64,000 nt of DNA from a virus (IMGVR_UViG_3300014541_000001:9504-73503); one strand, 5' to 3'. Counted from the stretch's first letter, positions 1-64,000 are shown. The notes: a model not told the origin generated them from the sequence alone. Numbers and translations are program-made.

Positions 1-774
1 TCTGAATGATTTGGTTGATTCATCATTGATTGATTCTTCTGATTGAGTCATAAACCTACTCATAAAAGCATCTTTATCTGATATATCTTTACCTGATTTA
101 TCTCTAAATACAAATCCCTTAGGTGCTACTATTGTAGCTTTTATTCCTAAACTTACAGCAGCTTTAATTCCTGCTTCATCTATACCAGTTTGTCCTCCAC
201 TTCTAACTTCACTAAAAGTTACTCCTTTCTTCTGAAGTTCAGATAATATATCTGTTAGTAAAGAATCATAATATTCTTGACTCTCTCTGAGAGAATAAAT
301 ACCATTACCTGCAACATTAAGCTTGATATCTGTTAGTTTCCCTTTAGATTGTAATTGCTTATATATGTCATCTGCAATAGTATCTGCATTTCCAGATGCT
401 TCATTATATGATGGAAGAGTAGTGTTTACGTACTTATTTCCAGCAGCTTTCTTAGTTAGTTTTTCCCCAGCTGTGTTAAAATTCTCTGCTAAGGCAAGTG
501 TGATATCAGACCATTCAGCATTAGCTCTGGTTCTAGCTGGATACCCAGAATTAGGAAACTCTTGTACTTCTATATTTAATGTAGAAGAAGTTAAACCTCT
601 CTGCTTAGCCCTGAAATCATTCAGTTCTTTAGCTGTGGGAAAAGTATCTATATCCTTGTTGTTCTTCTCCTGCCATAGTGCAATTAAAGCCTTGACAGAA
701 GCAACAGTTTCACCTTGAAGTTTTCTAGCTAGTTCTTCTACCTCTTTGGTAGTGGGAATACATCTTATAGCCAT
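1..774 (-). CDS. hypothetical protein, 5'-truncated by window (possible Rossmann/SLOG-like, motif GGQTGIDEAGIKAA)
   Basis: Manual translation of minus strand: ATG at 772-774 (MAIRCIPTTKEVEELARKLQGE...) stays open to the window start. Confidence 0.4.
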   Translation of the reverse strand, partial: MAIRCIPTTKEVEELARKLQGETVASVKALIALWQEKNNKDIDTFPTAKELNDFRAKQRGLTSSTLNIEVQEFPNSGYPARTRANAEWSDITLALAENFNTAGEKLTKKAAGNKYVNTTLPSYNEASGNADTIADDIYKQLQSKGKLTDIKLNVAGNGIYSLRESQEYYDSLLTDILSELQKKGVTFSEVRSGGQTGIDEAGIKAAVSLGIKATIVAPKGFVFRDKSGKDISDKDAFMSRFMTQSEESINDESTKSFR

Positions 775-925
775 ATTATTTCTTTAATTAAAATTATGTG
801 CAAATATAAGGGTTACTTTGTTAATATGCAAGTTATTAAGGATAAAAGTTCTATTTGGCATATCAATATACTTAAGGGTTAATAAACAAAGGGCATGATA
901 TTATACCATGCCCTTGCTTTATAGA

Positions 926-1558
926 TTAATTAACAATCTCAATCAATTCAGGTGGAATTCCAACTCCTTTACCTTCTGAAATGTCTTTTAGAGTCAGTTT
1001 AACCTTTTTAGGTTTAACCTTATGCACTCTTAACTCATCAATAGTATGACTGCTCATACCACTAGTAGTTACTTCCAAAGCCATTAATTTTTCAAGAAGA
1101 CTATCAGTAACACAGATATATATCTTTTCACCATTACCTTTTTCAATAATAGATATAACATTCTTGTATCTCACTTCTAACCTTTTTCTTGCTCTGTTAC
1201 CTCTATTAGAGAAATCTGCTATTACCTTACTGCCTACTTTGATTTCGTCAGATTGCTCTTGTTGCTCTACTGGTTTCTCAATAGTTTTTCTTGCCACTTC
1301 TTTGGTTACTTCAATCTTTGGTTTAGGGATAGCAATATCAAACTTGTGACCATTATGAATACTACTCCAGAACATAGGTCCTTTTACAGACTTGCCCCAA
1401 GTAAAGCCACCTTCAAAGTATCCAGCATCAGCCTTCTTTTGAAATACTGCCACATTTCTGGGATTACCTTGTCTTTCTTGTTCATCAAGCATAAGCTCAA
1501 CAACATGAGGTGGGTAACCCTCAATAGCTTCAATACAATCTTTTTCTGTTACCATCAC
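926..1558 (-). CDS. hypothetical protein
   Basis: 210-aa ORF co-oriented with neighbours. Confidence 0.45.
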   Translation of the reverse strand: MMVTEKDCIEAIEGYPPHVVELMLDEQERQGNPRNVAVFQKKADAGYFEGGFTWGKSVKGPMFWSSIHNGHKFDIAIPKPKIEVTKEVARKTIEKPVEQQEQSDEIKVGSKVIADFSNRGNRARKRLEVRYKNVISIIEKGNGEKIYICVTDSLLEKLMALEVTTSGMSSHTIDELRVHKVKPKKVKLTLKDISEGKGVGIPPELIEIVN

Positions 1559-2169
1559 TCAACAATATATTTAGTTCCACCAATCTGTAACCACTTTAAT
1601 GTGTTGATATTAACAGGTCTGATGTTATCTTCACCATCAATGTCCATATCAATACAGTTGTATCTTCCATCTCTTGATTCAAATTGAATCTTGAAACCTC
1701 TCAATATCCTATCTTCACCTTCTTCATAAGGAAGAATAGGCTCCTTAATGAGCTCTGTAATCAAAGTCTTAGCCCTATCAGCTACGCTTTTCTTACTGGA
1801 TTTAACCTTGTCAATATCAGTACAGAACTGATTCACCAAGTAATCAATCTCTGCCTGTAAAGCCTTCTTAGTCTTGGGTTTATCTTGCTTCTTGAAACAT
1901 ACTGTGAATACTTGAGGAGTGTGAATACCTTCAAAGATAGACCTAATACCTTTAGTACCATCTCTTTTATCTTCTTTGGTAACTTTGACTTCCTCAACTA
2001 CTTCATCAGCACTCTCAATATAGTTGCTGACATACTCCTTTCCAAGCCTTACCATATCACCACTTTCAAGGTGTTTGGCTTGTACTACACTTCCAGTTAT
2101 GGAGTTTACTACATAATGTGATGTTTCACTAAGCACATCACCTACTTTTAATTGTTTGATTTCTTTCAT
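1555..2169 (-). CDS. hypothetical protein
   Basis: 204-aa ORF; 4-nt overlap with the downstream gene (operon-like). Confidence 0.45.
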   Translation of the reverse strand: MKEIKQLKVGDVLSETSHYVVNSITGSVVQAKHLESGDMVRLGKEYVSNYIESADEVVEEVKVTKEDKRDGTKGIRSIFEGIHTPQVFTVCFKKQDKPKTKKALQAEIDYLVNQFCTDIDKVKSSKKSVADRAKTLITELIKEPILPYEEGEDRILRGFKIQFESRDGRYNCIDMDIDGEDNIRPVNINTLKWLQIGGTKYIVE

Positions 2170-2173
2170 AATG

Positions 2174-2566
2174 TTATTCTATTGGTTTGAATTTATAACC
2201 ATACTGTATGCCAGTCCTATCTGACTCCATTTCTGCCATATCAGGTAGAGCATACTGTTTACACCATTCTTCAGCCCTGAATACTTGCGCCCTTAAGTCA
2301 GGTAACCAGAATGAGCTACCATCAGGATTATTTTGAAGAGACCAGTAGTCAGCAACTCCGACTAAAATAGTGAAGCATATATGCAAGTCATTTACACCTC
2401 TAGGATGTAGCATTATTCCATAACAATCCCCTAGAATATAAGCTCTAGGGAAATTGCTTTGTGTATGACTTACAATATTATTATGTACTACTTCACCTTG
2501 AGGATGTCTATTCAAATCAGTTCCAATAAAATCCTCAAGATGCTTCTGTAAGTTAAAGACTTCCAT
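2174..2566 (-). CDS. hypothetical protein
   Basis: 130-aa ORF. Confidence 0.4.
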   Translation of the reverse strand: MEVFNLQKHLEDFIGTDLNRHPQGEVVHNNIVSHTQSNFPRAYILGDCYGIMLHPRGVNDLHICFTILVGVADYWSLQNNPDGSSFWLPDLRAQVFRAEEWCKQYALPDMAEMESDRTGIQYGYKFKPIE

Positions 2567-2808
2567 TAAATGAACTCTTTAAGTTTACTCATGTAAGTCT
2601 CTGTATTCTTCACAAGCTCACTGGTTTCAGCTATCCTAGTCTCAATAGTTTTGATAGTCTCTCTATCCTTTTCAATATCTTCCAACATTTCTTTTGATAA
2701 AGACTCTACCTCATTATATGCAGAAACAAACATTGATTTTACCTTACCCAATCTGTCAGCAAATGACAGTTTAGGCTCTACTGCTTTTGTTTTCTTACTT
2801 CCAATCAT
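2566..2808 (-). CDS. hypothetical coiled-coil protein
   Basis: 80-aa ORF rich in K/E. Confidence 0.35.
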   Translation of the reverse strand: MIGSKKTKAVEPKLSFADRLGKVKSMFVSAYNEVESLSKEMLEDIEKDRETIKTIETRIAETSELVKNTETYMSKLKEFI

Positions 2809-2888
2809 GTTATTTTAAATTAAATAGTTTAATCACTACAAATATGAGGAACATAATAGTTCCTACTATACCAAGTACTGCACCTAAA

Positions 2889-3854
2889 CTAAATAGCAAC
2901 ATATCCTCTTTTAATGAACTCTTCATGTAAAGGATGAGCTAATGTATAAGCATCAGGATGAGCATGTTGTTTATCATCTCTTAATACAAAGAAATGCTCC
3001 CAATCACTGATAAATGCAGTATGTACTAACTCTGAATTAGTATCCAAAGGCAATATAGTCCTAGCTTGCTGAGGTATCCAACCTAAGCCTATCATCTTAT
3101 GATAAGCCACTTCACAACATTGATTAGCCCATACCCACCAGTCAATAGCATTCCAATTATAAGTCTCTCTTTCATAAAGAGTTCCCCATTTATCATCAGC
3201 TATGATGTCTCTACCTACTAAACTATCTTCCACTTGTTGAACAGTAATCCAATCAGGGAGATTAATACCTACACCTTCAAACTTCTTACCATCAGTATAG
3301 TCACAATATCTTGTGGACTGCTCAGCCATAGAGTTTACCCTATGCCTGTTATACTCTCTGGTAATAGCTATCTGAGTAGTAAAGTGTACTGTGACTCTCT
3401 TAGCATGATGCTCTGTAAGTTCACATAGATACTGTAAATCATCAAGCCAATTCTTATCATAGTTATTAGCTTGAGCTTCATCCCATGTTTCATAATCACC
3501 TTGAAGTAATACCCTGTAATTAGTAGTGATATTATAAGTAGTATATGGAATACCTCTATTACTCAAGTCACTCTTATTCTCATAAACAACTACAGCAGAA
3601 TAACCATTCTTTTCATACTTATAAGTAGTTGGGAATGTATTACTCATAGTATTGTTTAGTTGCAAATAAACAGTACCATGTTCTAACACAGCACCATGAC
3701 CTAACTTAATCATTCTATCTACAAAGGTTTTAGCCTTTCCTTCAATAGGGTCACTAGCATAACAGATTCTACCTGCTTTCTCAATCTGTTTATAGATACC
3801 TTCAAGACCTTCCTCTTGATTCCATATCTCAAATGATGGTTTACACAATCTCAT
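2889..3854 (-). CDS. thyX: flavin-dependent thymidylate synthase ThyX
   Basis: ThyX signature YNRHRVNSMAEQSTRY (RHRx7S...RY) plus ICYAS/VLEHG N-terminal motifs. Confidence 0.85.
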   Translation of the reverse strand: MRLCKPSFEIWNQEEGLEGIYKQIEKAGRICYASDPIEGKAKTFVDRMIKLGHGAVLEHGTVYLQLNNTMSNTFPTTYKYEKNGYSAVVVYENKSDLSNRGIPYTTYNITTNYRVLLQGDYETWDEAQANNYDKNWLDDLQYLCELTEHHAKRVTVHFTTQIAITREYNRHRVNSMAEQSTRYCDYTDGKKFEGVGINLPDWITVQQVEDSLVGRDIIADDKWGTLYERETYNWNAIDWWVWANQCCEVAYHKMIGLGWIPQQARTILPLDTNSELVHTAFISDWEHFFVLRDDKQHAHPDAYTLAHPLHEEFIKRGYVAI

Positions 3855-3855
3855 A

Positions 3856-4113
3856 TTATTCCTCTATTACTTCGAACTCATCCTCTACCCATTGCATATG
3901 CTTAGCTAATTCAGGGAGGGATAATTGCTTTCTAGTCTCTCTTACTAAGTCCTCTTGGGTATACCCTTTAGGCATATTGACCTTAAGACTTATACTAACA
4001 GTAAGACTAGCAAGTACTTCAACCTCTTGATTGAGCTCCTGATTCCACGGAGCATCAGGAGTATCACTTCCAACTGGGTAATCATAATTATTCATAATTC
4101 CATATAAATCCAC
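3856..4113 (-). CDS. hypothetical protein
   Basis: 85-aa ORF. Confidence 0.35.
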   Translation of the reverse strand: MDLYGIMNNYDYPVGSDTPDAPWNQELNQEVEVLASLTVSISLKVNMPKGYTQEDLVRETRKQLSLPELAKHMQWVEDEFEVIEE

Positions 4114-4603
4114 CAGCAGTAGCTCGAACCCCTTTGCAACATCTACTAATATTAGAAGTTGGAATATTAAGTTCTTTTGAAGCTTCTGCTATACTGTTAA
4201 ACACTCTTATTAACTGCCCATTCTTAGAGAATTGCATGACTCTTTTCCCCAATGAATAGGTTAAATTATAACTATTTGTACACCATTCAAGATTACTAAC
4301 ATTATTATTTCGTTTGTTTTCATCTATATGATTAATGTACCTCAATTCATTAGGATTAGGTATGAAGGTCTCTGCTACTAATCTGTGAATACTCTTATCT
4401 TTTGCCTTACCATTCAAGTATAAGCCCACGTGCTCATAACCAGAAGTATCAATCATAGGAGATAGAATACCTCTTTTACAAGTATTATAAGTTCCTATAC
4501 TTTTGACTCTCCCAAAAGTACTAACTTCATATTTTCCCTCAAAACCATTAATAGGTTTCCATATCTCTTCCATAATATTATTGTACAATAACCTCTGGGT
4601 CAT
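4088..4603 (-). CDS. HNH homing endonuclease (NUMOD4 + HNH_3)
   Basis: WKPINGFEGKYEVSTFGRVKS (NUMOD4); HRLVAETFIPNPN...INHIDENKRNNNVSNLEW (HNH); C-terminal CCKG...GGFIW. Confidence 0.8.
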   Translation of the reverse strand: MTQRLLYNNIMEEIWKPINGFEGKYEVSTFGRVKSIGTYNTCKRGILSPMIDTSGYEHVGLYLNGKAKDKSIHRLVAETFIPNPNELRYINHIDENKRNNNVSNLEWCTNSYNLTYSLGKRVMQFSKNGQLIRVFNSIAEASKELNIPTSNISRCCKGVRATAGGFIWNYE

Positions 4604-4850
4604 CTTTAGCCCCTGCTGGTAAATTATCCATCTTCTTTAACTTCTTTATGTCTAATTCCAAGTCATTTTCCTTGATTAGCCTTTTAGCAATAACACTTTC
4701 AAGTTTAGCTGGTATACTTATATGCCTCCCTCTGTTATTAGTATAGATAGCATGGTCCCCACTATGTCTATTATAGTGGAAACCATTAGCTCTTACTATT
4801 CTAACAAACTCTTTATGTTTATACTGCTTCATTTGCTGTATCAATTTCAA
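4578..4850 (-). CDS. HicA-like (YcfA family) toxin-like protein
   Basis: ANGFHYNRHSGDHAIYTNNRGRHISIP matches the HicA core hGFxxxRxxGSHxxY...vtiP. Confidence 0.45.
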   Translation of the reverse strand: MKLIQQMKQYKHKEFVRIVRANGFHYNRHSGDHAIYTNNRGRHISIPAKLESVIAKRLIKENDLELDIKKLKKMDNLPAGAKDDPEVIVQ

Positions 4851-5133
4851 CTACTTGTTCTGCCAATAATCCAGCACATGGAGGTTCTATGATTTCTTCA
4901 ATCCTTGTAACCTTATATAGGTGCTGCATTCCATTAAATACTCCTTGAGCTTTAAGTATTCCCTCTGCTTGTTTAGGATTTCCAGCTTTAACAACTGCGC
5001 ATCCTTTACCAACTCCATGAACAATAAACTCAAGTACCCACAACCTCATAGGTACATTGCTAACAGGACAGACTTCTCTGTCTCTATTAGGTGATGTGTC
5101 TATTGGTCCACAATATATTCCTGTCTGACTCAT
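4819..5133 (-). CDS. hypothetical protein
   Basis: 104-aa ORF upstream of the HicA-like gene. Confidence 0.4.
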   Translation of the reverse strand: MSQTGIYCGPIDTSPNRDREVCPVSNVPMRLWVLEFIVHGVGKGCAVVKAGNPKQAEGILKAQGVFNGMQHLYKVTRIEEIIEPPCAGLLAEQVVEIDTANEAV

Positions 5134-5528
5134 AATGAATTATCACATTTCTTTTGATTGTCCATCCACATTACAGTCATTACACAATAGTTAGCCATAT
5201 CAAGTAATGTATCTCTAATAGATTCATCTTTAACTAAAGCTTCATCACCTTTGGACAACTTCTTGAATCTTAACCACTTATCACCTAACCTAATTCTTGC
5301 AGCAGCAAGACCTTCTTCATTACAAGAACTTTCAAAGGAATTACCATAGTCATGGTTCTTCCTTGCAAAGGTTTCAATCATGCCTTTGACTATTTCCTTA
5401 AAGTCATGTACTGGACTAGCTAATGCTACAATGTTTGCTTCCTCTGCTGCCTTTATCATTTCTTCCATTCCTCTTCCATTGTTTATATGTTTCAAACTTG
5501 ACCATAAAGTCATTTTCCTCTCTCGCAA
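5130..5528 (-). CDS. DUF1599-like (nucleotide-modification-associated domain 1) protein
   Basis: KNHDYGNSFE...GLAAARIRLGDKWLRF resembles the phage DUF1599 core; assignment from memory. Confidence 0.4.
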   Translation of the reverse strand: MRERKMTLWSSLKHINNGRGMEEMIKAAEEANIVALASPVHDFKEIVKGMIETFARKNHDYGNSFESSCNEEGLAAARIRLGDKWLRFKKLSKGDEALVKDESIRDTLLDMANYCVMTVMWMDNQKKCDNSL

Positions 5529-5736
5529 ATAGCTGACCTGACTTGAAGCTCATGTACATAATACCATCAACCCACATCTTACTTGTAGGGTCTTTGATTA
5601 AGCATTTACCTTTGTATAAATACCTATTACCTTTATATACATAAGTTTGATTCTTCTCAATCCTGTCAGCTACAAACCACATAAGAATAAGCCCTACTAT
5701 TAATAAGGTTATTACCATACCTGCTAATATAATCAT
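5416..5736 (-). CDS. small membrane protein (start uncertain, overlaps the previous ORF)
   Basis: N-terminal TM helix MIILAGMVITLLIVGLILMWF. Confidence 0.3.
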   Translation of the reverse strand: MIILAGMVITLLIVGLILMWFVADRIEKNQTYVYKGNRYLYKGKCLIKDPTSKMWVDGIMYMSFKSGQLFAREENDFMVKFETYKQWKRNGRNDKGSRGSKHCSIS

Positions 5737-6317
5737 ATTAATGAATCCAATTTCTTATTCAAATTTCTAACCAGCAATCTTAATTCTTCTAAGGTTGCAT
5801 CATTCTTTAGCCTATTTGCTCTATTACTAATAACCCAAACATTTCCTCTAACATATCCAAGTTCTGGTATGATTTTATCAATAGAAGGAGAATTGTCAGT
5901 TCCTGCTAGTTTGTTACCAACATGCTTAACTAATTTAATATTTAAAAGAGGACAATACTCCGGAATATTTATATCAGATAGAGTTATATCAAAAGGAACT
6001 TCTTGTCTTAGTGCCCTTTGCTTAGCACCTCTTAACAGGTACTTTTTGTAGGATTCCTCATTTGAAGTAATCCTTCTTAAATTAGCACTTTTTTCTCTCT
6101 CAATATATCCATCTTCGAACTTCCTTCTTTGTTCTCTTCTCAGTCTTCTTCTCTCCCTCTGTTCATCAGTATTATGTAATTCATGGTCACACTCCTTACA
6201 AATACTTCTTTTTCCATACATACCATTACCCTTACAATAAGATTCTAGAGGTAACTCTCTTCCACATCTTGGACATGTTTTCGTCTGATTTGGTCCTGCT
6301 ACTTTTTTTATTCTCAT
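5733..6317 (-). CDS. HNH endonuclease with N-terminal Zn-finger
   Basis: CPRCG...CKEC; SIDKIIPELGYVRGNVWVISNRANRLKND HNH_3-type core. Confidence 0.65.
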   Translation of the reverse strand: MRIKKVAGPNQTKTCPRCGRELPLESYCKGNGMYGKRSICKECDHELHNTDEQRERRRLRREQRRKFEDGYIEREKSANLRRITSNEESYKKYLLRGAKQRALRQEVPFDITLSDINIPEYCPLLNIKLVKHVGNKLAGTDNSPSIDKIIPELGYVRGNVWVISNRANRLKNDATLEELRLLVRNLNKKLDSLI

Positions 6318-6403
6318 ATCTTATAAATTTTATACAAAAATATAAAATATAATTATAAATAGCAAGACCCAAATCAAAATATTATGGATTCACTAATAAT
6401 TTT

Positions 6404-8794
6404 TTAATGCACCCAGTACTTGTTTATCTCTGCTTCAGCAGGAATAGGAAGTTTAGTACAAAATACACTTGCTGACTCTTCCATAAAGAACTTAAGTTTA
6501 TCTGCTATTTCAGGCATGGTTTCAGGATACTCAATACAAGCTTCATCATGTACTAAATTGACTATCTTTACTACTCCAAACAGGTTGTTTTCAACAATCC
6601 ATTTAAAGAAGTTAGTCATAGCATACTTTAATATACATATTCCTGTTCCCTGCGTCGGGGAATTGAGGCCTAATCTACCCCATTTACTAACAGCTTTGAA
6701 ATGAAGAGATACTCTTCTCTTCATCCAAGTCTTATGAAATTCATCACCAAGTTCCTCCTTCTTTCTTCTATATTCATCCCAGAAGTCACTGTCAAATTTA
6801 GCACCTTCAATTAACCAATATGAATGGTCACTCCAGTACACCTTATGTCCAGTTAAAGGATTAATAAGAATATATCCATTCTTCTTTACAGACTCTAAAG
6901 CCCTCTTACCAAAGGCAGTTACCCCCGGAAAACCCTTATCATAAGCATCACCAATCTTGTCAGCTTCTTCTATTGGGATACCCAAAGAATCTGCTATTGA
7001 AGAAGAGCCACCACCAAACTGTTTAGCAAACTCTGGTGCTTTGGCTTTCTTTCTTAAATCAGGTCTTTTCTTCTTGATGTCCTTAACTTCAATACCCTTA
7101 AGTTCTTCAGGAAAACATGCCTTGGCTACTAGTGAGTGCATATCACCTGAACCATGAACAAACTCATGAATCATTGACTTCTCATTATAAATGTCAGCCC
7201 CTAATCTTGATTCAAGTGCACTATAGTCACAACTACAGAACATGTTACCTTCTTCACATATAAAACAACTTCTTGTTCTATTGTTACCCGGCAAATTCTG
7301 TATTTGAGGATATGCACACTTTAGTTTATTGTTCTTGGTATTAAGTGGCAGCTTCTTTAACTTAGCCAAGTCAGTGTTAATCTGTTGAGAACCACATGCC
7401 ATTCTACCTGATGATGCTCCAAGCTGCTTGAATACAGTATGTATCCTTCCTGTCTTAGGATTAATAGCATTAAGGTATGATTGTCCATAAGTAGAACATA
7501 CCTTATCAGCTTCCTTATAGTCAAAGTAGACCTTAAGGAAAGCATCATTAATGCCCTTTTGCTTGGATAATACCTTTTCAAGTGCTGAATCAGCTTCCTC
7601 TCCTGTGCTCTTACTAATGACTGTAGTGTTGAACCCCAGTGTCTTAAGAATAGGCACAACTTGTCTTGAACTATCCCAGTTAATCACACATATTGGCTCA
7701 GTATTAAAGCCTGAAAACAAGTCACCTTGCCTGTTTATCATAACATATTTACTAGGGAGTCTCTTCTTAATCTTACATTTGTAAGCCTCAAATTGTGCTC
7801 CACATTCATCTGTTATATCAAGCTCTGGTGCTCTAAGTTCATTCTTAAATGACTTTCTTTCATCTTCTATATCATCTTCCTCTTTGTCAGACAATGATAT
7901 ATAGGCTGTGAAATACTCCTTGCCAGTACATGAGCTAACTATGAAGTCATTAAGTGAACTAAGAAATACCTTCTGAAGCACTTCATCAAATACCATCTTC
8001 TTCTTCCACTTAGCTTCATCAAGTTTAATACCACACCATTCAAGATAGGATATAACAGGAACAAATTCACATTCAAGTCTAGCTCCATTAAGTAAGCCTT
8101 TAGCTCTAAGGACCTCAACCTGTTTGTTCATTATAGCCCCAAGATACATGACATCTCCTGCTGCATACTTGATGACAGAAGTATCAATGCCTCTCCATAT
8201 AATCTCCCCTCTGACTGTCTTGTCAATATCTATTCCTAGATACCTGTAAGCAATAGCCTTTAAGGATGCTCCTGAATGGTTGTATATAAACTCTGCTACA
8301 TCAGGTACATTGTTATACAGTAATGCTTTCTTTGTATCAGGGTCAAGCTTGTCATATCCTTCATAGTTATAGGCAAAGTCACAATATTGGTTTATTGTTT
8401 CATTGTCCATACCTACTAGAAAGAATGGATAACCAAGATAGATTAACTGTTCTACAATCATGGTATCATAACACTGGGTTACAATTATGCCATAATTAAA
8501 TAGGAACTGTAAGTCAAACTTTAGATTCTGACCTATCATAAAGTGAGTCTCAATGTACTCCTTGTAGACCAAAGGAGAAATAGCGGTAACATCTACCACT
8601 ATTTGATTCTCCCCTTCAATATCTCCAAATTGCATCATCAAAACATCATTAATATGTGCATCCCTGCCATTAGTTTCAGTATCAAACTGAAACATATTCC
8701 AAGTAGACAGCATCCTTAATGATTCCTCTACACTTATCTTGGTATAGGCATCATCAGTGAATAGTTCAGATTGACCACTTACAAAATAAATCAT
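6404..8794 (-). CDS. DNA polymerase I family A with 3'-5' exonuclease domain
   Basis: Exo I FDTETNG; motif A DYSALESRL; motif B KAPEFAKQFGGG; motif C VHDEACIE. Confidence 0.9.
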   Translation of the reverse strand: MIYFVSGQSELFTDDAYTKISVEESLRMLSTWNMFQFDTETNGRDAHINDVLMMQFGDIEGENQIVVDVTAISPLVYKEYIETHFMIGQNLKFDLQFLFNYGIIVTQCYDTMIVEQLIYLGYPFFLVGMDNETINQYCDFAYNYEGYDKLDPDTKKALLYNNVPDVAEFIYNHSGASLKAIAYRYLGIDIDKTVRGEIIWRGIDTSVIKYAAGDVMYLGAIMNKQVEVLRAKGLLNGARLECEFVPVISYLEWCGIKLDEAKWKKKMVFDEVLQKVFLSSLNDFIVSSCTGKEYFTAYISLSDKEEDDIEDERKSFKNELRAPELDITDECGAQFEAYKCKIKKRLPSKYVMINRQGDLFSGFNTEPICVINWDSSRQVVPILKTLGFNTTVISKSTGEEADSALEKVLSKQKGINDAFLKVYFDYKEADKVCSTYGQSYLNAINPKTGRIHTVFKQLGASSGRMACGSQQINTDLAKLKKLPLNTKNNKLKCAYPQIQNLPGNNRTRSCFICEEGNMFCSCDYSALESRLGADIYNEKSMIHEFVHGSGDMHSLVAKACFPEELKGIEVKDIKKKRPDLRKKAKAPEFAKQFGGGSSSIADSLGIPIEEADKIGDAYDKGFPGVTAFGKRALESVKKNGYILINPLTGHKVYWSDHSYWLIEGAKFDSDFWDEYRRKKEELGDEFHKTWMKRRVSLHFKAVSKWGRLGLNSPTQGTGICILKYAMTNFFKWIVENNLFGVVKIVNLVHDEACIEYPETMPEIADKLKFFMEESASVFCTKLPIPAEAEINKYWVH

Positions 8795-9100
8795 TTATTC
8801 AAATGTTACACTATAACCCTTCCCCATGATATGAACAATAGACTTGACAACTGCATCAGCTTCTTCAAGTCTTTCACCTTCAACTATCATTGGTCCACCT
8901 GATGGGTCTATGAATTTCCTGCCACCTGTCATGCCAGACCTTATCATTTGGTCACTAGTCTTTAACAAGTAAGTCTTTGATTCTTCTCCATTAGGTTTCT
9001 TCAATAGTTTAAGGGTATTATTCTCACCATACCTTGAGTTAAGTTTGATTAATTCTTTCATACTTCCAAATATATCCTCCACAGGTCTTATTATACCCAT
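8795..9100 (-). CDS. hypothetical protein
   Basis: 101-aa ORF immediately upstream of the polymerase. Confidence 0.4.
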   Translation of the reverse strand: MGIIRPVEDIFGSMKELIKLNSRYGENNTLKLLKKPNGEESKTYLLKTSDQMIRSGMTGGRKFIDPSGGPMIVEGERLEEADAVVKSIVHIMGKGYSVTFE

Positions 9101-9695
9101 TTAAACAAGCTTTTAAAGCAAAGTAGCTAGCTATAGTAGAAGGTATAGAAGGAGTATTATCCCATCTTCTGATAAAATTACCATGTAAGTCATATTGGAT
9201 TACTGCCTTAAGGTTCTTTCTTCTACCTTCAGCTAACTTATTAATCTCATCCTTACTAAGATTTCTTTTACCTTTCATAGATTTACTCCTTTTCTCCCTA
9301 GTTTCTTTAGACTGCTTAATGCCTAGATGGGAATTTCTCATCTTAAGCTTTGATTCTTCTGTAAATTGTTTACCTTTCATATTTCCTCCACCTTCTCCTC
9401 CTGAACTTATATTGTATAAAGGATGATTTGATTTTAGAAACTTCTTTATGAAGAACCTCTCCAAGCTACATAATACAGTATCAATTCTGCTACTACTGAT
9501 ACCTCTAATAGTAAACAAGATAGAATAGTTAAAGGAATCAAGACCATATTTTCTTATAGCCCTATGAAAAGGAATATTACTTCCTTTTATAGCATCAAAT
9601 AAGTGTCTTTGTTTTCTTTTTCTTTCATGTAATGTTTTACCTATATAGCATCTTCCACTTGGAGATTCATAACAATATATAATTCCTGTGAACAT
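9039..9695 (-). CDS. GIY-YIG homing endonuclease
   Basis: GIIYCYESPSGRCYIGKT (GIY..YIG) N-terminus; basic C-terminal region. Confidence 0.75.
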   Translation of the reverse strand: MFTGIIYCYESPSGRCYIGKTLHERKRKQRHLFDAIKGSNIPFHRAIRKYGLDSFNYSILFTIRGISSSRIDTVLCSLERFFIKKFLKSNHPLYNISSGGEGGGNMKGKQFTEESKLKMRNSHLGIKQSKETREKRSKSMKGKRNLSKDEINKLAEGRRKNLKAVIQYDLHGNFIRRWDNTPSIPSTIASYFALKACLNGYNKTCGGYIWKYERINQT

Positions 9696-9698
9696 TTT

Positions 9699-10211
9699 TT
9701 AATCTATTACAGAATAAGCAACTAACTCTTGGAAGTCAATCACATATTTGTACTTCTGAAAGAAGCTATTACCAATAACTCCATGCAGATTTACACCATG
9801 TTCTTCCTTAAGCATACCAAAGGTTGGGCTTAAATCCATAGACTGAAATCTATCTGAATACTCAACCCCCTTATACTTCAACATAATATTAACATAACTG
9901 ACTTCTGACACAGTGCCACCAACTCCATATAATGAACCTGCTCCTTCAAGAGGTTCATGTTGAATACTATCAACAATGGAACTGTCAATAATACATTGGT
10001 CAGCACCAGTATCAAGTAAGAAATTAAGTTTCCTGTCTCCTACTTGAAAGGTAATAATTGGCAGGTCTACTAAGTCCATAGTCTCTCTGAAAGAAATCTT
10101 TCCTGCTGGGTCAATATTCTTTCTATGTCTAGCTTTATCAACAATGTATGCAATAGATGCAATTACTACAACCAGCAACAGTGTCAACAACAGTTTATAA
10201 ATAAACTCCAT
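9699..10211 (-). CDS. membrane-anchored retropepsin-like (clan AA) aspartic protease
   Basis: N-terminal TM helix; FLLDTGADQCIID (DTGA catalytic motif); GVIGNSFF flap-like motif. Confidence 0.6.
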   Translation of the reverse strand: MEFIYKLLLTLLLVVVIASIAYIVDKARHRKNIDPAGKISFRETMDLVDLPIITFQVGDRKLNFLLDTGADQCIIDSSIVDSIQHEPLEGAGSLYGVGGTVSEVSYVNIMLKYKGVEYSDRFQSMDLSPTFGMLKEEHGVNLHGVIGNSFFQKYKYVIDFQELVAYSVID

Positions 10212-10236
10212 GTTTTCAAATTCTTGTTTTTATGGT

Positions 10237-10728
10237 CTAATTAGTACTACCAATGCCACCTCTTGCCTTATTGCCAAGATTGTCCACCTGTACTAACTCT
10301 ACCTTATTACTAAATACCCATTTAAGCTTCTGCCATGCAGTTGCAAATTGGGAAGGAACAATCTCAAATTGACAAATCCTAGTACCTTTAGGTATAGTAG
10401 TTGCTTTGATAGCAAGTAATGGTGCCTTCCATTCATCTTCATCACCATTATAGGTGTTATCAATGATGCCAATACTATTGGCAATTTGCACACCACATTT
10501 ACTAGGTGTACTGCTTCTGCTATACACTTTAGCAATCATACCTTTAGGTAACTCCATTGCTACACCTAGTTTAGCTACATAGAGTTCACCTTTCTTCAAG
10601 GTTACATCTTCTGCTAATACTAGGTCAAAGCAATCAGATTTGTCTCCTTCTACTCGTATGGGCATACAGCCCAATGTTATCTCTTTAACTTTTACTTTCA
10701 TTTTTATATTTCCATTTATATCCAGCAT
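10237..10728 (-). CDS. dut: dUTP diphosphatase (trimeric dUTPase)
   Basis: RSSTPSK...GVQIANSIGIIDNTYNGDE (motif III) and C-terminal ARGGIGSTN (motif V RGxxGFGSTG). Confidence 0.8.
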   Translation of the reverse strand: MLDINGNIKMKVKVKEITLGCMPIRVEGDKSDCFDLVLAEDVTLKKGELYVAKLGVAMELPKGMIAKVYSRSSTPSKCGVQIANSIGIIDNTYNGDEDEWKAPLLAIKATTIPKGTRICQFEIVPSQFATAWQKLKWVFSNKVELVQVDNLGNKARGGIGSTN

Positions 10729-11704
10729 AAGAGTGTACTGGGACTCTTATACCATTTTTAACCCTATATCCATTCAAACAGTGTGATAAACTTCCCAAGT
10801 CTAAATCTAACTCCCTTGCCGCTTCTGTCTGGCTGCTCCATTCTTTTACAATAGTGCCATCTAAATTAAGTTGCACAATGGGTATGCTCCTTGAAGCAAT
10901 GAATCTGTCAGTTCTACCACCGTAATCTAGATTATATATTCTATCACACCATTCTAAATTAGAAACTTTGTTATTAGTTCCATCCTCATCTATGTGATTT
11001 ATCTCTGGCAGATTACTAGGATTTGGTATAAATGCCTGAGCTACAAGTCTGTGAACATTTCTTCTAATTACCTTATCCCTGACTTGCATACTGATGGATT
11101 TATATGTTCTATTTTTACCAGATAATGTAGGTTTTAAGTTCTGTATATTTCCAGTCCCATTATAATTGAGACTTCTTATATTACCTAAATTACTTACCTG
11201 ATATCCATCAAATCCATCAATATCTCTCCATACTTCAATTTCAGAGTTTTTCCAAAATAGATAAGTAAAGTCATACATCTCACCATCAATAATTCTATAA
11301 AACCTTTGGTTGGTAGTAGGACAGTTTAGAGGACCTAATTTCTCATCATATCTTCCTAACTTTACTATATCAAAATTACTAATGTAAATGTGTTCACTTA
11401 ACTCATCTCTTCCACTATACCATGCAACCTTTAATGATGGAAAACACTTTCTAACAAATTCTGCTAACCCATCTACCCTAACAGTATCATTATCTCCACC
11501 CATAAAAGAAACACAAGTAATGCCTTGATTCTTCTTAATGAGGTATTCCAGAACATCAAGTGTTAGGACTTTTCCAACATCCTCTGCCAAGTAAGAGCTA
11601 TGACAGCCCTTACAATGACATGGACAATTAGATAAATTGATTGCAAGAGAAACCTCATCAGGAACTTCCTGAAAGACTATCTTTGTATCAACATACTTTA
11701 TCAT
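10685..11704 (-). CDS. nrdG: anaerobic RNR activase NrdG fused in-frame to a NUMOD4/HNH homing endonuclease
   Basis: N-terminus CPCHCKGCHSS (Cx3Cx2C radical-SAM) and FMGGDNDTV; C-terminal half VWRDIDGFDGYQVSNLGNIRS, HRLVAQAFIPNP...INHIDEDGTNNKVSNLEW. Confidence 0.75.
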   Translation of the reverse strand: MIKYVDTKIVFQEVPDEVSLAINLSNCPCHCKGCHSSYLAEDVGKVLTLDVLEYLIKKNQGITCVSFMGGDNDTVRVDGLAEFVRKCFPSLKVAWYSGRDELSEHIYISNFDIVKLGRYDEKLGPLNCPTTNQRFYRIIDGEMYDFTYLFWKNSEIEVWRDIDGFDGYQVSNLGNIRSLNYNGTGNIQNLKPTLSGKNRTYKSISMQVRDKVIRRNVHRLVAQAFIPNPSNLPEINHIDEDGTNNKVSNLEWCDRIYNLDYGGRTDRFIASRSIPIVQLNLDGTIVKEWSSQTEAARELDLDLGSLSHCLNGYRVKNGIRVPVHSYAGYKWKYKNESKS

Positions 11705-13869
11705 ACATTATCTCCTTTAGAATAAACCCTTTGTGTTGCATCCCAATGTCTACCTTGGTCATAACCATCAATAGGTCTTAAGAATCCCACTACTCTAGTC
11801 CAAATTCTCATAGGATGTCCACACTTAGGGCAGGTATCCATAGGATATTTGGCTATAAAGTGACATTCCTCATTAGTACACTCACTGTTAGGGATATTAT
11901 AGGTGAAATATGAAGTACCTTTCTTAGCAGCATAGTCCATCAAACTAAGATATTGAGCCTTACTTAGATGTTCTTCAAGATTACAGTGAAGCCCTACACC
12001 ACCATCTAATAACTCTGTGAACTCTTTACCATGTAGCTTGAACCTGTCAAGTACACTAGTATTAGGGTCCCAAGCATTATAGAAATAACTGTTATAAATC
12101 TTAGTGTCTTCTGGTACCCAGTATCCATCTTCTTTATCCCAGTTATAGTTCTTGGAGCTTAAGCCTTCAGCAGGAACCAGTTCAGTATTAAACTTGAACT
12201 TCTTACTATTATGCAACTTGTTCTGTTCACTGATAGTACCTGTAATAAGTCTACAGAACTCCTTATATTCTTCATTATAACTTACCTTTATTCCAAGGTA
12301 TCTTGCTGCCTCATTGATACCATTAATACCAATAGTACAGAACAAGTCTCTCATACCAATATAACCAGCAGTTGAAGCATTGAACATACCTCTTTCCTCC
12401 CATTCATATAGAATAGTCTTATAAGCTGTATGATACTTATATACTCTTTCGAGAATCTTCACAAGATATTCTGATAATTCTGGATATATCTTAGTTGACA
12501 GGTGCATACCAGCGGTAGCGTCCTCGCCATACCTTTCCCTTATGAAATCTTGTACAATCCTGTTTAAATTGAGAGTAATTACATTGCAACTACCTGTCTT
12601 GACACCAGTAAGACCATTAGTAAAACTGAATACATTCTCTTCAATCTCATTCCTTAATCTGCAACATGATGCAAGACCATTGGGGTTATCACTTATATAG
12701 ACAAAGAATGAGTGCCCTTCACTATGCATTTCCGCTGTAAAGTCCTTATATTCTTCATCAAGATAATTACCTTCCTTATCAGTAAGAAGAGCCATAGTTT
12801 CAACAGGGAAAGTAAGCATAGCTTTAGTTCTTTCTCTATTAAACCACTTCATGAACTTCTTCTGTAGATAAGATACTCTCTCCCATGAAGGCTGTGTACC
12901 ATCAGGGAAGTAGAAGTCCTTGAACAGTGCTTCCCAGTACTTACTGTCATAATAAGAAATGTTGGTAAATGGTGATTGCCACCCTCTGTTTTGTGCAGGT
13001 TGATTGATGTAATATACAATTGTTTGAAAGGCAGCTTCAATCTTCTGACCTATTGTTTTTCTGTCTCTTACATGGTCTGAATCTGCATATACTTGTTCCT
13101 TCAGATGATAGTCCTCACCATAATCCTTGACACAATAATAGTCAAAGTAATTGAAGAACTCACCAAAAGCTACTGCACCCTTACATTGTGCTGATAAAAG
13201 GAAAACAAGATTGTTGAACTGACCACAGAAACTTGACAGATGATTAGCTATCTTGGGAGTTACTCCATCCATATCCTTGATACCATTACTTACTAATGGA
13301 TATAATGAAACAGCCTCACAGTAATTCTTAGGTACAGCTGAACTGGCTTCATCATGAATATAAATGATATGATGCTCTATATCCTTCTCATATTGTTTGG
13401 CTACTTCCGGGAACATAATATTGAGTTTCTCCTTCATTCTGGCTCTCTGTATGATTCTATTCTTAACCTTAGGTACTTCAGATTCAAGAGTTACTACATT
13501 CTTCATGGATATATTGGCATTGGCATCTGTCTCTGATGATGATGCTGCATTTTCAGTAGACTTGCTGTATTTCTCCATATAATCCAACCTGTCTTTAATC
13601 TCTCTTGCTTCCTTGTGTCTTTCCCTATAGATGATATAAGATTTAGCTGCCTCAAAATGATTGTCATTCATAAGAATCTGCTCAATCTTATCCTGTATCT
13701 CTTCAACATTGATATTATCTTTGTCTGTAAGACCCAAGATGTTAGGTATCATCAGGTTAAGATATTCAGGCATTAATTGCCCAACAGAGTTGAATCCCTT
13801 AGTTACTGCAATGAGTATCTTGTCAAGGTTAAACTCTTCAATTGTTCCATCTCTTTTTGTTACTAACAT
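11701..13869 (-). CDS. nrdD: anaerobic ribonucleoside-triphosphate reductase NrdD
   Basis: N-terminal ATP-cone (MLVTKRDGTIEEF); C-terminal Zn ribbon CPKCGH and glycyl-radical motif TRVVGFL. Confidence 0.9.
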   Translation of the reverse strand: MLVTKRDGTIEEFNLDKILIAVTKGFNSVGQLMPEYLNLMIPNILGLTDKDNINVEEIQDKIEQILMNDNHFEAAKSYIIYRERHKEAREIKDRLDYMEKYSKSTENAASSSETDANANISMKNVVTLESEVPKVKNRIIQRARMKEKLNIMFPEVAKQYEKDIEHHIIYIHDEASSAVPKNYCEAVSLYPLVSNGIKDMDGVTPKIANHLSSFCGQFNNLVFLLSAQCKGAVAFGEFFNYFDYYCVKDYGEDYHLKEQVYADSDHVRDRKTIGQKIEAAFQTIVYYINQPAQNRGWQSPFTNISYYDSKYWEALFKDFYFPDGTQPSWERVSYLQKKFMKWFNRERTKAMLTFPVETMALLTDKEGNYLDEEYKDFTAEMHSEGHSFFVYISDNPNGLASCCRLRNEIEENVFSFTNGLTGVKTGSCNVITLNLNRIVQDFIRERYGEDATAGMHLSTKIYPELSEYLVKILERVYKYHTAYKTILYEWEERGMFNASTAGYIGMRDLFCTIGINGINEAARYLGIKVSYNEEYKEFCRLITGTISEQNKLHNSKKFKFNTELVPAEGLSSKNYNWDKEDGYWVPEDTKIYNSYFYNAWDPNTSVLDRFKLHGKEFTELLDGGVGLHCNLEEHLSKAQYLSLMDYAAKKGTSYFTYNIPNSECTNEECHFIAKYPMDTCPKCGHPMRIWTRVVGFLRPIDGYDQGRHWDATQRVYSKGDNV

Positions 13870-14942
13870 GTCTCTAGTTTAATTTTCATTATACAACCAT
13901 TTGCAAGTGCTTCCTTACTGTACCTAGTGGAATTGTTCTGATAATATACCAAGTCTGTGAGTATCTTTCTCCAATCCCTTAGAACATTACCATTTTCATC
14001 CTTGAGGTCAACTTCACCAAAGTTTCCATCAAATTCCCATATCAATGGAGCCACAGTCCTTCTATTGATGACTATGAATTGATAGTAGGTTATCTTGAAG
14101 TCCTTGAAGTATTCATCCTGTGCTATACACTGTGCTAATATATAACTATATAACTTAGCCTGTATGTCATATCTCCATTGACTGAATGAACCATTAAACT
14201 CCTCTTCAGGATGTCCTGTAGTCTTTAGGTCTATAGGGTATATAACCTTATTCCTATGGTCTACAATGAGTTCATCAAACATACATCTTACAGGTATGCC
14301 ATTATAAGTAGCCTTAAACTTCAACTGAAAGACTTTCTCAATATCTTTTACAAAGGGATTCATGGTAAAGAATGAACTTGTGGCAACATTGTTCCTTAAT
14401 TCTTCAACACACCTGATAATATCTTGATAGTCATCAGTTGAGAGTACAGTCTTACCTTCTGCCAATGTAAGTAAGTTGTAATACTCATTACAGCTTTCCT
14501 TGACATTCTTGACCCTGTATGCTGCATACTTTGGATTAGCATAGTAATTATTAGCCAGAGCCACCATGTCTATATCTGAATCAGGTATTGTATCTACCTT
14601 CCTATGTGTCTCTTTAAACTTCCTATGCAGTTCCTTTGTAATAGCAATAAGACTATCAGACAAGCTTGGAAACTCACATACTACATAATTCTCATAGAAG
14701 GCATCTTCACCATCAGTTAACATGGTGTCAACTGCTGACCCAAACTGCAATGATGGAGTATCTATCTTATCATAAAGACTTGATAACTTTCTAAAACCCT
14801 CTCTTTCAAATCTGCTTAATGTAGAGTAACTTATTGCGGGGTCAGCTCTATATTCAGGTTCTGAAACATTCCATGCTATTTCTTTAATACTCTTCATATT
14901 CTTCCTCACTTGGCAGTTGTAGTTGTTCAACATAAACATCAA
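13863..14942 (-). CDS. hypothetical protein, possible PD-(D/E)XK nuclease
   Basis: IYPIDLKTTG resembles a D-x-K-T nuclease motif; weak. Confidence 0.35.
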   Translation of the reverse strand: MMFMLNNYNCQVRKNMKSIKEIAWNVSEPEYRADPAISYSTLSRFEREGFRKLSSLYDKIDTPSLQFGSAVDTMLTDGEDAFYENYVVCEFPSLSDSLIAITKELHRKFKETHRKVDTIPDSDIDMVALANNYYANPKYAAYRVKNVKESCNEYYNLLTLAEGKTVLSTDDYQDIIRCVEELRNNVATSSFFTMNPFVKDIEKVFQLKFKATYNGIPVRCMFDELIVDHRNKVIYPIDLKTTGHPEEEFNGSFSQWRYDIQAKLYSYILAQCIAQDEYFKDFKITYYQFIVINRRTVAPLIWEFDGNFGEVDLKDENGNVLRDWRKILTDLVYYQNNSTRYSKEALANGCIMKIKLETC

Positions 14943-15159
14943 CTTCTGCCTTTAATCTCTTCAACTCCCACAGGTCAACCTTAAGGTATTCTTCCTTTGG
15001 ATTATCCCCTCTGACATTCTTGTTTACTCTAAAGATTGCAGAGTCTACTAGTTCTTGCAAAGACTCAAATTGTCTTTCATTAATAAATCTCTCACCTAAA
15101 GGTATGTCACTCTTTGGTAATTGATTTATTAACTTTCTCATTCTCTCTACTGCTGCCAT
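14884..15159 (-). CDS. hypothetical protein
   Basis: 91-aa ORF. Confidence 0.35.
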   Translation of the reverse strand: MAAVERMRKLINQLPKSDIPLGERFINERQFESLQELVDSAIFRVNKNVRGDNPKEEYLKVDLWELKRLKAEVDVYVEQLQLPSEEEYEEY

Positions 15160-15607
15160 AACTTTTAATTACTTTAATTGCTTCCAACAACTGCCTTTTA
15201 CCAAATATTTCAAATATGAGATACTTGTCATGGTCAGGAAAGCTTTCAATAAGCTGTCTGAACATCTTGAATTTAACAGGAAAGACATCATTGACTTGTC
15301 CTTTAGCTTCAATAAATACCTTCATACCTTCATATTCAAGGTAAAAGTCTGGAGTGTAAGTAATATCACGTAACTTAGTAAGGTCTAGCTTTAGTAGTTC
15401 TTTCTTAGACTTTGTATAAAAAGGTACAGTAGGTTTACCTCCACTCCATAACACATACTTATGTGACTCATATTGTGGTTCAAGTCCATTATCAACTAAG
15501 GTCCTATAAACCATAGCCTCAATCTTGGACTTGAACTCAATATTAGCATATTGCGTTGGAGTAGCATTTTTAATCCTTCTGTTTTCCACTCTTTTTAGGT
15601 CTGGCAA
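15107..15607 (-). CDS. PD-(D/E)XK family nuclease (resolvase/endonuclease-like)
   Basis: TPDFYLEYEGMKVFIEAKG gives the canonical PD...E-x-K. Confidence 0.5.
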   Translation of the reverse strand: MPDLKRVENRRIKNATPTQYANIEFKSKIEAMVYRTLVDNGLEPQYESHKYVLWSGGKPTVPFYTKSKKELLKLDLTKLRDITYTPDFYLEYEGMKVFIEAKGQVNDVFPVKFKMFRQLIESFPDHDKYLIFEIFGKRQLLEAIKVIKSYGSSRENEKVNKSITKE

Positions 15608-16124
15608 ATAATTCTTTCATTGGAGTTTTCAGAATATGCTTAGCTGCCATGACATCATCCAATGTTCTGAAGGCAGCAAAGTTTCTGAAGTTCTTGATGA
15701 GATGTCTATTACTTTCGGGCATCTTGTGAATTTCGCCTGTTACAAGGCTGATACACCAGATTTCCTTACTTCTTTCAATATGGTCAGGATACTTCTGGTC
15801 AAGTACAATTGCAACCTCTCTCAACAGAATTTGGAATACTGCTGTAGGATAAATCTTATACAGGTTATCCAGATACTTCAACAGATTTTCATATTTCCAG
15901 CCAATTCTGTCAGCAAGATGCTTAACATAGAAGTCAATATCAAGATGAGTACCATCTTCTTTAACTGCTATAAGTACACCATCTTTGACTGCTTTCTCTA
16001 AGACTTCTTCTGTGGCAATCATAATTTCATGACTTCTTTCTCCTGTTTCAGAATTAAGCAGTGTACATACAAGAACTGCACCTACCTTAATCTCATTGCC
16101 ACGTTTGTCTAAATACTTTTTCAT
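15570..16124 (-). CDS. hypothetical protein
   Basis: 184-aa ORF. Confidence 0.45.
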   Translation of the reverse strand: MKKYLDKRGNEIKVGAVLVCTLLNSETGERSHEIMIATEEVLEKAVKDGVLIAVKEDGTHLDIDFYVKHLADRIGWKYENLLKYLDNLYKIYPTAVFQILLREVAIVLDQKYPDHIERSKEIWCISLVTGEIHKMPESNRHLIKNFRNFAAFRTLDDVMAAKHILKTPMKELFARPKKSGKQKD

Positions 16125-16142
16125 GTTACTTTTATTTATAAA

Positions 16143-16814
16143 TTAATGCTCTTGATACCACTTGATAGTAGTACCATACTTACTTTTTAATTCCCTGTTA
16201 ATATCAGTAAACAGTTCAGGGTTCATCTTAGTTTCTGTCCTTGCATTATATGCAGGATGAGGTACTTTAATCACTGTTCCTGTTTTAATATAAGGCTGAA
16301 ATGTACCAGCCTGACTTCCAAATAATACATATATCAGACCGGGATTAGTTTCTGATATGTTCTTCAACAAACTGCTGATAAATGGTCTCCATAACATAGT
16401 ATGACTACCAACCTTATTCATCTCTACAGTCAATGCTGAATTAATCATCAATATCCCTTGTCTTGCCCAACTTTCTAAGGTCTGGTCAAAGATAATGCTA
16501 TTATGTGGAACCTCAAAGTTAACTGCTGCTTCTTTAACAACTTTTAAAGAAGGAGACAACTCATCCTCTGGTACATCAGCTTTGTTACCAAATAGTATTC
16601 CTGTAGCCACATCTCTTTGTGGATATGGGTCTTGTCCTATAAATACTACTTTCAACTCATTATAAGGACATAAATCAAAGGCTCTGAATACATTTTCAGC
16701 TGCTGGACAGACTTTCTTTGAGCCATAAAGCCTGTTCATTGCATCAATAACTATATTCAGTTCCTTTTGATTTATAACTCTTATCCAATCACCAAAGTAT
16801 TCCTCTAGGCTCAT
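16143..16814 (-). CDS. ung: uracil-DNA glycosylase (family 1)
   Basis: VVFIGQDPYP (UNG water-activating loop GQDPY) and HPAYNA (His-loop, HPSPLS-like). Confidence 0.8.
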   Translation of the reverse strand: MSLEEYFGDWIRVINQKELNIVIDAMNRLYGSKKVCPAAENVFRAFDLCPYNELKVVFIGQDPYPQRDVATGILFGNKADVPEDELSPSLKVVKEAAVNFEVPHNSIIFDQTLESWARQGILMINSALTVEMNKVGSHTMLWRPFISSLLKNISETNPGLIYVLFGSQAGTFQPYIKTGTVIKVPHPAYNARTETKMNPELFTDINRELKSKYGTTIKWYQEH

Positions 16815-17614
16815 ATCTTCATGTATTCTCTCATAAGTCCAATGTTATCCTTTAGGAAACTATTGACTTCTTCATCATTGAAGTGAGATAAATCAGGCAT
16901 ATCAGGTTTATGAATGAACCTATCACTTACATCAGCTATGATGATTTCAGGCATCTTCTTTGTATATACTCTATTTCTATTTTCATCAGAAAAATTGAAC
17001 TTATTATGTACCATAGAAGTAGAAGTATTAAGAGATGCTCCTTCTGCTATCACAGTAGGAATAAGCTTCTTAAGGATATTCTTCTCAACTGGTCCATCAC
17101 CTGTAAACACCTTAGGACTGATATACATTATTGGCTTTAGAAGTTCAATGAATGGATTAGTCAAGTTGTACTTGACTACATTCAACATCAATAACTCCAT
17201 TCTGCTGTTAAATATGACACCAGCACCACCATAATACACAAGACCTGTATTAGTTGTTACCTTACTCAACTTGTAATGAGTAGAAGTTTCAAGCATGGTT
17301 CTTATCATAGAATCTGATGTTCTCTTGGTCTCTTCTTTGCCAACAGAGAGAGAAGTAATATAACATTCAATTATGTTATCCTTATACTCCTCAATGTTCC
17401 CAAAGTTCTTGTTATCAATAAGGATTGATTGAACTTCTCTCCTACAGAATATAGGAACCTCAACTTCAGGACCTCTTAGGTCTATTTCAAAGAACCTTTG
17501 AAACACATTGTTACTATTGAAGTTAACCAAATTAGTATCAATGTTCCTTGTGAATGAGTTACTTCTTGGAAAGTCAAGACTTCCTAATACTGTTCTTCCA
17601 TATATTCCTGCCAT
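16811..17614 (-). CDS. hypothetical protein
   Basis: 267-aa ORF abutting the E1-like gene stop. Confidence 0.45.
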   Translation of the reverse strand: MAGIYGRTVLGSLDFPRSNSFTRNIDTNLVNFNSNNVFQRFFEIDLRGPEVEVPIFCRREVQSILIDNKNFGNIEEYKDNIIECYITSLSVGKEETKRTSDSMIRTMLETSTHYKLSKVTTNTGLVYYGGAGVIFNSRMELLMLNVVKYNLTNPFIELLKPIMYISPKVFTGDGPVEKNILKKLIPTVIAEGASLNTSTSMVHNKFNFSDENRNRVYTKKMPEIIIADVSDRFIHKPDMPDLSHFNDEEVNSFLKDNIGLMREYMKI

Positions 17615-18942
17615 TACATTTCAACTTTAAAATACATTGTATCAGCTGCAAAGGAAGTATAGAATGGTACATCTCTTGGCATAATAGGATTACACTCATT
17701 TGCAACAAAGTTTACAAAGATGTTGACCATAAGTGATGCAATCATGTTAGCCATGAATGTAGTCTGTTTATAACTACATACAGTAGCATCAGCAATTTCA
17801 TCACTAAATAACCAGTCTCTTTGATATTGTTCTATTGCCCTTGTGTCATTACCTTGAATAGCCAGAACTTGTAGCTCTTCTGCTGCAAGTCTACCATCAA
17901 TAAGCAAGCATTTACCTCTCTCTTCTTCTGGTTTAGACATTACATGAGCATACCATTTTTTGAATACAAGCTTCCTTGCAGCCATGTTATCAAATCCACA
18001 AATCATGATGTCCTCAACAGCACTGTTCTCATTATACAGTCCATTCATAGCAACAGTACTATGATAGTCAGCATAATTAGCTACCATATCTGCAAGAGCA
18101 TCAACTTTTGGATGACTAATATCACTTCTGCCATACAACTGACCTGACATATTGACAGCTTCAACAATATCATTGTCAAATATGACAAGTCTTGCTGGTT
18201 TCATCCTTGCAAGAAGGAATCCAATATAACTACCAATACCTCCAACACCAGCTAAGATAATGTTCTTAGTCTGTAGTTGTTCATACCATATTGCACCACT
18301 GAACCTTGTAGTGGTTTCATCAACTGCCAAAGACCCTGAGTTAAGAGGAATCTCAATATGATTAGCTAATGCAAAGGCTCTACCTTTAGCATCTGCTTCA
18401 TCAAATCTTCCAGCCCAGTAGTTATTAACCCAAAACTCTTTCATGTTGTTACCTGCACCAGCGTTGTTCTCTTTAAGAACAATTCTCCATACACCATTAT
18501 TAGGTGCACTTGCATCACTTCTTTCACGACGATGGAGTGCTCTGTTTGCTTTTTGGATTATGTACCAAGTACCTGCTTCAATTCTCTTGATATATGTTTC
18601 AAGTTCTGTAGGTCTACCTTGTGGACTATAGCCACAACATACATAATCATTCTCATAACCTACAGGTGGTTCTGGCTCTGGTGGAACTGACAAAGGTTGT
18701 TCAGGCACAGCTACAGGTACAGGCTCAAGTTCAATTTCTCCATTAGCAGTCACTTCTTCCATAGCTGCTTGAAGTTGTTGCATTAACTCTATTGATTCAG
18801 GAGTTAATTCCATTTCAATATTAGTAGGAACACTAAGACTCTGTGCTATGGAAGACTCTGTGGATACTACTCCTTCAGTAATTTCACGAGTTATCGTTCT
18901 TCTTAGCTGTTCAACAGCAGCATCTCTTACTTCTTCATTCAT
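17614..18942 (-). CDS. E1-like ThiF/MoeB-family adenylyltransferase with ~230-aa N-terminal extension
   Basis: ILAGVGGIGSYIGFLL (GxGxxGS Rossmann); FDNDIVEAVNMSGQL (D.D.VE.SNL.RQ-like); SHPKVDALA; ICGFDNMAAR. Confidence 0.75.
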   Translation of the reverse strand: MNEEVRDAAVEQLRRTITREITEGVVSTESSIAQSLSVPTNIEMELTPESIELMQQLQAAMEEVTANGEIELEPVPVAVPEQPLSVPPEPEPPVGYENDYVCCGYSPQGRPTELETYIKRIEAGTWYIIQKANRALHRRERSDASAPNNGVWRIVLKENNAGAGNNMKEFWVNNYWAGRFDEADAKGRAFALANHIEIPLNSGSLAVDETTTRFSGAIWYEQLQTKNIILAGVGGIGSYIGFLLARMKPARLVIFDNDIVEAVNMSGQLYGRSDISHPKVDALADMVANYADYHSTVAMNGLYNENSAVEDIMICGFDNMAARKLVFKKWYAHVMSKPEEERGKCLLIDGRLAAEELQVLAIQGNDTRAIEQYQRDWLFSDEIADATVCSYKQTTFMANMIASLMVNIFVNFVANECNPIMPRDVPFYTSFAADTMYFKVEM

Positions 18943-18953
18943 GTTTAAATCTC

Positions 18954-20255
18954 CTATAAGATATAATCATCCAAACAACTAATATAAGACTTCATCCATA
19001 CATTTGATGGAAGTTCTTCAAGTGCAAGTCTTACTTCATAAGCAAGTATTGCAATCATCTCTGTGTCATCAAGTATATCAACCAATGTATCATCAGTTGT
19101 ATAATTGACTAAGAAATCAATGAAACCAACAGCAAAGTTTTCAAACTCCTTAACAGAATCAAATCTGTCTGAATACACCTTATCCATTGAGTTCATCCAC
19201 TTGTTGATGTCCACCTTGCTTTCAACTGGAAGAATAATACTACCAGTGATAATTTGTCTTACAAGCCAGTCAACAACCTTAGCATTTGCTCTTACTGTAC
19301 CATAAGGGATAGCATAATCATCATCAGGTTTTTCAAATGGAAGGTCTTTTTGAGTTGGTGCAGTATATGATGAACCCTGTGCAGGAAAGGAAGACTTATG
19401 TTCTTCAAACTCCTTCTTTGGCTGTCCATATTGACCTATGGGTACATAGTTACCACCTGCTGGTTTACCAGTGGCAGCACCTACCTGTAAGCCGGGGTAT
19501 CTACTTTGATAACCAGTGGTTCCATAGTTATTCCCATAACCATTGTAACCACCATAAGTAGCACCGGGTTTATATGCTTTCTTAGCTTTCTCTGCATCAA
19601 TTTCTTTCATGCGAGCAAGCATTTCCTTCTCAACTTCATCAACAGGAACAGTCTCTTTCTGAATCTCAAGAGGGAACCATTCAAGATATTCTTCTTCAGC
19701 TTCAAATTCATCAGTACCTGTGACTTCTCCTTCCTTCCAAGTAGGATAAGTGAACTCTTCTTTCACCTGTTGTTTGGCTTTATATCTCCTTGTAACTGCT
19801 GCACTATAAGTACCAGCATTGTTTACAATCAAAGACACAAAGTGTGCCATATCTTCACCCTCTTGACTTAATGTTCCTGTATCAGTTCCACTAAAGAAAG
19901 TAGCCATATTGTTATGACTATGAATAAGACCTTGAAACACATCTTCACTAAGCAATTCAGGATGGTCAATCATATAACTTACTATGTCAGGAGACACATT
20001 AAATTCTGTATAACCACCAGTTCCTTTATCCATCTGAAAGATGTCCACACACTTGATAGTCAAAGGATTGTCTTTATCATTAAAAGCACCTTCAACTTGA
20101 TAGAACAGTACTCCTGACCATTCTACTTGGCTAATGTGAGTACACAATAACCTGATTTTCTTTTCTACCTCTACAGGTATGATTATTTTATAGGGTAAAT
20201 CTGGTTTTCTTTTTATCAATTCCAGACTTGGCTTTTTTGCTGTTTCCATATTCAT
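18954..20255 (-). CDS. JAB/MPN+ (JAMM) metalloprotease with Gly/Tyr-rich low-complexity C-terminal region
   Basis: IHSHNNMATFFSGTD matches H-x-H-x7-S-x2-D; upstream Glu in QVEG. Confidence 0.7.
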   Translation of the reverse strand: MNMETAKKPSLELIKRKPDLPYKIIIPVEVEKKIRLLCTHISQVEWSGVLFYQVEGAFNDKDNPLTIKCVDIFQMDKGTGGYTEFNVSPDIVSYMIDHPELLSEDVFQGLIHSHNNMATFFSGTDTGTLSQEGEDMAHFVSLIVNNAGTYSAAVTRRYKAKQQVKEEFTYPTWKEGEVTGTDEFEAEEEYLEWFPLEIQKETVPVDEVEKEMLARMKEIDAEKAKKAYKPGATYGGYNGYGNNYGTTGYQSRYPGLQVGAATGKPAGGNYVPIGQYGQPKKEFEEHKSSFPAQGSSYTAPTQKDLPFEKPDDDYAIPYGTVRANAKVVDWLVRQIITGSIILPVESKVDINKWMNSMDKVYSDRFDSVKEFENFAVGFIDFLVNYTTDDTLVDILDDTEMIAILAYEVRLALEELPSNVWMKSYISCLDDYIL

Positions 20256-20952
20256 AATTTAATAATTCTAATATTGCACAAACATACTCTCTTACTATAT
20301 CTGTATTGAGTATTGTAGATACATTCCTTGCACCATTTGCTAATCCATTGATTACAAGATTAACATCCTTGCCTTTAAAGGTTAATACCTTCCTTCCTAC
20401 ATATTGACTGTAGTCCCTACTTGCATTTGAATTAGGGTCAAATATAGCACCATTAGCTATAATAGCCTGTTTAAGTACACCATCACCTTGAAGGTCATAT
20501 AAAGCTGGCATATTTGGTGCTTTTCTATACTCATCATTATACCAGTCAATGAAAGCATTACTTATGGTCAACACAGTATCAGTGAATGTATGAGCCAATC
20601 CATAGGAACCTTTTCTATAGTTGAACTTGAGTATGTTGTTGGTAAACAGGTAATCAAGGAACTTACTTGATAATTCCTTTGTGAAATATTCATTCGAGAT
20701 GTAATTATTCTGTTCTATAGGAAAGTTATCCCTCTTATTGCTGCCATTAGCACCAATATTCTCCATTCTTCTATAAGGACCACCACTAAGTGATTCTGTA
20801 CCCATATACCTTTCAAGTTCAAGACAGAATAACTGCCATATAGGTTCATCAAATCCTACTGTAAGACTACTCATAGTATTATTGATAGGACCACTACCAG
20901 TACACACACTTCTGAACTTAAAGTCAAAGTCAATACCACTTACATGACTCAT
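20188..20952 (-). CDS. hypothetical protein (start trimmed to MSHVSGIDFDF)
   Basis: The upstream part of the ORF overlaps the opposite-strand LAGLIDADG gene start. Confidence 0.4.
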   Translation of the reverse strand: MSHVSGIDFDFKFRSVCTGSGPINNTMSSLTVGFDEPIWQLFCLELERYMGTESLSGGPYRRMENIGANGSNKRDNFPIEQNNYISNEYFTKELSSKFLDYLFTNNILKFNYRKGSYGLAHTFTDTVLTISNAFIDWYNDEYRKAPNMPALYDLQGDGVLKQAIIANGAIFDPNSNASRDYSQYVGRKVLTFKGKDVNLVINGLANGARNVSTILNTDIVREYVCAILELLNYEYGNSKKAKSGIDKKKTRFTL

Positions 20953-21042
20953 TTTGTTATCTCTTAGGCTCTTTATCCTAAGAATCTTACTCTTCAGTTT
21001 TAAGTATTTTAATAAAGTTATTGTATCTCTCATGTATTTATC

Positions 21043-21053
21043 TTATATTTGCA
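21043..21053 (+). promoter_or_regulatory. Bacteroidetes-type -7 promoter box TTAtaTTTGCA
   Basis: Matches the recurring TTAnnTTTGCA motif; lies 17 nt upstream of the LAGLIDADG ATG. Confidence 0.45.
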
Positions 21054-21070
21054 GTCTAAATGCAAATATT

Positions 21071-21718
21071 ATGAGTAAATATTTAAGAAATAAAAATTAC
21101 TTTGATGTAATTGATACATATGCAAAAGCATATATTGTTGGATTTATTGCAGCTGATGGCTCTATAGTTAAATCATCAAGAGGCAATTCATATTACCTTA
21201 CTATAACTATCAGATATGAAGATAAAGATATATTAAACTTTATCAAACAGGAACTAGGTTCCTCACATAAACTAACAGAAATAAACAAGATAGGAGGTTT
21301 TGGCAAACCAATACATCATATTAGGTTAAGCATAGGTAGTACTAACTTAATAAGAGGATTAAACCAAGTAGGTCTATACTCTAATAAGAGTCTAACCATG
21401 GGTAATATAATAGAAAATATCCCTCAACAATATAGAGGAGCTTTCATCATAGGTTATATAGATGGTGATGGTTCTATAACCAGAGTATCTAATTCTCCAA
21501 ATAATAAAAGCCTCAATATACAAATAAGAGGGACAAGAGAATTTCTAAAAGGGATTACCTCAACCTTAGAAATGCCTGATACATATATATCACAATATGA
21601 CTCCATTCCTCAATTATCAATTACACACAAAAAATACCAAAGGACTCTATTTTCATATTATGAAAATCTTCCTTTCTACTACACTAGAAAATATAATAAA
21701 TTTCTAGGATACTTATAA
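21071..21718 (+). CDS. LAGLIDADG homing endonuclease (two-motif, monomeric type)
   Basis: YIVGFIAADGSIV and IIGYIDGDGSIT; the only plus-strand gene inside the 41-kb minus-strand block. Confidence 0.8.
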   Translation: MSKYLRNKNYFDVIDTYAKAYIVGFIAADGSIVKSSRGNSYYLTITIRYEDKDILNFIKQELGSSHKLTEINKIGGFGKPIHHIRLSIGSTNLIRGLNQVGLYSNKSLTMGNIIENIPQQYRGAFIIGYIDGDGSITRVSNSPNNKSLNIQIRGTREFLKGITSTLEMPDTYISQYDSIPQLSITHKKYQRTLFSYYENLPFYYTRKYNKFLGYL

Positions 21719-21908
21719 GTAAGTTCAGACTATATCATCACCTATAAATTATAGGGCTGGGCACTCGTGTCTCTATTATATTCTGCAATTAGCAGTTTCA
21801 AGAGTTAGTCGTTGAACCTTCAAAGAGCTTTTAAACTCTAAGCTTGGCTGCTGATTGTCCTGTACAAGGAGTTTCCAGCAATTCACCCAGTTTTTTATGC
21901 ACTGTCTT

Positions 21909-22439
21909 TTAATGCATATAATCAGACTGCATATGTACAACATCATACTCTGATCTGTTCATTTTGAACCAGCCTTTGCCTTTACCTTCCCATGTTACAG
22001 GAACCTTTGCCCACAGATTATCAACTTCTACAGTTCTATCATATTCATTCCTGATAGTTACATGAGGAAAATGTACTATAATAGGTATGTCTATGAACCA
22101 TCTATTCCCTATGAACTCTTTTATATAGTTAACATACCTGTCAAATATACTTTCATTAGTAACTAAGGACATACTTCCTGCTGCTACTCTGAAATTATTT
22201 AATAGGTTAGAATCAGCATGTCCTCTATAATATTGAGTGTTAGCAAAGTCACTTGTATTACCAACTATCTCATACAAGTTGTTAGTTTCAAGTAAGTTAA
22301 TAAAGTCTTCCAAGCTAATAGGCTGTAAATCCACTCTTTCCTCACCATAGAAGTCATTGAATATATCTGTGACTGCTCTTGGAAGTTCAAGCAACTCTCG
22401 ATAAAGAGCTTCTATCTTTTGTTTCAATTCTTCATTCAT
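21909..22439 (-). CDS. hypothetical protein
   Basis: 176-aa ORF. Confidence 0.45.
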   Translation of the reverse strand: MNEELKQKIEALYRELLELPRAVTDIFNDFYGEERVDLQPISLEDFINLLETNNLYEIVGNTSDFANTQYYRGHADSNLLNNFRVAAGSMSLVTNESIFDRYVNYIKEFIGNRWFIDIPIIVHFPHVTIRNEYDRTVEVDNLWAKVPVTWEGKGKGWFKMNRSEYDVVHMQSDYMH

Positions 22440-22453
22440 AACAATTTAGTTAC

Positions 22454-22488
22454 AAGAAAAAAAGAAGGAGAAAGTCATTGGACTCTCC
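22454..22488 (-). terminator. intrinsic terminator (minus strand)
   Basis: Hairpin GGAGAGTCCAATGACTTTCTCC followed by TTCTTTTTTTCTT on the minus strand. Confidence 0.5.
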
Positions 22489-22506
22489 CCTTCATCTCAT
22501 TCAGCC

Positions 22507-23208
22507 TTATTTTGCAAAGGCAAACATTTCATCAATATCTCTCTTGGACATCTTTTCAGATGCAGGAGCTTCTGATGCACCACCATTCAGAAGACCCATA
22601 ACTTTGTCATAAGTATCTTCTTCAATGGTATCATTACCATACAAGTCTTCAACAAGAGCTTTCAAAGCTTCTTCACAGTTGCCTGATGCTGGTGCTGCCG
22701 GAGCCACAGGAGCTGTTTCCTCTTTCTTAGCTTCTGCAACATGTTTCTTTGCAGCTTTCTTTGCTACAGGAGCAGGAGCCGGAGCTTCAACTTTTGCTTC
22801 TTTTTTACCCTGTGATTCAATTAAGTCAATCAAGTCTTGAGTCTTACACATGGTGAAGTTCTTACCAAACTTTACTACACAAGCAGCTTGCAAGCCATTA
22901 GCCTTGATTGCATCATAGGCTTCACTTCTTGTCATAGCACCTGACTTGATTTTCTTTTCAGGAGCAGTCAACAGGAATGTCAAATCATTGACAATCTGAC
23001 CTTTGTAAGGGATATTGGTAGGCAGTGGAGCTGCATCATCTTTCAATTCAGCTCTCATGTGACCTTCAAAGAAAGTCATACCTTCATAGTTGATACCAAG
23101 TTCTCTCATTTCAGCCTTTAATTCACCAAGGTTTGTAGCACTGGATGCCTGAATAACTGATTGTTTCTGAGTCTTGTTATTGATAATTGTTACTTTACGA
23201 GTTTCCAT
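22507..23208 (-). CDS. hypothetical protein with Ala/Pro/Lys-rich linker (possible DNA-binding)
   Basis: EAPAPAPVAKKAAKKHVAEAKKEETAPVAPAAP. Confidence 0.45.
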   Translation of the reverse strand: METRKVTIINNKTQKQSVIQASSATNLGELKAEMRELGINYEGMTFFEGHMRAELKDDAAPLPTNIPYKGQIVNDLTFLLTAPEKKIKSGAMTRSEAYDAIKANGLQAACVVKFGKNFTMCKTQDLIDLIESQGKKEAKVEAPAPAPVAKKAAKKHVAEAKKEETAPVAPAAPASGNCEEALKALVEDLYGNDTIEEDTYDKVMGLLNGGASEAPASEKMSKRDIDEMFAFAK

Positions 23209-23229
23209 AATGTTTTCTGTTTTAAAATG

Positions 23230-24240
23230 TTACTTGAATAGACCTAAAATTATTTCTTTGAACAACTCTTTGTTCTGGAGCTGCTTGTAGAGGTCTGCTA
23301 CATCTTTTGCCCCATTTATATTAGGTAAGATTAAGTTAGTGAATCCAGTAGACTCTGATAGTTTCTCTCCATCTTTGAGACCAGCTTCATCATTATCCAG
23401 TAGTATATAGACCTCTCTATATCTCCTTCTTAATTCACTAACTGCTGTTTCACTCATGCCATAGCCCTCACCTTGTATAGCTATAGCTGGAATGCCTGTA
23501 TTAGCCCACAGGCAGAGGGCATCCTTCATACTTGAACAAATACAGATTCTTGCACCAAACTCTGGTACTTTAGTCCATAAACTTATAACAGACCTGTCAT
23601 GTCTGTTACTCCATTTATATCCCTTAGTATTGAATGGTTGGTATATCTTAAGTGTGATATTGCCTTCTTTTCTTTCAACATAGGCATAGGCATATTTGTC
23701 TGCTCCGAACACATACTCTTGACCATTCTTTATCACTATCTTATGACTTATAGGATATATATCAGCATAATCTAGCCATTCTAAGGTTATCCCAAAGGAT
23801 TCCCAGAACTCTATGTCATGCTTAGCCCAAGGTCTTACCTTGCACTTCAAGTCTATTGACTTTGGTTGTTTATGAAGTACCTTATCTGAATACTCTGTAG
23901 TTTTAACATTGAACACTGGATTGGTACTGGAGAAATTAGGTAAGTCCTCCCATACTCTGGTTAATACCTGTATGTAACTCACCCCCCAATATAAGCCAAG
24001 TAGGTCCCATAGACCCCCTCTATCTCTTGTTGCATAGTCTACAAAGTGAACTCTTTTTCCATCAGATGAATATAGACCAAAAGAAGGTTTTCTATCTTGC
24101 CTTAATGGAGAGTTTATTATCACAGGTAGTTCACTAACACCAAAATAGTGATTGAGTACATCAAATTCACTTACTTTATTGAGCAATTCTTCCAAGGTTA
24201 CACTTGCACTTGTTCTTCCAATCATAGCTTGTATCTCCAA
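23230..24240 (-). CDS. DnaG-like primase (TOPRIM domain)
   Basis: TOPRIM acidic motifs: ...QGEGYG...EVYILLDNDEAG. Confidence 0.6.
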   Translation of the reverse strand: MEIQAMIGRTSASVTLEELLNKVSEFDVLNHYFGVSELPVIINSPLRQDRKPSFGLYSSDGKRVHFVDYATRDRGGLWDLLGLYWGVSYIQVLTRVWEDLPNFSSTNPVFNVKTTEYSDKVLHKQPKSIDLKCKVRPWAKHDIEFWESFGITLEWLDYADIYPISHKIVIKNGQEYVFGADKYAYAYVERKEGNITLKIYQPFNTKGYKWSNRHDRSVISLWTKVPEFGARICICSSMKDALCLWANTGIPAIAIQGEGYGMSETAVSELRRRYREVYILLDNDEAGLKDGEKLSESTGFTNLILPNINGAKDVADLYKQLQNKELFKEIILGLFK

Positions 24241-24734
24241 ATAAATCCGTATGCAGTTTTAGTTCTACCCTTACAACAAGTTGTAATATTAGAGTGATTA
24301 AACCCTAATACATCTTCTACTTCTTTTGCAGAAGACCACTCATTGACAAGTATATTATCCAAATCATATTGCAGAATGGGTCTAACAATTCTTATTGAAT
24401 CACATACATTTTTCAATTTAATCCTTGTTATAGGATTATTTTGATTCTGTGTATGTGTAACCCATCTCAAATTATTAGAATTATTATTTTCCACAATAGT
24501 ATCTATATGGTCAACCTCTGTATAACCATTAGGATTTGATATAAAGTTAACAGCAACAAGCTTATGGACTTTCAATACCTTACTAATAGGATTATTATGT
24601 AGATGTACTTGTAAATATCCACTTTTATCTCTCCCATATTTCAGTATTCTTCCTGTCTTATTTCTTTTAACTCTTCCAAAATTACTTACAGAGTAGTTAG
24701 GGAACTGCTCTATGATTTTCCAAACTTCATCCAT
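24222..24734 (-). CDS. HNH homing endonuclease (NUMOD4 + HNH)
   Basis: WKIIEQFPNYSVSNFGRVKRN; HKLVAVNFISNPNGYTEVDHID...NNSNNLRWVT. Confidence 0.75.
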   Translation of the reverse strand: MDEVWKIIEQFPNYSVSNFGRVKRNKTGRILKYGRDKSGYLQVHLHNNPISKVLKVHKLVAVNFISNPNGYTEVDHIDTIVENNNSNNLRWVTHTQNQNNPITRIKLKNVCDSIRIVRPILQYDLDNILVNEWSSAKEVEDVLGFNHSNITTCCKGRTKTAYGFIWRYKL

Positions 24735-24758
24735 ACCAGTTCAGTGTTCAATGTTGTT

Positions 24759-25688
24759 TTACTTATTCCAAGCAGCCCAAGGTGCATTAGCAGGAGCTGA
24801 TTTAGCACCAAGAGGGTCATTTGCAGGTGATGAAAAGTCTGTACTTTCAACTGTGTATTCCTTGATTGGTTCAGCAAGGAATTCTACAGAAGGATATGCA
24901 CCAGCATTCTTTCTTGCCTGCAAATCTTCATCAAGTTTTGAGTAATCATTGACCATGTTCTTCAAGAACTTCTTAGTATAAACTGCTTGATACTGATTAT
25001 TATCATCAGTAGTTCTTACACCAAACATAACCTTTACTCTGTTGTTTGGTTGTAGACCAATTACACTCTTAAGTTCACTGACATCACCTCTGAAATAAGA
25101 CTCAATTTTGTCAAGTTTTGCTTCTGCATCAGCCAGATTCTTGATAAAGACTACTTCATTTCCTTTCCTATATGACTTACTAGGAATGTTAAGGAATGCT
25201 TTAATGAAGGCAGTCAGGTCAGCTTCACCAATATAAGTTGGTCTCATACCTGATGTATCATACCATTTCATGTTATCAGGAATTGGTTCTGTACCTTCAA
25301 CACATGCAATAGGCAAATAGGTTGATTCACCATATTTATTGATTACTTCTACCTTGCTTCTATCCCTGTTGAAGTTCATTGCTTTGCTTAGGAAGAATGT
25401 AATCCTATCAGTCAATTCAACTCCACATTTTTCAGCATCAGTCTTAACAATAAAGTCAATCCTGATTTGAGGTACTTTAACTCTGTCTCCTTCAGGACCT
25501 ACTTCACCTTCACCTATATAGACAGGAGCATCATCAAGTGTTCTATTGAACAGTTTTTCATACTCTGCCTTGTTAGGATTGACACCAACAATGAATACCG
25601 GTGCTACACCAATATATAGTTTCTTTACTCTGTCTTTGCTTTCTGAACCAGAAGCAAATGCCATCATGGCTACACTTTTATTCTTCAT
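24759..25688 (-). CDS. hypothetical protein (possible ssDNA-binding protein)
   Basis: Position between primase and helicase genes; no diagnostic motif. Confidence 0.35.
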   Translation of the reverse strand: MKNKSVAMMAFASGSESKDRVKKLYIGVAPVFIVGVNPNKAEYEKLFNRTLDDAPVYIGEGEVGPEGDRVKVPQIRIDFIVKTDAEKCGVELTDRITFFLSKAMNFNRDRSKVEVINKYGESTYLPIACVEGTEPIPDNMKWYDTSGMRPTYIGEADLTAFIKAFLNIPSKSYRKGNEVVFIKNLADAEAKLDKIESYFRGDVSELKSVIGLQPNNRVKVMFGVRTTDDNNQYQAVYTKKFLKNMVNDYSKLDEDLQARKNAGAYPSVEFLAEPIKEYTVESTDFSSPANDPLGAKSAPANAPWAAWNK

Positions 25689-25711
25689 TTCTTATTATGA
25701 TTTAAATGATT

Positions 25712-26083
25712 TTACAAATAAGGAATAGGCTCATCACCTACAGGTGCAAGAGGAGACTCTACAGTAGGGTCAATAGTACCTGCTTCTTCAGCAGGTACTT
25801 CAACTTCTTCTACTACAGCGCCTTCATCAACAGTACCTTCAGGTGCAGCTTCTGTTGCTTCTGCCACAGCCATTGCTCCATTCAGAATTTCTTCTGATGT
25901 GAAGCCACCTGACATCTTGATGATAGGAGCTTCAAAGCTGTCAATTACCACGTTTACTGTATCAAGTTCTGCTTGAAGCTCGGCTATCTTGGTCTCAAGT
26001 TTAGCTTTCTTTCTCCTTTGCATACTAACATTCTGAGCAGTTCTTTTAACTGCTGCAAGTTCGAATTTACTAAGTTCTTTCAT
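25712..26083 (-). CDS. hypothetical protein with acidic C-terminus
   Basis: 123-aa ORF. Confidence 0.4.
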   Translation of the reverse strand: MKELSKFELAAVKRTAQNVSMQRRKKAKLETKIAELQAELDTVNVVIDSFEAPIIKMSGGFTSEEILNGAMAVAEATEAAPEGTVDEGAVVEEVEVPAEEAGTIDPTVESPLAPVGDEPIPYL

Positions 26084-26088
26084 AATGT

Positions 26089-26376
26089 TTAAAATATTTG
26101 CAACAACCTTCTGCTACCTTGAGGTTCAAGCATATTTTGTGCTGCATATAATTTGTTTATCGAAAATTCTTTCTCTGCCATCTCTAATGCATCAAGATAC
26201 AAGTTAAGTAAGAATCCCATTCGAGTTGCTGTCATGACTAACAACTTAGTTGAATCTGGATTCTTACCATTATGCAAGCACCAGTTGGCTATGAATGATT
26301 GTGCCAGTACAACATTAATTGAAGCACCCTGTGAATTTACTCTTATGGATTCTTGTAAAACTTCTTCTCGTGTCAT
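26089..26376 (-). CDS. hypothetical protein
   Basis: 95-aa ORF. Confidence 0.4.
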   Translation of the reverse strand: MTREEVLQESIRVNSQGASINVVLAQSFIANWCLHNGKNPDSTKLLVMTATRMGFLLNLYLDALEMAEKEFSINKLYAAQNMLEPQGSRRLLQIF

Positions 26377-27095
26377 TATATCTTATAATATTTTCTGACA
26401 GCATCATCTACAAGTTTCAAACTGTTAGGTATTTCAAACTTGTCAAACATACCAAGAGGAGTCTTTGCACTTGAGTGATTAGCTTTAGTCTGAAACCAAT
26501 ACTTGTTGTCACCATTATCACCAAATTCAACCCTAGTCATTATGACTATAGGATAGAATCCTTCAGGTGGAGTCTTGGTCAGTTTCTTACCAATTACAGA
26601 GAACACAATCTTCTCTGTTCCATCAGGTTGAGTCTGCAACATAGTATGACCCATGATATATACTATCTGGTCTTCCCTAAGCAATGTATTACAGAGCATA
26701 TTCAGCTCAATAACATCATTTGCAGCATCTCTCCATTGGTCAAAGGTCATCTTCTTCCTGTCATTGAACTCCTTCATTGCAAGATAGATATTGATAGTAT
26801 CAATACTGACAGACTTAATGTGTTGCTGCTCTGCAATCCACTTAAGTATCTCTCTTATCTCTGCAAATGAAGTAGGTTCAGCATAATTACCCTTCTCCAA
26901 TTCCCACATACCTGCTGGTATTGGTAAATCCTTCCTGTCAAGATTCATAATGAAATGACTCTTTGGGTCCATACCTTGATAGTCCTCAAGGTTAAAGCTT
27001 CCATCAGGATTAATTACAGTTGAAGTGGTTTTACCATCACCACTTTGTCCTAAAATTGCTACTATTTTTGCCATTCTTAAATTATTTACCTGCAA
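26376..27095 (-). CDS. P-loop ATPase (AAA_24 / Sak4-like)
   Basis: Walker A AILGQSGDGKTT near the N-terminus; Walker B-like IVYIMGH. Confidence 0.55.
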   Translation of the reverse strand: MQVNNLRMAKIVAILGQSGDGKTTSTVINPDGSFNLEDYQGMDPKSHFIMNLDRKDLPIPAGMWELEKGNYAEPTSFAEIREILKWIAEQQHIKSVSIDTINIYLAMKEFNDRKKMTFDQWRDAANDVIELNMLCNTLLREDQIVYIMGHTMLQTQPDGTEKIVFSVIGKKLTKTPPEGFYPIVIMTRVEFGDNGDNKYWFQTKANHSSAKTPLGMFDKFEIPNSLKLVDDAVRKYYKI

Positions 27096-28326
27096 AGGTA
27101 AGGAATTTCTTCCACCTGTGCAAACTTACTTTCACTTTTCTAATTCCTCGCTGTCTACCAAAGGCTAACATTGCTACACTTGGCTTTCTCCTGACTACAG
27201 TGTCAATATACTCCATCACCTGCTTTAGCTGGTCTTTCTGTTCAGGTAAAGGCAATTCAGCAAATGAACTGACTGCACCATCAAAGAATAATGGACATAT
27301 TTGACCTGCTGAACCATTATCCCTGTCCTCAATAACATAAAGAAATCTTATATTATTTCTGAACTTGGTAATGTCATACTTCTCATGTTCTTGAAGACCA
27401 TACTTGAATGGACTATATAGACCTAATACTAAGTTAGCATCCCTAGTAGTTGTCTTACAGTCAGCTAATCCATCTGATGAAGGATATAGCTTGTTCAACT
27501 TCTGGTTCTCAATACCTTCCTGTGCCTGAGCCTGATGCTGAATAGCTATGAAGTTAAGGTCAAATGTGTCCCTTAATTCTATTGCATATTTACTCATCTT
27601 TTCAATGGTTTGCATCTTATTCATCCCACTCTCTTGCATAAGATTGGAATAATTATCAAGCACACAAAGAATGTATTCATTCTCATCCTTATATTGAAAG
27701 TAATCAATTACCTTTCCCTGCTCCATTTCACCAGTAAACTCATTCCTCTTTAGTCCAATCTTATACTGAAATGCTCCTCTGGTCAACATGTGATTCCTGA
27801 TATACTTATATATACCAGTAGGATTCCTTTCAGTATCAATATAGGACACCATTTCCTTGAACTTATTGATATACTCCTGATACTTATCAGATGCAATCAA
27901 GTCAAGGATTTCTTGAGGTACTGGCTTATCAGCTGAAGTACTCTTGAGGTCAGTAGGAGAGATTCTTATACCATCCAGCCTGAATAACAAGTGACAGAGA
28001 AACTCATAGAATTTCTCCTTTTTGCCCATTTCCAGAGTGAAATAAAGAACCTTTAACCTTAGTTGGTTAGGATGTTCTATGGTATAAAAGAAAGCCTCAT
28101 ACACAAATGTATAATCCACCAATTTGGATTTACCAACCTTCTGATTGGCTGTTACAATAGTGTATCTTCTCTTTTCTATGCCCGGGAGCCAGTTCCTAAG
28201 TCTGGGATAACATAATGGGATACAGTTAATTAACCCATGAAGTATCCTGTTCCTTCTAGTCACTAGTTCTTCTAGTGCCCTGTCAAAACTGTCTCCTGTA
28301 TCAGTTGATGCTACTTGTCCAGTCAT
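27082..28326 (-). CDS. DnaB-like replicative helicase
   Basis: YTIVTANQKVGKSKL (H1 Walker A); CVLDNYSNLMQ (H2); NFIAIQHQAQ (H3-like); DANLVLGLY (H4). Confidence 0.6.
   Translation of the reverse strand: MTGQVASTDTGDSFDRALEELVTRRNRILHGLINCIPLCYPRLRNWLPGIEKRRYTIVTANQKVGKSKLVDYTFVYEAFFYTIEHPNQLRLKVLYFTLEMGKKEKFYEFLCHLLFRLDGIRISPTDLKSTSADKPVPQEILDLIASDKYQEYINKFKEMVSYIDTERNPTGIYKYIRNHMLTRGAFQYKIGLKRNEFTGEMEQGKVIDYFQYKDENEYILCVLDNYSNLMQESGMNKMQTIEKMSKYAIELRDTFDLNFIAIQHQAQAQEGIENQKLNKLYPSSDGLADCKTTTRDANLVLGLYSPFKYGLQEHEKYDITKFRNNIRFLYVIEDRDNGSAGQICPLFFDGAVSSFAELPLPEQKDQLKQVMEYIDTVVRRKPSVAMLAFGRQRGIRKVKVSLHRWKKFLTFAGK
27091..27101 (-). promoter_or_regulatory. Bacteroidetes-type -7 promoter box (minus strand TTAccTTTGCA)
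   Basis: The reverse complement of tgcaaaggtaa is TTACCTTTGCA, 17 nt upstream of the ATPase ATG. Confidence 0.45.
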
Positions 28327-28897
28327 AACTATTTGGATTTACTTGGTCAGCATTCTCTATCCATTCAGCTAATTGAGAGACTTGAACTACTTCACCATCT
28401 CTATTTTCATCCTTCCAAATGAAGTACTTAAGTAACCTCAAGTACAGGTAACTACCATTGAATGATTCAACATATCTCTTGGTTGCATCCAAGATTTGTT
28501 CATCACTATAGTTATCACCATATCTTTTGAAGAATGATACCAGCTTCTTCTTGATGTCAGGGGTATTTCCCCTATAATAATAACTGGTTCCTTGCATCTT
28601 TCCTTCAGGATAAATCTCCCTTAGTTTGACTGCTAAATCAGCTATTCTATCCTGTGCAGACTGTGTAGGTCTGTCACTCTCAAGTACTACATCACTGAAT
28701 AGACTAATACCTCTATGAGTAATGGTGTATTTCTTGTCAAGTTCAAACATGGAACCATTAGCTCTAGTAATGTATCCCTTGTTGATTAGACCTTGATAAA
28801 CATCATCATTCCCATATTGTATAGCTCCTAATACTAGAACTTCCTCTTTGGTAACATTGTGCTTAGAACAGATTTCATCATCAATTCTCACAATCAT
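28301..28897 (-). CDS. hypothetical protein (possible helicase loader by position)
   Basis: 198-aa ORF overlapping the helicase start. Confidence 0.4.
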   Translation of the reverse strand: MIVRIDDEICSKHNVTKEEVLVLGAIQYGNDDVYQGLINKGYITRANGSMFELDKKYTITHRGISLFSDVVLESDRPTQSAQDRIADLAVKLREIYPEGKMQGTSYYYRGNTPDIKKKLVSFFKRYGDNYSDEQILDATKRYVESFNGSYLYLRLLKYFIWKDENRDGEVVQVSQLAEWIENADQVNPNSYDWTSSIN

Positions 28898-29005
28898 GTA
28901 TCAAAACCCCCATTTCTTGTGAAATAAAATATGGCTGCTAATACTACAGCAGCTACTATATACTGTGCAGTACTATGATGTGCTGCTAATAATATGATTG
29001 CCATC

Positions 29006-30256
29006 TTAAAATTCCGTTAGGTTATTTACTACTGTTATATACTCTGGGTCAATACCTTCAAGTGCCTTATTCAGATATTCTTCATCTCTTGTACCTTTAT
29101 AGTACATGATGTATATCTCTGGTTCATCAGCTCTCATGGCTCTACCAGATTTCTGAACAAAGGCTCTCTCCTGACCATCAAGTTGAATGATAACACCTGC
29201 CTCAATATCAGTTAGATTCTGTCCTTCTTGAATCATTCCAACAGCATAAAGGCTATTTATTTCCTTATTGTTGAACTTATCAATTATAGCTAAGGACTCT
29301 TTCTTCTTCTCTGAATGAATGGCATTTTCTCCACCTAGTTCATTTGCTTGCTCTATACTGGAACAGAAGCACACATATCTTTTACCGGCTAATTTAGCGA
29401 GTAGATAAGCAGCCTGACCCTTCTTTAGTTCTCCAAGGTATCTTTTCCTTTGTGAACCATATTGAAGCCATTTGTTCTTGATTGCTGTGCTCCTGTTTCT
29501 CATGAACAGGTTTCTCCAGTAATCAATCTTGGCATCAAACCAGTCATATTTCTGCTGCTCGGTGCATTGAATCTCCAGTCTCAAATTAGGATAATGGAAC
29601 TTATCTTTAAGATAATTCCACCTGTCCTTCATACTGCATTGAACTCTTCTCTTTAAGATGTCTTTGCCCCTCTCTTCAATGATTACCTGATTGGGGTAGG
29701 TGTTATCCAACTTCAAAGGAATGAGATAAATCTTTGGTTTAGGAAGTATGCCCCAGTCAATTGCTTGTTGCATACTGACTTTGAAGCTTACAAACTTGCC
29801 AAATATTCTGTTCAATTCAAGGATTGTATTAGTAGGTAATGTAGCTGAAAGTACAAGAACATTGTCACAGGTTATATCCTCAAGTATATCAAGCCTTAGG
29901 TCTGAATTTGAGTGATGACCTTCATCCAATATGATTAGGTCATAATGTTCATGCCTATGATTCTTAAGTGAAGCATAAGTGTCTACTGAAACCATTCTAT
30001 CCCATATATAATCCTCAACTTTCCACTTAGTAAACTCATCCTTCCAGTTCTTCTTATGTGCTGTTTCAGCTACAATAAGGAGTACTTTGAATGGAGTTCC
30101 CTGTCTGGTTTCAAGACTAATATATTCAAGGAATAAGTGCTTCAATATATCAATTGCTGCCTTACTTTTACCTAAACCAGTTGCCCATTGTAGAATCACT
30201 CTACCATGTTCTTTCATCAACTCAACTGCCTCATTTTGAATTTCTTGCTTATTCAT
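29006..30256 (-). CDS. SF2 DEAD/DEAH-box helicase
   Basis: Motif I ATGLGKSKAA; motif II LIILDEGHH; motif VI QKSGRAMR. Confidence 0.75.
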   Translation of the reverse strand: MNKQEIQNEAVELMKEHGRVILQWATGLGKSKAAIDILKHLFLEYISLETRQGTPFKVLLIVAETAHKKNWKDEFTKWKVEDYIWDRMVSVDTYASLKNHRHEHYDLIILDEGHHSNSDLRLDILEDITCDNVLVLSATLPTNTILELNRIFGKFVSFKVSMQQAIDWGILPKPKIYLIPLKLDNTYPNQVIIEERGKDILKRRVQCSMKDRWNYLKDKFHYPNLRLEIQCTEQQKYDWFDAKIDYWRNLFMRNRSTAIKNKWLQYGSQRKRYLGELKKGQAAYLLAKLAGKRYVCFCSSIEQANELGGENAIHSEKKKESLAIIDKFNNKEINSLYAVGMIQEGQNLTDIEAGVIIQLDGQERAFVQKSGRAMRADEPEIYIMYYKGTRDEEYLNKALEGIDPEYITVVNNLTEF

Positions 30257-30749
30257 TTACAAATCTCCAAATAAATCCTTTAACTGTCTTATTCCTAATA
30301 CCTCTACAACACCTAGAAATATCACTTACATCTCCATTTACTGATTTAGCAGCATCTGAAATTGATAAGTGTTTCTTAATAGGTATCATATCTAAACTAT
30401 ATTGCATAACTGGTAAACATGGATTGGTAGGAGTGTTAATGTTACATTGAGAGTTTTCAAAAGCATTAACCCATCTAAGATTACTAACTTTATTATTAGT
30501 AGTATTACCATCTATATGGTCAACATATGGATGATTATTAGTGTTAGGTATAAACTCTTGTGCTACCAGTCTATGTACATAAAGGTCCTCTTTTTTTCCA
30601 TTTAGGGATAGATGTACAGTCTGATATCTGCCTGATGAGCCTATTCTTAACTTAAGTATTTTATTGCTACGACAGCTCAATACCCTACCCGAGGATGATA
30701 CTGAATATATACCCTCATATCCCGTTATAGGTCTCCATTCCTCATTCAT
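30249..30749 (-). CDS. HNH homing endonuclease (NUMOD4 + HNH)
   Basis: WRPITGYEGIYSVSSSGRVLS; HRLVAQEFIPNTNNHPYVDHIDGNTTNNKVSNLRW. Confidence 0.75.
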   Translation of the reverse strand: MNEEWRPITGYEGIYSVSSSGRVLSCRSNKILKLRIGSSGRYQTVHLSLNGKKEDLYVHRLVAQEFIPNTNNHPYVDHIDGNTTNNKVSNLRWVNAFENSQCNINTPTNPCLPVMQYSLDMIPIKKHLSISDAAKSVNGDVSDISRCCRGIRNKTVKGFIWRFVNE

Positions 30750-31221
30750 ATCTATTTACCAATGTTTTAACTTTACTAATATAGTTTGGGTCCTCTGCAT
30801 ACCCTATCTCTTCAAGGAATTGATAGTAGTTATTCGGGGGCTTATATCTATATTGTATGCAGTTAAGATAAGCAACCACACTCTCTGTCCAATGATTGAA
30901 CTTAAAGTAGTCCTTATTCTTACTGTCATATAAACCAAACAGGTTATTATATTCCTTGAACACTTTGGACCTAAAGTGCCCTGTTTCAAGAATAGCCTGT
31001 GCTCTCACTATGTCTGGGTACATGACACCATAATAATTAAGAACTTTAGGTAAATCCTTTTCAGGATTATCTGACATTAAGAACTCTGGTTGCTCTAACT
31101 TAATGCACTCCACTTTTGGTGGATGCTCCAGCTGTGCTATCTTCTTGTGAATCACCCATGAACAATAGACATTCACTGAAAGAAGAATAGCACAAGCCAG
31201 ACATGTTATAATATGTTTCAT
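30742..31221 (-). CDS. secreted GH73 N-acetylglucosaminidase (endolysin candidate)
   Basis: Signal-peptide-like N-terminus; RAQAILETGHFRSKVFKEYNNLFGLY matches the GH73 AQAxLESGWG...NNLFGIK core. Confidence 0.7.
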   Translation of the reverse strand: MKHIITCLACAILLSVNVYCSWVIHKKIAQLEHPPKVECIKLEQPEFLMSDNPEKDLPKVLNYYGVMYPDIVRAQAILETGHFRSKVFKEYNNLFGLYDSKNKDYFKFNHWTESVVAYLNCIQYRYKPPNNYYQFLEEIGYAEDPNYISKVKTLVNRYE

Positions 31222-31236
31222 CTCACTTGTTTTAAA

Positions 31237-31587
31237 TTAGATTTCTTTATTTAACCATTTAAACCACATTAAGTAAGGTGCTCTTAGCACAATCCTAGTG
31301 TCTACTTTCTCCCAGCCATTGTTGCTACATTCTCCACTATATTGTATATGATAAGCTATAATTGCTATTATACTGACTACAATATTTATAACAGGAATAA
31401 AGCATATAATCATAGCTATAATGACTATCCATAAAGGTACTTTCACTCTCTCATTTCCATCATTAACCCAAGGATAGTGGTCCCAATGTTCAGTAACATT
31501 TTCTCTAACTCTTTTCTGTGGATATGAGAAGAACATCAGTGTGCCCAATATGAACACACTGATGATAAAAGAAATAAACCAAAACAT
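31237..31587 (-). CDS. membrane protein (holin candidate)
   Basis: Two to three predicted TM helices; adjacent to the lysin. Confidence 0.4.
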   Translation of the reverse strand: MFWFISFIISVFILGTLMFFSYPQKRVRENVTEHWDHYPWVNDGNERVKVPLWIVIIAMIICFIPVINIVVSIIAIIAYHIQYSGECSNNGWEKVDTRIVLRAPYLMWFKWLNKEI

Positions 31588-31592
31588 AATTA

Positions 31593-32381
31593 CTATCCTA
31601 TATTCTTAAACAATGTAGGAACCTGACCATAAACAGGAAGCTTTCCATCCCATTTGTCAATCCACATCTGCTCAAGAATAGCAGGAGTAAGAGCTTTAGT
31701 CTTAAGCTCATTAGCTTTATATTCAGCTTCAGCAGCTACAATAAGCTTCTTGGCTTGTGCTTCTGCTACTCTGATCTCATTCTCTACTTTCATTGCATCC
31801 TGTACAGCCTTATTCTTGGCATTTACAGCATCTACAATAGTTTGAGGATATTTAAGTCCGGAAGTTAATTGTTCAAGCTGGAAGTTTTCCTTAAGTAATG
31901 CTGCTGATAAATGAGTTTCAATTGCTCTCTCTATACTATCCCTATTACTTACAATATAATCAGTGGTGAAGTTGTTCAATTGTATCCTAAAGGCATCCCT
32001 TACATAGTTGAATAGAGTTCCTTCAATAACTTCACTCAGTTCCTTTCTATATTTCTTGAATACCTCCGGGGACTTCCCATCAACTAATTTCAATGATATA
32101 GTAGGGTCTACAGTGAACTCTGAACCATCTTTGGCATTGATTGTAAACGGTGGATAATCTACAGTTTTCACATAAGTTTCATACTCATAGATAGCTGTAG
32201 TAACAGGATTGTAGAATACTCTACCTGTAACCAGTGCAACATCTCCGACACCTTTGTCATCACCATAAAGGTTCACTTTGATACCTTCACAACCAGCATC
32301 AATTCTCTCACAAGATGATAGCAACACTGTTGTCATCACCATAAAGGCTGTAAGCAAGCCTTTTACAAATTTACTCTTCAT
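31593..32381 (-). CDS. SPFH/band-7-like lipoprotein
   Basis: Lipobox VLLSSC; Ala/Glu-rich coiled region EIRVAEAQAKKLIVAAEAEYKANE. Confidence 0.5.
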   Translation of the reverse strand: MKSKFVKGLLTAFMVMTTVLLSSCERIDAGCEGIKVNLYGDDKGVGDVALVTGRVFYNPVTTAIYEYETYVKTVDYPPFTINAKDGSEFTVDPTISLKLVDGKSPEVFKKYRKELSEVIEGTLFNYVRDAFRIQLNNFTTDYIVSNRDSIERAIETHLSAALLKENFQLEQLTSGLKYPQTIVDAVNAKNKAVQDAMKVENEIRVAEAQAKKLIVAAEAEYKANELKTKALTPAILEQMWIDKWDGKLPVYGQVPTLFKNIG

Positions 32382-32565
32382 GTTTTCTTTTAAATTTAAT
32401 TGTTGTTAAAAACCTTGTATTTATTGTCACAGCTATAGTATATACCATGATAATAAATCCAATAATATTCTCTATGGTATTAGCTGCATTCAACATGCTA
32501 AAACCAACTGAGCTTACTACTATAAATAGTATGAACCATACTGATACTTTAATAAAGTTACTCAT
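32371..32565 (-). CDS. small membrane protein
   Basis: 64 aa with two TM helices. Confidence 0.3.
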   Translation of the reverse strand: MSNFIKVSVWFILFIVVSSVGFSMLNAANTIENIIGFIIMVYTIAVTINTRFLTTIKFKRKHEE

Positions 32566-33305
32566 GCTTTCTTAGTTATGAATAAATAGTTACTTCTTGA
32601 ATCTTTTGAGGCATCTACACACCATGAATGATGAGGACTGTATGCAATAGCATTAGGCTTATTCAGCCTACTATATACACTTTTGATTACTGAATCTCCA
32701 ATACCGGAAATAGTACATGGTTTGTATTTGAGTGAGACTCTATTACCAATATCAAACCAGTCTTCTTTCCTTATAAGATATACTAGCTTTGGTCCTCTAC
32801 TATAATTATGGTATAATGTACCCACTAGTTGCTTCTTGTGTGTTTCATCAGCAAGTTCACATATAGGTTTCAATACAGGCATATTATTCCTGTTATATTC
32901 CTCTGTGTTGATGTATCCTGATAGTGGTTCACAAGACTTAGGTCTTGAGGTTCTCTTCTTGTAGTTGAGTATTCCATTTGTCACATAGAATCCACCATAC
33001 CAAGTGATGTCTTCCTTCTCTTTTATGTGGTCATAGAATATCTTCTTCAAGTTATAAGACTTTGTTGATTTATCACATCTCTCAAGGAACTCTGAAAAAA
33101 CTTTGTTTACAGGTCTGCCAATGTTGACCTTAAGGAATCTTTCAATACCATTAAATGCCCATTTAGCCCTGTCATCTTCCCAGTTGTTCTTGAACCAATT
33201 AGCCTCTTTGTATGCCACTCTGTCACCACCTAGTCTATTAATTCTAGCTCTAGGGGTTCTGTGATGCCATTTAGTGCCTCTACCTCTTTCTTTGAACTCT
33301 ATCAT
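32562..33305 (-). CDS. hypothetical protein
   Basis: 247-aa ORF. Confidence 0.45.
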   Translation of the reverse strand: MIEFKERGRGTKWHHRTPRARINRLGGDRVAYKEANWFKNNWEDDRAKWAFNGIERFLKVNIGRPVNKVFSEFLERCDKSTKSYNLKKIFYDHIKEKEDITWYGGFYVTNGILNYKKRTSRPKSCEPLSGYINTEEYNRNNMPVLKPICELADETHKKQLVGTLYHNYSRGPKLVYLIRKEDWFDIGNRVSLKYKPCTISGIGDSVIKSVYSRLNKPNAIAYSPHHSWCVDASKDSRSNYLFITKKA

Positions 33306-33499
33306 ATGCTGAATAATTTAATGTACACTCTTTCTTGGAATGTATTATCCCAATGGTACTTATTATACCATAACAATACTAAGTATCTATTGTATGATTT
33401 AACAATACTGATACTGGGGTGATACCTGATGTAGGTGATGATTAGCCATATAATGACTAACACACCTACTATAGCTCTAATATATAATGTACTTAGCAT
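33302..33499 (-). CDS. small membrane protein
   Basis: 65 aa with one TM helix. Confidence 0.3.
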   Translation of the reverse strand: MLSTLYIRAIVGVLVIIWLIITYIRYHPSISIVKSYNRYLVLLWYNKYHWDNTFQERVYIKLFSI

Positions 33500-33515
33500 A
33501 ACACAACTGATTTAG

Positions 33516-33875
33516 TTAGTCCTCTAATACATTATAAGTAAAGCCTTGACCACCAAGGTGTTCTGTGATTCTCCTTAAATGAGCTTCAAGTCTCATTTTG
33601 GCATTCATTGCCTTCCATTGACTGCCTCTAACCTTTACATCAACATTGCTTCTGTCATCTATCATCCATAGATAAGCATCCTTTGTAAGGTTAATAGACT
33701 GTTTGATGTTCTGCATTTGCCTGACACTCACAGTGATTACCTCTTTGTTTTTGCCTTTTGCATCAGATACCTCAACATTGAAGTTATCATATGCATTTTG
33801 AGCCTTGGCATCCTGCTCACTAAGCATTACTCTACCTTTGAGAATAATGCTTAGGTTCACCTTTATTTCACTCAT
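33516..33875 (-). CDS. hypothetical protein
   Basis: 119-aa ORF. Confidence 0.4.
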   Translation of the reverse strand: MSEIKVNLSIILKGRVMLSEQDAKAQNAYDNFNVEVSDAKGKNKEVITVSVRQMQNIKQSINLTKDAYLWMIDDRSNVDVKVRGSQWKAMNAKMRLEAHLRRITEHLGGQGFTYNVLED

Positions 33876-33877
33876 AG

Positions 33878-34258
33878 TTATTCTTTACCACTTCCTGCCT
33901 TAAGAGCTATCATAGTCAGTTTGGCAATAGGATTATCACTCTTTGAAAGTTTATCAAGGGTGTACATTGTCATGAACTCCTTCTCCTGCTCAATGATTTG
34001 AGGAACTTCATCAACATGAAGACACTTGTGCATCAAGGCAATAAGGATTAATCCTTGTGCTTCTTGAGGTACTTTCATTATCTCAATCAGGACATTGGTA
34101 TATGCTTCCTTAGTACCTTTGAATTTAGAGTCACTTTCTTCCATGATGTCAAGAGACTTTTCAAAGGCATCAATGACTTCATCTTCAAAGTGTTTACCAA
34201 CTCCTAGTGCATCCTCCATCTCTCTAAAGATATCCAGACCATCATCTTTCTTTTCCAT
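33878..34258 (-). CDS. hypothetical acidic protein
   Basis: 126-aa ORF. Confidence 0.4.
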   Translation of the reverse strand: MEKKDDGLDIFREMEDALGVGKHFEDEVIDAFEKSLDIMEESDSKFKGTKEAYTNVLIEIMKVPQEAQGLILIALMHKCLHVDEVPQIIEQEKEFMTMYTLDKLSKSDNPIAKLTMIALKAGSGKE

Positions 34259-34289
34259 TACTATTTATATTAAGTTAAACAATGTGTAC

Positions 34290-34327
34290 AAAAAAAAAAG
34301 GCTACCACTCATTGCTGAATGATAGCC
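34290..34327 (-). terminator. intrinsic terminator (minus strand) downstream of the tRNA-like RNAs
   Basis: Hairpin GGCTATCATTCAGCAATGAGTGGTAGCC followed by T10 on the minus strand. Confidence 0.6.
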
Positions 34328-34455
34328 TTATAGAAGTAGAACAGTTATAGTGGGTATTAACCTGTCAGTCAGTCTGTTAATCCGACAGGCACAAATTAAA
34401 TATATAGGCATTTTCATTTTATGAAGTAACCACTATATACACTAACTTCCATTTG

Positions 34456-34590
34456 TGGGGGTGAAAGGACTCGAACCTTTATAAGATAGTTTTACAAGAC
34501 TATTGTGTCAACCGAAGTAACTCTTACTAACCACTACTGTTTTACCAGAGAACATTTGTAAGAGTGTTGTGTTTATTGCACCACACCCCC
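34456..34590 (-). ncRNA. tRNA-like RNA 2 with ~60-nt conserved insert (candidate YrlA-type Y RNA)
   Basis: Ends pair as a 7-bp acceptor (GGGGGTG/CACCCCC); T-arm AAAGG-TTCGAGT-CCTTT; internal conserved block ACTCT..AAATGTTCTCT-hairpin-AGTAGTG..AGAGTTACTTCGG. Confidence 0.55.
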
Positions 34591-34621
34591 TTGTTTTTTG
34601 CTGTCTTTCCAGCTGTCATTG

Positions 34622-34757
34622 TGGGGATAATAGGATTTGAACCTATGACCATGAGCTTAAAAGGCTGAAGTAACTCTATTTATCACTACTTGTGTATGAC
34701 ACAAGAGAACATTTAACAGAGTATAATACGTGCTCTACCTGACTGAGCTATATCCCC
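34622..34757 (-). ncRNA. tRNA-like RNA 1 with ~60-nt conserved insert (candidate YrlA-type Y RNA)
   Basis: Acceptor GGGGATA/TATCCCC; D-arm GCTC..GAGC; T-arm ATAGG-TTCAAAT-CCTAT; Lys-like CTTTTAA loop in the 3' part; same internal conserved block as RNA 2. Confidence 0.55.
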
Positions 34758-34800
34758 GAATAAGTACCATAGAACAGATAACAGAGTGTTATTACAAAAC

Positions 34801-34866
34801 CCATATTGAAGTAACTCTGTTGCACACTAATGGTACTATATTTTAAAGGAACTTGGGAACATTTAT
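34801..34866 (-). repeat. third copy of the conserved Y-RNA insert element (AAATGTTCC...TAGTG...GAGTTACTTCAA)
   Basis: Minus-strand sequence ATAAATGTTCCCAAG...CATTAGTGTGCAACAGAGTTACTTCAATATGG aligns to the inserts of RNA 1 and RNA 2. Confidence 0.4.
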
Positions 34867-35007
34867 CAGACTGATTTTGGTAAACTGATTCCACATATTA
34901 GTTTGAAGTAAGTCTGAAACTCACCACAAGCTCCTATATAATATGTATAAGCTTTTAGTATGTACTCTAGCTTTAGAGAGTCTCATTTCATCACTTTTGC
35001 TTATACT

Positions 35008-36417
35008 TTATTGTTCATCAAACTTATTCTCAATGCCCTCAAGAGCAGCAATATAAGTTAGGAAATGTTCCGAAAAACCACTGATTTCAGCTGTCCACTT
35101 ACCCCTGTAGTTTACCCCCTTTGTGTTAGCACTTACATCACAAATGTAATTGTATGTACCATAAGGTTCAGGTATTCTAAGGTTAGGGAAATCACAATCC
35201 TGTGAGTCACTGAATACAATGATTCTATCAAACTCTTTGCCTACATGAAACTTACACCAATTAAGGCATTGTCTGGTGAATATACCACCACCACCAATTC
35301 TTTTATTAGTGTCTCTGATTTGCTTGATGATACCAAATCCCTTTTGAGGATATTTGATATGTTCATGTGCTCCTTCTCTTCTGCCATCATTACCAGCTGT
35401 AGCTACTATTTCATAGTCCTCACACTGATTGACTGTCAACATAGCCATTGCACAAGCAGCATCATATCTTGTAAAGTCTGATTTACTTGACATTGGTGCA
35501 CCCATTGAGCCTGATACATCAACAATGAATAAAGTTTTGCCGGGTAACTTAGGCAAATTAGCATAAGATGCCAGCATACTATCTTCAATATCTCTCTCAA
35601 ATTCAGGATTCATCCTTGCTGTCTTAAGGAAATCAAGAGGTAATAACATACTTGACTTGAGGTTCTGTAAGCCTTGTTGAATAATTCTTCTGTCAACATC
35701 AGCTCTCTTCATATTTGCTATGTTCCTCAACATTGCAAGTCCACCAATCTTTTGATTCTCAATCAGCATTTGCCAAGTCTGTTTCTTGTCTTTGCCTGTT
35801 GAAAGCAATACTTCCCATGTTTCAGGTGGTGTAAGAGTTCTTGTAGCTACCTTTTCAAATAGCTTGGTCTCATACTCATTTCTTGCTTTAGCATGAGTCA
35901 GGAATAACACATCTCTTAATTTAATGGCACTATCTCTGTCATATTTAGCCAGTTTGTACTCATTGAAATTATGAAATGCTTCTGCCAGACCCTTCTTAGC
36001 TTGATTACAGATTGGTTTCTTTCCTTCCTTCCAATATAATGCAAGGAAATCAGTCAACATATCTGCCCTAGTTATAATTCTAGGCAACAAGTCTTTGACA
36101 AACATCTTGTGTTCAGGATACTTACACATCTCAACTGCAATGAACAGAGGAGTATGTCTTAGTTTGCTTACCAATCTTGCTTCAAGTGCTATGTTATACA
36201 CATCTTGAGCATTACATAATGGTATCAATCTCTTGATTTCTTCTGCTACTCTGGCACCATCAACATATGCTACATCTTCCCATAAGAGATTAGCTAATAC
36301 AGCTCTCCTAAGTAAAGCAATGTTTGACTGTCTTGCAGCAAATGAACCTGAACCACCAGCCAATCTTTCATCTACAACTTTAGGTGTAGGTTTAAGCGAC
36401 GGATTTAATTTTGACAT
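35008..36417 (-). CDS. Ro60-like (TROVE domain + C-terminal vWA) RNA-binding protein
   Basis: About 290-aa helical N-terminus then vWA MIDAS LFIVDVSGSMG; domain order as in Ro60/Rsr; tRNA-like RNAs immediately downstream on the same strand. Confidence 0.55.
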   Translation of the reverse strand: MSKLNPSLKPTPKVVDERLAGGSGSFAARQSNIALLRRAVLANLLWEDVAYVDGARVAEEIKRLIPLCNAQDVYNIALEARLVSKLRHTPLFIAVEMCKYPEHKMFVKDLLPRIITRADMLTDFLALYWKEGKKPICNQAKKGLAEAFHNFNEYKLAKYDRDSAIKLRDVLFLTHAKARNEYETKLFEKVATRTLTPPETWEVLLSTGKDKKQTWQMLIENQKIGGLAMLRNIANMKRADVDRRIIQQGLQNLKSSMLLPLDFLKTARMNPEFERDIEDSMLASYANLPKLPGKTLFIVDVSGSMGAPMSSKSDFTRYDAACAMAMLTVNQCEDYEIVATAGNDGRREGAHEHIKYPQKGFGIIKQIRDTNKRIGGGGIFTRQCLNWCKFHVGKEFDRIIVFSDSQDCDFPNLRIPEPYGTYNYICDVSANTKGVNYRGKWTAEISGFSEHFLTYIAALEGIENKFDEQ

Positions 36418-36444
36418 AAATTTTATGTTTTAAAAGTTTAACGA

Positions 36445-36455
36445 TGCAAAGATAA
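36445..36455 (-). promoter_or_regulatory. Bacteroidetes-type -7 promoter box (minus strand TTAtcTTTGCA) for the Ro60-like gene
   Basis: The reverse complement of tgcaaagataa is TTATCTTTGCA, about 28 nt upstream of the ATG; a TTTG -33-like element lies about 20 nt further upstream. Confidence 0.45.
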
Positions 36456-36674
36456 GTTATTTATTTGACATATGCAAATGTGAAAATAACTTTAACTTCA
36501 CTTAACTATACCACACTTCAGGTGGAAATTCATCAATTTCTTCTTTCTCTTTCATATTATATCTTTGACATTACAAAGGCTGTTAAACAAGTAACTACAC
36601 ATACTACAATTACAGCACATATAATCATACATACTGCTGTTCCAAGTAGAGTATCTTCTGGCTTTACTTTCATA

Positions 36675-37091
36675 TTATAAATGGTCTGGATGATTATGTA
36701 TAATCCATTTACATGAGCATACTATAATAAGATGCTGTATGCCTGTGGCTAATAATACACCTATTACTATAATCTGCCAATTAGGTAATGACTCCCAACT
36801 TGACAAGTATATAGCACATAAGAAGAATGTAATCCATGTAGTACTACAATAGATACAATAACCTAAAGGATATGCAATGAATGCTAAGAGGCTTCTACCA
36901 AATGATTTCTCAATGATGTAACCTTTCTCTTCCATATCCTCATAATATTTAGCCCAAGGTTTGAGTATTCCATAGTACAACCAGTTGAATATCATACCTC
37001 TAGGCTTAAGGCAATTCCTGTAGAATATACCTAATAGTCCACCTGCTATACCTAACAGGATAAACTCAATTAATACAGTTATCAGTTCCAT
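36675..37091 (-). CDS. integral membrane protein (4 TM)
   Basis: Hydrophobic segments throughout the 138-aa ORF. Confidence 0.45.
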   Translation of the reverse strand: MELITVLIEFILLGIAGGLLGIFYRNCLKPRGMIFNWLYYGILKPWAKYYEDMEEKGYIIEKSFGRSLLAFIAYPLGYCIYCSTTWITFFLCAIYLSSWESLPNWQIIVIGVLLATGIQHLIIVCSCKWIIHNHPDHL

Positions 37092-37177
37092 TTATTTCCA
37101 CATTTTAAGTTTGCTACCTTTGCATTCAGCTATCAGCATGAACACAACTCCTTTTCTTTTCTGTAATACTTTCATAA

Positions 37178-37426
37178 TTATATGATTTCAATAGTTCTTC
37201 TTCCAAATGCCTTAGGTATTGCTCCTTCAATATCCATAGTTACTGTGGATGTATTAGGTACACCATTAACCAGCACCTTATCCTCATCAGTAAGTGGTGT
37301 GTATGATAGATTTCTAAATAGATAACCACATCTTACACACCAACATACTCCATATTTATTCTGTCTTACCTTATGGTGACCATAAGTACACAGTCTTATT
37401 GCTTTAAGGTATTCATCTTTTGTCAT
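37178..37426 (-). CDS. hypothetical protein
   Basis: 82-aa ORF with CWCVRCG Zn-ribbon-like motif. Confidence 0.35.
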   Translation of the reverse strand: MTKDEYLKAIRLCTYGHHKVRQNKYGVCWCVRCGYLFRNLSYTPLTDEDKVLVNGVPNTSTVTMDIEGAIPKAFGRRTIEII

Positions 37427-37431
37427 TAAAT

Positions 37432-37740
37432 CTATTCTATATTGAATATGATTCTAATTATTCTCTTCCACTTAGATTCTTTATTAGGAATAGGATTAGT
37501 CTTAGTAGCTCTGGCTCCTCCTCTGGTTATTTTTCTGTTAATTAAATGAGAGTCAGACCCAATAGATACAAAACATACTCCTTTGAGATGTCTGTAATAT
37601 CTCTTTTGAATAGATACAGCAGGATGTGTACCTAATTCTTCAGCTATTTCCTCAAATCTTGCTTTAAGATTATAAGGATTTCTTCTGATTCTGTCAACAA
37701 TCAGATTATCTTCCTCTGATGTAAATTTGTTTCTAGTCAT
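37432..37740 (-). CDS. hypothetical protein (Myb/SANT-like HTH?)
   Basis: FTSEEDNLIVDRIRRNP... Confidence 0.35.
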   Translation of the reverse strand: MTRNKFTSEEDNLIVDRIRRNPYNLKARFEEIAEELGTHPAVSIQKRYYRHLKGVCFVSIGSDSHLINRKITRGGARATKTNPIPNKESKWKRIIRIIFNIE

Positions 37741-37772
37741 GATGATTAATGTATTAAAGGATTAATAATAGT

Positions 37773-37813
37773 ATCCCCAACTGGACTCGAACCAGTGTCT
37801 AAGGTAGTAATTG
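37773..37813 (-). pseudogene. 3'-half tRNA fragment
   Basis: ACTGG-TTCGAGT-CCAGT T-arm plus TGGGGAT acceptor 3' strand, with no matching 5' half. Confidence 0.3.
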
Positions 37814-37886
37814 TGGCTCAAATGAGGGTCCAACTCATAACCTTCTCCTTAGGACGGAGCTGCTCTATGCATTGAGCTATTGAGCC
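37814..37886 (-). tRNA. tRNA-Arg(CCU)-like with atypical T-loop
   Basis: Manual cloverleaf: GGCTCAA/TTGAGCC acceptor; D-arm GCTC..GAGC; loop GTCCTAA; T-loop TTGGACC is non-canonical. Confidence 0.5.
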
Positions 37887-38488
37887 TTCAATCTACCAAA
37901 GTATTCACTTTTGCCTTGTGGAGCATTTTTATTTCTGCTACCAAAGTTATCAGTTAAGGAATGACAATTAGGACAAAGTAACTGCAAGTTGTCTTCTTTA
38001 TTGTTAGTAGAATCTCCATCTATATGATGTATCTGTAGTGGTATTAATCCAGTATGAGGGTTAATCTCTGACCATCCACATACTTGACATTTATTATTAT
38101 ACTTCTCCATCATATATCTCCTTATGAATGAGCTGTATGTATATCCTGAAGTACCAGATATTTCTCCATTCTTCCACTTCATTATATTACTCTCATATTT
38201 GTGCCTTGATGCACATTCTATGCTGCAATAATCATGAGGTCTTGATGGTGCACATACAAATTCTCTTCCACAATAGACACAGATTGCTTTATTGGCTGTA
38301 CCTCTGTTGAAGTTTTCATTAGGATTAATAATTCTCCTACTAACAATAGGTATGCCTAGCCTAATAGCAGCTTTCTTTACTCCAGCACCTGTACAGTTGT
38401 ATATTCTACCTATTTGCTCATAACTTAACTTATCCTCAAGTATATACTTGGTTAAGTTCTCTTTTTCATTATTCCATCTCATATTCAA
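37877..38488 (-). CDS. HNH endonuclease with N-terminal sigma-70 region-4-like HTH
   Basis: CQVCGWSE...IHHIDGDSTNNKEDNLQLLCPNCH. Confidence 0.7.
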   Translation of the reverse strand: MNMRWNNEKENLTKYILEDKLSYEQIGRIYNCTGAGVKKAAIRLGIPIVSRRIINPNENFNRGTANKAICVYCGREFVCAPSRPHDYCSIECASRHKYESNIMKWKNGEISGTSGYTYSSFIRRYMMEKYNNKCQVCGWSEINPHTGLIPLQIHHIDGDSTNNKEDNLQLLCPNCHSLTDNFGSRNKNAPQGKSEYFGRLKAQ

Positions 38489-38655
38489 ACTTGTTTTTAA
38501 TTTGTATAAAGATACAAATAATAGTTTGAATATGCAATGGTCTAACTTAACTACTTACCTCCATTCTATCCCTTGACTTATGAGAGCATTTAGTAGTACT
38601 ATCTTCACAGACTATACTACTTAAAACCATTAAAATACAAGTTCTTTATATTTAA

Positions 38656-39114
38656 TTAACCGAAAAGAATCTCTTTATCAAGTTCTGTCAACATCTTGAA
38701 TGCCTTGATAGCACTTTCTTCATCCTTGAAGTACACAATACCTGCATATATTACAGTCTCATGCACGCAGATGCCAAGACTGTTACCCATATCTCTACTT
38801 GTGGTAAATCCTTGTTTTGATTGACCAATGAAGTAGCCTTTGTTATATGGAGTTCTCTTCCAATTCCCATTGAAGTATTTAGCCATTAAACATAATTTGG
38901 CATTAACATCAAATTTATCATGTTCTTCATAAGGAACTGTAACACAAGTAGTAGTGAGATTATTATCACCTAACTGCAACTTAATAGACTCATAAGAGAG
39001 TGCTAACTCCTGCTCTGAATATACTGTCAATGCCAGTTCTTTCAGCGCTTTGTTATTACCATTGAACCAGCATCTTGCTTGCTCAATAGATACTTTGACT
39101 GTTCTTGTTTCCAT
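38656..39114 (-). CDS. hypothetical protein
   Basis: 152-aa ORF. Confidence 0.45.
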   Translation of the reverse strand: METRTVKVSIEQARCWFNGNNKALKELALTVYSEQELALSYESIKLQLGDNNLTTTCVTVPYEEHDKFDVNAKLCLMAKYFNGNWKRTPYNKGYFIGQSKQGFTTSRDMGNSLGICVHETVIYAGIVYFKDEESAIKAFKMLTELDKEILFG

Positions 39115-39147
39115 TATATATTGTTATTAGTTAATTAATAAATATAA

Positions 39148-39177
39148 GGATAGACTATATTCACATACTGTCTATCC
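39148..39177 (-). terminator. perfect 8-bp inverted repeat (GGATAGAC..GTCTATCC), possible terminator
   Basis: Seen directly; the downstream tract is A/T-rich but not a clean U-run. Confidence 0.3.
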
Positions 39178-39203
39178 TATCCCCTTAATATTAACCACAT
39201 AAT

Positions 39204-39620
39204 TCAATCTTTATCACTTAATAATAGGACTGCTGTACCATTGTTGTTATAGATGATTGGTTCATAATTCTCCATCATCCTTAGAAGGTCAGCATTATAT
39301 TGGTTAGCATAATGTGAATTGCATCTCATGGATGTCTTCCACATATCATGTATTATATGATATGTTTCTTCATCCATTGATACAACTTCATTGTCAAAGC
39401 CTGCATCAAGGTCATCATAAATGAGCCAGTAGCAAGATTCACCAAGACTGTTGTGTGATTCCTTCATAGTGATAATATAGTATGGGAAGAATGATGCACT
39501 CTCCCATACTAAACTATCTTGTTTGTCTTCTTGCTGTGATTGAACCTTGCATGATACTATTGTTGTCATCATGGCAACACCTATCAGTGATAACCATAAC
39601 ATTAATCTTATTGCTTTCAT
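39204..39620 (-). CDS. secreted hypothetical protein
   Basis: N-terminal signal-peptide-like hydrophobic segment. Confidence 0.45.
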   Translation of the reverse strand: MKAIRLMLWLSLIGVAMMTTIVSCKVQSQQEDKQDSLVWESASFFPYYIITMKESHNSLGESCYWLIYDDLDAGFDNEVVSMDEETYHIIHDMWKTSMRCNSHYANQYNADLLRMMENYEPIIYNNNGTAVLLLSDKD

Positions 39621-39807
39621 TTGTTATTGGGTTTAAAGAACTAACAGGAGCAATGATGTGCTGATTATCAATCAAGATTATACTTCAATTTTTGCCTATG
39701 ATAAATGCTCCCGTTAGTATGTTATTTACTTAGTTTTCCTTTGAGTAATCCTTTGAGTTTAGCATACTCTTTGGTAAGATGTTCTTGCTTGAAGTCTTTC
39801 GTTGTCT

Positions 39808-40023
39808 TCATGCCTGTCTCCTTTCTCTAAAGGATTTAATCTCTTGCTGTATGTATGACTCAAACTGTTGTAAGTCATCAATTACTCTTGGTTTACTTGT
39901 AATAGCAAGTAATGCAACACTGTTATTGTTGTGTTGCTCTGTCAGGTAATTAATGTGTGCTCTTCTTGATGATGAGTAGTTGCTGCTACTAGCAACAGCT
40001 ACTCTGTTTAATCTCTTTCTCAT
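39808..40023 (-). CDS. hypothetical protein
   Basis: 71-aa ORF. Confidence 0.3.
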   Translation of the reverse strand: MRKRLNRVAVASSSNYSSSRRAHINYLTEQHNNNSVALLAITSKPRVIDDLQQFESYIQQEIKSFRERRQA

Positions 40024-40214
40024 ACTACATTTGTAATGTATCAGGGACTGCCACTATCACTACATTGTTGTAGTTTTCTTTGCATTTCTTTGCCACATCT
40101 TTGGCTTCTTCTTCTGTTGAACACAGATAGAAAGTCTTGTGCCCAAACCTCTTGTTGTCTGAGCATAATACTAGTCTTTTTCTCATGTGATTATGTATTA
40201 ATGGGTTAATGTTT

Positions 40215-40291
40215 TGAGGCTAATAGGAGACTTGAACTCCTAACCTTCCTTTACTCTGCAAGGATGCTCTAACCAATTGAGCTAATTAGCC
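40215..40291 (-). tRNA. tRNA-like gene with apparent 8-nt anticodon loop (GCAGAGTA), anticodon unassigned
   Basis: Acceptor GGCTAAT/ATTAGCC; D-arm GCTC-AATTGGTTA-GAGC; T-arm AGGAG-TTCAAGT-CTCCT; the only 5-bp anticodon stem (TCCTT/AAGGA) leaves 8 loop nt. Confidence 0.45.
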
Positions 40292-40695
40292 TATAGTTTA
40301 TATAAAGACTTGTTGCAATGCTATATGTCACATCAGGTATCTTCTCAATCAAATTAGCTTGATGCTGCTTTCTACTTTTTGATGTATCAGACGGTTCACC
40401 TCACATACTAACTTTGATGTTTAACACACCATAAACTAATACACATTTTTCGGATAGCTTGATACTATTGTCAACCACTATTTGTACATATTTAGCTGGT
40501 CAAAAGCCTTTATTATCTTATTTTATTGGTATACTAGTTCTTGTTTAACACAATTTAATGGCTTGTGTTCAATGACAAATGACTACTATTGTTCATCAGT
40601 TGTCTACCTAAGTGGTACATTGGAGTAAATACTAAAGGGTAAATAATGTTATTATCTAGTGTATTCTTAGTGAGTGGTACTTCAACTGTGAGGAG

Positions 40696-40730
40696 TAAAA
40701 AAGGTAGGAAGGGACATAAGCCCCTTCCCT
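40696..40730 (-). terminator. intrinsic terminator (minus strand)
   Basis: Minus strand: GGGAAGGGGCTTATGTCCCTTCC then TACCTTTTTTAC. Confidence 0.55.
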
Positions 40731-40737
40731 CATTACC

Positions 40738-41052
40738 CTAGAATGCAGCAATCACATTACTGTTAGTCCCTTGCTCATGCAATGTCAGCAAAGTCTTGCC
40801 CTCTTTGGTTCTCACTTCACTGACAACAACAGTCTCAAATGGCTGCTTGGCTACCATTTTAGCAGCCAACTTGTCAGCCACATAGCCAACAATGTTGCCA
40901 CATGCAAAGAAGAACTTGCCCTGTTTATTAGGGGAAGGAATAACTCGCAAAGGTTGGTTACCTTGAGAAGCCTTAACTTCTTCTACAGTCACTGTGTTCA
41001 AGAAATTGGAATCACTGTTGCTAGTAGCAACATACTTTGAAAAATCAATCAT
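40738..41052 (-). CDS. hypothetical protein
   Basis: 104-aa ORF; last gene of the minus-strand block. Confidence 0.45.
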   Translation of the reverse strand: MIDFSKYVATSNSDSNFLNTVTVEEVKASQGNQPLRVIPSPNKQGKFFFACGNIVGYVADKLAAKMVAKQPFETVVVSEVRTKEGKTLLTLHEQGTNSNVIAAF

Positions 41053-41243
41053 GATAGTATGGTTTAATAATTGTGCCGGGGGAATATCCCAAGGCTAAGG
41101 TAAGGGGGAGGAGGAAGAGTGACTTATGCCCCACTCACGTAAATATCACAAATAAAAAATTAAAAAAAAAATTAAAAATAATATGGATACAACACTAATA
41201 AGTTAAACTTTCATAAAAGATTTGGATATGTTATTTATTTTAC

Positions 41244-41254
41244 TTACCTTTGTA
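41244..41254 (+). promoter_or_regulatory. Bacteroidetes-type -7 promoter box TTAccTTTGtA with TTTG about 20 nt upstream
   Basis: First plus-strand promoter motif after the strand switch; about 290-nt leader before the first plus ORF. Confidence 0.4.
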
Positions 41255-41546
41255 CCATGGCGTAGGTCCTCATAGCCTACATCCCCTGTGATATATAACA
41301 AAAAGGAGTTAGCAGGGCAGACAGAGGATTGATAATCTCAAATAGAGATGAAGTTTTCTCCTCTAGCCATAATTAGGGTAAGAATATGAAGATGTCAGTG
41401 ATGCACCAATATGAGTGAGAAAAGGTTGAGGGTAAAGCATCCTAGGGGTAAACCGCCTGACTATAAGTATCTTACTAAAACAGAATAGCCATATTAACAA
41501 CTTAGGGTTTGGCTCCTAGGGATAACTATATAAAAGAAAAAACAAT

Positions 41547-41927
41547 ATGAAGAAGTTTATATTATGGTTGTGGCAATTACCACAGAATATATGTGGTGTA
41601 GTTTATAGAAAAATTATAAAGGATGATATAATAGCTCAAGTCAATACTGACTCAGGATATAACATATATCTGACTGAAACTAATAGAGGTGGAGTCACTC
41701 TTGGGGAGTACATATTTGTGTACCAGAAGTACACAAATATATCAGGAGTTATTCAACATGAGACAGGTCATGTAAAGCAATCAAGAATACTAGGACCATT
41801 GTACTTGTTAGTGATTGGATTACCCTCTATTGTACATGCAACACTACACAGAGTATTATGTAGAAATAATAACTATTATCACTTCTATACAGAGAAATGG
41901 GCTAATAAACTAGCAGGATTAGAATAA
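41547..41927 (+). CDS. small HExxH-motif protein (putative zinc metallopeptidase)
   Basis: VIQHETGHVKQS carries an HExxH motif; 126 aa. Confidence 0.4.
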   Translation: MKKFILWLWQLPQNICGVVYRKIIKDDIIAQVNTDSGYNIYLTETNRGGVTLGEYIFVYQKYTNISGVIQHETGHVKQSRILGPLYLLVIGLPSIVHATLHRVLCRNNNYYHFYTEKWANKLAGLE

Positions 41928-41931
41928 TAAT

Positions 41932-42552
41932 ATGAGAAAAGACTTTATTACAGTTACCCCTGATGGGGGGGAGGTAGGCACTACTGATATTCAAGTAACT
42001 GCTGATGCCAATATAGGAACAGCTCCAAGAAGCACTATTTTAAATCTCACTACTTCAGGTCAAAGTTCAGAACAAGTAGAGATAAATCAGTTGGGAAATT
42101 CATTTCAATTGTTTGTTTTTCCCCATTTTACTTTAGCTACATCTTCTTCATCCATAACACCCTCTTTAACTATAATTTTAGATAGGCTGGATTATGATGA
42201 AGTAGAATTTAGAGGACAAACATTTAATACACCATTTTATGGTGTTCAAACAGTAAGGGGTACAGGTTTAACTATATATGACTTATACCTTGATTTTACA
42301 CTATTATTCTCCATTGATGTTATTAATAAGTTGAAAATAACTAAGTTTTCAGGTCATGTTATCTCTGGTACTGGTAATGCTTTTGATGTAGATTTTCAAC
42401 GACAACAGAGTGAAACTAATTTAGGAGTTAGAGAATTTAGTTTAAGAACAGGTGATATAAGTACATTAAATACTCTACATGAAGTGACCATTTATGCTCA
42501 TATTCAAGGAGGAGAAGTAGTGCAGATATGTAGGATAGAAAATGCTTATTAA
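41932..42552 (+). CDS. hypothetical protein
   Basis: 206-aa ORF. Confidence 0.45.
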   Translation: MRKDFITVTPDGGEVGTTDIQVTADANIGTAPRSTILNLTTSGQSSEQVEINQLGNSFQLFVFPHFTLATSSSSITPSLTIILDRLDYDEVEFRGQTFNTPFYGVQTVRGTGLTIYDLYLDFTLLFSIDVINKLKITKFSGHVISGTGNAFDVDFQRQQSETNLGVREFSLRTGDISTLNTLHEVTIYAHIQGGEVVQICRIENAY

Positions 42553-42605
42553 AACATTATTAACATAATAAATAAGATAAGATTTGCATATCTCAATTAT
42601 TTTAC

Positions 42606-42616
42606 TTACCTTTGCA
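42606..42616 (+). promoter_or_regulatory. Bacteroidetes-type -7 promoter box TTAccTTTGCA for the tRNA array
   Basis: 24 nt upstream of the first tRNA. Confidence 0.5.
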
Positions 42617-42640
42617 GCATCATTCAATTGATGAGTTTAT

Positions 42641-42714
42641 TGCCCCTTGGTGTAATTGGTTAGTCACATAGGATTTTGATTCCTATAGTATCAGTTCAAG
42701 TCTGGTAGGGGTAA
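42641..42714 (+). tRNA. tRNA-Gln(UUG)
   Basis: Manual cloverleaf; loop TTTTGAT; T-arm ATCAG-TTCAAGT-CTGGT. Confidence 0.55.
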
Positions 42715-42720
42715 CATAAT

Positions 42721-42794
42721 GCTCCCTTAGTTCAATGGATTAGAACATTGCTCTTCTAAGGCAAGTGTTAGGGGTTCGAGTCCCTTAGGGAGTA
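42721..42794 (+). tRNA. tRNA-Arg(UCU)
   Basis: Loop CTTCTAA; T-arm AGGGG-TTCGAGT-CCCTT. Confidence 0.65.
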
Positions 42795-42875
42795 CATGAC
42801 TTTGGAATGGATATAAATTGTTTTTGTAATAAAATGAATAGACTAATTGGTCTGTGAAGATAAACTAATCAAAAT

Positions 42876-42949
42876 GGTGGGTTGGACAAATTGGTTAAGT
42901 CACTGCCCTTTCAAGGCAGTCATTAGGGGTTCAAATCCCCTACCCATTA
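42876..42949 (+). tRNA. tRNA-Glu(UUC)
   Basis: Anticodon arm CTGCC-CTTTCAA-GGCAG; T-arm AGGGG-TTCAAAT-CCCCT. Confidence 0.6.
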
Positions 42950-42957
42950 CAAATTTA

Positions 42958-43028
42958 GTCTATGTAGCTTAATGGTTAAAGTGCTGCACTGTCAATGCAG
43001 AGAACAGGGTTCAATTCCCTCATAGACT
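42958..43028 (+). tRNA. tRNA-Asp(GUC)
   Basis: Anticodon arm CTGCA-CTGTCAA-TGCAG; acceptor GTCTATG/CATAGAC. Confidence 0.6.
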
Positions 43029-43083
43029 GCGAGTTTCTACGCCATGAAACAAGTCCTATATTAAGCGTAATATAGGCAGGAAT

Positions 43084-43174
43084 GGAAGAATAAGCCTAAT
43101 GGTAAGGCAGTAGTCTTGAAAACTACTAGTAATCATGTAAAAGTGATGTGTCAGTTCGAGTCTGACTTCTTCCT
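43084..43174 (+). tRNA. tRNA-Ser(UGA), class II long variable arm
   Basis: Anticodon arm GTAGT-CTTGAAA-ACTAC; long variable arm; T-arm GTCAG-TTCGAGT-CTGAC; acceptor GGAAGAA/TTCTTCC. Confidence 0.7.
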
Positions 43175-43176
43175 CT

Positions 43177-43374
43177 ATGATACAGATACTAAGAAAAGAA
43201 GGTTGGATATTAAATCCTAATGATAAGGTAGTAAATGCTATCCTTAAGAGATGTGAGATTAATGATGGTGAATGTCCTTGCCATAATGAAGGAGAAGACA
43301 AACACTGTCCATGTAGTGATTACAGAGAAAAGGATGAATGTCATTGTGGGTTATATGTCAAATTGGAGAGTTAA
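43177..43374 (+). CDS. small Cys-rich protein (CPC..CPC..CHC)
   Basis: 65-aa ORF with ECPCHNEGEDKHCPCSDYREKDECHCG, located between tRNAs. Confidence 0.35.
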   Translation: MIQILRKEGWILNPNDKVVNAILKRCEINDGECPCHNEGEDKHCPCSDYREKDECHCGLYVKLES

Positions 43375-43457
43375 CCTAAGAGGTCTTAGGGACTGCCTGC
43401 TAAGCAGATTGTACCAGTAATTGGTATATGTTTCAAGTACATAGCTCTCCGCATAAT

Positions 43458-43530
43458 ATAGGTGTAATTCAGTTGGTAGAATGCTGGCTTTGGGAGCCAG
43501 TTGCCCTAGGTTCGAGTCCTAGTACCTATA
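43458..43530 (+). tRNA. tRNA-Pro(UGG)
   Basis: Anticodon arm CTGGC-TTTGGGA-GCCAG; T-arm CTAGG-TTCGAGT-CCTAG. Confidence 0.65.
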
Positions 43531-43537
43531 CTTAATG

Positions 43538-43610
43538 GGTCATGTAGTGTAAATGGCTAACACACCATCCTTGCAAGATGGAATTGGGGTTCAAGTCCCA
43601 CATGTATCCA
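43538..43610 (+). pseudogene. tRNA-Ala(UGC)-like gene with non-pairing acceptor/T stems
   Basis: Good D-arm and anticodon arm CCATC-CTTGCAA-GATGG, but the acceptor strands (GGTCATG vs CATGTAT) and T-stem do not pair. Confidence 0.3.
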
Positions 43611-43672
43611 CTTTGTTTTCATGTTTTCATAATGTTTTAGATAGGTTGCCAGTAGCCTTAATACTGGCTAAT

Positions 43673-43746
43673 TGCTTCTTAGTTCAGTGGTTAAGAACAG
43701 CTCTCTTACACAGAGAAGGTCATAGGTTCAATTCCTATAGAAGCAA
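43673..43746 (+). tRNA. tRNA-Val(UAC)
   Basis: Loop CTTACAC; T-arm ATAGG-TTCAATT-CCTAT; acceptor TGCTTCT/AGAAGCA. Confidence 0.6.
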
Positions 43747-43821
43747 CATTTAGACACTACTACAGTTAGCAGTAAATCAGTACATACTGTAGATGTATTG
43801 GTTGAATGGTGTCTATCTAAT

Positions 43822-43896
43822 GGGTTTGAAGCTTAAGTGGTATAAAGCAAAAGACTGTTAATCTTGAGACAGTAGGTTCGAGTCCTACCAAGCCCG
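43822..43896 (+). tRNA. tRNA-Asn(GUU)
   Basis: Loop CTGTTAA; T-arm GTAGG-TTCGAGT-CCTAC; acceptor GGGTTTG/CAAGCCC. Confidence 0.6.
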
Positions 43897-43915
43897 CAGT
43901 TAAATTGGAAGAGTT

Positions 43916-44236
43916 ATGATTGTACAAGTAGAAGATAGAAGTAAGATTAAGAAGGTACACTTTAAACATCCTTACCTCTTTGGTCCAGATGCTGAACAGC
44001 ATGTTATCAATATGTACAAGGATATATTGGAGACAGATGACCAGTTGACCTTAGCAAGGCAATTAGTAAGAGACCTAGAGAAAGAGTTAAAGGAAAAGAA
44101 GGATAAATTCACTGAAATTGAAGCAATGTGTACTATGGAATTTGAGCAAAAGGAAGTGGAACATGTTGATGTAGTTAAGTCTAACATGGCAGTGATTAAT
44201 CCAACAGATGCTAGTAATAGAAACTATACTGGGTAG
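43916..44236 (+). CDS. hypothetical protein
   Basis: 106-aa ORF in the tRNA array. Confidence 0.35.
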   Translation: MIVQVEDRSKIKKVHFKHPYLFGPDAEQHVINMYKDILETDDQLTLARQLVRDLEKELKEKKDKFTEIEAMCTMEFEQKEVEHVDVVKSNMAVINPTDASNRNYTG

Positions 44237-44300
44237 TAGTTTAATGGTAAAACCTTAGTCTCCAAAACTAAATTTAGAGGTTCGATTCCTTTCTACTCAG
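44230..44300 (+). tRNA. tRNA-Trp(CCA)
   Basis: Anticodon arm TTAGT-CTCCAAA-ACTAA; T-arm AGAGG-TTCGATT-CCTTT. Confidence 0.6.
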
Positions 44301-44337
44301 CATTATGTGCATGTCTTCTAATTGGTTAGAAGAATAT

Positions 44338-44414
44338 AGGGACTTATCCCCTCTGTCTGATAAGCAGTTGAAAGGGTAGTTGGTTACAGTTGAGTTCAAT
44401 TCTCAAAGTCCCTA
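44338..44414 (+). ncRNA. tRNA-like element with unresolved cloverleaf
   Basis: Acceptor AGGGACT/AGTCCCT pairs; T-arm TTGAG-TTCAATT-CTCAA; the central 39 nt does not fold as canonical D/anticodon arms. Confidence 0.3.
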
Positions 44415-44416
44415 CT

Positions 44417-45001
44417 ATGATAGATGAAGAAATAAGAAATAACATATTGAACTTATATAGTTCAGGAAAAACTTTGCCTTATATATGCAAGGCTTTAAAA
44501 GTGTCCAAAGCTACAGTATCATATCAGATTAACAAGGCTGGAATCTCAAGATATAGAAACTCTGTGAAGATTACAGAAAAAATACTTGAGGATATGCAAA
44601 GTAGATATGACGAATGTAAAGACTTAAGGATAGTTAGTAAGGAGTTTGGAGTATCAATTAACAGACTAAAGCTTTTAAAGAGAAGACCTTCTCAAACCAA
44701 TTATGAGATATTAAGAAATAGAAGATATAGAATTAAGCAAGAGCTTGTTGAATATAAGGGAGGAAAATGTCAAGTATGTGGATATGATAGATGTCTATCA
44801 GCTCTTGAGTTTCATCATTTAGACCCAGCAAGGAAAGATTTCACTATATCTTCTAATATGAAATATGCTAGTTTAGAGGACTTAAAAGATGAGACAAATA
44901 AGTGTATTTTGGTGTGTTCAAACTGTCATAGAGAAATACATGCAGGAATAGTAAATATAGAAGATATTTCTTACAAAGGTAAGCATGGTTTAGAATCATG
45001 A
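44417..45001 (+). CDS. HNH endonuclease with N-terminal HTH (start set to ATG at 44417)
   Basis: KCQVCGYDRCLSALEFHHLDPARKDF...ILVCSNCHREIH. Confidence 0.65.
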   Translation: MIDEEIRNNILNLYSSGKTLPYICKALKVSKATVSYQINKAGISRYRNSVKITEKILEDMQSRYDECKDLRIVSKEFGVSINRLKLLKRRPSQTNYEILRNRRYRIKQELVEYKGGKCQVCGYDRCLSALEFHHLDPARKDFTISSNMKYASLEDLKDETNKCILVCSNCHREIHAGIVNIEDISYKGKHGLES

Positions 45002-45007
45002 AAGATT

Positions 45008-45080
45008 GTGTAGTTAGCTTAAATGGAATAGAGCACTGGATTGTGACTCCAGAGGATAGGGTTCAACTCCCTGCTACACC
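45008..45080 (+). tRNA. tRNA-His(GUG)
   Basis: Anticodon arm CTGGA-TTGTGAC-TCCAG; T-arm TAGGG-TTCAACT-CCCTG. Confidence 0.6.
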
Positions 45081-45086
45081 CTTTAT

Positions 45087-45160
45087 ACTCACATAGCTCA
45101 GCAGGTTAGAGCAGGAATCTTATACATTCAAGGTCAGGGGTTCAAATCCCTTTGTGAGTA
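45087..45160 (+). tRNA. tRNA-Ile(UAU)
   Basis: Acceptor ACTCACA/TGTGAGT; D-arm GCTC-AGCAGGTTA-GAGC; loop CTTATAC. Confidence 0.55.
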
Positions 45161-45164
45161 CTAT

Positions 45165-45237
45165 CTCCAGTTGTCTGAATGGTTTAGGTCCTAGTCTGCA
45201 AAACTATGGTATGTTGGTTCAAATCCAATACTGGAGT
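45165..45237 (+). tRNA. tRNA-Cys(GCA)
   Basis: Loop CTGCAAA; T-arm GTTGG-TTCAAAT-CCAAT; acceptor CTCCAGT/ACTGGAG. Confidence 0.55.
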
Positions 45238-45239
45238 CT

Positions 45240-45449
45240 ATGGAAGATAAATTAGATAAGATACTGAAGAATCAAGAGATAATTAATAGGAACCAAGTTA
45301 CAATATACAGAGAGTTACTATTAGTTGAATCAAGACTCTTTAAGAGTGAAAGCAAAGAGTTCCTTAGAAACTATTTGGCAGATATAGCAGGTACTATTAC
45401 TGCTGAGTTAGGTCTTGTGGACCTTCTTAATGCTATAAAGAAAGCATAA
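45240..45449 (+). CDS. hypothetical protein
   Basis: 69-aa ORF in the tRNA array. Confidence 0.35.
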   Translation: MEDKLDKILKNQEIINRNQVTIYRELLLVESRLFKSESKEFLRNYLADIAGTITAELGLVDLLNAIKKA

Positions 45450-45523
45450 GTTCCTATAGCTGAATTGGTTAAAGCACCTGTCTCTTAAACAGGGGACTCA
45501 AGGTTCAAGTCCTTGTGGGAACA
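45450..45523 (+). tRNA. tRNA-Lys(CUU)
   Basis: Anticodon arm CCTGT-CTCTTAA-ACAGG; T-arm CAAGG-TTCAAGT-CCTTG. Confidence 0.65.
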
Positions 45524-45543
45524 CATTAACCTTGGCAGGTTTA

Positions 45544-45616
45544 TTCCCCTATAGCAGACAGGTGTAGGCAATTGACTTTTAATCAATGAGGTGAGGTTCG
45601 ATTCCTCATGGGGGAA
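45544..45616 (+). tRNA. tRNA-Lys(UUU)
   Basis: Anticodon arm ATTGA-CTTTTAA-TCAAT; T-arm TGAGG-TTCGATT-CCTCA. Confidence 0.6.
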
Positions 45617-45620
45617 CACA

Positions 45621-45705
45621 TTGAAGTATAACCGGTAATTGGTAGCCGCAAAGACTGTAAATCTTTTCCCTATGGGACTGGGGGTTCGATTCCCTCTACT
45701 TCAAC
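45621..45705 (+). tRNA. tRNA-Tyr(GUA), class II
   Basis: Anticodon arm AAAGA-CTGTAAA-TCTTT; long variable arm hairpin TCCCTATGGGA. Confidence 0.65.
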
Positions 45706-45713
45706 ATTTTAAT

Positions 45714-45788
45714 GGGTACTTGGTGTAGGTGGTTATTGCACGTGGGTCTGAAAAACCCAAGGCTCTGATTCGATTTCAGAAGTTCCCA
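45714..45788 (+). tRNA. tRNA-Phe(GAA)
   Basis: Anticodon arm TGGGT-CTGAAAA-ACCCA; T-arm TCTGA-TTCGATT-TCAGA. Confidence 0.6.
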
Positions 45789-45805
45789 CTTTAAAAATAC
45801 TAAAC

Positions 45806-46252
45806 ATGAAAGAATGTAAGAGATGTCATGTAATAAAGGAAGATAGTGAATTTGCTTTCAGAAACAAAGCAAAGGGTACATTACAACCTTACTGCAAAGA
45901 ATGCAAAAGAGAAATAGATAAGGAACTTTATGACTCAAATCACTCAGATAGAAGAAGAAAAATAAGAGATAGGCAGAATGAAGTTCAGACTAATCTAAAG
46001 GAGCTTTTGACTAATATTAAAAAGAACTCAAAGTGTGCTATATGTGGTGAAAGTAGATGGTGGGTTCTTGACTTTCATCATTTGAGAGATAAAAGATTTG
46101 AGGTATCTTCTTTAGCAAGAAGAGGATGCTCCTTAGAAACTTTCAAGGAAGAGATAAATAAGTGCATAGTAATTTGTGCTAATTGTCATAGAGATTTGCA
46201 CTTCAAAGAGAGTGAGGAATACAATAAATGGGGTAATGAAAAGAGAGCTTAA
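45806..46252 (+). CDS. HNH endonuclease
   Basis: CKRCH...CKEC; KCAICGESRWWVLDFHHLRDK...IVICANCHRDLH. Confidence 0.7.
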   Translation: MKECKRCHVIKEDSEFAFRNKAKGTLQPYCKECKREIDKELYDSNHSDRRRKIRDRQNEVQTNLKELLTNIKKNSKCAICGESRWWVLDFHHLRDKRFEVSSLARRGCSLETFKEEINKCIVICANCHRDLHFKESEEYNKWGNEKRA

Positions 46253-46279
46253 GTTCAATTCTTAGAGTTCCCACATTAT

Positions 46280-46354
46280 GCCCTCTTGGCGGAATGGTTA
46301 AGACGCACTGGATTTAGGCTCCAGATATTATAGGTTCGACTCCTATAGAGGGTA
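46280..46354 (+). tRNA. type-I (short variable arm) tRNA with anticodon UAG
   Basis: Anticodon arm CTGGA-TTTAGGC-TCCAG; 5-nt variable region ATATT; T-arm ATAGG-TTCGACT-CCTAT. Confidence 0.55.
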
Positions 46355-46404
46355 CAATTAACATATTTTATTTGAATAAGTTTGCATAGTTCAGCTATTA
46401 TACA

Positions 46405-46414
46405 TACCTTTGCA
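46405..46414 (+). promoter_or_regulatory. Bacteroidetes-type promoter (-33 TTTG at 46381, -7 TAccTTTGCA)
   Basis: 20-nt spacing between the boxes; 21 nt upstream of ATG 46435. Confidence 0.5.
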
Positions 46415-46434
46415 AACATAATAATAATGACAAC

Positions 46435-46902
46435 ATGGAACCTTTTTTAAGAGGGGGTTTGCTGACACCATTAGATGATGTAAATGTAGTAGCCCCAGCA
46501 AGTAATGAGTTCAATATCTTCCTTCACTTTGTGAATGTACTTGAAGGTATTAAGACACAGATAAAGAATGTACATTGGGCATCACTCAAGTTACCTAATA
46601 GGGACAAGAGAGGAGCACACTTATACCTTGATGACTTTGTAGATATAGTAGGAGACTTTCAAGACACAGTAGCAGAAAGTGCCACTGGTATTACAGGTGT
46701 TTCCTTTGACTTTAATACAGTAAGTGCTATTCCTTTTAATGCTTCATCAACATCAGAATTGATGGAATATGTCAAGAATAAAACTACTGAGTTCTATAAT
46801 AGTTTACCAACAAGTCCTATATATGCTGGTATTAAGTCTGAAACAGAGACTTTTATCAATAATATAGTGATTTATATCTATAGGTTTAGGCTAACTGAAT
46901 AA
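46435..46902 (+). CDS. Dps/ferritin-like protein
   Basis: NVHWASLKL...HLYLDDFVDIVGDFQDTVAESATG resembles the Dps HW..G..F..lH...D...D..AER core. Confidence 0.4.
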   Translation: MEPFLRGGLLTPLDDVNVVAPASNEFNIFLHFVNVLEGIKTQIKNVHWASLKLPNRDKRGAHLYLDDFVDIVGDFQDTVAESATGITGVSFDFNTVSAIPFNASSTSELMEYVKNKTTEFYNSLPTSPIYAGIKSETETFINNIVIYIYRFRLTE

Positions 46903-46903
46903 T

Positions 46904-46980
46904 GGCTCAGTGGTGCAACTGGTGAAGACACAACACTCTTAAACAGTGTAAAGTAAGGGTTCGAGTCCCTTCTGAGTCAC
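46904..46980 (+). tRNA. type-I (short variable arm) tRNA with anticodon UAA; CCA encoded
   Basis: Anticodon arm ACACT-CTTAAAC-AGTGT; 5-nt variable AAAGT; T-arm AAGGG-TTCGAGT-CCCTT; 3' ...CTGAGTCACCA. Confidence 0.55.
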
Positions 46981-46988
46981 CAGCTAAT

Positions 46989-47059
46989 GGATTGGTAGTT
47001 TAATGGTAAAATATCTCTCTTGTAAAGAGCAGTTCACAGTTCGATTCTGTGCCTTTCCT
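46989..47059 (+). tRNA. tRNA-Thr(UGU)-like, weak acceptor stem
   Basis: Loop CTTGTAA; T-arm CACAG-TTCGATT-CTGTG; acceptor GGATTGG/CCTTTCC has two central mismatches. Confidence 0.4.
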
Positions 47060-47255
47060 CAACAAGTTAGTAACTGTCACTCTATTCAGTGAGGCTAACA
47101 CTCCTTGGCTTATAGAGTCTATTTGGTGAGCTGCCACCCACTAGTCCTGCGGAGACTAAATGAAAAAGAGCTATATTAAGATAGAGGCATGAAGGAGAGT
47201 TCCAGCAAAGGGTAAACTGGAAAGGAGTGGTACTACAATCCAAATCCACTCAAAT

Positions 47256-47328
47256 GTAGGTATGGTGTTAGTGGTCAGCATATGACATTGCCAATGTCAA
47301 GGGGTCAGTTCAAGTCTGATTATCTACT
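47256..47328 (+). tRNA. tRNA-Gly(GCC)
   Basis: Anticodon arm TGACA-TTGCCAA-TGTCA; T-arm GTCAG-TTCAAGT-CTGAT. Confidence 0.6.
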
Positions 47329-47332
47329 CAAT

Positions 47333-47403
47333 GCAGTATTGGTGTAATGGTAACATGTCACCCTTCCAAGGTGAATTTGACAGTTCGAATCTGTTATACT
47401 GCT
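47333..47403 (+). tRNA. tRNA-Gly(UCC)
   Basis: Anticodon arm TCACC-CTTCCAA-GGTGA; acceptor GCAGTAT/ATACTGC. Confidence 0.6.
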
Positions 47404-47453
47404 CATTATTGTGGGGAGATTAGGTAATCCAATTAGTCTCATAAGCTAATTAA

Positions 47454-47645
47454 GTGGGGTCGGTACCCACCCCCGCAACACTAATAGAAGAAAATATGAA
47501 GGGAGAAAACAAAATGATGCTACTAATCACTGGTGTAACCATGAGGAGTGTAGTCAATCAAGCAAATGAACTTGGAGTTCAAAAGGAAGATATAGTACAG
47601 TTGTTCCACATAGCAGGGCAAATATATCTGATTTATTACAAATAA
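47454..47645 (+). CDS. small hypothetical protein (true start probably internal, MKGENK or MMLLITG)
   Basis: 63-aa ORF after the GTGGG..CCCAC hairpin. Confidence 0.3.
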   Translation: MGSVPTPATLIEENMKGENKMMLLITGVTMRSVVNQANELGVQKEDIVQLFHIAGQIYLIYYK

Positions 47646-47654
47646 TTTGGCAAT

Positions 47655-47912
47655 ATGGAAGAGAAAATTATTAGAGCAACAGTAAAGGCAGAGCCTAAAT
47701 ACAATGTGGGCAGAACAATTAACCTTGCATCCTATGAAGCTGTTAAAGTATTCAAGAGTGTAAGGAGAGCACAAAGTAGGGGTCATGTAACCCCTTGGGG
47801 AACAATAGCACCTAAGAGACCTTTCAATAATAGAAAGAGAACAGCAGGTAGGGAAGAACAACTTCTAAGAGAAAGAATTTATGGACAAGTTAGAGCAAGA
47901 TACTCAGCATAA
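47655..47912 (+). CDS. hypothetical basic protein
   Basis: 85-aa ORF. Confidence 0.4.
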   Translation: MEEKIIRATVKAEPKYNVGRTINLASYEAVKVFKSVRRAQSRGHVTPWGTIAPKRPFNNRKRTAGREEQLLRERIYGQVRARYSA

Positions 47913-48090
47913 TGAGTATAACAATGAACCAGTAGTTTACTGTAAGAGATGCTTGTCACTTGCCATAAGGACAGAAGATGGTACTGAATATTGTGATAAG
48001 TGTGGTAGTACTGAAATAGAGAGTGCCAATATCTTTGATTGGGAGAAGATGTATGGACAGAAGTATGGTGGTAGTTATTTAAACAAATAA
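47881..48090 (+). CDS. Zn-ribbon protein
   Basis: CKRC...CDKCG. Confidence 0.4.
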   Translation: MDKLEQDTQHNEYNNEPVVYCKRCLSLAIRTEDGTEYCDKCGSTEIESANIFDWEKMYGQKYGGSYLNK

Positions 48091-48095
48091 AGGCA

Positions 48096-48407
48096 ATGGA
48101 AAAAGAAATGAAAGTTGATGCTAATGCACAACATACTGCATGTGATAGTAAAGGATGTAATCAAGAAATGGATTATGGTCAATTGAGAAATGTAGCTATT
48201 CAATTATCAGCTCAGAATCAAGAACTTAGGAAACAAGTTCAAGAGCTTGATATGGCTAACTTCTTTAAGAGACTGGATTACTTATGGGATATTATCCATA
48301 GTACTTCTCCTTATTTATCTGAGGAATTTAAAGTAAAATCGGGTAGAGAATATATGGAAATGATGGCTAAGCCTGAAGTTCCTGAAGAAACAACTGATAA
48401 AGAATAG
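48096..48407 (+). CDS. hypothetical protein
   Basis: 103-aa ORF. Confidence 0.4.
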   Translation: MEKEMKVDANAQHTACDSKGCNQEMDYGQLRNVAIQLSAQNQELRKQVQELDMANFFKRLDYLWDIIHSTSPYLSEEFKVKSGREYMEMMAKPEVPEETTDKE

Positions 48408-48411
48408 AATT

Positions 48412-48795
48412 ATGAGCAAAGGAATTAATAACGTAGTTAGAATTCCTTGCAAGCTAGATAGTAAATTCTTTAGGTATTGGTTTGAGTTCCTACAACCTTT
48501 TCATCATCTTACTGAAAGAGAGATGGATGTGATTACCTCTCTGGTAAAATATAGATATGAACTTAGCAAAGTTATATCTGATAATGAGATACTGGACAAA
48601 GTAACAATGGGAGATGATACTAAGAGAAAAGTAATGGAAGAGTGTGGTATAACTCTTCCTTACCTTCAGGTAATCTTAGGTAAGTTAAAGAAGAACAGGG
48701 TAATAATTGATGGAAAGATTAACCCTAGGTACATACCTAATATTATAGAAGAAAATAATTCATTCAAGTTAATGCTGTTATTTGATTTCTCATGA
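48412..48795 (+). CDS. hypothetical protein
   Basis: 127-aa ORF. Confidence 0.4.
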   Translation: MSKGINNVVRIPCKLDSKFFRYWFEFLQPFHHLTEREMDVITSLVKYRYELSKVISDNEILDKVTMGDDTKRKVMEECGITLPYLQVILGKLKKNRVIIDGKINPRYIPNIIEENNSFKLMLLFDFS

Positions 48796-49091
48796 CCTAT
48801 CAAGATGCAATCAAACAAATATCTGCTGAATTGAATTTACCTCTTGAGGTAGTTAAGAGAGCCTATGAATCCTATTGGGAGTTTATTAGGACTACTATTC
48901 AAAGCTTGCCTTTGAAGGAAGACTTGACTGAAGAACAATTTAAGAAGTTAAGGACTAATTTTAATATTCCATCAATAGGAAAGATGAGCTGTACCTACGA
49001 TAGATATGTAGGTATGAAGAAACATTATCATCACATACAGAAATTAAGAGCAAATGATAACAACAATAAAGAAAGTCAAACCTCTGTTTAA
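48792..49091 (+). CDS. hypothetical protein
   Basis: 99-aa ORF. Confidence 0.4.
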   Translation: MTYQDAIKQISAELNLPLEVVKRAYESYWEFIRTTIQSLPLKEDLTEEQFKKLRTNFNIPSIGKMSCTYDRYVGMKKHYHHIQKLRANDNNNKESQTSV

Positions 49092-49473
49092 TGGTGTAAT
49101 TACCACCATGAACAAATATGGAACTGAGTATTTAAAAGGTACTACTATAATAGATACTAGTATTAGTGATACTGTAAAAGAATATCAGACAGTAGTAGCT
49201 GTAGGACCACAAGTGAAAGGTGTAGAAGTAGGAGATGTAGTATATATTAATCCTAAAAGATATGCTGTTATGAAGCATAAGGAAGGTACTCTACAAGATG
49301 GTACTATTAAGGATAATCCTGTAATAGGATACAAGTTTGATATAATTGAAATTGACAATGTTCCCCATCTATATATCTTTGATAACGACATTAAGTTTGT
49401 AGCAGAGATTGAGGAATTTGATGAAAATCCTACTCTGGTTATGCCAGAGTCACCAAAAATAGAGTTAAACTAA
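49054..49473 (+). CDS. GroES/Cpn10-like co-chaperonin (gp31-like)
   Basis: VKPLFNGVITTM...QTVVAVGPQVKGVEVGDVVYI parallels GroES IRPLHDRVIVKR...GEVLAVGNGR..VKVGDIVIF. Confidence 0.45.
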   Translation: MITTIKKVKPLFNGVITTMNKYGTEYLKGTTIIDTSISDTVKEYQTVVAVGPQVKGVEVGDVVYINPKRYAVMKHKEGTLQDGTIKDNPVIGYKFDIIEIDNVPHLYIFDNDIKFVAEIEEFDENPTLVMPESPKIELN

Positions 49474-49479
49474 AATAGA

Positions 49480-49514
49480 CCCTGCCTGCATTAAGCAGGT
49501 GGGGTTTTTCTTTT
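49480..49514 (+). terminator. intrinsic terminator (plus strand)
   Basis: CCTGCCTGCATTAAGCAGGTGGGG followed by TTTTTCTTTT. Confidence 0.55.
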
Positions 49515-49521
49515 ATGAACT

Positions 49522-50079
49522 ATGAAACTTATAAAATATGAGAACTACCAGATAGTAATAGCAGATGAGCTATTACTTATAAGACAAGCAAGACAGCTTC
49601 TTAATGCTGATAGAACAGCTACTAAGGAAAACTTCCTTAGACAGATAAGCTATATGTACTTCATGTATGACCCTGAAAGTACTTACGGTTATCTAACTGA
49701 TGAAGCTGAAAGAGCTAAAGCTGTTATAGAACAAGAAGGTTTAGGTAAAGACTTTAAACCTGATAAGAAGCTAAATGAGCTAATAGAGATATATAAGCAA
49801 CATGTAATAACTACATCCTATCTTCTATTGCAGGATAATAGAGTTGCTATTGATAAGATTAGGGAGTTTCTTAGGAATGTAGACCTTACACAAGTTGATG
49901 ATAAAGGTAAGCCTATTTATCCCATTAATCAGGTAACAGCTACTATTAAACTTGTACCTGATTTAGCTGCTGCCAATAGGAAAGCAGAAAGAGACCTTGC
50001 TAAGGAAATTGAGGAGAACTCAAGGGCTAGAGGTATACAGGAGAAGAAGTTATTTGAAGATGGATTAGATATAAATTAA
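49522..50079 (+). CDS. hypothetical protein
   Basis: 185-aa ORF. Confidence 0.45.
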   Translation: MKLIKYENYQIVIADELLLIRQARQLLNADRTATKENFLRQISYMYFMYDPESTYGYLTDEAERAKAVIEQEGLGKDFKPDKKLNELIEIYKQHVITTSYLLLQDNRVAIDKIREFLRNVDLTQVDDKGKPIYPINQVTATIKLVPDLAAANRKAERDLAKEIEENSRARGIQEKKLFEDGLDIN

Positions 50080-50081
50080 TT

Positions 50082-50399
50082 ATGGAAGCAGTAGATATAG
50101 TAGAAGCATTAAATCAATTTCATGAGAAATTAGCAGGTAAAGTAGGTGGACAGTTTGTACTACAAAAGAGCCTGTTACCTGATGAAAGTTTCAAGGCTTA
50201 TAAGAAGTTAAGTCTTATTGTATGGTATGTGAATGGTTCCAATAAGCTTAGAGCACTTCAGGTCAACAAAGTAGCTAGAATGATAAGTGACAAGGAGATT
50301 GCTATTGCTCACAAGGAAGCTTGTACTGAATTAACTAAGACAATGCTTGACTTTGTAGCAGGCAATGATTATGTAAGTTTGGTTTATGGAGCTAAATAA
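50082..50399 (+). CDS. hypothetical protein
   Basis: 105-aa ORF. Confidence 0.4.
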   Translation: MEAVDIVEALNQFHEKLAGKVGGQFVLQKSLLPDESFKAYKKLSLIVWYVNGSNKLRALQVNKVARMISDKEIAIAHKEACTELTKTMLDFVAGNDYVSLVYGAK

Positions 50400-52635
50400 A
50401 TACCAGTCCACTTTTGAGGATTTACAACTGGATAGTTATCCTCAAGAGGTACAGGATGAATTTATGGATGCTATCAATTCAGTTCCTTTAATTCAACATC
50501 TTATTAGTCCTAATAGACCTCTAGCTAAGGACTGTCCTAGGGATGAAAAGGGTAGAATTATAGTAGATTTAACTAATCCACCAATAATTGAGGATACTGA
50601 TTACTTTAGACCTGTTGCTCTGTTCTATAAAGAACATGGTAAAATGACTAACTTAAGACCTAATGCTAACCCAAACAGTGAGTTTGGCAAATGGATTAGG
50701 GAAGAAATCAGAAGAATATGGTATGGTTATGTCAGGGAATCTGATGGAGCATGGGTAACTGGAGATATGTATTTCTATTTGAATTATTGTCCTATCATTC
50801 AATCTAAGATTAGAAAAGGTACTAAGATTGCAGATAGAATTGTTGATACTCCAGAGTTCTGGGAAGGAATATGGTGGAGGTCTAATTATATAGAACAAGC
50901 AAGAAATCTAGGACATCACTGTGCTGAAATTGCAAAAAGAGGGGCTTCGAAGTCGTACTTTGTAGCCTCAATTCTTGCTAAGTTATTCATACTTGGAGAG
51001 AATGAAGATACCAGTAAGTCAGTTAGGGCAATGGTTACTGCATACCAAAAGGAGTACTTAGTTAAAGATGGTACTTTGAATAAGTTTGTAGAGATGATAG
51101 ACTATATAGCTCAAAACACAGAATTTCCTTCAAAGAGACTTAGGTCTTCCTTGCAGGATATGCAATGGAAAATGGGTTATGTAGACCTTGATACAGGTAC
51201 ACAGAGAGGTACACTTAATGAGATTATAGGTGTTTCATCTAAGGATGACCCTGATAAGTTAAGGGGTAAGAGGTCCTCAAGAATAATAATTGAAGAGTTT
51301 GGTAATTTCCCCAAGGTAACAGATACATATAGGGTTATTCTTCCTTCAGTACAGGAAGGTAATATTGTCTTTGGGCAGATGATTCTTATTGGTACAGGTG
51401 GTTCTGAAGGTGCAGACTTTGCTGGTGCTAATGAAATTATCTACAATCCTTTAGGCTTTAATATATATGCCATACCTAATGTGTATGACAGGTCAGCACA
51501 AGGTAAGAATAACACTATCTTCTTCTTTGGTGCCTATGTGAATAGGAAAGGATGCTATAACCATGATGGAGTATCTGATGTAACCAAGGCACTACTTGAA
51601 CTGTGTTATGATAGGTATCTTGTCAAGTATAACACAACAGATTCAATGGCTTTAACAAGAACTAAGGCAGAGAATCCTATTACACTTCAAGAGGCTATCA
51701 TGAGAAGAGATAGTACCTTATTCCCAGTAGCTACTATCATGGATAGAATACATCAGATAGATGGTAATCCTAATGAGTATGATGATGTATATGTTGGTGA
51801 ACTTGAACTAAAGAAAGATGGTAAAGTAGAATTTAAGCCTACCAGTGCACAGCCCATAAGACATTTCCCACACAAAGATAATAAACTTGAAGGAGCTGTT
51901 GAGATATTCAAGATGCCTGAACTTGATAGGGATGGCAAACCATTCAATGGTAGATATATTGCATCTCAAGACCCTTATGATGATGATAGTGCAGAGACAA
52001 TGTCTTTAGGCTCTACTTTCATACTTGACTTGTGGACTGACAAGATTGTTGCAGAATATACAGGCAGACCAATGTTTGCTGATGATTATTATGAAACATC
52101 CAGAAGAATGTGCTTATTCTATAATGCAAGGATGAATTATGAGAATAACAAGAAGGGATTATTTGCCTATTTCTCAAAGATGAATTGCCTGTATCTTCTT
52201 ACAGATGTATTGGAGTTCCTTAAGGATAAAGATATGGTTAAAGGGCAATTATATGGCAATAAGGCTAAGGGTACTAACGCTACTACTCCTATTAATGCTT
52301 ATGCAAGAACTCTTATAAGAAACTGGCTGCTTAAACCAGTAGTAACTGTACAGGTTGTTGATGGGGAAGAACAAGAAGTAACAGTACCTAATCTGATGTT
52401 CATCAAGTCTAAAGCTCTACTTCAAGAACTTGCTCAATGGAATCCTGATGGTAACTTTGATAGGGTTTCATCCTTAGGTATGTTGATGCTTTTAAGGGAA
52501 GATAAGATGATTACTTTAGGAGGTGATGTCTCAAAGGCTATTGAACACAATAATGAAAGTGACCTTAGTAACGATAAATTCTTCAAGAAGAACTATGATT
52601 TAAGATTCAAGAAAACAGTAAATTTAGTAAAATAG
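50386..52635 (+). CDS. terminase large subunit (ATPase + RNase-H-like nuclease)
   Basis: Walker A-like AEIAKRGASKSY; Walker B IIIEEFGNFP; nuclease acidic motif IASQDPYDDD; 749 aa. Confidence 0.7.
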   Translation: MELNKYQSTFEDLQLDSYPQEVQDEFMDAINSVPLIQHLISPNRPLAKDCPRDEKGRIIVDLTNPPIIEDTDYFRPVALFYKEHGKMTNLRPNANPNSEFGKWIREEIRRIWYGYVRESDGAWVTGDMYFYLNYCPIIQSKIRKGTKIADRIVDTPEFWEGIWWRSNYIEQARNLGHHCAEIAKRGASKSYFVASILAKLFILGENEDTSKSVRAMVTAYQKEYLVKDGTLNKFVEMIDYIAQNTEFPSKRLRSSLQDMQWKMGYVDLDTGTQRGTLNEIIGVSSKDDPDKLRGKRSSRIIIEEFGNFPKVTDTYRVILPSVQEGNIVFGQMILIGTGGSEGADFAGANEIIYNPLGFNIYAIPNVYDRSAQGKNNTIFFFGAYVNRKGCYNHDGVSDVTKALLELCYDRYLVKYNTTDSMALTRTKAENPITLQEAIMRRDSTLFPVATIMDRIHQIDGNPNEYDDVYVGELELKKDGKVEFKPTSAQPIRHFPHKDNKLEGAVEIFKMPELDRDGKPFNGRYIASQDPYDDDSAETMSLGSTFILDLWTDKIVAEYTGRPMFADDYYETSRRMCLFYNARMNYENNKKGLFAYFSKMNCLYLLTDVLEFLKDKDMVKGQLYGNKAKGTNATTPINAYARTLIRNWLLKPVVTVQVVDGEEQEVTVPNLMFIKSKALLQELAQWNPDGNFDRVSSLGMLMLLREDKMITLGGDVSKAIEHNNESDLSNDKFFKKNYDLRFKKTVNLVK

Positions 52636-52719
52636 TATGAAAGTCTTAGTAAATTCATTATCCTATTGTATTAGTAACCTGTTTGATATACTTTTGTATC
52701 AAATTAATAATGGAGGACT

Positions 52720-55158
52720 ATGGCAGATAACATAAACTTTCCCAGACAGATGCTTCCATTCTCTAAGAAAACAAAGCACTGGAGAAAGCAGTGTCTGTTA
52801 TGGGCAAATAATAAAACCTTTTTTAACTATAGTCTGGTAAGGAAGTCAGTTATTCATAAGAAGATTAACTATGATTTACTTAATGGCAGGTTGCATATAA
52901 ATGATATGCAATTAGTACTTAACCCAGATAATATAGAAGCAGGTTATATTCCTGATAACATACAACATTATCCTATAATTAATAGTAAGCTTAATGTTCT
53001 TAGAGGAGAAGAATCTAAAAGGGTATTCGATTTTAAGGTAGTAGTAACTAATCCTACTGCAATTTCAGAAATTGAGGATAACAAGAAGGCTGAACTCCTA
53101 CAAAGAGTGCAGGAAATAATACAGGATAATTCAATTTCAGAAGAGGAATTTAACCAAAAACTAGAGAAGCTTAATGATTATTATACTTATGAATGGCAAG
53201 ACCTTAAGGAAGTAAGAGCTAATCAGCTTTTAAATCATTATATAAAAGAGCTAAATATGCCTCTTATATTCAATAATGGATTTATGGATGCAATGACTTG
53301 TGGAGAGGAAATCTACCAATGTGATATTGTAGGTGGAGAACCAGTGATTGAGAGAATAAATCCATTGAAAATTAGGGTATTCAAGTCAGGATATAGTAAT
53401 AAAATTGAAGATGCTGACATCATTATTCTTGAGGACTATTGGTCTCCGGGTAGGATAATAGATACATACTATGATGTTCTAACTAAGAAAGACATAGAGT
53501 ATATAGAAAATATGCCTGATTTTGTTGGACAAGGTGCTACTGATAGTGCTGATAACATAGATGAGAGATATGGATTCATTAATGCTAGTATGGTTAGTGA
53601 TGAAATAACTACATCAAATGGTAACTATTATTTTGACCCTGCTAATCTATTTGGTGGTGAAGGAATAGCAAACTCACTTATGCCTTATGATTTAGCAGGT
53701 AATATTAGGGTTCTTAGACTATTCTGGAAATCAAAGAAAGCTATCCTTAAGGTTAAATCTTATGACCCTGAAACTGGAGAAGAGATATATGACTTCTATC
53801 CAGAGAATTATATTATAGATGAGGATAATGGAGAAGAAGCACAAAGATTCTGGATTAATGAGGCTTGGGAAGGTACTCTTATAGGAGATGCAAAAGATGG
53901 CATCTTTGTTAATATGAGACCAAGACCTATTCAATATAACAGATTAAGTAATCCATCAAGATGCCACTTTGGTATTATAGGTTCTATATATAATCTTAAT
54001 GATAGCAGACCATTCTCAATGGTAGATATGATGAAGTCATATAATTATTTATATGATGCTATTCATGATAGACTTAACAAGGCAATAGCTAACAATTGGG
54101 GTTCTATATTAGAACTTGACCTTGCTAAGGTTCCTAGAGACTGGGATATTGAAAAGTGGATTTACTTTGCTAAGGTTAATCATCTTGCTATTACAGATAG
54201 CTTTAAGGAAGGAACAATAGGGGCATCTACAGGAAAACTTGCTGGAGGACTTAATAATGCAAGCAGAGGTATGATAGAGACCAATGTTGGTAACTACATA
54301 CAACAACTTATAAATCTGCTTGAGTTTATTAAGATGGAGATGTCTGAAGTAGTAGGTATCTCAAAACAGAGAGAAGGACAAATAAGTAATAGAGAAACTG
54401 TAGGTGGAGTAGAAAGAGCTACTTTACAATCAAGTCATATTACTGAATGGATGTTCACAATACATGATGATGTTAAAAAGAGAGCACTTGAATGCTTCTT
54501 GGAGACTTCAAAGATTGCACTTAAAGGCAGGAATAAGAAGTTTCAGTACATACTATCAGATACCTCAATGAGAGTTATGGATATTGATGGAGATGAATTT
54601 GCAGAAGCTGATTATGGTCTTGTAGTTGATAATAGTAATGGTACTCAAGAATTGCAATCAAAACTTGATACTCTTGCACAGGCAGCTCTTCAAACACAGA
54701 CCCTTTCATTCTCTACTATTACTAAGCTCTATACCTCAAGTAGCCTAGCTGAAAAGCAAAGACTTATTGAGAGAGATGAGAAGGCTATTCAAGAAAGACA
54801 AGCTCAGGCTCAACAGCAACAGTTACAGGCTCAGCAACAACAAGCAGAAATGCAAATTGAACAGAAGAGAATGGAACTTGAACAGAAGGATGCACAGAAT
54901 ATCAGAGATAATCAGACCAAGATACAGGTAGCACTTATAGGTGCTCAAAGTAAAGCAACTGATATTGAAGGTGACGGTATTGCTCCTGATGAGTTTAGTG
55001 CTGAAGCTAAGGCTAATCTTGAAGAGAAGATTAGAGAATTTGATGATAAACTTAAACTTGAAAGGGATAAGTTGAACCATCAAAAGAAGAAAGATGAGGA
55101 AGATGCAGAAATCAAGAGAGCTGCTCTTAGAAAGAGAACTAATACAACAAGTAAATAA
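52720..55158 (+). CDS. putative portal protein
   Basis: 812-aa ORF immediately after TerL; Gln-rich coiled-coil C-terminus. Confidence 0.5.
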   Translation: MADNINFPRQMLPFSKKTKHWRKQCLLWANNKTFFNYSLVRKSVIHKKINYDLLNGRLHINDMQLVLNPDNIEAGYIPDNIQHYPIINSKLNVLRGEESKRVFDFKVVVTNPTAISEIEDNKKAELLQRVQEIIQDNSISEEEFNQKLEKLNDYYTYEWQDLKEVRANQLLNHYIKELNMPLIFNNGFMDAMTCGEEIYQCDIVGGEPVIERINPLKIRVFKSGYSNKIEDADIIILEDYWSPGRIIDTYYDVLTKKDIEYIENMPDFVGQGATDSADNIDERYGFINASMVSDEITTSNGNYYFDPANLFGGEGIANSLMPYDLAGNIRVLRLFWKSKKAILKVKSYDPETGEEIYDFYPENYIIDEDNGEEAQRFWINEAWEGTLIGDAKDGIFVNMRPRPIQYNRLSNPSRCHFGIIGSIYNLNDSRPFSMVDMMKSYNYLYDAIHDRLNKAIANNWGSILELDLAKVPRDWDIEKWIYFAKVNHLAITDSFKEGTIGASTGKLAGGLNNASRGMIETNVGNYIQQLINLLEFIKMEMSEVVGISKQREGQISNRETVGGVERATLQSSHITEWMFTIHDDVKKRALECFLETSKIALKGRNKKFQYILSDTSMRVMDIDGDEFAEADYGLVVDNSNGTQELQSKLDTLAQAALQTQTLSFSTITKLYTSSSLAEKQRLIERDEKAIQERQAQAQQQQLQAQQQQAEMQIEQKRMELEQKDAQNIRDNQTKIQVALIGAQSKATDIEGDGIAPDEFSAEAKANLEEKIREFDDKLKLERDKLNHQKKKDEEDAEIKRAALRKRTNTTSK

Positions 55159-55160
55159 CT

Positions 55161-55574
55161 ATGAGACACTTTAATACGATTATAGAACAATCTACTCCCC
55201 CTGCAACCAATGCTATTTGGTTGTCAGGTGGTAGTATGAAATACTTCACTAACGGTAAATGGACTCCTGTAGGAGAAAGTGAGGAAGTATCATGGGATGA
55301 TATTAAGGATAAACCTGATAATCTTGCTACTACTGACCTTGCTACTACAACAACTGCGGGACTTATGTCACAGAGTGACAAGTCTAAGTTGGATAGTATT
55401 GCTAATAATGCTAATGCTTATGTACTACCAGCTGCTACTACAAAGACCAGAGGTGGTATTAATGCAACAGCTCCTATAGCTGACCTAGCATCAGATGCTG
55501 ATGCAGCAACAATTACAACTAAGTTAAATAGCCTATTAGCTGCTCTTAGAACAGCAGGCGTAATATCAGTATAA
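55161..55574 (+). CDS. small tail-fibre-like protein sharing an N-terminal module with the next gene
   Basis: MRHFNTIIEQSTPPATNAIW...KYFTNGKW vs MRRFNTIIESANPPGRNQLW...RYFSEDRW. Confidence 0.45.
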   Translation: MRHFNTIIEQSTPPATNAIWLSGGSMKYFTNGKWTPVGESEEVSWDDIKDKPDNLATTDLATTTTAGLMSQSDKSKLDSIANNANAYVLPAATTKTRGGINATAPIADLASDADAATITTKLNSLLAALRTAGVISV

Positions 55575-55578
55575 GAAC

Positions 55579-58500
55579 ATGAGAAGGTTTAACACAATAA
55601 TAGAGTCCGCTAATCCTCCCGGTAGAAACCAGCTGTGGATAGACCATAAGAAGCTGAGATACTTCTCTGAAGACAGGTGGCAGTTACTTGGTGGAGGTGA
55701 AATTAATCCACCTGAAATCAGTGACCATGATACTTGGATTATAGAAGGGGTCGATACTGGTAAACCTTCAAGAGGAGAGAAAGGACAAACTGGTGAAGCA
55801 GGTCCAACACCTTTATTCAGAACTACAGATACAGCTGTTGAATACAGTTATGATGGTATTGAATGGGAACAACTTGTTCCATTAACTGACTTTCAGATAC
55901 ACAATAATCCTGATGAGGAGGATATTACAACTGTTGATGGTAAGCTGAAACTAAAGGATAAGGCTTATTTAACCTCACAATTTAGTGGCTTAGGTAGAGT
56001 GTACCTTAGAAAGAACATACAAGGTGGCAAGAACATTCTTACACAAGAGATGATTAATGCTGAGAATACCTTGTATTCTATTCAATATGACTATGACCTT
56101 AATGGTGCTACTATCACTATACCTAATAACTCTATGTTATATTTCTTTGGTGGTAGTTTAAAGAATGGTACTTTATCATTACCTTTTAGTCCTACTGTAT
56201 TAGAAGGTAGGGTTAAGATGACTCAAGTAACAGTCAACTATACAGCAGGTAATTACTCATTGAATGATAATAATACCTTATGTCTTAACTGCCTTGATTT
56301 ACCTAGCCATCTATCAAAGTATAACCTTCCTACTGATGGTGTTACAGACTGTGCACCTTATTTGAATGGTCTATTTGAGGAGCTGGCAAAGAATAACTAT
56401 AATAACCAAAGGAGAAATATAATAGTCATTATCCCTGAAATTACTAAGGGGCTTGTTGCTAAGAGTACTATAGAATGTAGATGTAAATATATTGAGGTTA
56501 GACTGAGTTCTAATATAAGGTTTGACTTCTCTGATATAGTACTGACTGATAACTCTTCTGTAACAAGACATTGTTTCTACTTTAATGGGGGAGTTATTAA
56601 GTTTGTTGGTATGCCTAATGCAGGTGTATATCCAACAATAGATGGTGGTATTGATACAGTTCAGGGGATTAAAGAAGCTAATGCATCTGCTAACTTCCAT
56701 AGTAACACTGTATATATTATAGGTCAGATAAGTGCTGAACTACAAGGTGTGAAAGTTACTAATGGATTTAATAATGTACAGGTAGCAAGTCCTAATAATG
56801 TTCAAGTTAACAATGTATATAGTACCTTAGCTAAATATGATAATGGTATTCATGTATCTGCTATAGAGTCCTCAAGTGGTAAGATTACAACAAGGGCTAT
56901 AGTATCTAACTGTTTAGTTGAGGGAGCAAAGGATATTGGTATTGATGTATCAACTCCTAGTGCTATTGTACAGAACTGTGTGTGTAGGAACTGTGGTAAT
57001 AATGATGGTTATAATGCTGGTGGTGGATTTGGAGTAGAATTTCTTCAAACAGTGCCAGAGGTTATCAATATTATGTTCCTTAACTGTACTGCTAAGGACT
57101 GTAATAACTATGGTTTCTATACAGCCTGTGGAGGTATCACTTATAATGGTTGTACAGTAGATGGTGTAATTGCTACTACATCAGCTTATCCTAATAATGT
57201 ATATCAGCTAAGAACTGGTACAGCCTTCTTGAATGAAGGTAAGGAGAACCTCAATGCTGATACTCTTATTAGAGTTGATAACTGTAATATTAAAGGTGCA
57301 CAGCATGTTGTTCATTTAAGGGAAAGTAAAGCTTCTGCCAATATATATAATAGTATATGTAACACTGTTAACTTTGCATTAGCAGAGAGTGATGCTAATA
57401 AAGTATATTTAAGTGAGGATAGTAGTGCTACATATCAGACATTATATCTTACTTCATTTAATAATAATGGTATAGCATATAAGAAGTGTATTCTATGGGT
57501 ACCAAAAGGTATTAGCTTAGATAGGCCTTCCTCTCCTGAAGTTGGTATGCAATTCTTTGACACTACTATAGGTAAGCCTGTATGGTGGACTGGTACTCAA
57601 TGGATGGAAGCATCATCAGGTTCTACTGGAGCCACTGGTAATAGTACTAAAGTTATGTATGCAAAGACCAGTAGTCCAAATGTTACTCCCGTAGTTATAA
57701 GTGATAATATTAATCCCGGTAGTATCTGGGGTACTGCTATACCAAGTAGAACAAGTACAGAGGCTATATGGGGCATACAAGCTAGTGTAACTGCTGATAA
57801 TCAGTTAGCTAGTCCTTGGGAAGGACCTTACCTTATGACAGGTATCAATGGTGAAGATGGTAAAGACGGGACTAACGGTACAGATGGTAAGGATGCAGTT
57901 ACTCCTAACTGGTACACTTATGTATTCAAGCTAAGTGATAGTAAGCCTTCAGGACCTACTAGTAATGACCCTAATAATCCGGGCAATGGGTGGCTTGACT
58001 ATCCTAATGCTAATGGTAATTGGTGGCAATGTATTGGTACTGTTAATGGAGTTACAGGTAAAGTAACTGAATGGAGTGAAGTTATTCCTTTAAATGGTAG
58101 AGATGGACAAGACGGTCAAGATGGACAAGATGGTACTGCCCAAGATGGTAGATATACAGAGTTCAGATTTGCTAAGACTACAGGTTCTACTCCTTCTTTA
58201 AATAAGACATTAAGAGACCCTAGTGGATGGACTGTTGCTTTCCCTACTATAAGTGAGGGAGAAATCCTATGGATGATTAAAGCAGTCATCAATCCTGATG
58301 ATACTCTATATACTAATTGGGATGGTCCTATTAGAATAAGTGGAGAAAGAGGTCCTCAAGGAAATACTGGTCCAGCAGGTAAGGATGGTGCAACAGGTAG
58401 TCAAGGTATTGCAGGTATTCCCGGTGTAGATATAGAATTAAGATATAGTTTAGGAACTTCTACTACTTATGATGCATCTTGGAACTCAAGGATACAATCT

Positions 58501-59802
58501 GATAGAAGTCTTCCTGCATCTAATGGATGGTCTCTTAATGTTCCTGATGTTACAGAAAGCAAACCTTATATATGGTTAATCCAAGCAAGAATAAGTCATA
58601 TAGAAAATGGTGACCAAGGATATCTTGAAGGAGAATGGTCATCTCCTATAAGACTTAATGGTATTAATGGTCTTAATGGTACTCAGGGTAAAAAGGGACA
58701 AGTTGTATATCCAGCAGGTGTATATGGCACTGAAATAAGTTATACTACTACAGATACCAAAGCTCCTTATGTATATGACCCAAGTGATGGCAATTTCTAT
58801 GTACTTAATGCCGTAATGACTTGGAAGGGAAGTGAACAGAATAATAAGACTCCATCACAGAGTTATGCAGAATCTCAAGGTTCATATTGGCTAAGGTTTG
58901 ATGCCTATGAAGCTGTCTATGCTAAGATTGGTATTATAGCTAATGGTCTTATAGGTTCAGCAGTATTCAATGGTAACTATATGTTCAGTCAACAAGGAAC
59001 AGATGCTAATGGCAATCCTTCAAGTAATTATGAAGATTTCACTGGGGATGATAATTCACCATTTAAGCCTAACTTACTTATTGATTTCAATACTGGAGAT
59101 TTAACATATAAAGGGGTATCACAGATACTAGCTTATCATATGGAAGAGAATGAGAGGTTAGATATTAATAATGAGTTTCCATATAATAAGATTATAGCAG
59201 CTGAAGGTTGCACTATTGGATTTAAGAATAGTAATAGATATAACCCACGTAGAATAGAAGTAGAAGGAGCATGTACTTATAGCTATGCGTTAACAGGAAC
59301 GTATGTTAATAATGTTAAACTTGATACCTCTCTAGAATATGTAAAAATAATGGAGAGTATAACTATTGAGTATCCAGAGGATGGTCAAATATATGCTTAT
59401 AACACACCAGATTTATTTACTAAAACTGGTAGATTTGGTGAATTTAGTATAGTAGCTAACAACATGGTTGGTGTAATAACTGCCAATACTATATTTGGAA
59501 GTCAAAATGTTGCTCAGATAATGTTTTCAAATAATACAGCAGGTATAGTTGTTCTAAAGAATGATAAAAGAAGAGTGTTATATCCCTTTGATATCAGTAC
59601 TGTTTTGCCTGTAAGATTATCAAGAGCTAGTTTAGATTATGCAAAAGGAAAATGGTGGGATGTTCAAGCTCAACTTCAGATAAGACGTAATACTTCTAAT
59701 ACTGCAAATGAAGTTTCATTTGTAGTACAATACCCAAGTGAAGTCAGAAATCTTGAAGACGATGTTATATCATGCTCTGGGCAACTATTAGTAGCAGGAT
59801 AA
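55579..59802 (+). CDS. large tail fibre/tailspike with beta-helix region and collagen-like G-X-Y repeats
   Basis: GEDGKDGTNGTDGKDA, GRDGQDGQDGQDGTAQDG, GERGPQGNTGPAGKDGATGSQGIAGIPG; 1407 aa. Confidence 0.6.
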   Translation: MRRFNTIIESANPPGRNQLWIDHKKLRYFSEDRWQLLGGGEINPPEISDHDTWIIEGVDTGKPSRGEKGQTGEAGPTPLFRTTDTAVEYSYDGIEWEQLVPLTDFQIHNNPDEEDITTVDGKLKLKDKAYLTSQFSGLGRVYLRKNIQGGKNILTQEMINAENTLYSIQYDYDLNGATITIPNNSMLYFFGGSLKNGTLSLPFSPTVLEGRVKMTQVTVNYTAGNYSLNDNNTLCLNCLDLPSHLSKYNLPTDGVTDCAPYLNGLFEELAKNNYNNQRRNIIVIIPEITKGLVAKSTIECRCKYIEVRLSSNIRFDFSDIVLTDNSSVTRHCFYFNGGVIKFVGMPNAGVYPTIDGGIDTVQGIKEANASANFHSNTVYIIGQISAELQGVKVTNGFNNVQVASPNNVQVNNVYSTLAKYDNGIHVSAIESSSGKITTRAIVSNCLVEGAKDIGIDVSTPSAIVQNCVCRNCGNNDGYNAGGGFGVEFLQTVPEVINIMFLNCTAKDCNNYGFYTACGGITYNGCTVDGVIATTSAYPNNVYQLRTGTAFLNEGKENLNADTLIRVDNCNIKGAQHVVHLRESKASANIYNSICNTVNFALAESDANKVYLSEDSSATYQTLYLTSFNNNGIAYKKCILWVPKGISLDRPSSPEVGMQFFDTTIGKPVWWTGTQWMEASSGSTGATGNSTKVMYAKTSSPNVTPVVISDNINPGSIWGTAIPSRTSTEAIWGIQASVTADNQLASPWEGPYLMTGINGEDGKDGTNGTDGKDAVTPNWYTYVFKLSDSKPSGPTSNDPNNPGNGWLDYPNANGNWWQCIGTVNGVTGKVTEWSEVIPLNGRDGQDGQDGQDGTAQDGRYTEFRFAKTTGSTPSLNKTLRDPSGWTVAFPTISEGEILWMIKAVINPDDTLYTNWDGPIRISGERGPQGNTGPAGKDGATGSQGIAGIPGVDIELRYSLGTSTTYDASWNSRIQSDRSLPASNGWSLNVPDVTESKPYIWLIQARISHIENGDQGYLEGEWSSPIRLNGINGLNGTQGKKGQVVYPAGVYGTEISYTTTDTKAPYVYDPSDGNFYVLNAVMTWKGSEQNNKTPSQSYAESQGSYWLRFDAYEAVYAKIGIIANGLIGSAVFNGNYMFSQQGTDANGNPSSNYEDFTGDDNSPFKPNLLIDFNTGDLTYKGVSQILAYHMEENERLDINNEFPYNKIIAAEGCTIGFKNSNRYNPRRIEVEGACTYSYALTGTYVNNVKLDTSLEYVKIMESITIEYPEDGQIYAYNTPDLFTKTGRFGEFSIVANNMVGVITANTIFGSQNVAQIMFSNNTAGIVVLKNDKRRVLYPFDISTVLPVRLSRASLDYAKGKWWDVQAQLQIRRNTSNTANEVSFVVQYPSEVRNLEDDVISCSGQLLVAG

Positions 59803-60338
59803 ATCATATGTTAACACAGGAAGAATTAAAAAGAATACAGTCATATCTTTTACAAAATGCTATAAAGGATACTCAACTTAAGGAGGCTGCATTGCCTCTG
59901 AAAGGTGATGAAATTTTAGCTATTGTACAAGATAATAAGAATGTTAAGATTACCATATCTGACCTAGGTTCAGTGTCAAATAGTGGTAATGCAGGTTCAA
60001 GACCTGATAATCCAATCATAGGTACTCAATACTTTGATACAACTCTACAGAAGCTGATTGTATTTAATGGGGAGATATGGATGGATACTATGGGTAATCC
60101 AGCAGATGCACCAAATATTGGAACAACAAATGACAAACCACAAGATGTACAGGTAGGATTCATATTCTACGATATAGAGGAAGAACACTTTGTAATTTGG
60201 AATGGTCAAGATTGGGTTCCTGTTTGTTGTGGAGGTGGAAGTATATTAATGGTTACTCCTCCAAATTTGGATTATCCTGATAAAGGGAGTACAAAAGAAA
60301 TCACTATCAAGACAGACGATAAGTGGAGTATAACATAA
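59772..60338 (+). CDS. hypothetical tail-associated protein ending in a BACON-like start (..TDDKWSIT)
   Basis: 188-aa ORF. Confidence 0.4.
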   Translation: MLWATISSRINHMLTQEELKRIQSYLLQNAIKDTQLKEAALPLKGDEILAIVQDNKNVKITISDLGSVSNSGNAGSRPDNPIIGTQYFDTTLQKLIVFNGEIWMDTMGNPADAPNIGTTNDKPQDVQVGFIFYDIEEEHFVIWNGQDWVPVCCGGGSILMVTPPNLDYPDKGSTKEITIKTDDKWSIT

Positions 60339-60357
60339 CAATTATTAGTAAAAGAAA

Positions 60358-60960
60358 ATGGCAAAACCAGCATGGATAACAGCTAGTCCTACATCGGGTA
60401 CAGGTAATGGTACATCAAGCATAACTGCACCAGCATATACAGGTAGGAATCAAAGAACAGGAACAATTACTGTTACTACAAATGGGGGACAAACAGCTAC
60501 AGTAGCTGTCACTCAATCAGCTTTGGCTGCATTTGTTACAGCAGGAGGAAATCAAAGTATTTCAGCTACAGCTACAACAGCCACTGTCACATTTACATCA
60601 AATGTACAAGCATTTAAGGTTACACCAACAGGAGGAGCTTCTATTACTTCTGTTAAGGTAAATGGTACAACAGTTACTGCTTCAGGTGGTGTATATACAC
60701 CATCAGGAGACCCCGGTGGAAGTGCTCAGTATATTGTTGCAATAGCAGTATCAGTACCAGCTAACACAACAATAACTGCAAAAACTTTCACAGTTAAACT
60801 TGAACATAGTACTACTGCAAGCATAAGTGGAACAGTTACTATTAACCAGTCAGCAGGAAGTTCTTCAATATCAGTAAACCCAACAAGGTTAACATTTGCA
60901 GCTGGAGGTGAAACTAAGACAATTAACATTACTTCTAATGATAGTTGGACTATTTCATAA
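60358..60960 (+). CDS. tandem BACON-domain protein
   Basis: AWITASPTSGTGNGTSSITAPAYTGRNQRTGTITV...; repeats end ..TSNDSWTIS. Confidence 0.55.
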   Translation: MAKPAWITASPTSGTGNGTSSITAPAYTGRNQRTGTITVTTNGGQTATVAVTQSALAAFVTAGGNQSISATATTATVTFTSNVQAFKVTPTGGASITSVKVNGTTVTASGGVYTPSGDPGGSAQYIVAIAVSVPANTTITAKTFTVKLEHSTTASISGTVTINQSAGSSSISVNPTRLTFAAGGETKTINITSNDSWTIS

Positions 60961-60980
60961 TTATTAGGGTAATTAAAAGT

Positions 60981-61016
60981 AAATGACTTTTGCTATTGCA
61001 GAAGTCATTTTTCTTA
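60981..61016 (+). terminator. intrinsic terminator (plus strand)
   Basis: AAATGACTTTTGC-TATT-GCAGAAGTCATTT followed by TTTTCTT. Confidence 0.55.
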
Positions 61017-61018
61017 TA
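61007..61018 (+). promoter_or_regulatory. Bacteroidetes-type -7 promoter box TATAccTTTGCA
   Basis: 33 nt upstream of ATG 61051. Confidence 0.45.
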
Positions 61019-61050
61019 TACCTTTGCATAAATAACTAATACTTTATATC

Positions 61051-61311
61051 ATGAAAGAGAATATTATAATTAACCAAGATATGAAGGTGCAATCCCTTCA
61101 AGTATCTAAGATAAAGAATATACCAGCAGGCAACTTTGCACCCGGATTAATGTTTCTATTAAAGAACATTACAGAGGATAATATCTCTATTGAGATAAGA
61201 CCTGCTGGACAAGAGGAATTCATTACTACAGTTTTATATCCCGGATGGAATGTAGAACTAGTTAGTGCTGTTAACAATGTAACTGAAAACACATTACAAT
61301 ATGGTTTCTAG
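61051..61311 (+). CDS. hypothetical protein
   Basis: 86-aa ORF. Confidence 0.4.
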   Translation: MKENIIINQDMKVQSLQVSKIKNIPAGNFAPGLMFLLKNITEDNISIEIRPAGQEEFITTVLYPGWNVELVSAVNNVTENTLQYGF

Positions 61312-61777
61312 AACAGGTATAGGAGCAGGTATTGGTATTCCTTTTAAGAATAATGCCTTAAAGGGGGATAAACCTTATCTTCCTCCTGAAATTAAAGATA
61401 GTCTAAAAGCAGTAGTGATTGCTTATGGAAAGACTAATAATGATTCTGATAGAGCTATAGTTAAGAACTTGGTAGACCCCGACAACCCGTTCATCATTAG
61501 CAACGCAGTTTTCAAGCTCAACAGCGGATTTGGAGGTTTTGTAGAAGATTTTACTTCATGGGATAGAATAGATAGTAGTACTGTCGAAATTTCCAATGAT
61601 GGTAGTAAGATAAAATGTATAAATACTACACTTAATGTTCAGTATCTTTTTAATTCTATTAATAGGGATATCCCATCTTTTAAAGTTAAGATTTCAAATT
61701 TTACAAAAGGCGATATTACTTATTACTATCGTAAAGAGGACGGAATAGAAGCATTTTTTAAAATTACCCCCCCTTAG
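61301..61777 (+). CDS. hypothetical protein; ends 2 nt after a C7 tract (N-terminal part of a possibly frameshifted fibre gene)
   Basis: ..FFKITPP* with ccccccc at 61767-61773. Confidence 0.45.
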   Translation: MVSRTGIGAGIGIPFKNNALKGDKPYLPPEIKDSLKAVVIAYGKTNNDSDRAIVKNLVDPDNPFIISNAVFKLNSGFGGFVEDFTSWDRIDSSTVEISNDGSKIKCINTTLNVQYLFNSINRDIPSFKVKISNFTKGDITYYYRKEDGIEAFFKITPP

Positions 61778-64000
61778 TGTAGTTAATTCTGATAAAGTAA
61801 TAGAATTACCTAAGTCATATAATACTGTTGAAAATGGAACAGGTGGTAGGGGAGGATTTTATTCTTCTAATATAAATATTGGAGTAACTATCGAGCAAAT
61901 CCCCTCTTTTGAAGGAGCATTCGTCACCGACGGAGTTAACGACCTGATTACTTCCACCAAGACCGTACAGGAGATGGGTATTACTAATGAGGTTACAGTC
62001 GTTAGTATGATTCATCAAATTAATGCTAATAAAAATTTTACTACTACAAATAATCTTAGAAGTGAAAGTAGAGTTATAGGTAGAAATACAGTTACCAATA
62101 TAGGTAAAACTGGAATATATGGATGGTACAAAGAAGACCTTAAAGGAACAACTGCAACTCTAATAAGTAATATATTAGGAGATAAGAATGACTATACAGG
62201 GCATTATATAGAAAGCACTAATCCAATCACTAATTCTAAGTTTTATGTAACGGGTTATGCTGTTGAAAATGGTTTTACTGAATTATCTTCCGTTGCTTGG
62301 TACTGGACAATCATCGCCAACAAGGTACTGACTTCCGACCAAATCAATCAGGTTATCGCCTACTTTAACTTGGATAGATGCGTTGAGCCTACTGTACTGT
62401 ATGATGTTAAGAGACAGGGGTTATCTAACGATACTCCGGATTCTGATTGGTATCTGAAAGACTATTCCGGTAATGGGTATGATATGACATTATACAACTA
62501 TGCCAAAACCCCAGAAAGCGGAATTAATGAAGATGGAGGATTGCAATCTGACGGAGTAGAGGACTATGGTAAAGTAACAGGGCTGCCGATTTACAAGGAT
62601 TATACAGTGGTTGCTGACTACGAAAGATTTAATATAGAAAACATTGAAGGCATTGGTACTCCCCCTGTATTATCTAAATCTTATACTGCTGGACAAGGTT
62701 CTTTCATTATGAACTTTATTGCTAGTACTGAAAATAGCATTCGTTCATATTCTTTTGGAGCAGAAAATACTAGAAATTTTAGTGACTTAGCTAGACAGAT
62801 TTTTTATCAATCTAAGTACAAGAGTCAAGGATTTGACATAACTGCTGGTACAGGTATTGATGGTGATTCTTTGTGGTTAGGCACAGTAAGAGATAACGAT
62901 AGCCGTTTCTTTAACGGAGCTATCTACTCTCTCATGACTTTCCCCTATAGTATGTCTGAGTTCCTCATCGAACGTCAGCTAAAGAAGCACAAGCTGGGTA
63001 CGCTGTATCCTAATATGGTTGAATTTAGACCTGTTATTAAGAGTAATGCTTCGTATGACAATATCGTATTTTATTATAAAAATGAGAAAGTAGAAAATGG
63101 GACTTATCTTACGGTTGGTTCTTCTATTGGTATGCACATACGTTTAAGTAGTAATTCTGTTAATGAAATAAAATCTATTACTATTAATGGAATTCCAGCT
63201 ACTTTTAATTTTCATGATGTTAATAATAACATATATCAATATGATTTCAATCTAACTTCCAAGTCCCCTCAAAAGATAAACATCACAATTGACGAGTACA
63301 TCAGATACGAGGACATTGTTCAGCCATATCCAGTTCTATTGAGATTCAAGGATGAGAATGGTAATGAAGTATCTTGGGGAGGTAAATTCAAAGTTGGTTC
63401 TACTATTACTAGAATAGGTAGTATTGCTGACCCTGAAAGCAATCTATTAAATGGTTTATATTCTATTTCAGGATTGTCTTTAAATGGTAAAGGTGTTACT
63501 AGTACTACTAGTATCGTTGAAAAGCAAATGGTATTTAAAACTATTGCAACTTATCTTCTTGACAATAATGAACCTAAATGTATTCTTTCTCCTAGACTAT
63601 TGAGAATACCTAACCCTAGTTATAAGATATTAGGTTACATTCCCGATATATCCGGTCATGGTAATCATGGAGTTATTCATAACTCGGCTTATGCAGAAGG
63701 AAGTGGAGTAAATGAAGATGGTTCATACCAGTTGGATGGTGTAGATGACCATATTACTATTCCTACTTTGTCTAGTGGAGGTAAGCAGGTGTTAATGAAA
63801 GTGAATTTGCCAAGATTAAATGAGAGTATCTATGACCAAAGAAAAGAAACAAACACTTACACTTTTGCTATTCTAACAACACCGTCCCAATTTGCTTATG
63901 ATCAAAGGAATAGTGAAAGAATTACGTATATTGATGGCATCTTAAACACAAATATTATAGCAGAACAACTAATGGGTGTAACTCACAATATTGTAGTTAT
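61749..64000 (+). CDS. 3'-partial tail fibre protein with two LamG/ConA-like lectin domains; no in-frame start near its 5' end
   Basis: Manual translation in frame 0 from 61749 is stop-free to the window end (>740 aa); motifs NEDGGLQSDGVEDYGKVTGLP and NEDGSYQLDGVDDHITIPTL. Confidence 0.55.

Follow-up and report, generated by a model that had tools for sequence, protein, structure and literature searches.

Hypermutable polyG tracts have been described in genes of Campylobacter phages (Fletchervirus) (Sorensen et al. 2021, Cell Rep 35:109214, cited in PMC10877375). Reportedly, the length of a G/C homopolymer in a gene of the host-recognition region sets the reading frame there, thereby creating subpopulations, and these tracts are the closest described system to the locus reported here. 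The present tract differs in being a C6/C7 run in one cassette allele that is known from assemblies, and in its host and phage group, which are Bacteroides and Crassvirales. The Campylobacter phage tracts are reportedly longer, and high-frequency switching with phenotypic consequences is said to have been shown for them experimentally. Frame changes in fiber genes are also known from phage lambda, where the side tail fiber gene stf was first annotated as orf401 and orf314 and where hot spots of this gene repeatedly acquire frameshifts under conditions that penalize high adsorption (PMC2762979). There, as here, a frameshift splits an accessory fiber gene into two ORFs; the lambda case differs in that it comes from laboratory and experimental evolution with a measured fitness effect, whereas the present locus is known from metagenome assemblies. 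Frame junctions can furthermore be bridged during translation, as at the +1 sites CCC_UGA in the tail-shaft gene tsh of the Listeria phages PSA, A118, and A500, which are also shift-prone in E. coli, or in the thymidine kinase gene of herpesvirus, where an indel in a G7 run is compensated at a low level (PMC5009743).

Here, we analyzed a stretch of 64,000 nt of viral DNA, in the following called the window. It is identical to the ENA contig ERZ1742901 NODE_34 (104,737 nt, k-mer coverage 9.3) and derives from a crAss-like (Steigviridae-like) Bacteroides phage of the human gut, with a genome backbone ~77% identical to PhiCrAssBcn and crAss001-like phages of Bacteroides intestinalis. We consider it likely that the window carries the frameshifted off allele of one large lectin-fiber gene and that a real slipped-strand C6/C7 polymorphism accounts for it.

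An earlier note on this DNA had drawn attention to a run of seven C directly ahead of the stop of a 158-aa ORF and to a long frame that is open from there to the window end. The run and the ORF were confirmed by the sequence and the ORF listing, and the open frame was found as described; the features are compiled in Table 1. Around the run, the upstream frame reads GCA TTT TTT AAA ATT ACC CCC CCT TAG. The note was also right that the downstream frame lacks an early ATG, while the position of about 61960 given for the first one has to be corrected to 61974, which is the only ATG, GTG, or TTG codon in the +1 frame between 61749 and 61990. Gene callers begin the downstream part at this codon, thereby obtaining a protein of 1084 aa (P0002). 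The frame extends beyond the window to a stop at the window-equivalent position 65228 in L005, which covers this contig at greater length; in ERZ1742901 NODE_34, this stop is located 3.9 kb from the gene start. The exact 158-aa product (P0001) is present on three public contigs, and the 158-aa ORF is preceded by an 86-aa gene (61051-61311) overlapping its start by 11 nt. When one C is removed, the codons at the run become ACC CCC CTT (T-P-L), and both frames fuse into a single ORF. The fusion product, predicted earlier to exceed 900 aa, comprises 1308 aa. As such, the C7 run is statistically ordinary, as the 64 kb contain two G/C runs of at least 7 nt, shuffled sequences contain 0.6 on average, and 13% of the shuffles reach two; it becomes meaningful by its position, which is precisely the site that homologues cross without a change of frame.

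Table 1. Positions of the features at the C-run, counted from the first nucleotide of the window
Feature	Position	Strand	Remark
5′ fragment of the fiber-region gene, 158-aa ORF with ATG start	61301..61777	+	TAG at 61775-61777
C7 homopolymer, polymorphic tract	61767..61773	+	C6 in frame, C7 out of frame
Remainder of the gene, +1 frame	61749..64000	+	750 codons, stop-free to the window end
Swappable cassette of ~135 aa with the C-run inside	61511..61922	+	approximate boundaries

The 158-aa and 1084-aa ORFs are one gene, which belongs to the tail-fiber gene cluster and encodes a modular 1308-aa homologue of crAss002 gp22 with predicted ConA-like lectin domains. Using the first 363 aa of the fused protein as tblastn query, matches were obtained in 16 phage records, and in 14 of these the alignment runs over the junction in a single piece that spans 80% of the query or more. 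Three homologues, crAss002 gp22 (1197 aa), cr107_1 gp_13154 (1093 aa), and cr52_1 gp15 (1149 aa), are each annotated as a single CDS and resemble the fused protein in one piece over these N-terminal 363 aa with 42-50% identity, but differ from the window gene in being intact, in lacking the C-tract, in carrying other cassettes, and in their annotation as 'hypothetical protein'. In crAss002 (gp21/gp22) and cr107_1, the small preceding gene overlaps the homologue by 11 nt, as it does in the window. Upstream neighbors in the window are a head-fiber gene (PF11133), a gene for a 1407-aa collagen-like tail fiber, and a BACON-domain gene, and because of its position after these genes the encoded protein is regarded as a putative tail fiber. 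Sequence homology together with the conserved gene position places the gene among those for crAss002 gp22-like tail-fiber-module proteins. In the structural atlas of crAss001, additional tail-fiber proteins attached to gp22 are poorly resolved (PMC10172136).

Of the LamG/ConA-like assignment proposed earlier, the ConA-like part was supported and the LamG part was not. A ConA-like lectin/glucanase beta-sandwich fold is supported by structure prediction, not by Pfam; searches with the 1308-aa protein gave no LamG or Laminin_G match (including Laminin_G_3) in Pfam at E ≤ 1 and no match in PHROG. In the predicted structure of the homologue P0004, the junction corresponds to residue 233, which has a pLDDT of ~94 and lies within a beta-rich domain, so that the break in the window would fall inside a folded domain and not at a domain boundary or in a linker.

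Both tract lengths were found in the same strain. The exact C6 product of the window gene is present in a public protein collection (P0123, with JGI and ENA sources), while an exact look-up of the product of a C9 version in this collection gave no entry. P0123 is encoded on the contig L019 (JGI 3300014540, 104,761 nt). In a comparison of 12.7 kb of this contig with the window, one SNP (51603) and the indel in the C-run were the only differences, and no further indels were present. As strain set, we took 14 contigs sharing an identical neighboring protein of 200 aa. About nine of these have C6 and about four C7, and one ends ahead of the run; these counts are not independent, since a small number of samples may have been assembled repeatedly and may thus account for several contigs. 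The C7 contigs are ERZ1742901 NODE_34 and three places collapsed with it as similar. Those with C6 (L021-L025) are from Logan SRR2155379, JGI 3300014540, ERZ27274426, ERZ28600066 (SAMN03922511), and ERZ27274411, to which four collapsed places are added; for the collapsed places, i.e. 7 of the 14 contigs, the alleles were presumed from gene calls. In the 2.4 kb upstream, the strain contigs show zero mismatches. The extra C is either a real polymorphism or, at the least, reproduced over assemblies.

Three contigs (L024, L025, and L026) end close to the run, in the region equivalent to window positions ~61736-61850; the ends are located 31 nt before it, 51 nt after it, and 75 nt after it. Such ends fit a branching assembly graph, caused either by heterogeneity of the tract or by cassette mosaicism; the break points do not correspond exactly to a simple k-mer bubble.

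The polymorphism also occurs among relatives. For its detection, exact-pattern scans with the flanks of the run were carried out, allowing 4-12 bases in between. Thereby, C6 was found in the IMG/VR contig L004 and in the metagenome contigs L006-L008, and C7 in the contig L009; no tract length other than C6 or C7 was found within the allowed range. In the scan of genome contigs, the single match was due to chance, as it came from an unrelated MAG and had 10 nt other than C between the flanks. On the protein level, P0003, P0004, P0010, P0011, and P0014 read KITPLSVV at the corresponding site, which is the C6 product (with the DNA read for P0003, P0010, and P0014), whereas P0085 ends with KITPPQCS, which corresponds to C7 with the TAG translated as Gln, and is encoded on two small contigs that are identical in the aligned block. 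Over 308 nt (61585-61892), the window is identical to the C6-bearing contigs L012 and L014 except for the extra C, and in the same way L009 is identical to the C6-bearing L004 over 390 nt (61523-61912). Between the window and L009, differences are present at 61656, 61673, 61675, and 61845. C7 is therefore present on two flanking haplotypes, each of which also exists with C6, which implies that the insertion arose at least twice. The second C7 lineage comprises L009, L010, and L011, contigs with a k-mer coverage of 1.3. As simplest reading, the flanking sequences point to two independent changes from C6 to C7; a single origin of C7 with spread by recombination was rejected, as it would require that the converted stretch was shorter than 170 nt. 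Of the two forms, the in-frame C6 one is ancestral, and both occur in the strain of the window.

The tract is part of a cassette inserted in the first lectin-like domain and bounded, at approximate positions, by the motifs FKLNSGFG and IEQIPSFEGAF. The cassette is absent from P0028, P0046, P0068, P0079, and P0087, and other, unrelated versions take its place in P0008, P0009, P0012, and P0013. Among the mosaic relatives, L004, L006, L008, and L009 share the block around it (~61442-62015) with 93.6-96.4% identity, and L007 matches over a longer stretch with 86% identity. This block and a second one of the gene (62290-63840) also match phages of the Intestiviridae and Suoliviridae and Bacteroides phages of 166-179 kb (DAC16-23, SJC03), in both cases with 85-96% identity, which indicates that fiber modules were swapped well outside the lineage of the window phage. 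Short natural homologues of 266 aa (L015, 3001-3801) and 417 aa (L016, 6001-7254) were observed in other crAss-like genomes. They are directly followed by unrelated genes and end at other positions, via recombination and not at the C-run; their existence indicates that the distal ~1000 aa are dispensable or replaceable. In the gene of homologues with other cassettes, no G/C run of at least 6 nt was found. P0005 reads INPL where the cassette of the window has ITPL, and the shorter run at this site is a back-translation, not a DNA reading. In the relatives L003 (cr52_1) and L012-L014, which have the same cassette, in-frame stops under translation table 11 or translations mismatching the called protein were observed, pointing to stop-codon recoding in these relatives.

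For a slipped-strand locus, the tract should lie in frame, a change of its length should shift the frame, and length differences between otherwise identical genomes and independent recurrence of the change should be seen; all of this was found here. Slipped-strand mispairing during replication of the phage DNA would add the seventh C, which shifts the frame and leads to the TAG after 158 residues, inside the folded domain of the cassette. Thereby, the ~1150 residues that follow would be severed from the N-terminal part. The gene would then effectively be off, with a low-level leak at most. Such an off allele may be tolerated or sometimes even favored, the gene being an accessory, highly plastic fiber or adhesin gene; this is plausible because of the plasticity of the locus and the natural versions of 266 and 417 aa.

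Among the alternatives to such a slipped-strand polymorphism, a technical artefact is the one that survives best, though we regard it as unlikely. C6 would then be true everywhere, and the seventh C would be a homopolymer miscall, the result of PCR slippage in the library, or a consensus error of the assembly. Homopolymers are classic sites of indel errors, the contigs of the second C7 lineage have the low coverage given above, and the three strain contigs ending within 75 nt of the run show that the assembly is unsettled hereabouts. On the other hand, the C7 form occurs on about four strain contigs from ENA and JGI sources, one of them with a k-mer coverage of 9.3, and the C-run is the sole indel between C6 and C7 genomes over 12.7 kb, although the window contains 117 runs of at least 5 nt. 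The contig names are of SPAdes and MEGAHIT style, and one sample, labeled LOUI16/SAMN03922511, may belong to PRJNA290729, a study with Illumina HiSeq 2500. Moreover, a G7 run of the same genome (41965-41971) is invariant over the same set of contigs: the protein containing it is present on nine contigs, as are four of the other neighboring proteins looked up, while the rest of these are on six to eight, and this equal count indicates that the G7 run is stable in the same assemblies. When indels of ±1 nt were simulated in all 117 homopolymers of at least 5 nt, only the junction at the C-run and three gene overlaps were flagged. A general homopolymer sequencing error was rejected, as no other frame break at a homopolymer was found in the window.

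The three flagged overlaps are located between minus-strand ORFs (10685-10728, 15570-15607, and 20188-20255), have a length of 38-68 nt, and would each allow a 1-nt indel to merge the two ORFs. Those at 15570-15607 and 20188-20255 are kept in phage DAC15 and are therefore ordinary overlaps, not frameshifts; for the one at 10685-10728, DAC15 has a homologue of only one of the two ORFs. The G7 run lies in an ORF of 206 aa (41932-42552), 11 codons from its start and right after an internal out-of-frame ATG. In related strains, products of 195 aa starting from the internal ATG (MGGVG... or MGGAG...) and an in-frame variant of 205 aa occur, which indicates that the region of the G7 tract also varies by indels among relatives. 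The window further contains two A10 runs, both outside of coding sequence. One is located next to a GC-rich hairpin (34290-34330) and reads as an intrinsic terminator of the minus strand (hairpin followed by T10), the other (41162-41171) in a divergent intergenic region.

Still less probable is recoding, by which the C7 form would nevertheless yield the full-length protein, either via a +1 shift at CCC_C or via a −2 shift from CCU while UAG occupies the A site, and either as a programmed event or as low-level compensation of the indel. The site ACC CCC CCU UAG, with its proline codons followed by a stop, resembles the CCC_UGA sites of the Listeria phages PSA, A118, and A500, with which it shares the location in a phage structural-gene region and a rare CCC proline codon by the stop at a frame junction; CCC accounts for 33 of the 525 proline codons in the window ORFs, and the phage encodes a tRNA-Pro(UGG). 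Low-level compensation has a precedent in the indel of the G7 run of herpesvirus thymidine kinase (PMC5009743). In the Listeria phages, however, the out-of-frame state is conserved and two products are made, whereas here conservation is lacking: other contigs of this strain and the closest relatives have the ancestral C6 form, a plain ORF, and more distant homologues are without any tract. Also, the codon before the stop is CCC in the Listeria sites but CCU here, with poor re-pairing in the +1 frame. Within CCC CCU UAG, a +1 shift from CCC to CCC re-pairs well, but the A site is then occupied by CCU, the commonest proline codon; with UAG in the A site, a +1 shift leads to CUU, a poor codon for tRNA-Pro, and only a −2 shift re-pairs. 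Folding of 61760-61880 gave no significant downstream stimulatory RNA structure (z = −0.24 compared to shuffles). A programmed frameshift, one of the options left by the earlier note next to phase variation and assembly error, is therefore disfavored, and leaky low-level recoding is unlikely as main explanation, just as an artefact is; the most likely reading is the C6/C7 polymorphism among contigs of the same strain.

Some further decoding routes were rejected. Read-through of the TAG as Gln adds only Q-C-S before the TAA at 61784-61786, which is how P0085 ends. All three stop codons are in use in the window (TAA 27, TGA 10, TAG 8), which indicates the standard code. A −1 slippage on TTTTTTAAAA (61754-61763) leads to the wrong frame. 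A quadruplet-decoding tRNA was considered because of a tRNA gene on the minus strand (40216-40291; Rfam tRNA, 53.5 bits), which has a cloverleaf fold and an anticodon loop of 8 nt, GCAGAGUA, but such a tRNA would read CUCU and not the C-run. ARAGORN assigns to this gene the four-base anticodon 'agag', the usual U33 is missing, and a search of the phage collection gave no close relative. The gene may encode a tRNA that reads quadruplets or is unusual in another way, or it may be decayed. In total, an array of 24 tRNA genes was observed (37813-47404), including that for tRNA-Pro(UGG) at 43458-43531.

Hardly credible is the idea of two polypeptides by design, i.e. a functional 158-aa protein and a separate, likewise functional protein of ~1084 aa from the ATG at 61974: gene callers do annotate two proteins and other phages have short versions (266 and 417 aa), but these end elsewhere, by recombination, the break lies within a confidently folded predicted domain, the 66 codons from the tract to the ATG (61776-61973) are homologous coding sequence that would stay untranslated, AGGAG directly abuts this ATG with zero spacer, and the fused form is present in the same strain.

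Returning to the slipped-strand polymorphism, its existence has consequences for annotation even without adaptive switching, since the publicly available split into proteins of 158 aa and 1084 aa is one gene. Also, for metagenome-assembled phages the state of homopolymers needs to be checked before host range is deduced from fiber genes. Whether the polymorphism goes further and represents a true phase-variation switch, which would call for fast, reversible, or adaptive switching, with a crAss-like population in the gut of one person flipping an accessory lectin fiber on and off via C6 and C7, is a more doubtful proposal, which we put forward tentatively. The tract is short relative to classical contingency loci, and the conservation of a long tract over relatives, by which its maintenance by selection could be recognized, was not observed, as it comprises 6-7 nt in one cassette. 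It belongs to this cassette only and is missing from other members of the family, and thus nothing points to selection having kept it over long times. If the proposal is true, Crassvirales would have their first case of a receptor-binding gene switched by a homopolymer, and flipping would alter which capsule or glycan variants of Bacteroides the phage adsorbs to, as a phage-side counterpart of the phase-variable capsules of the hosts. Flips between an intact and a broken gene within a strain would thereby offer these phages cheap variation in adsorption.
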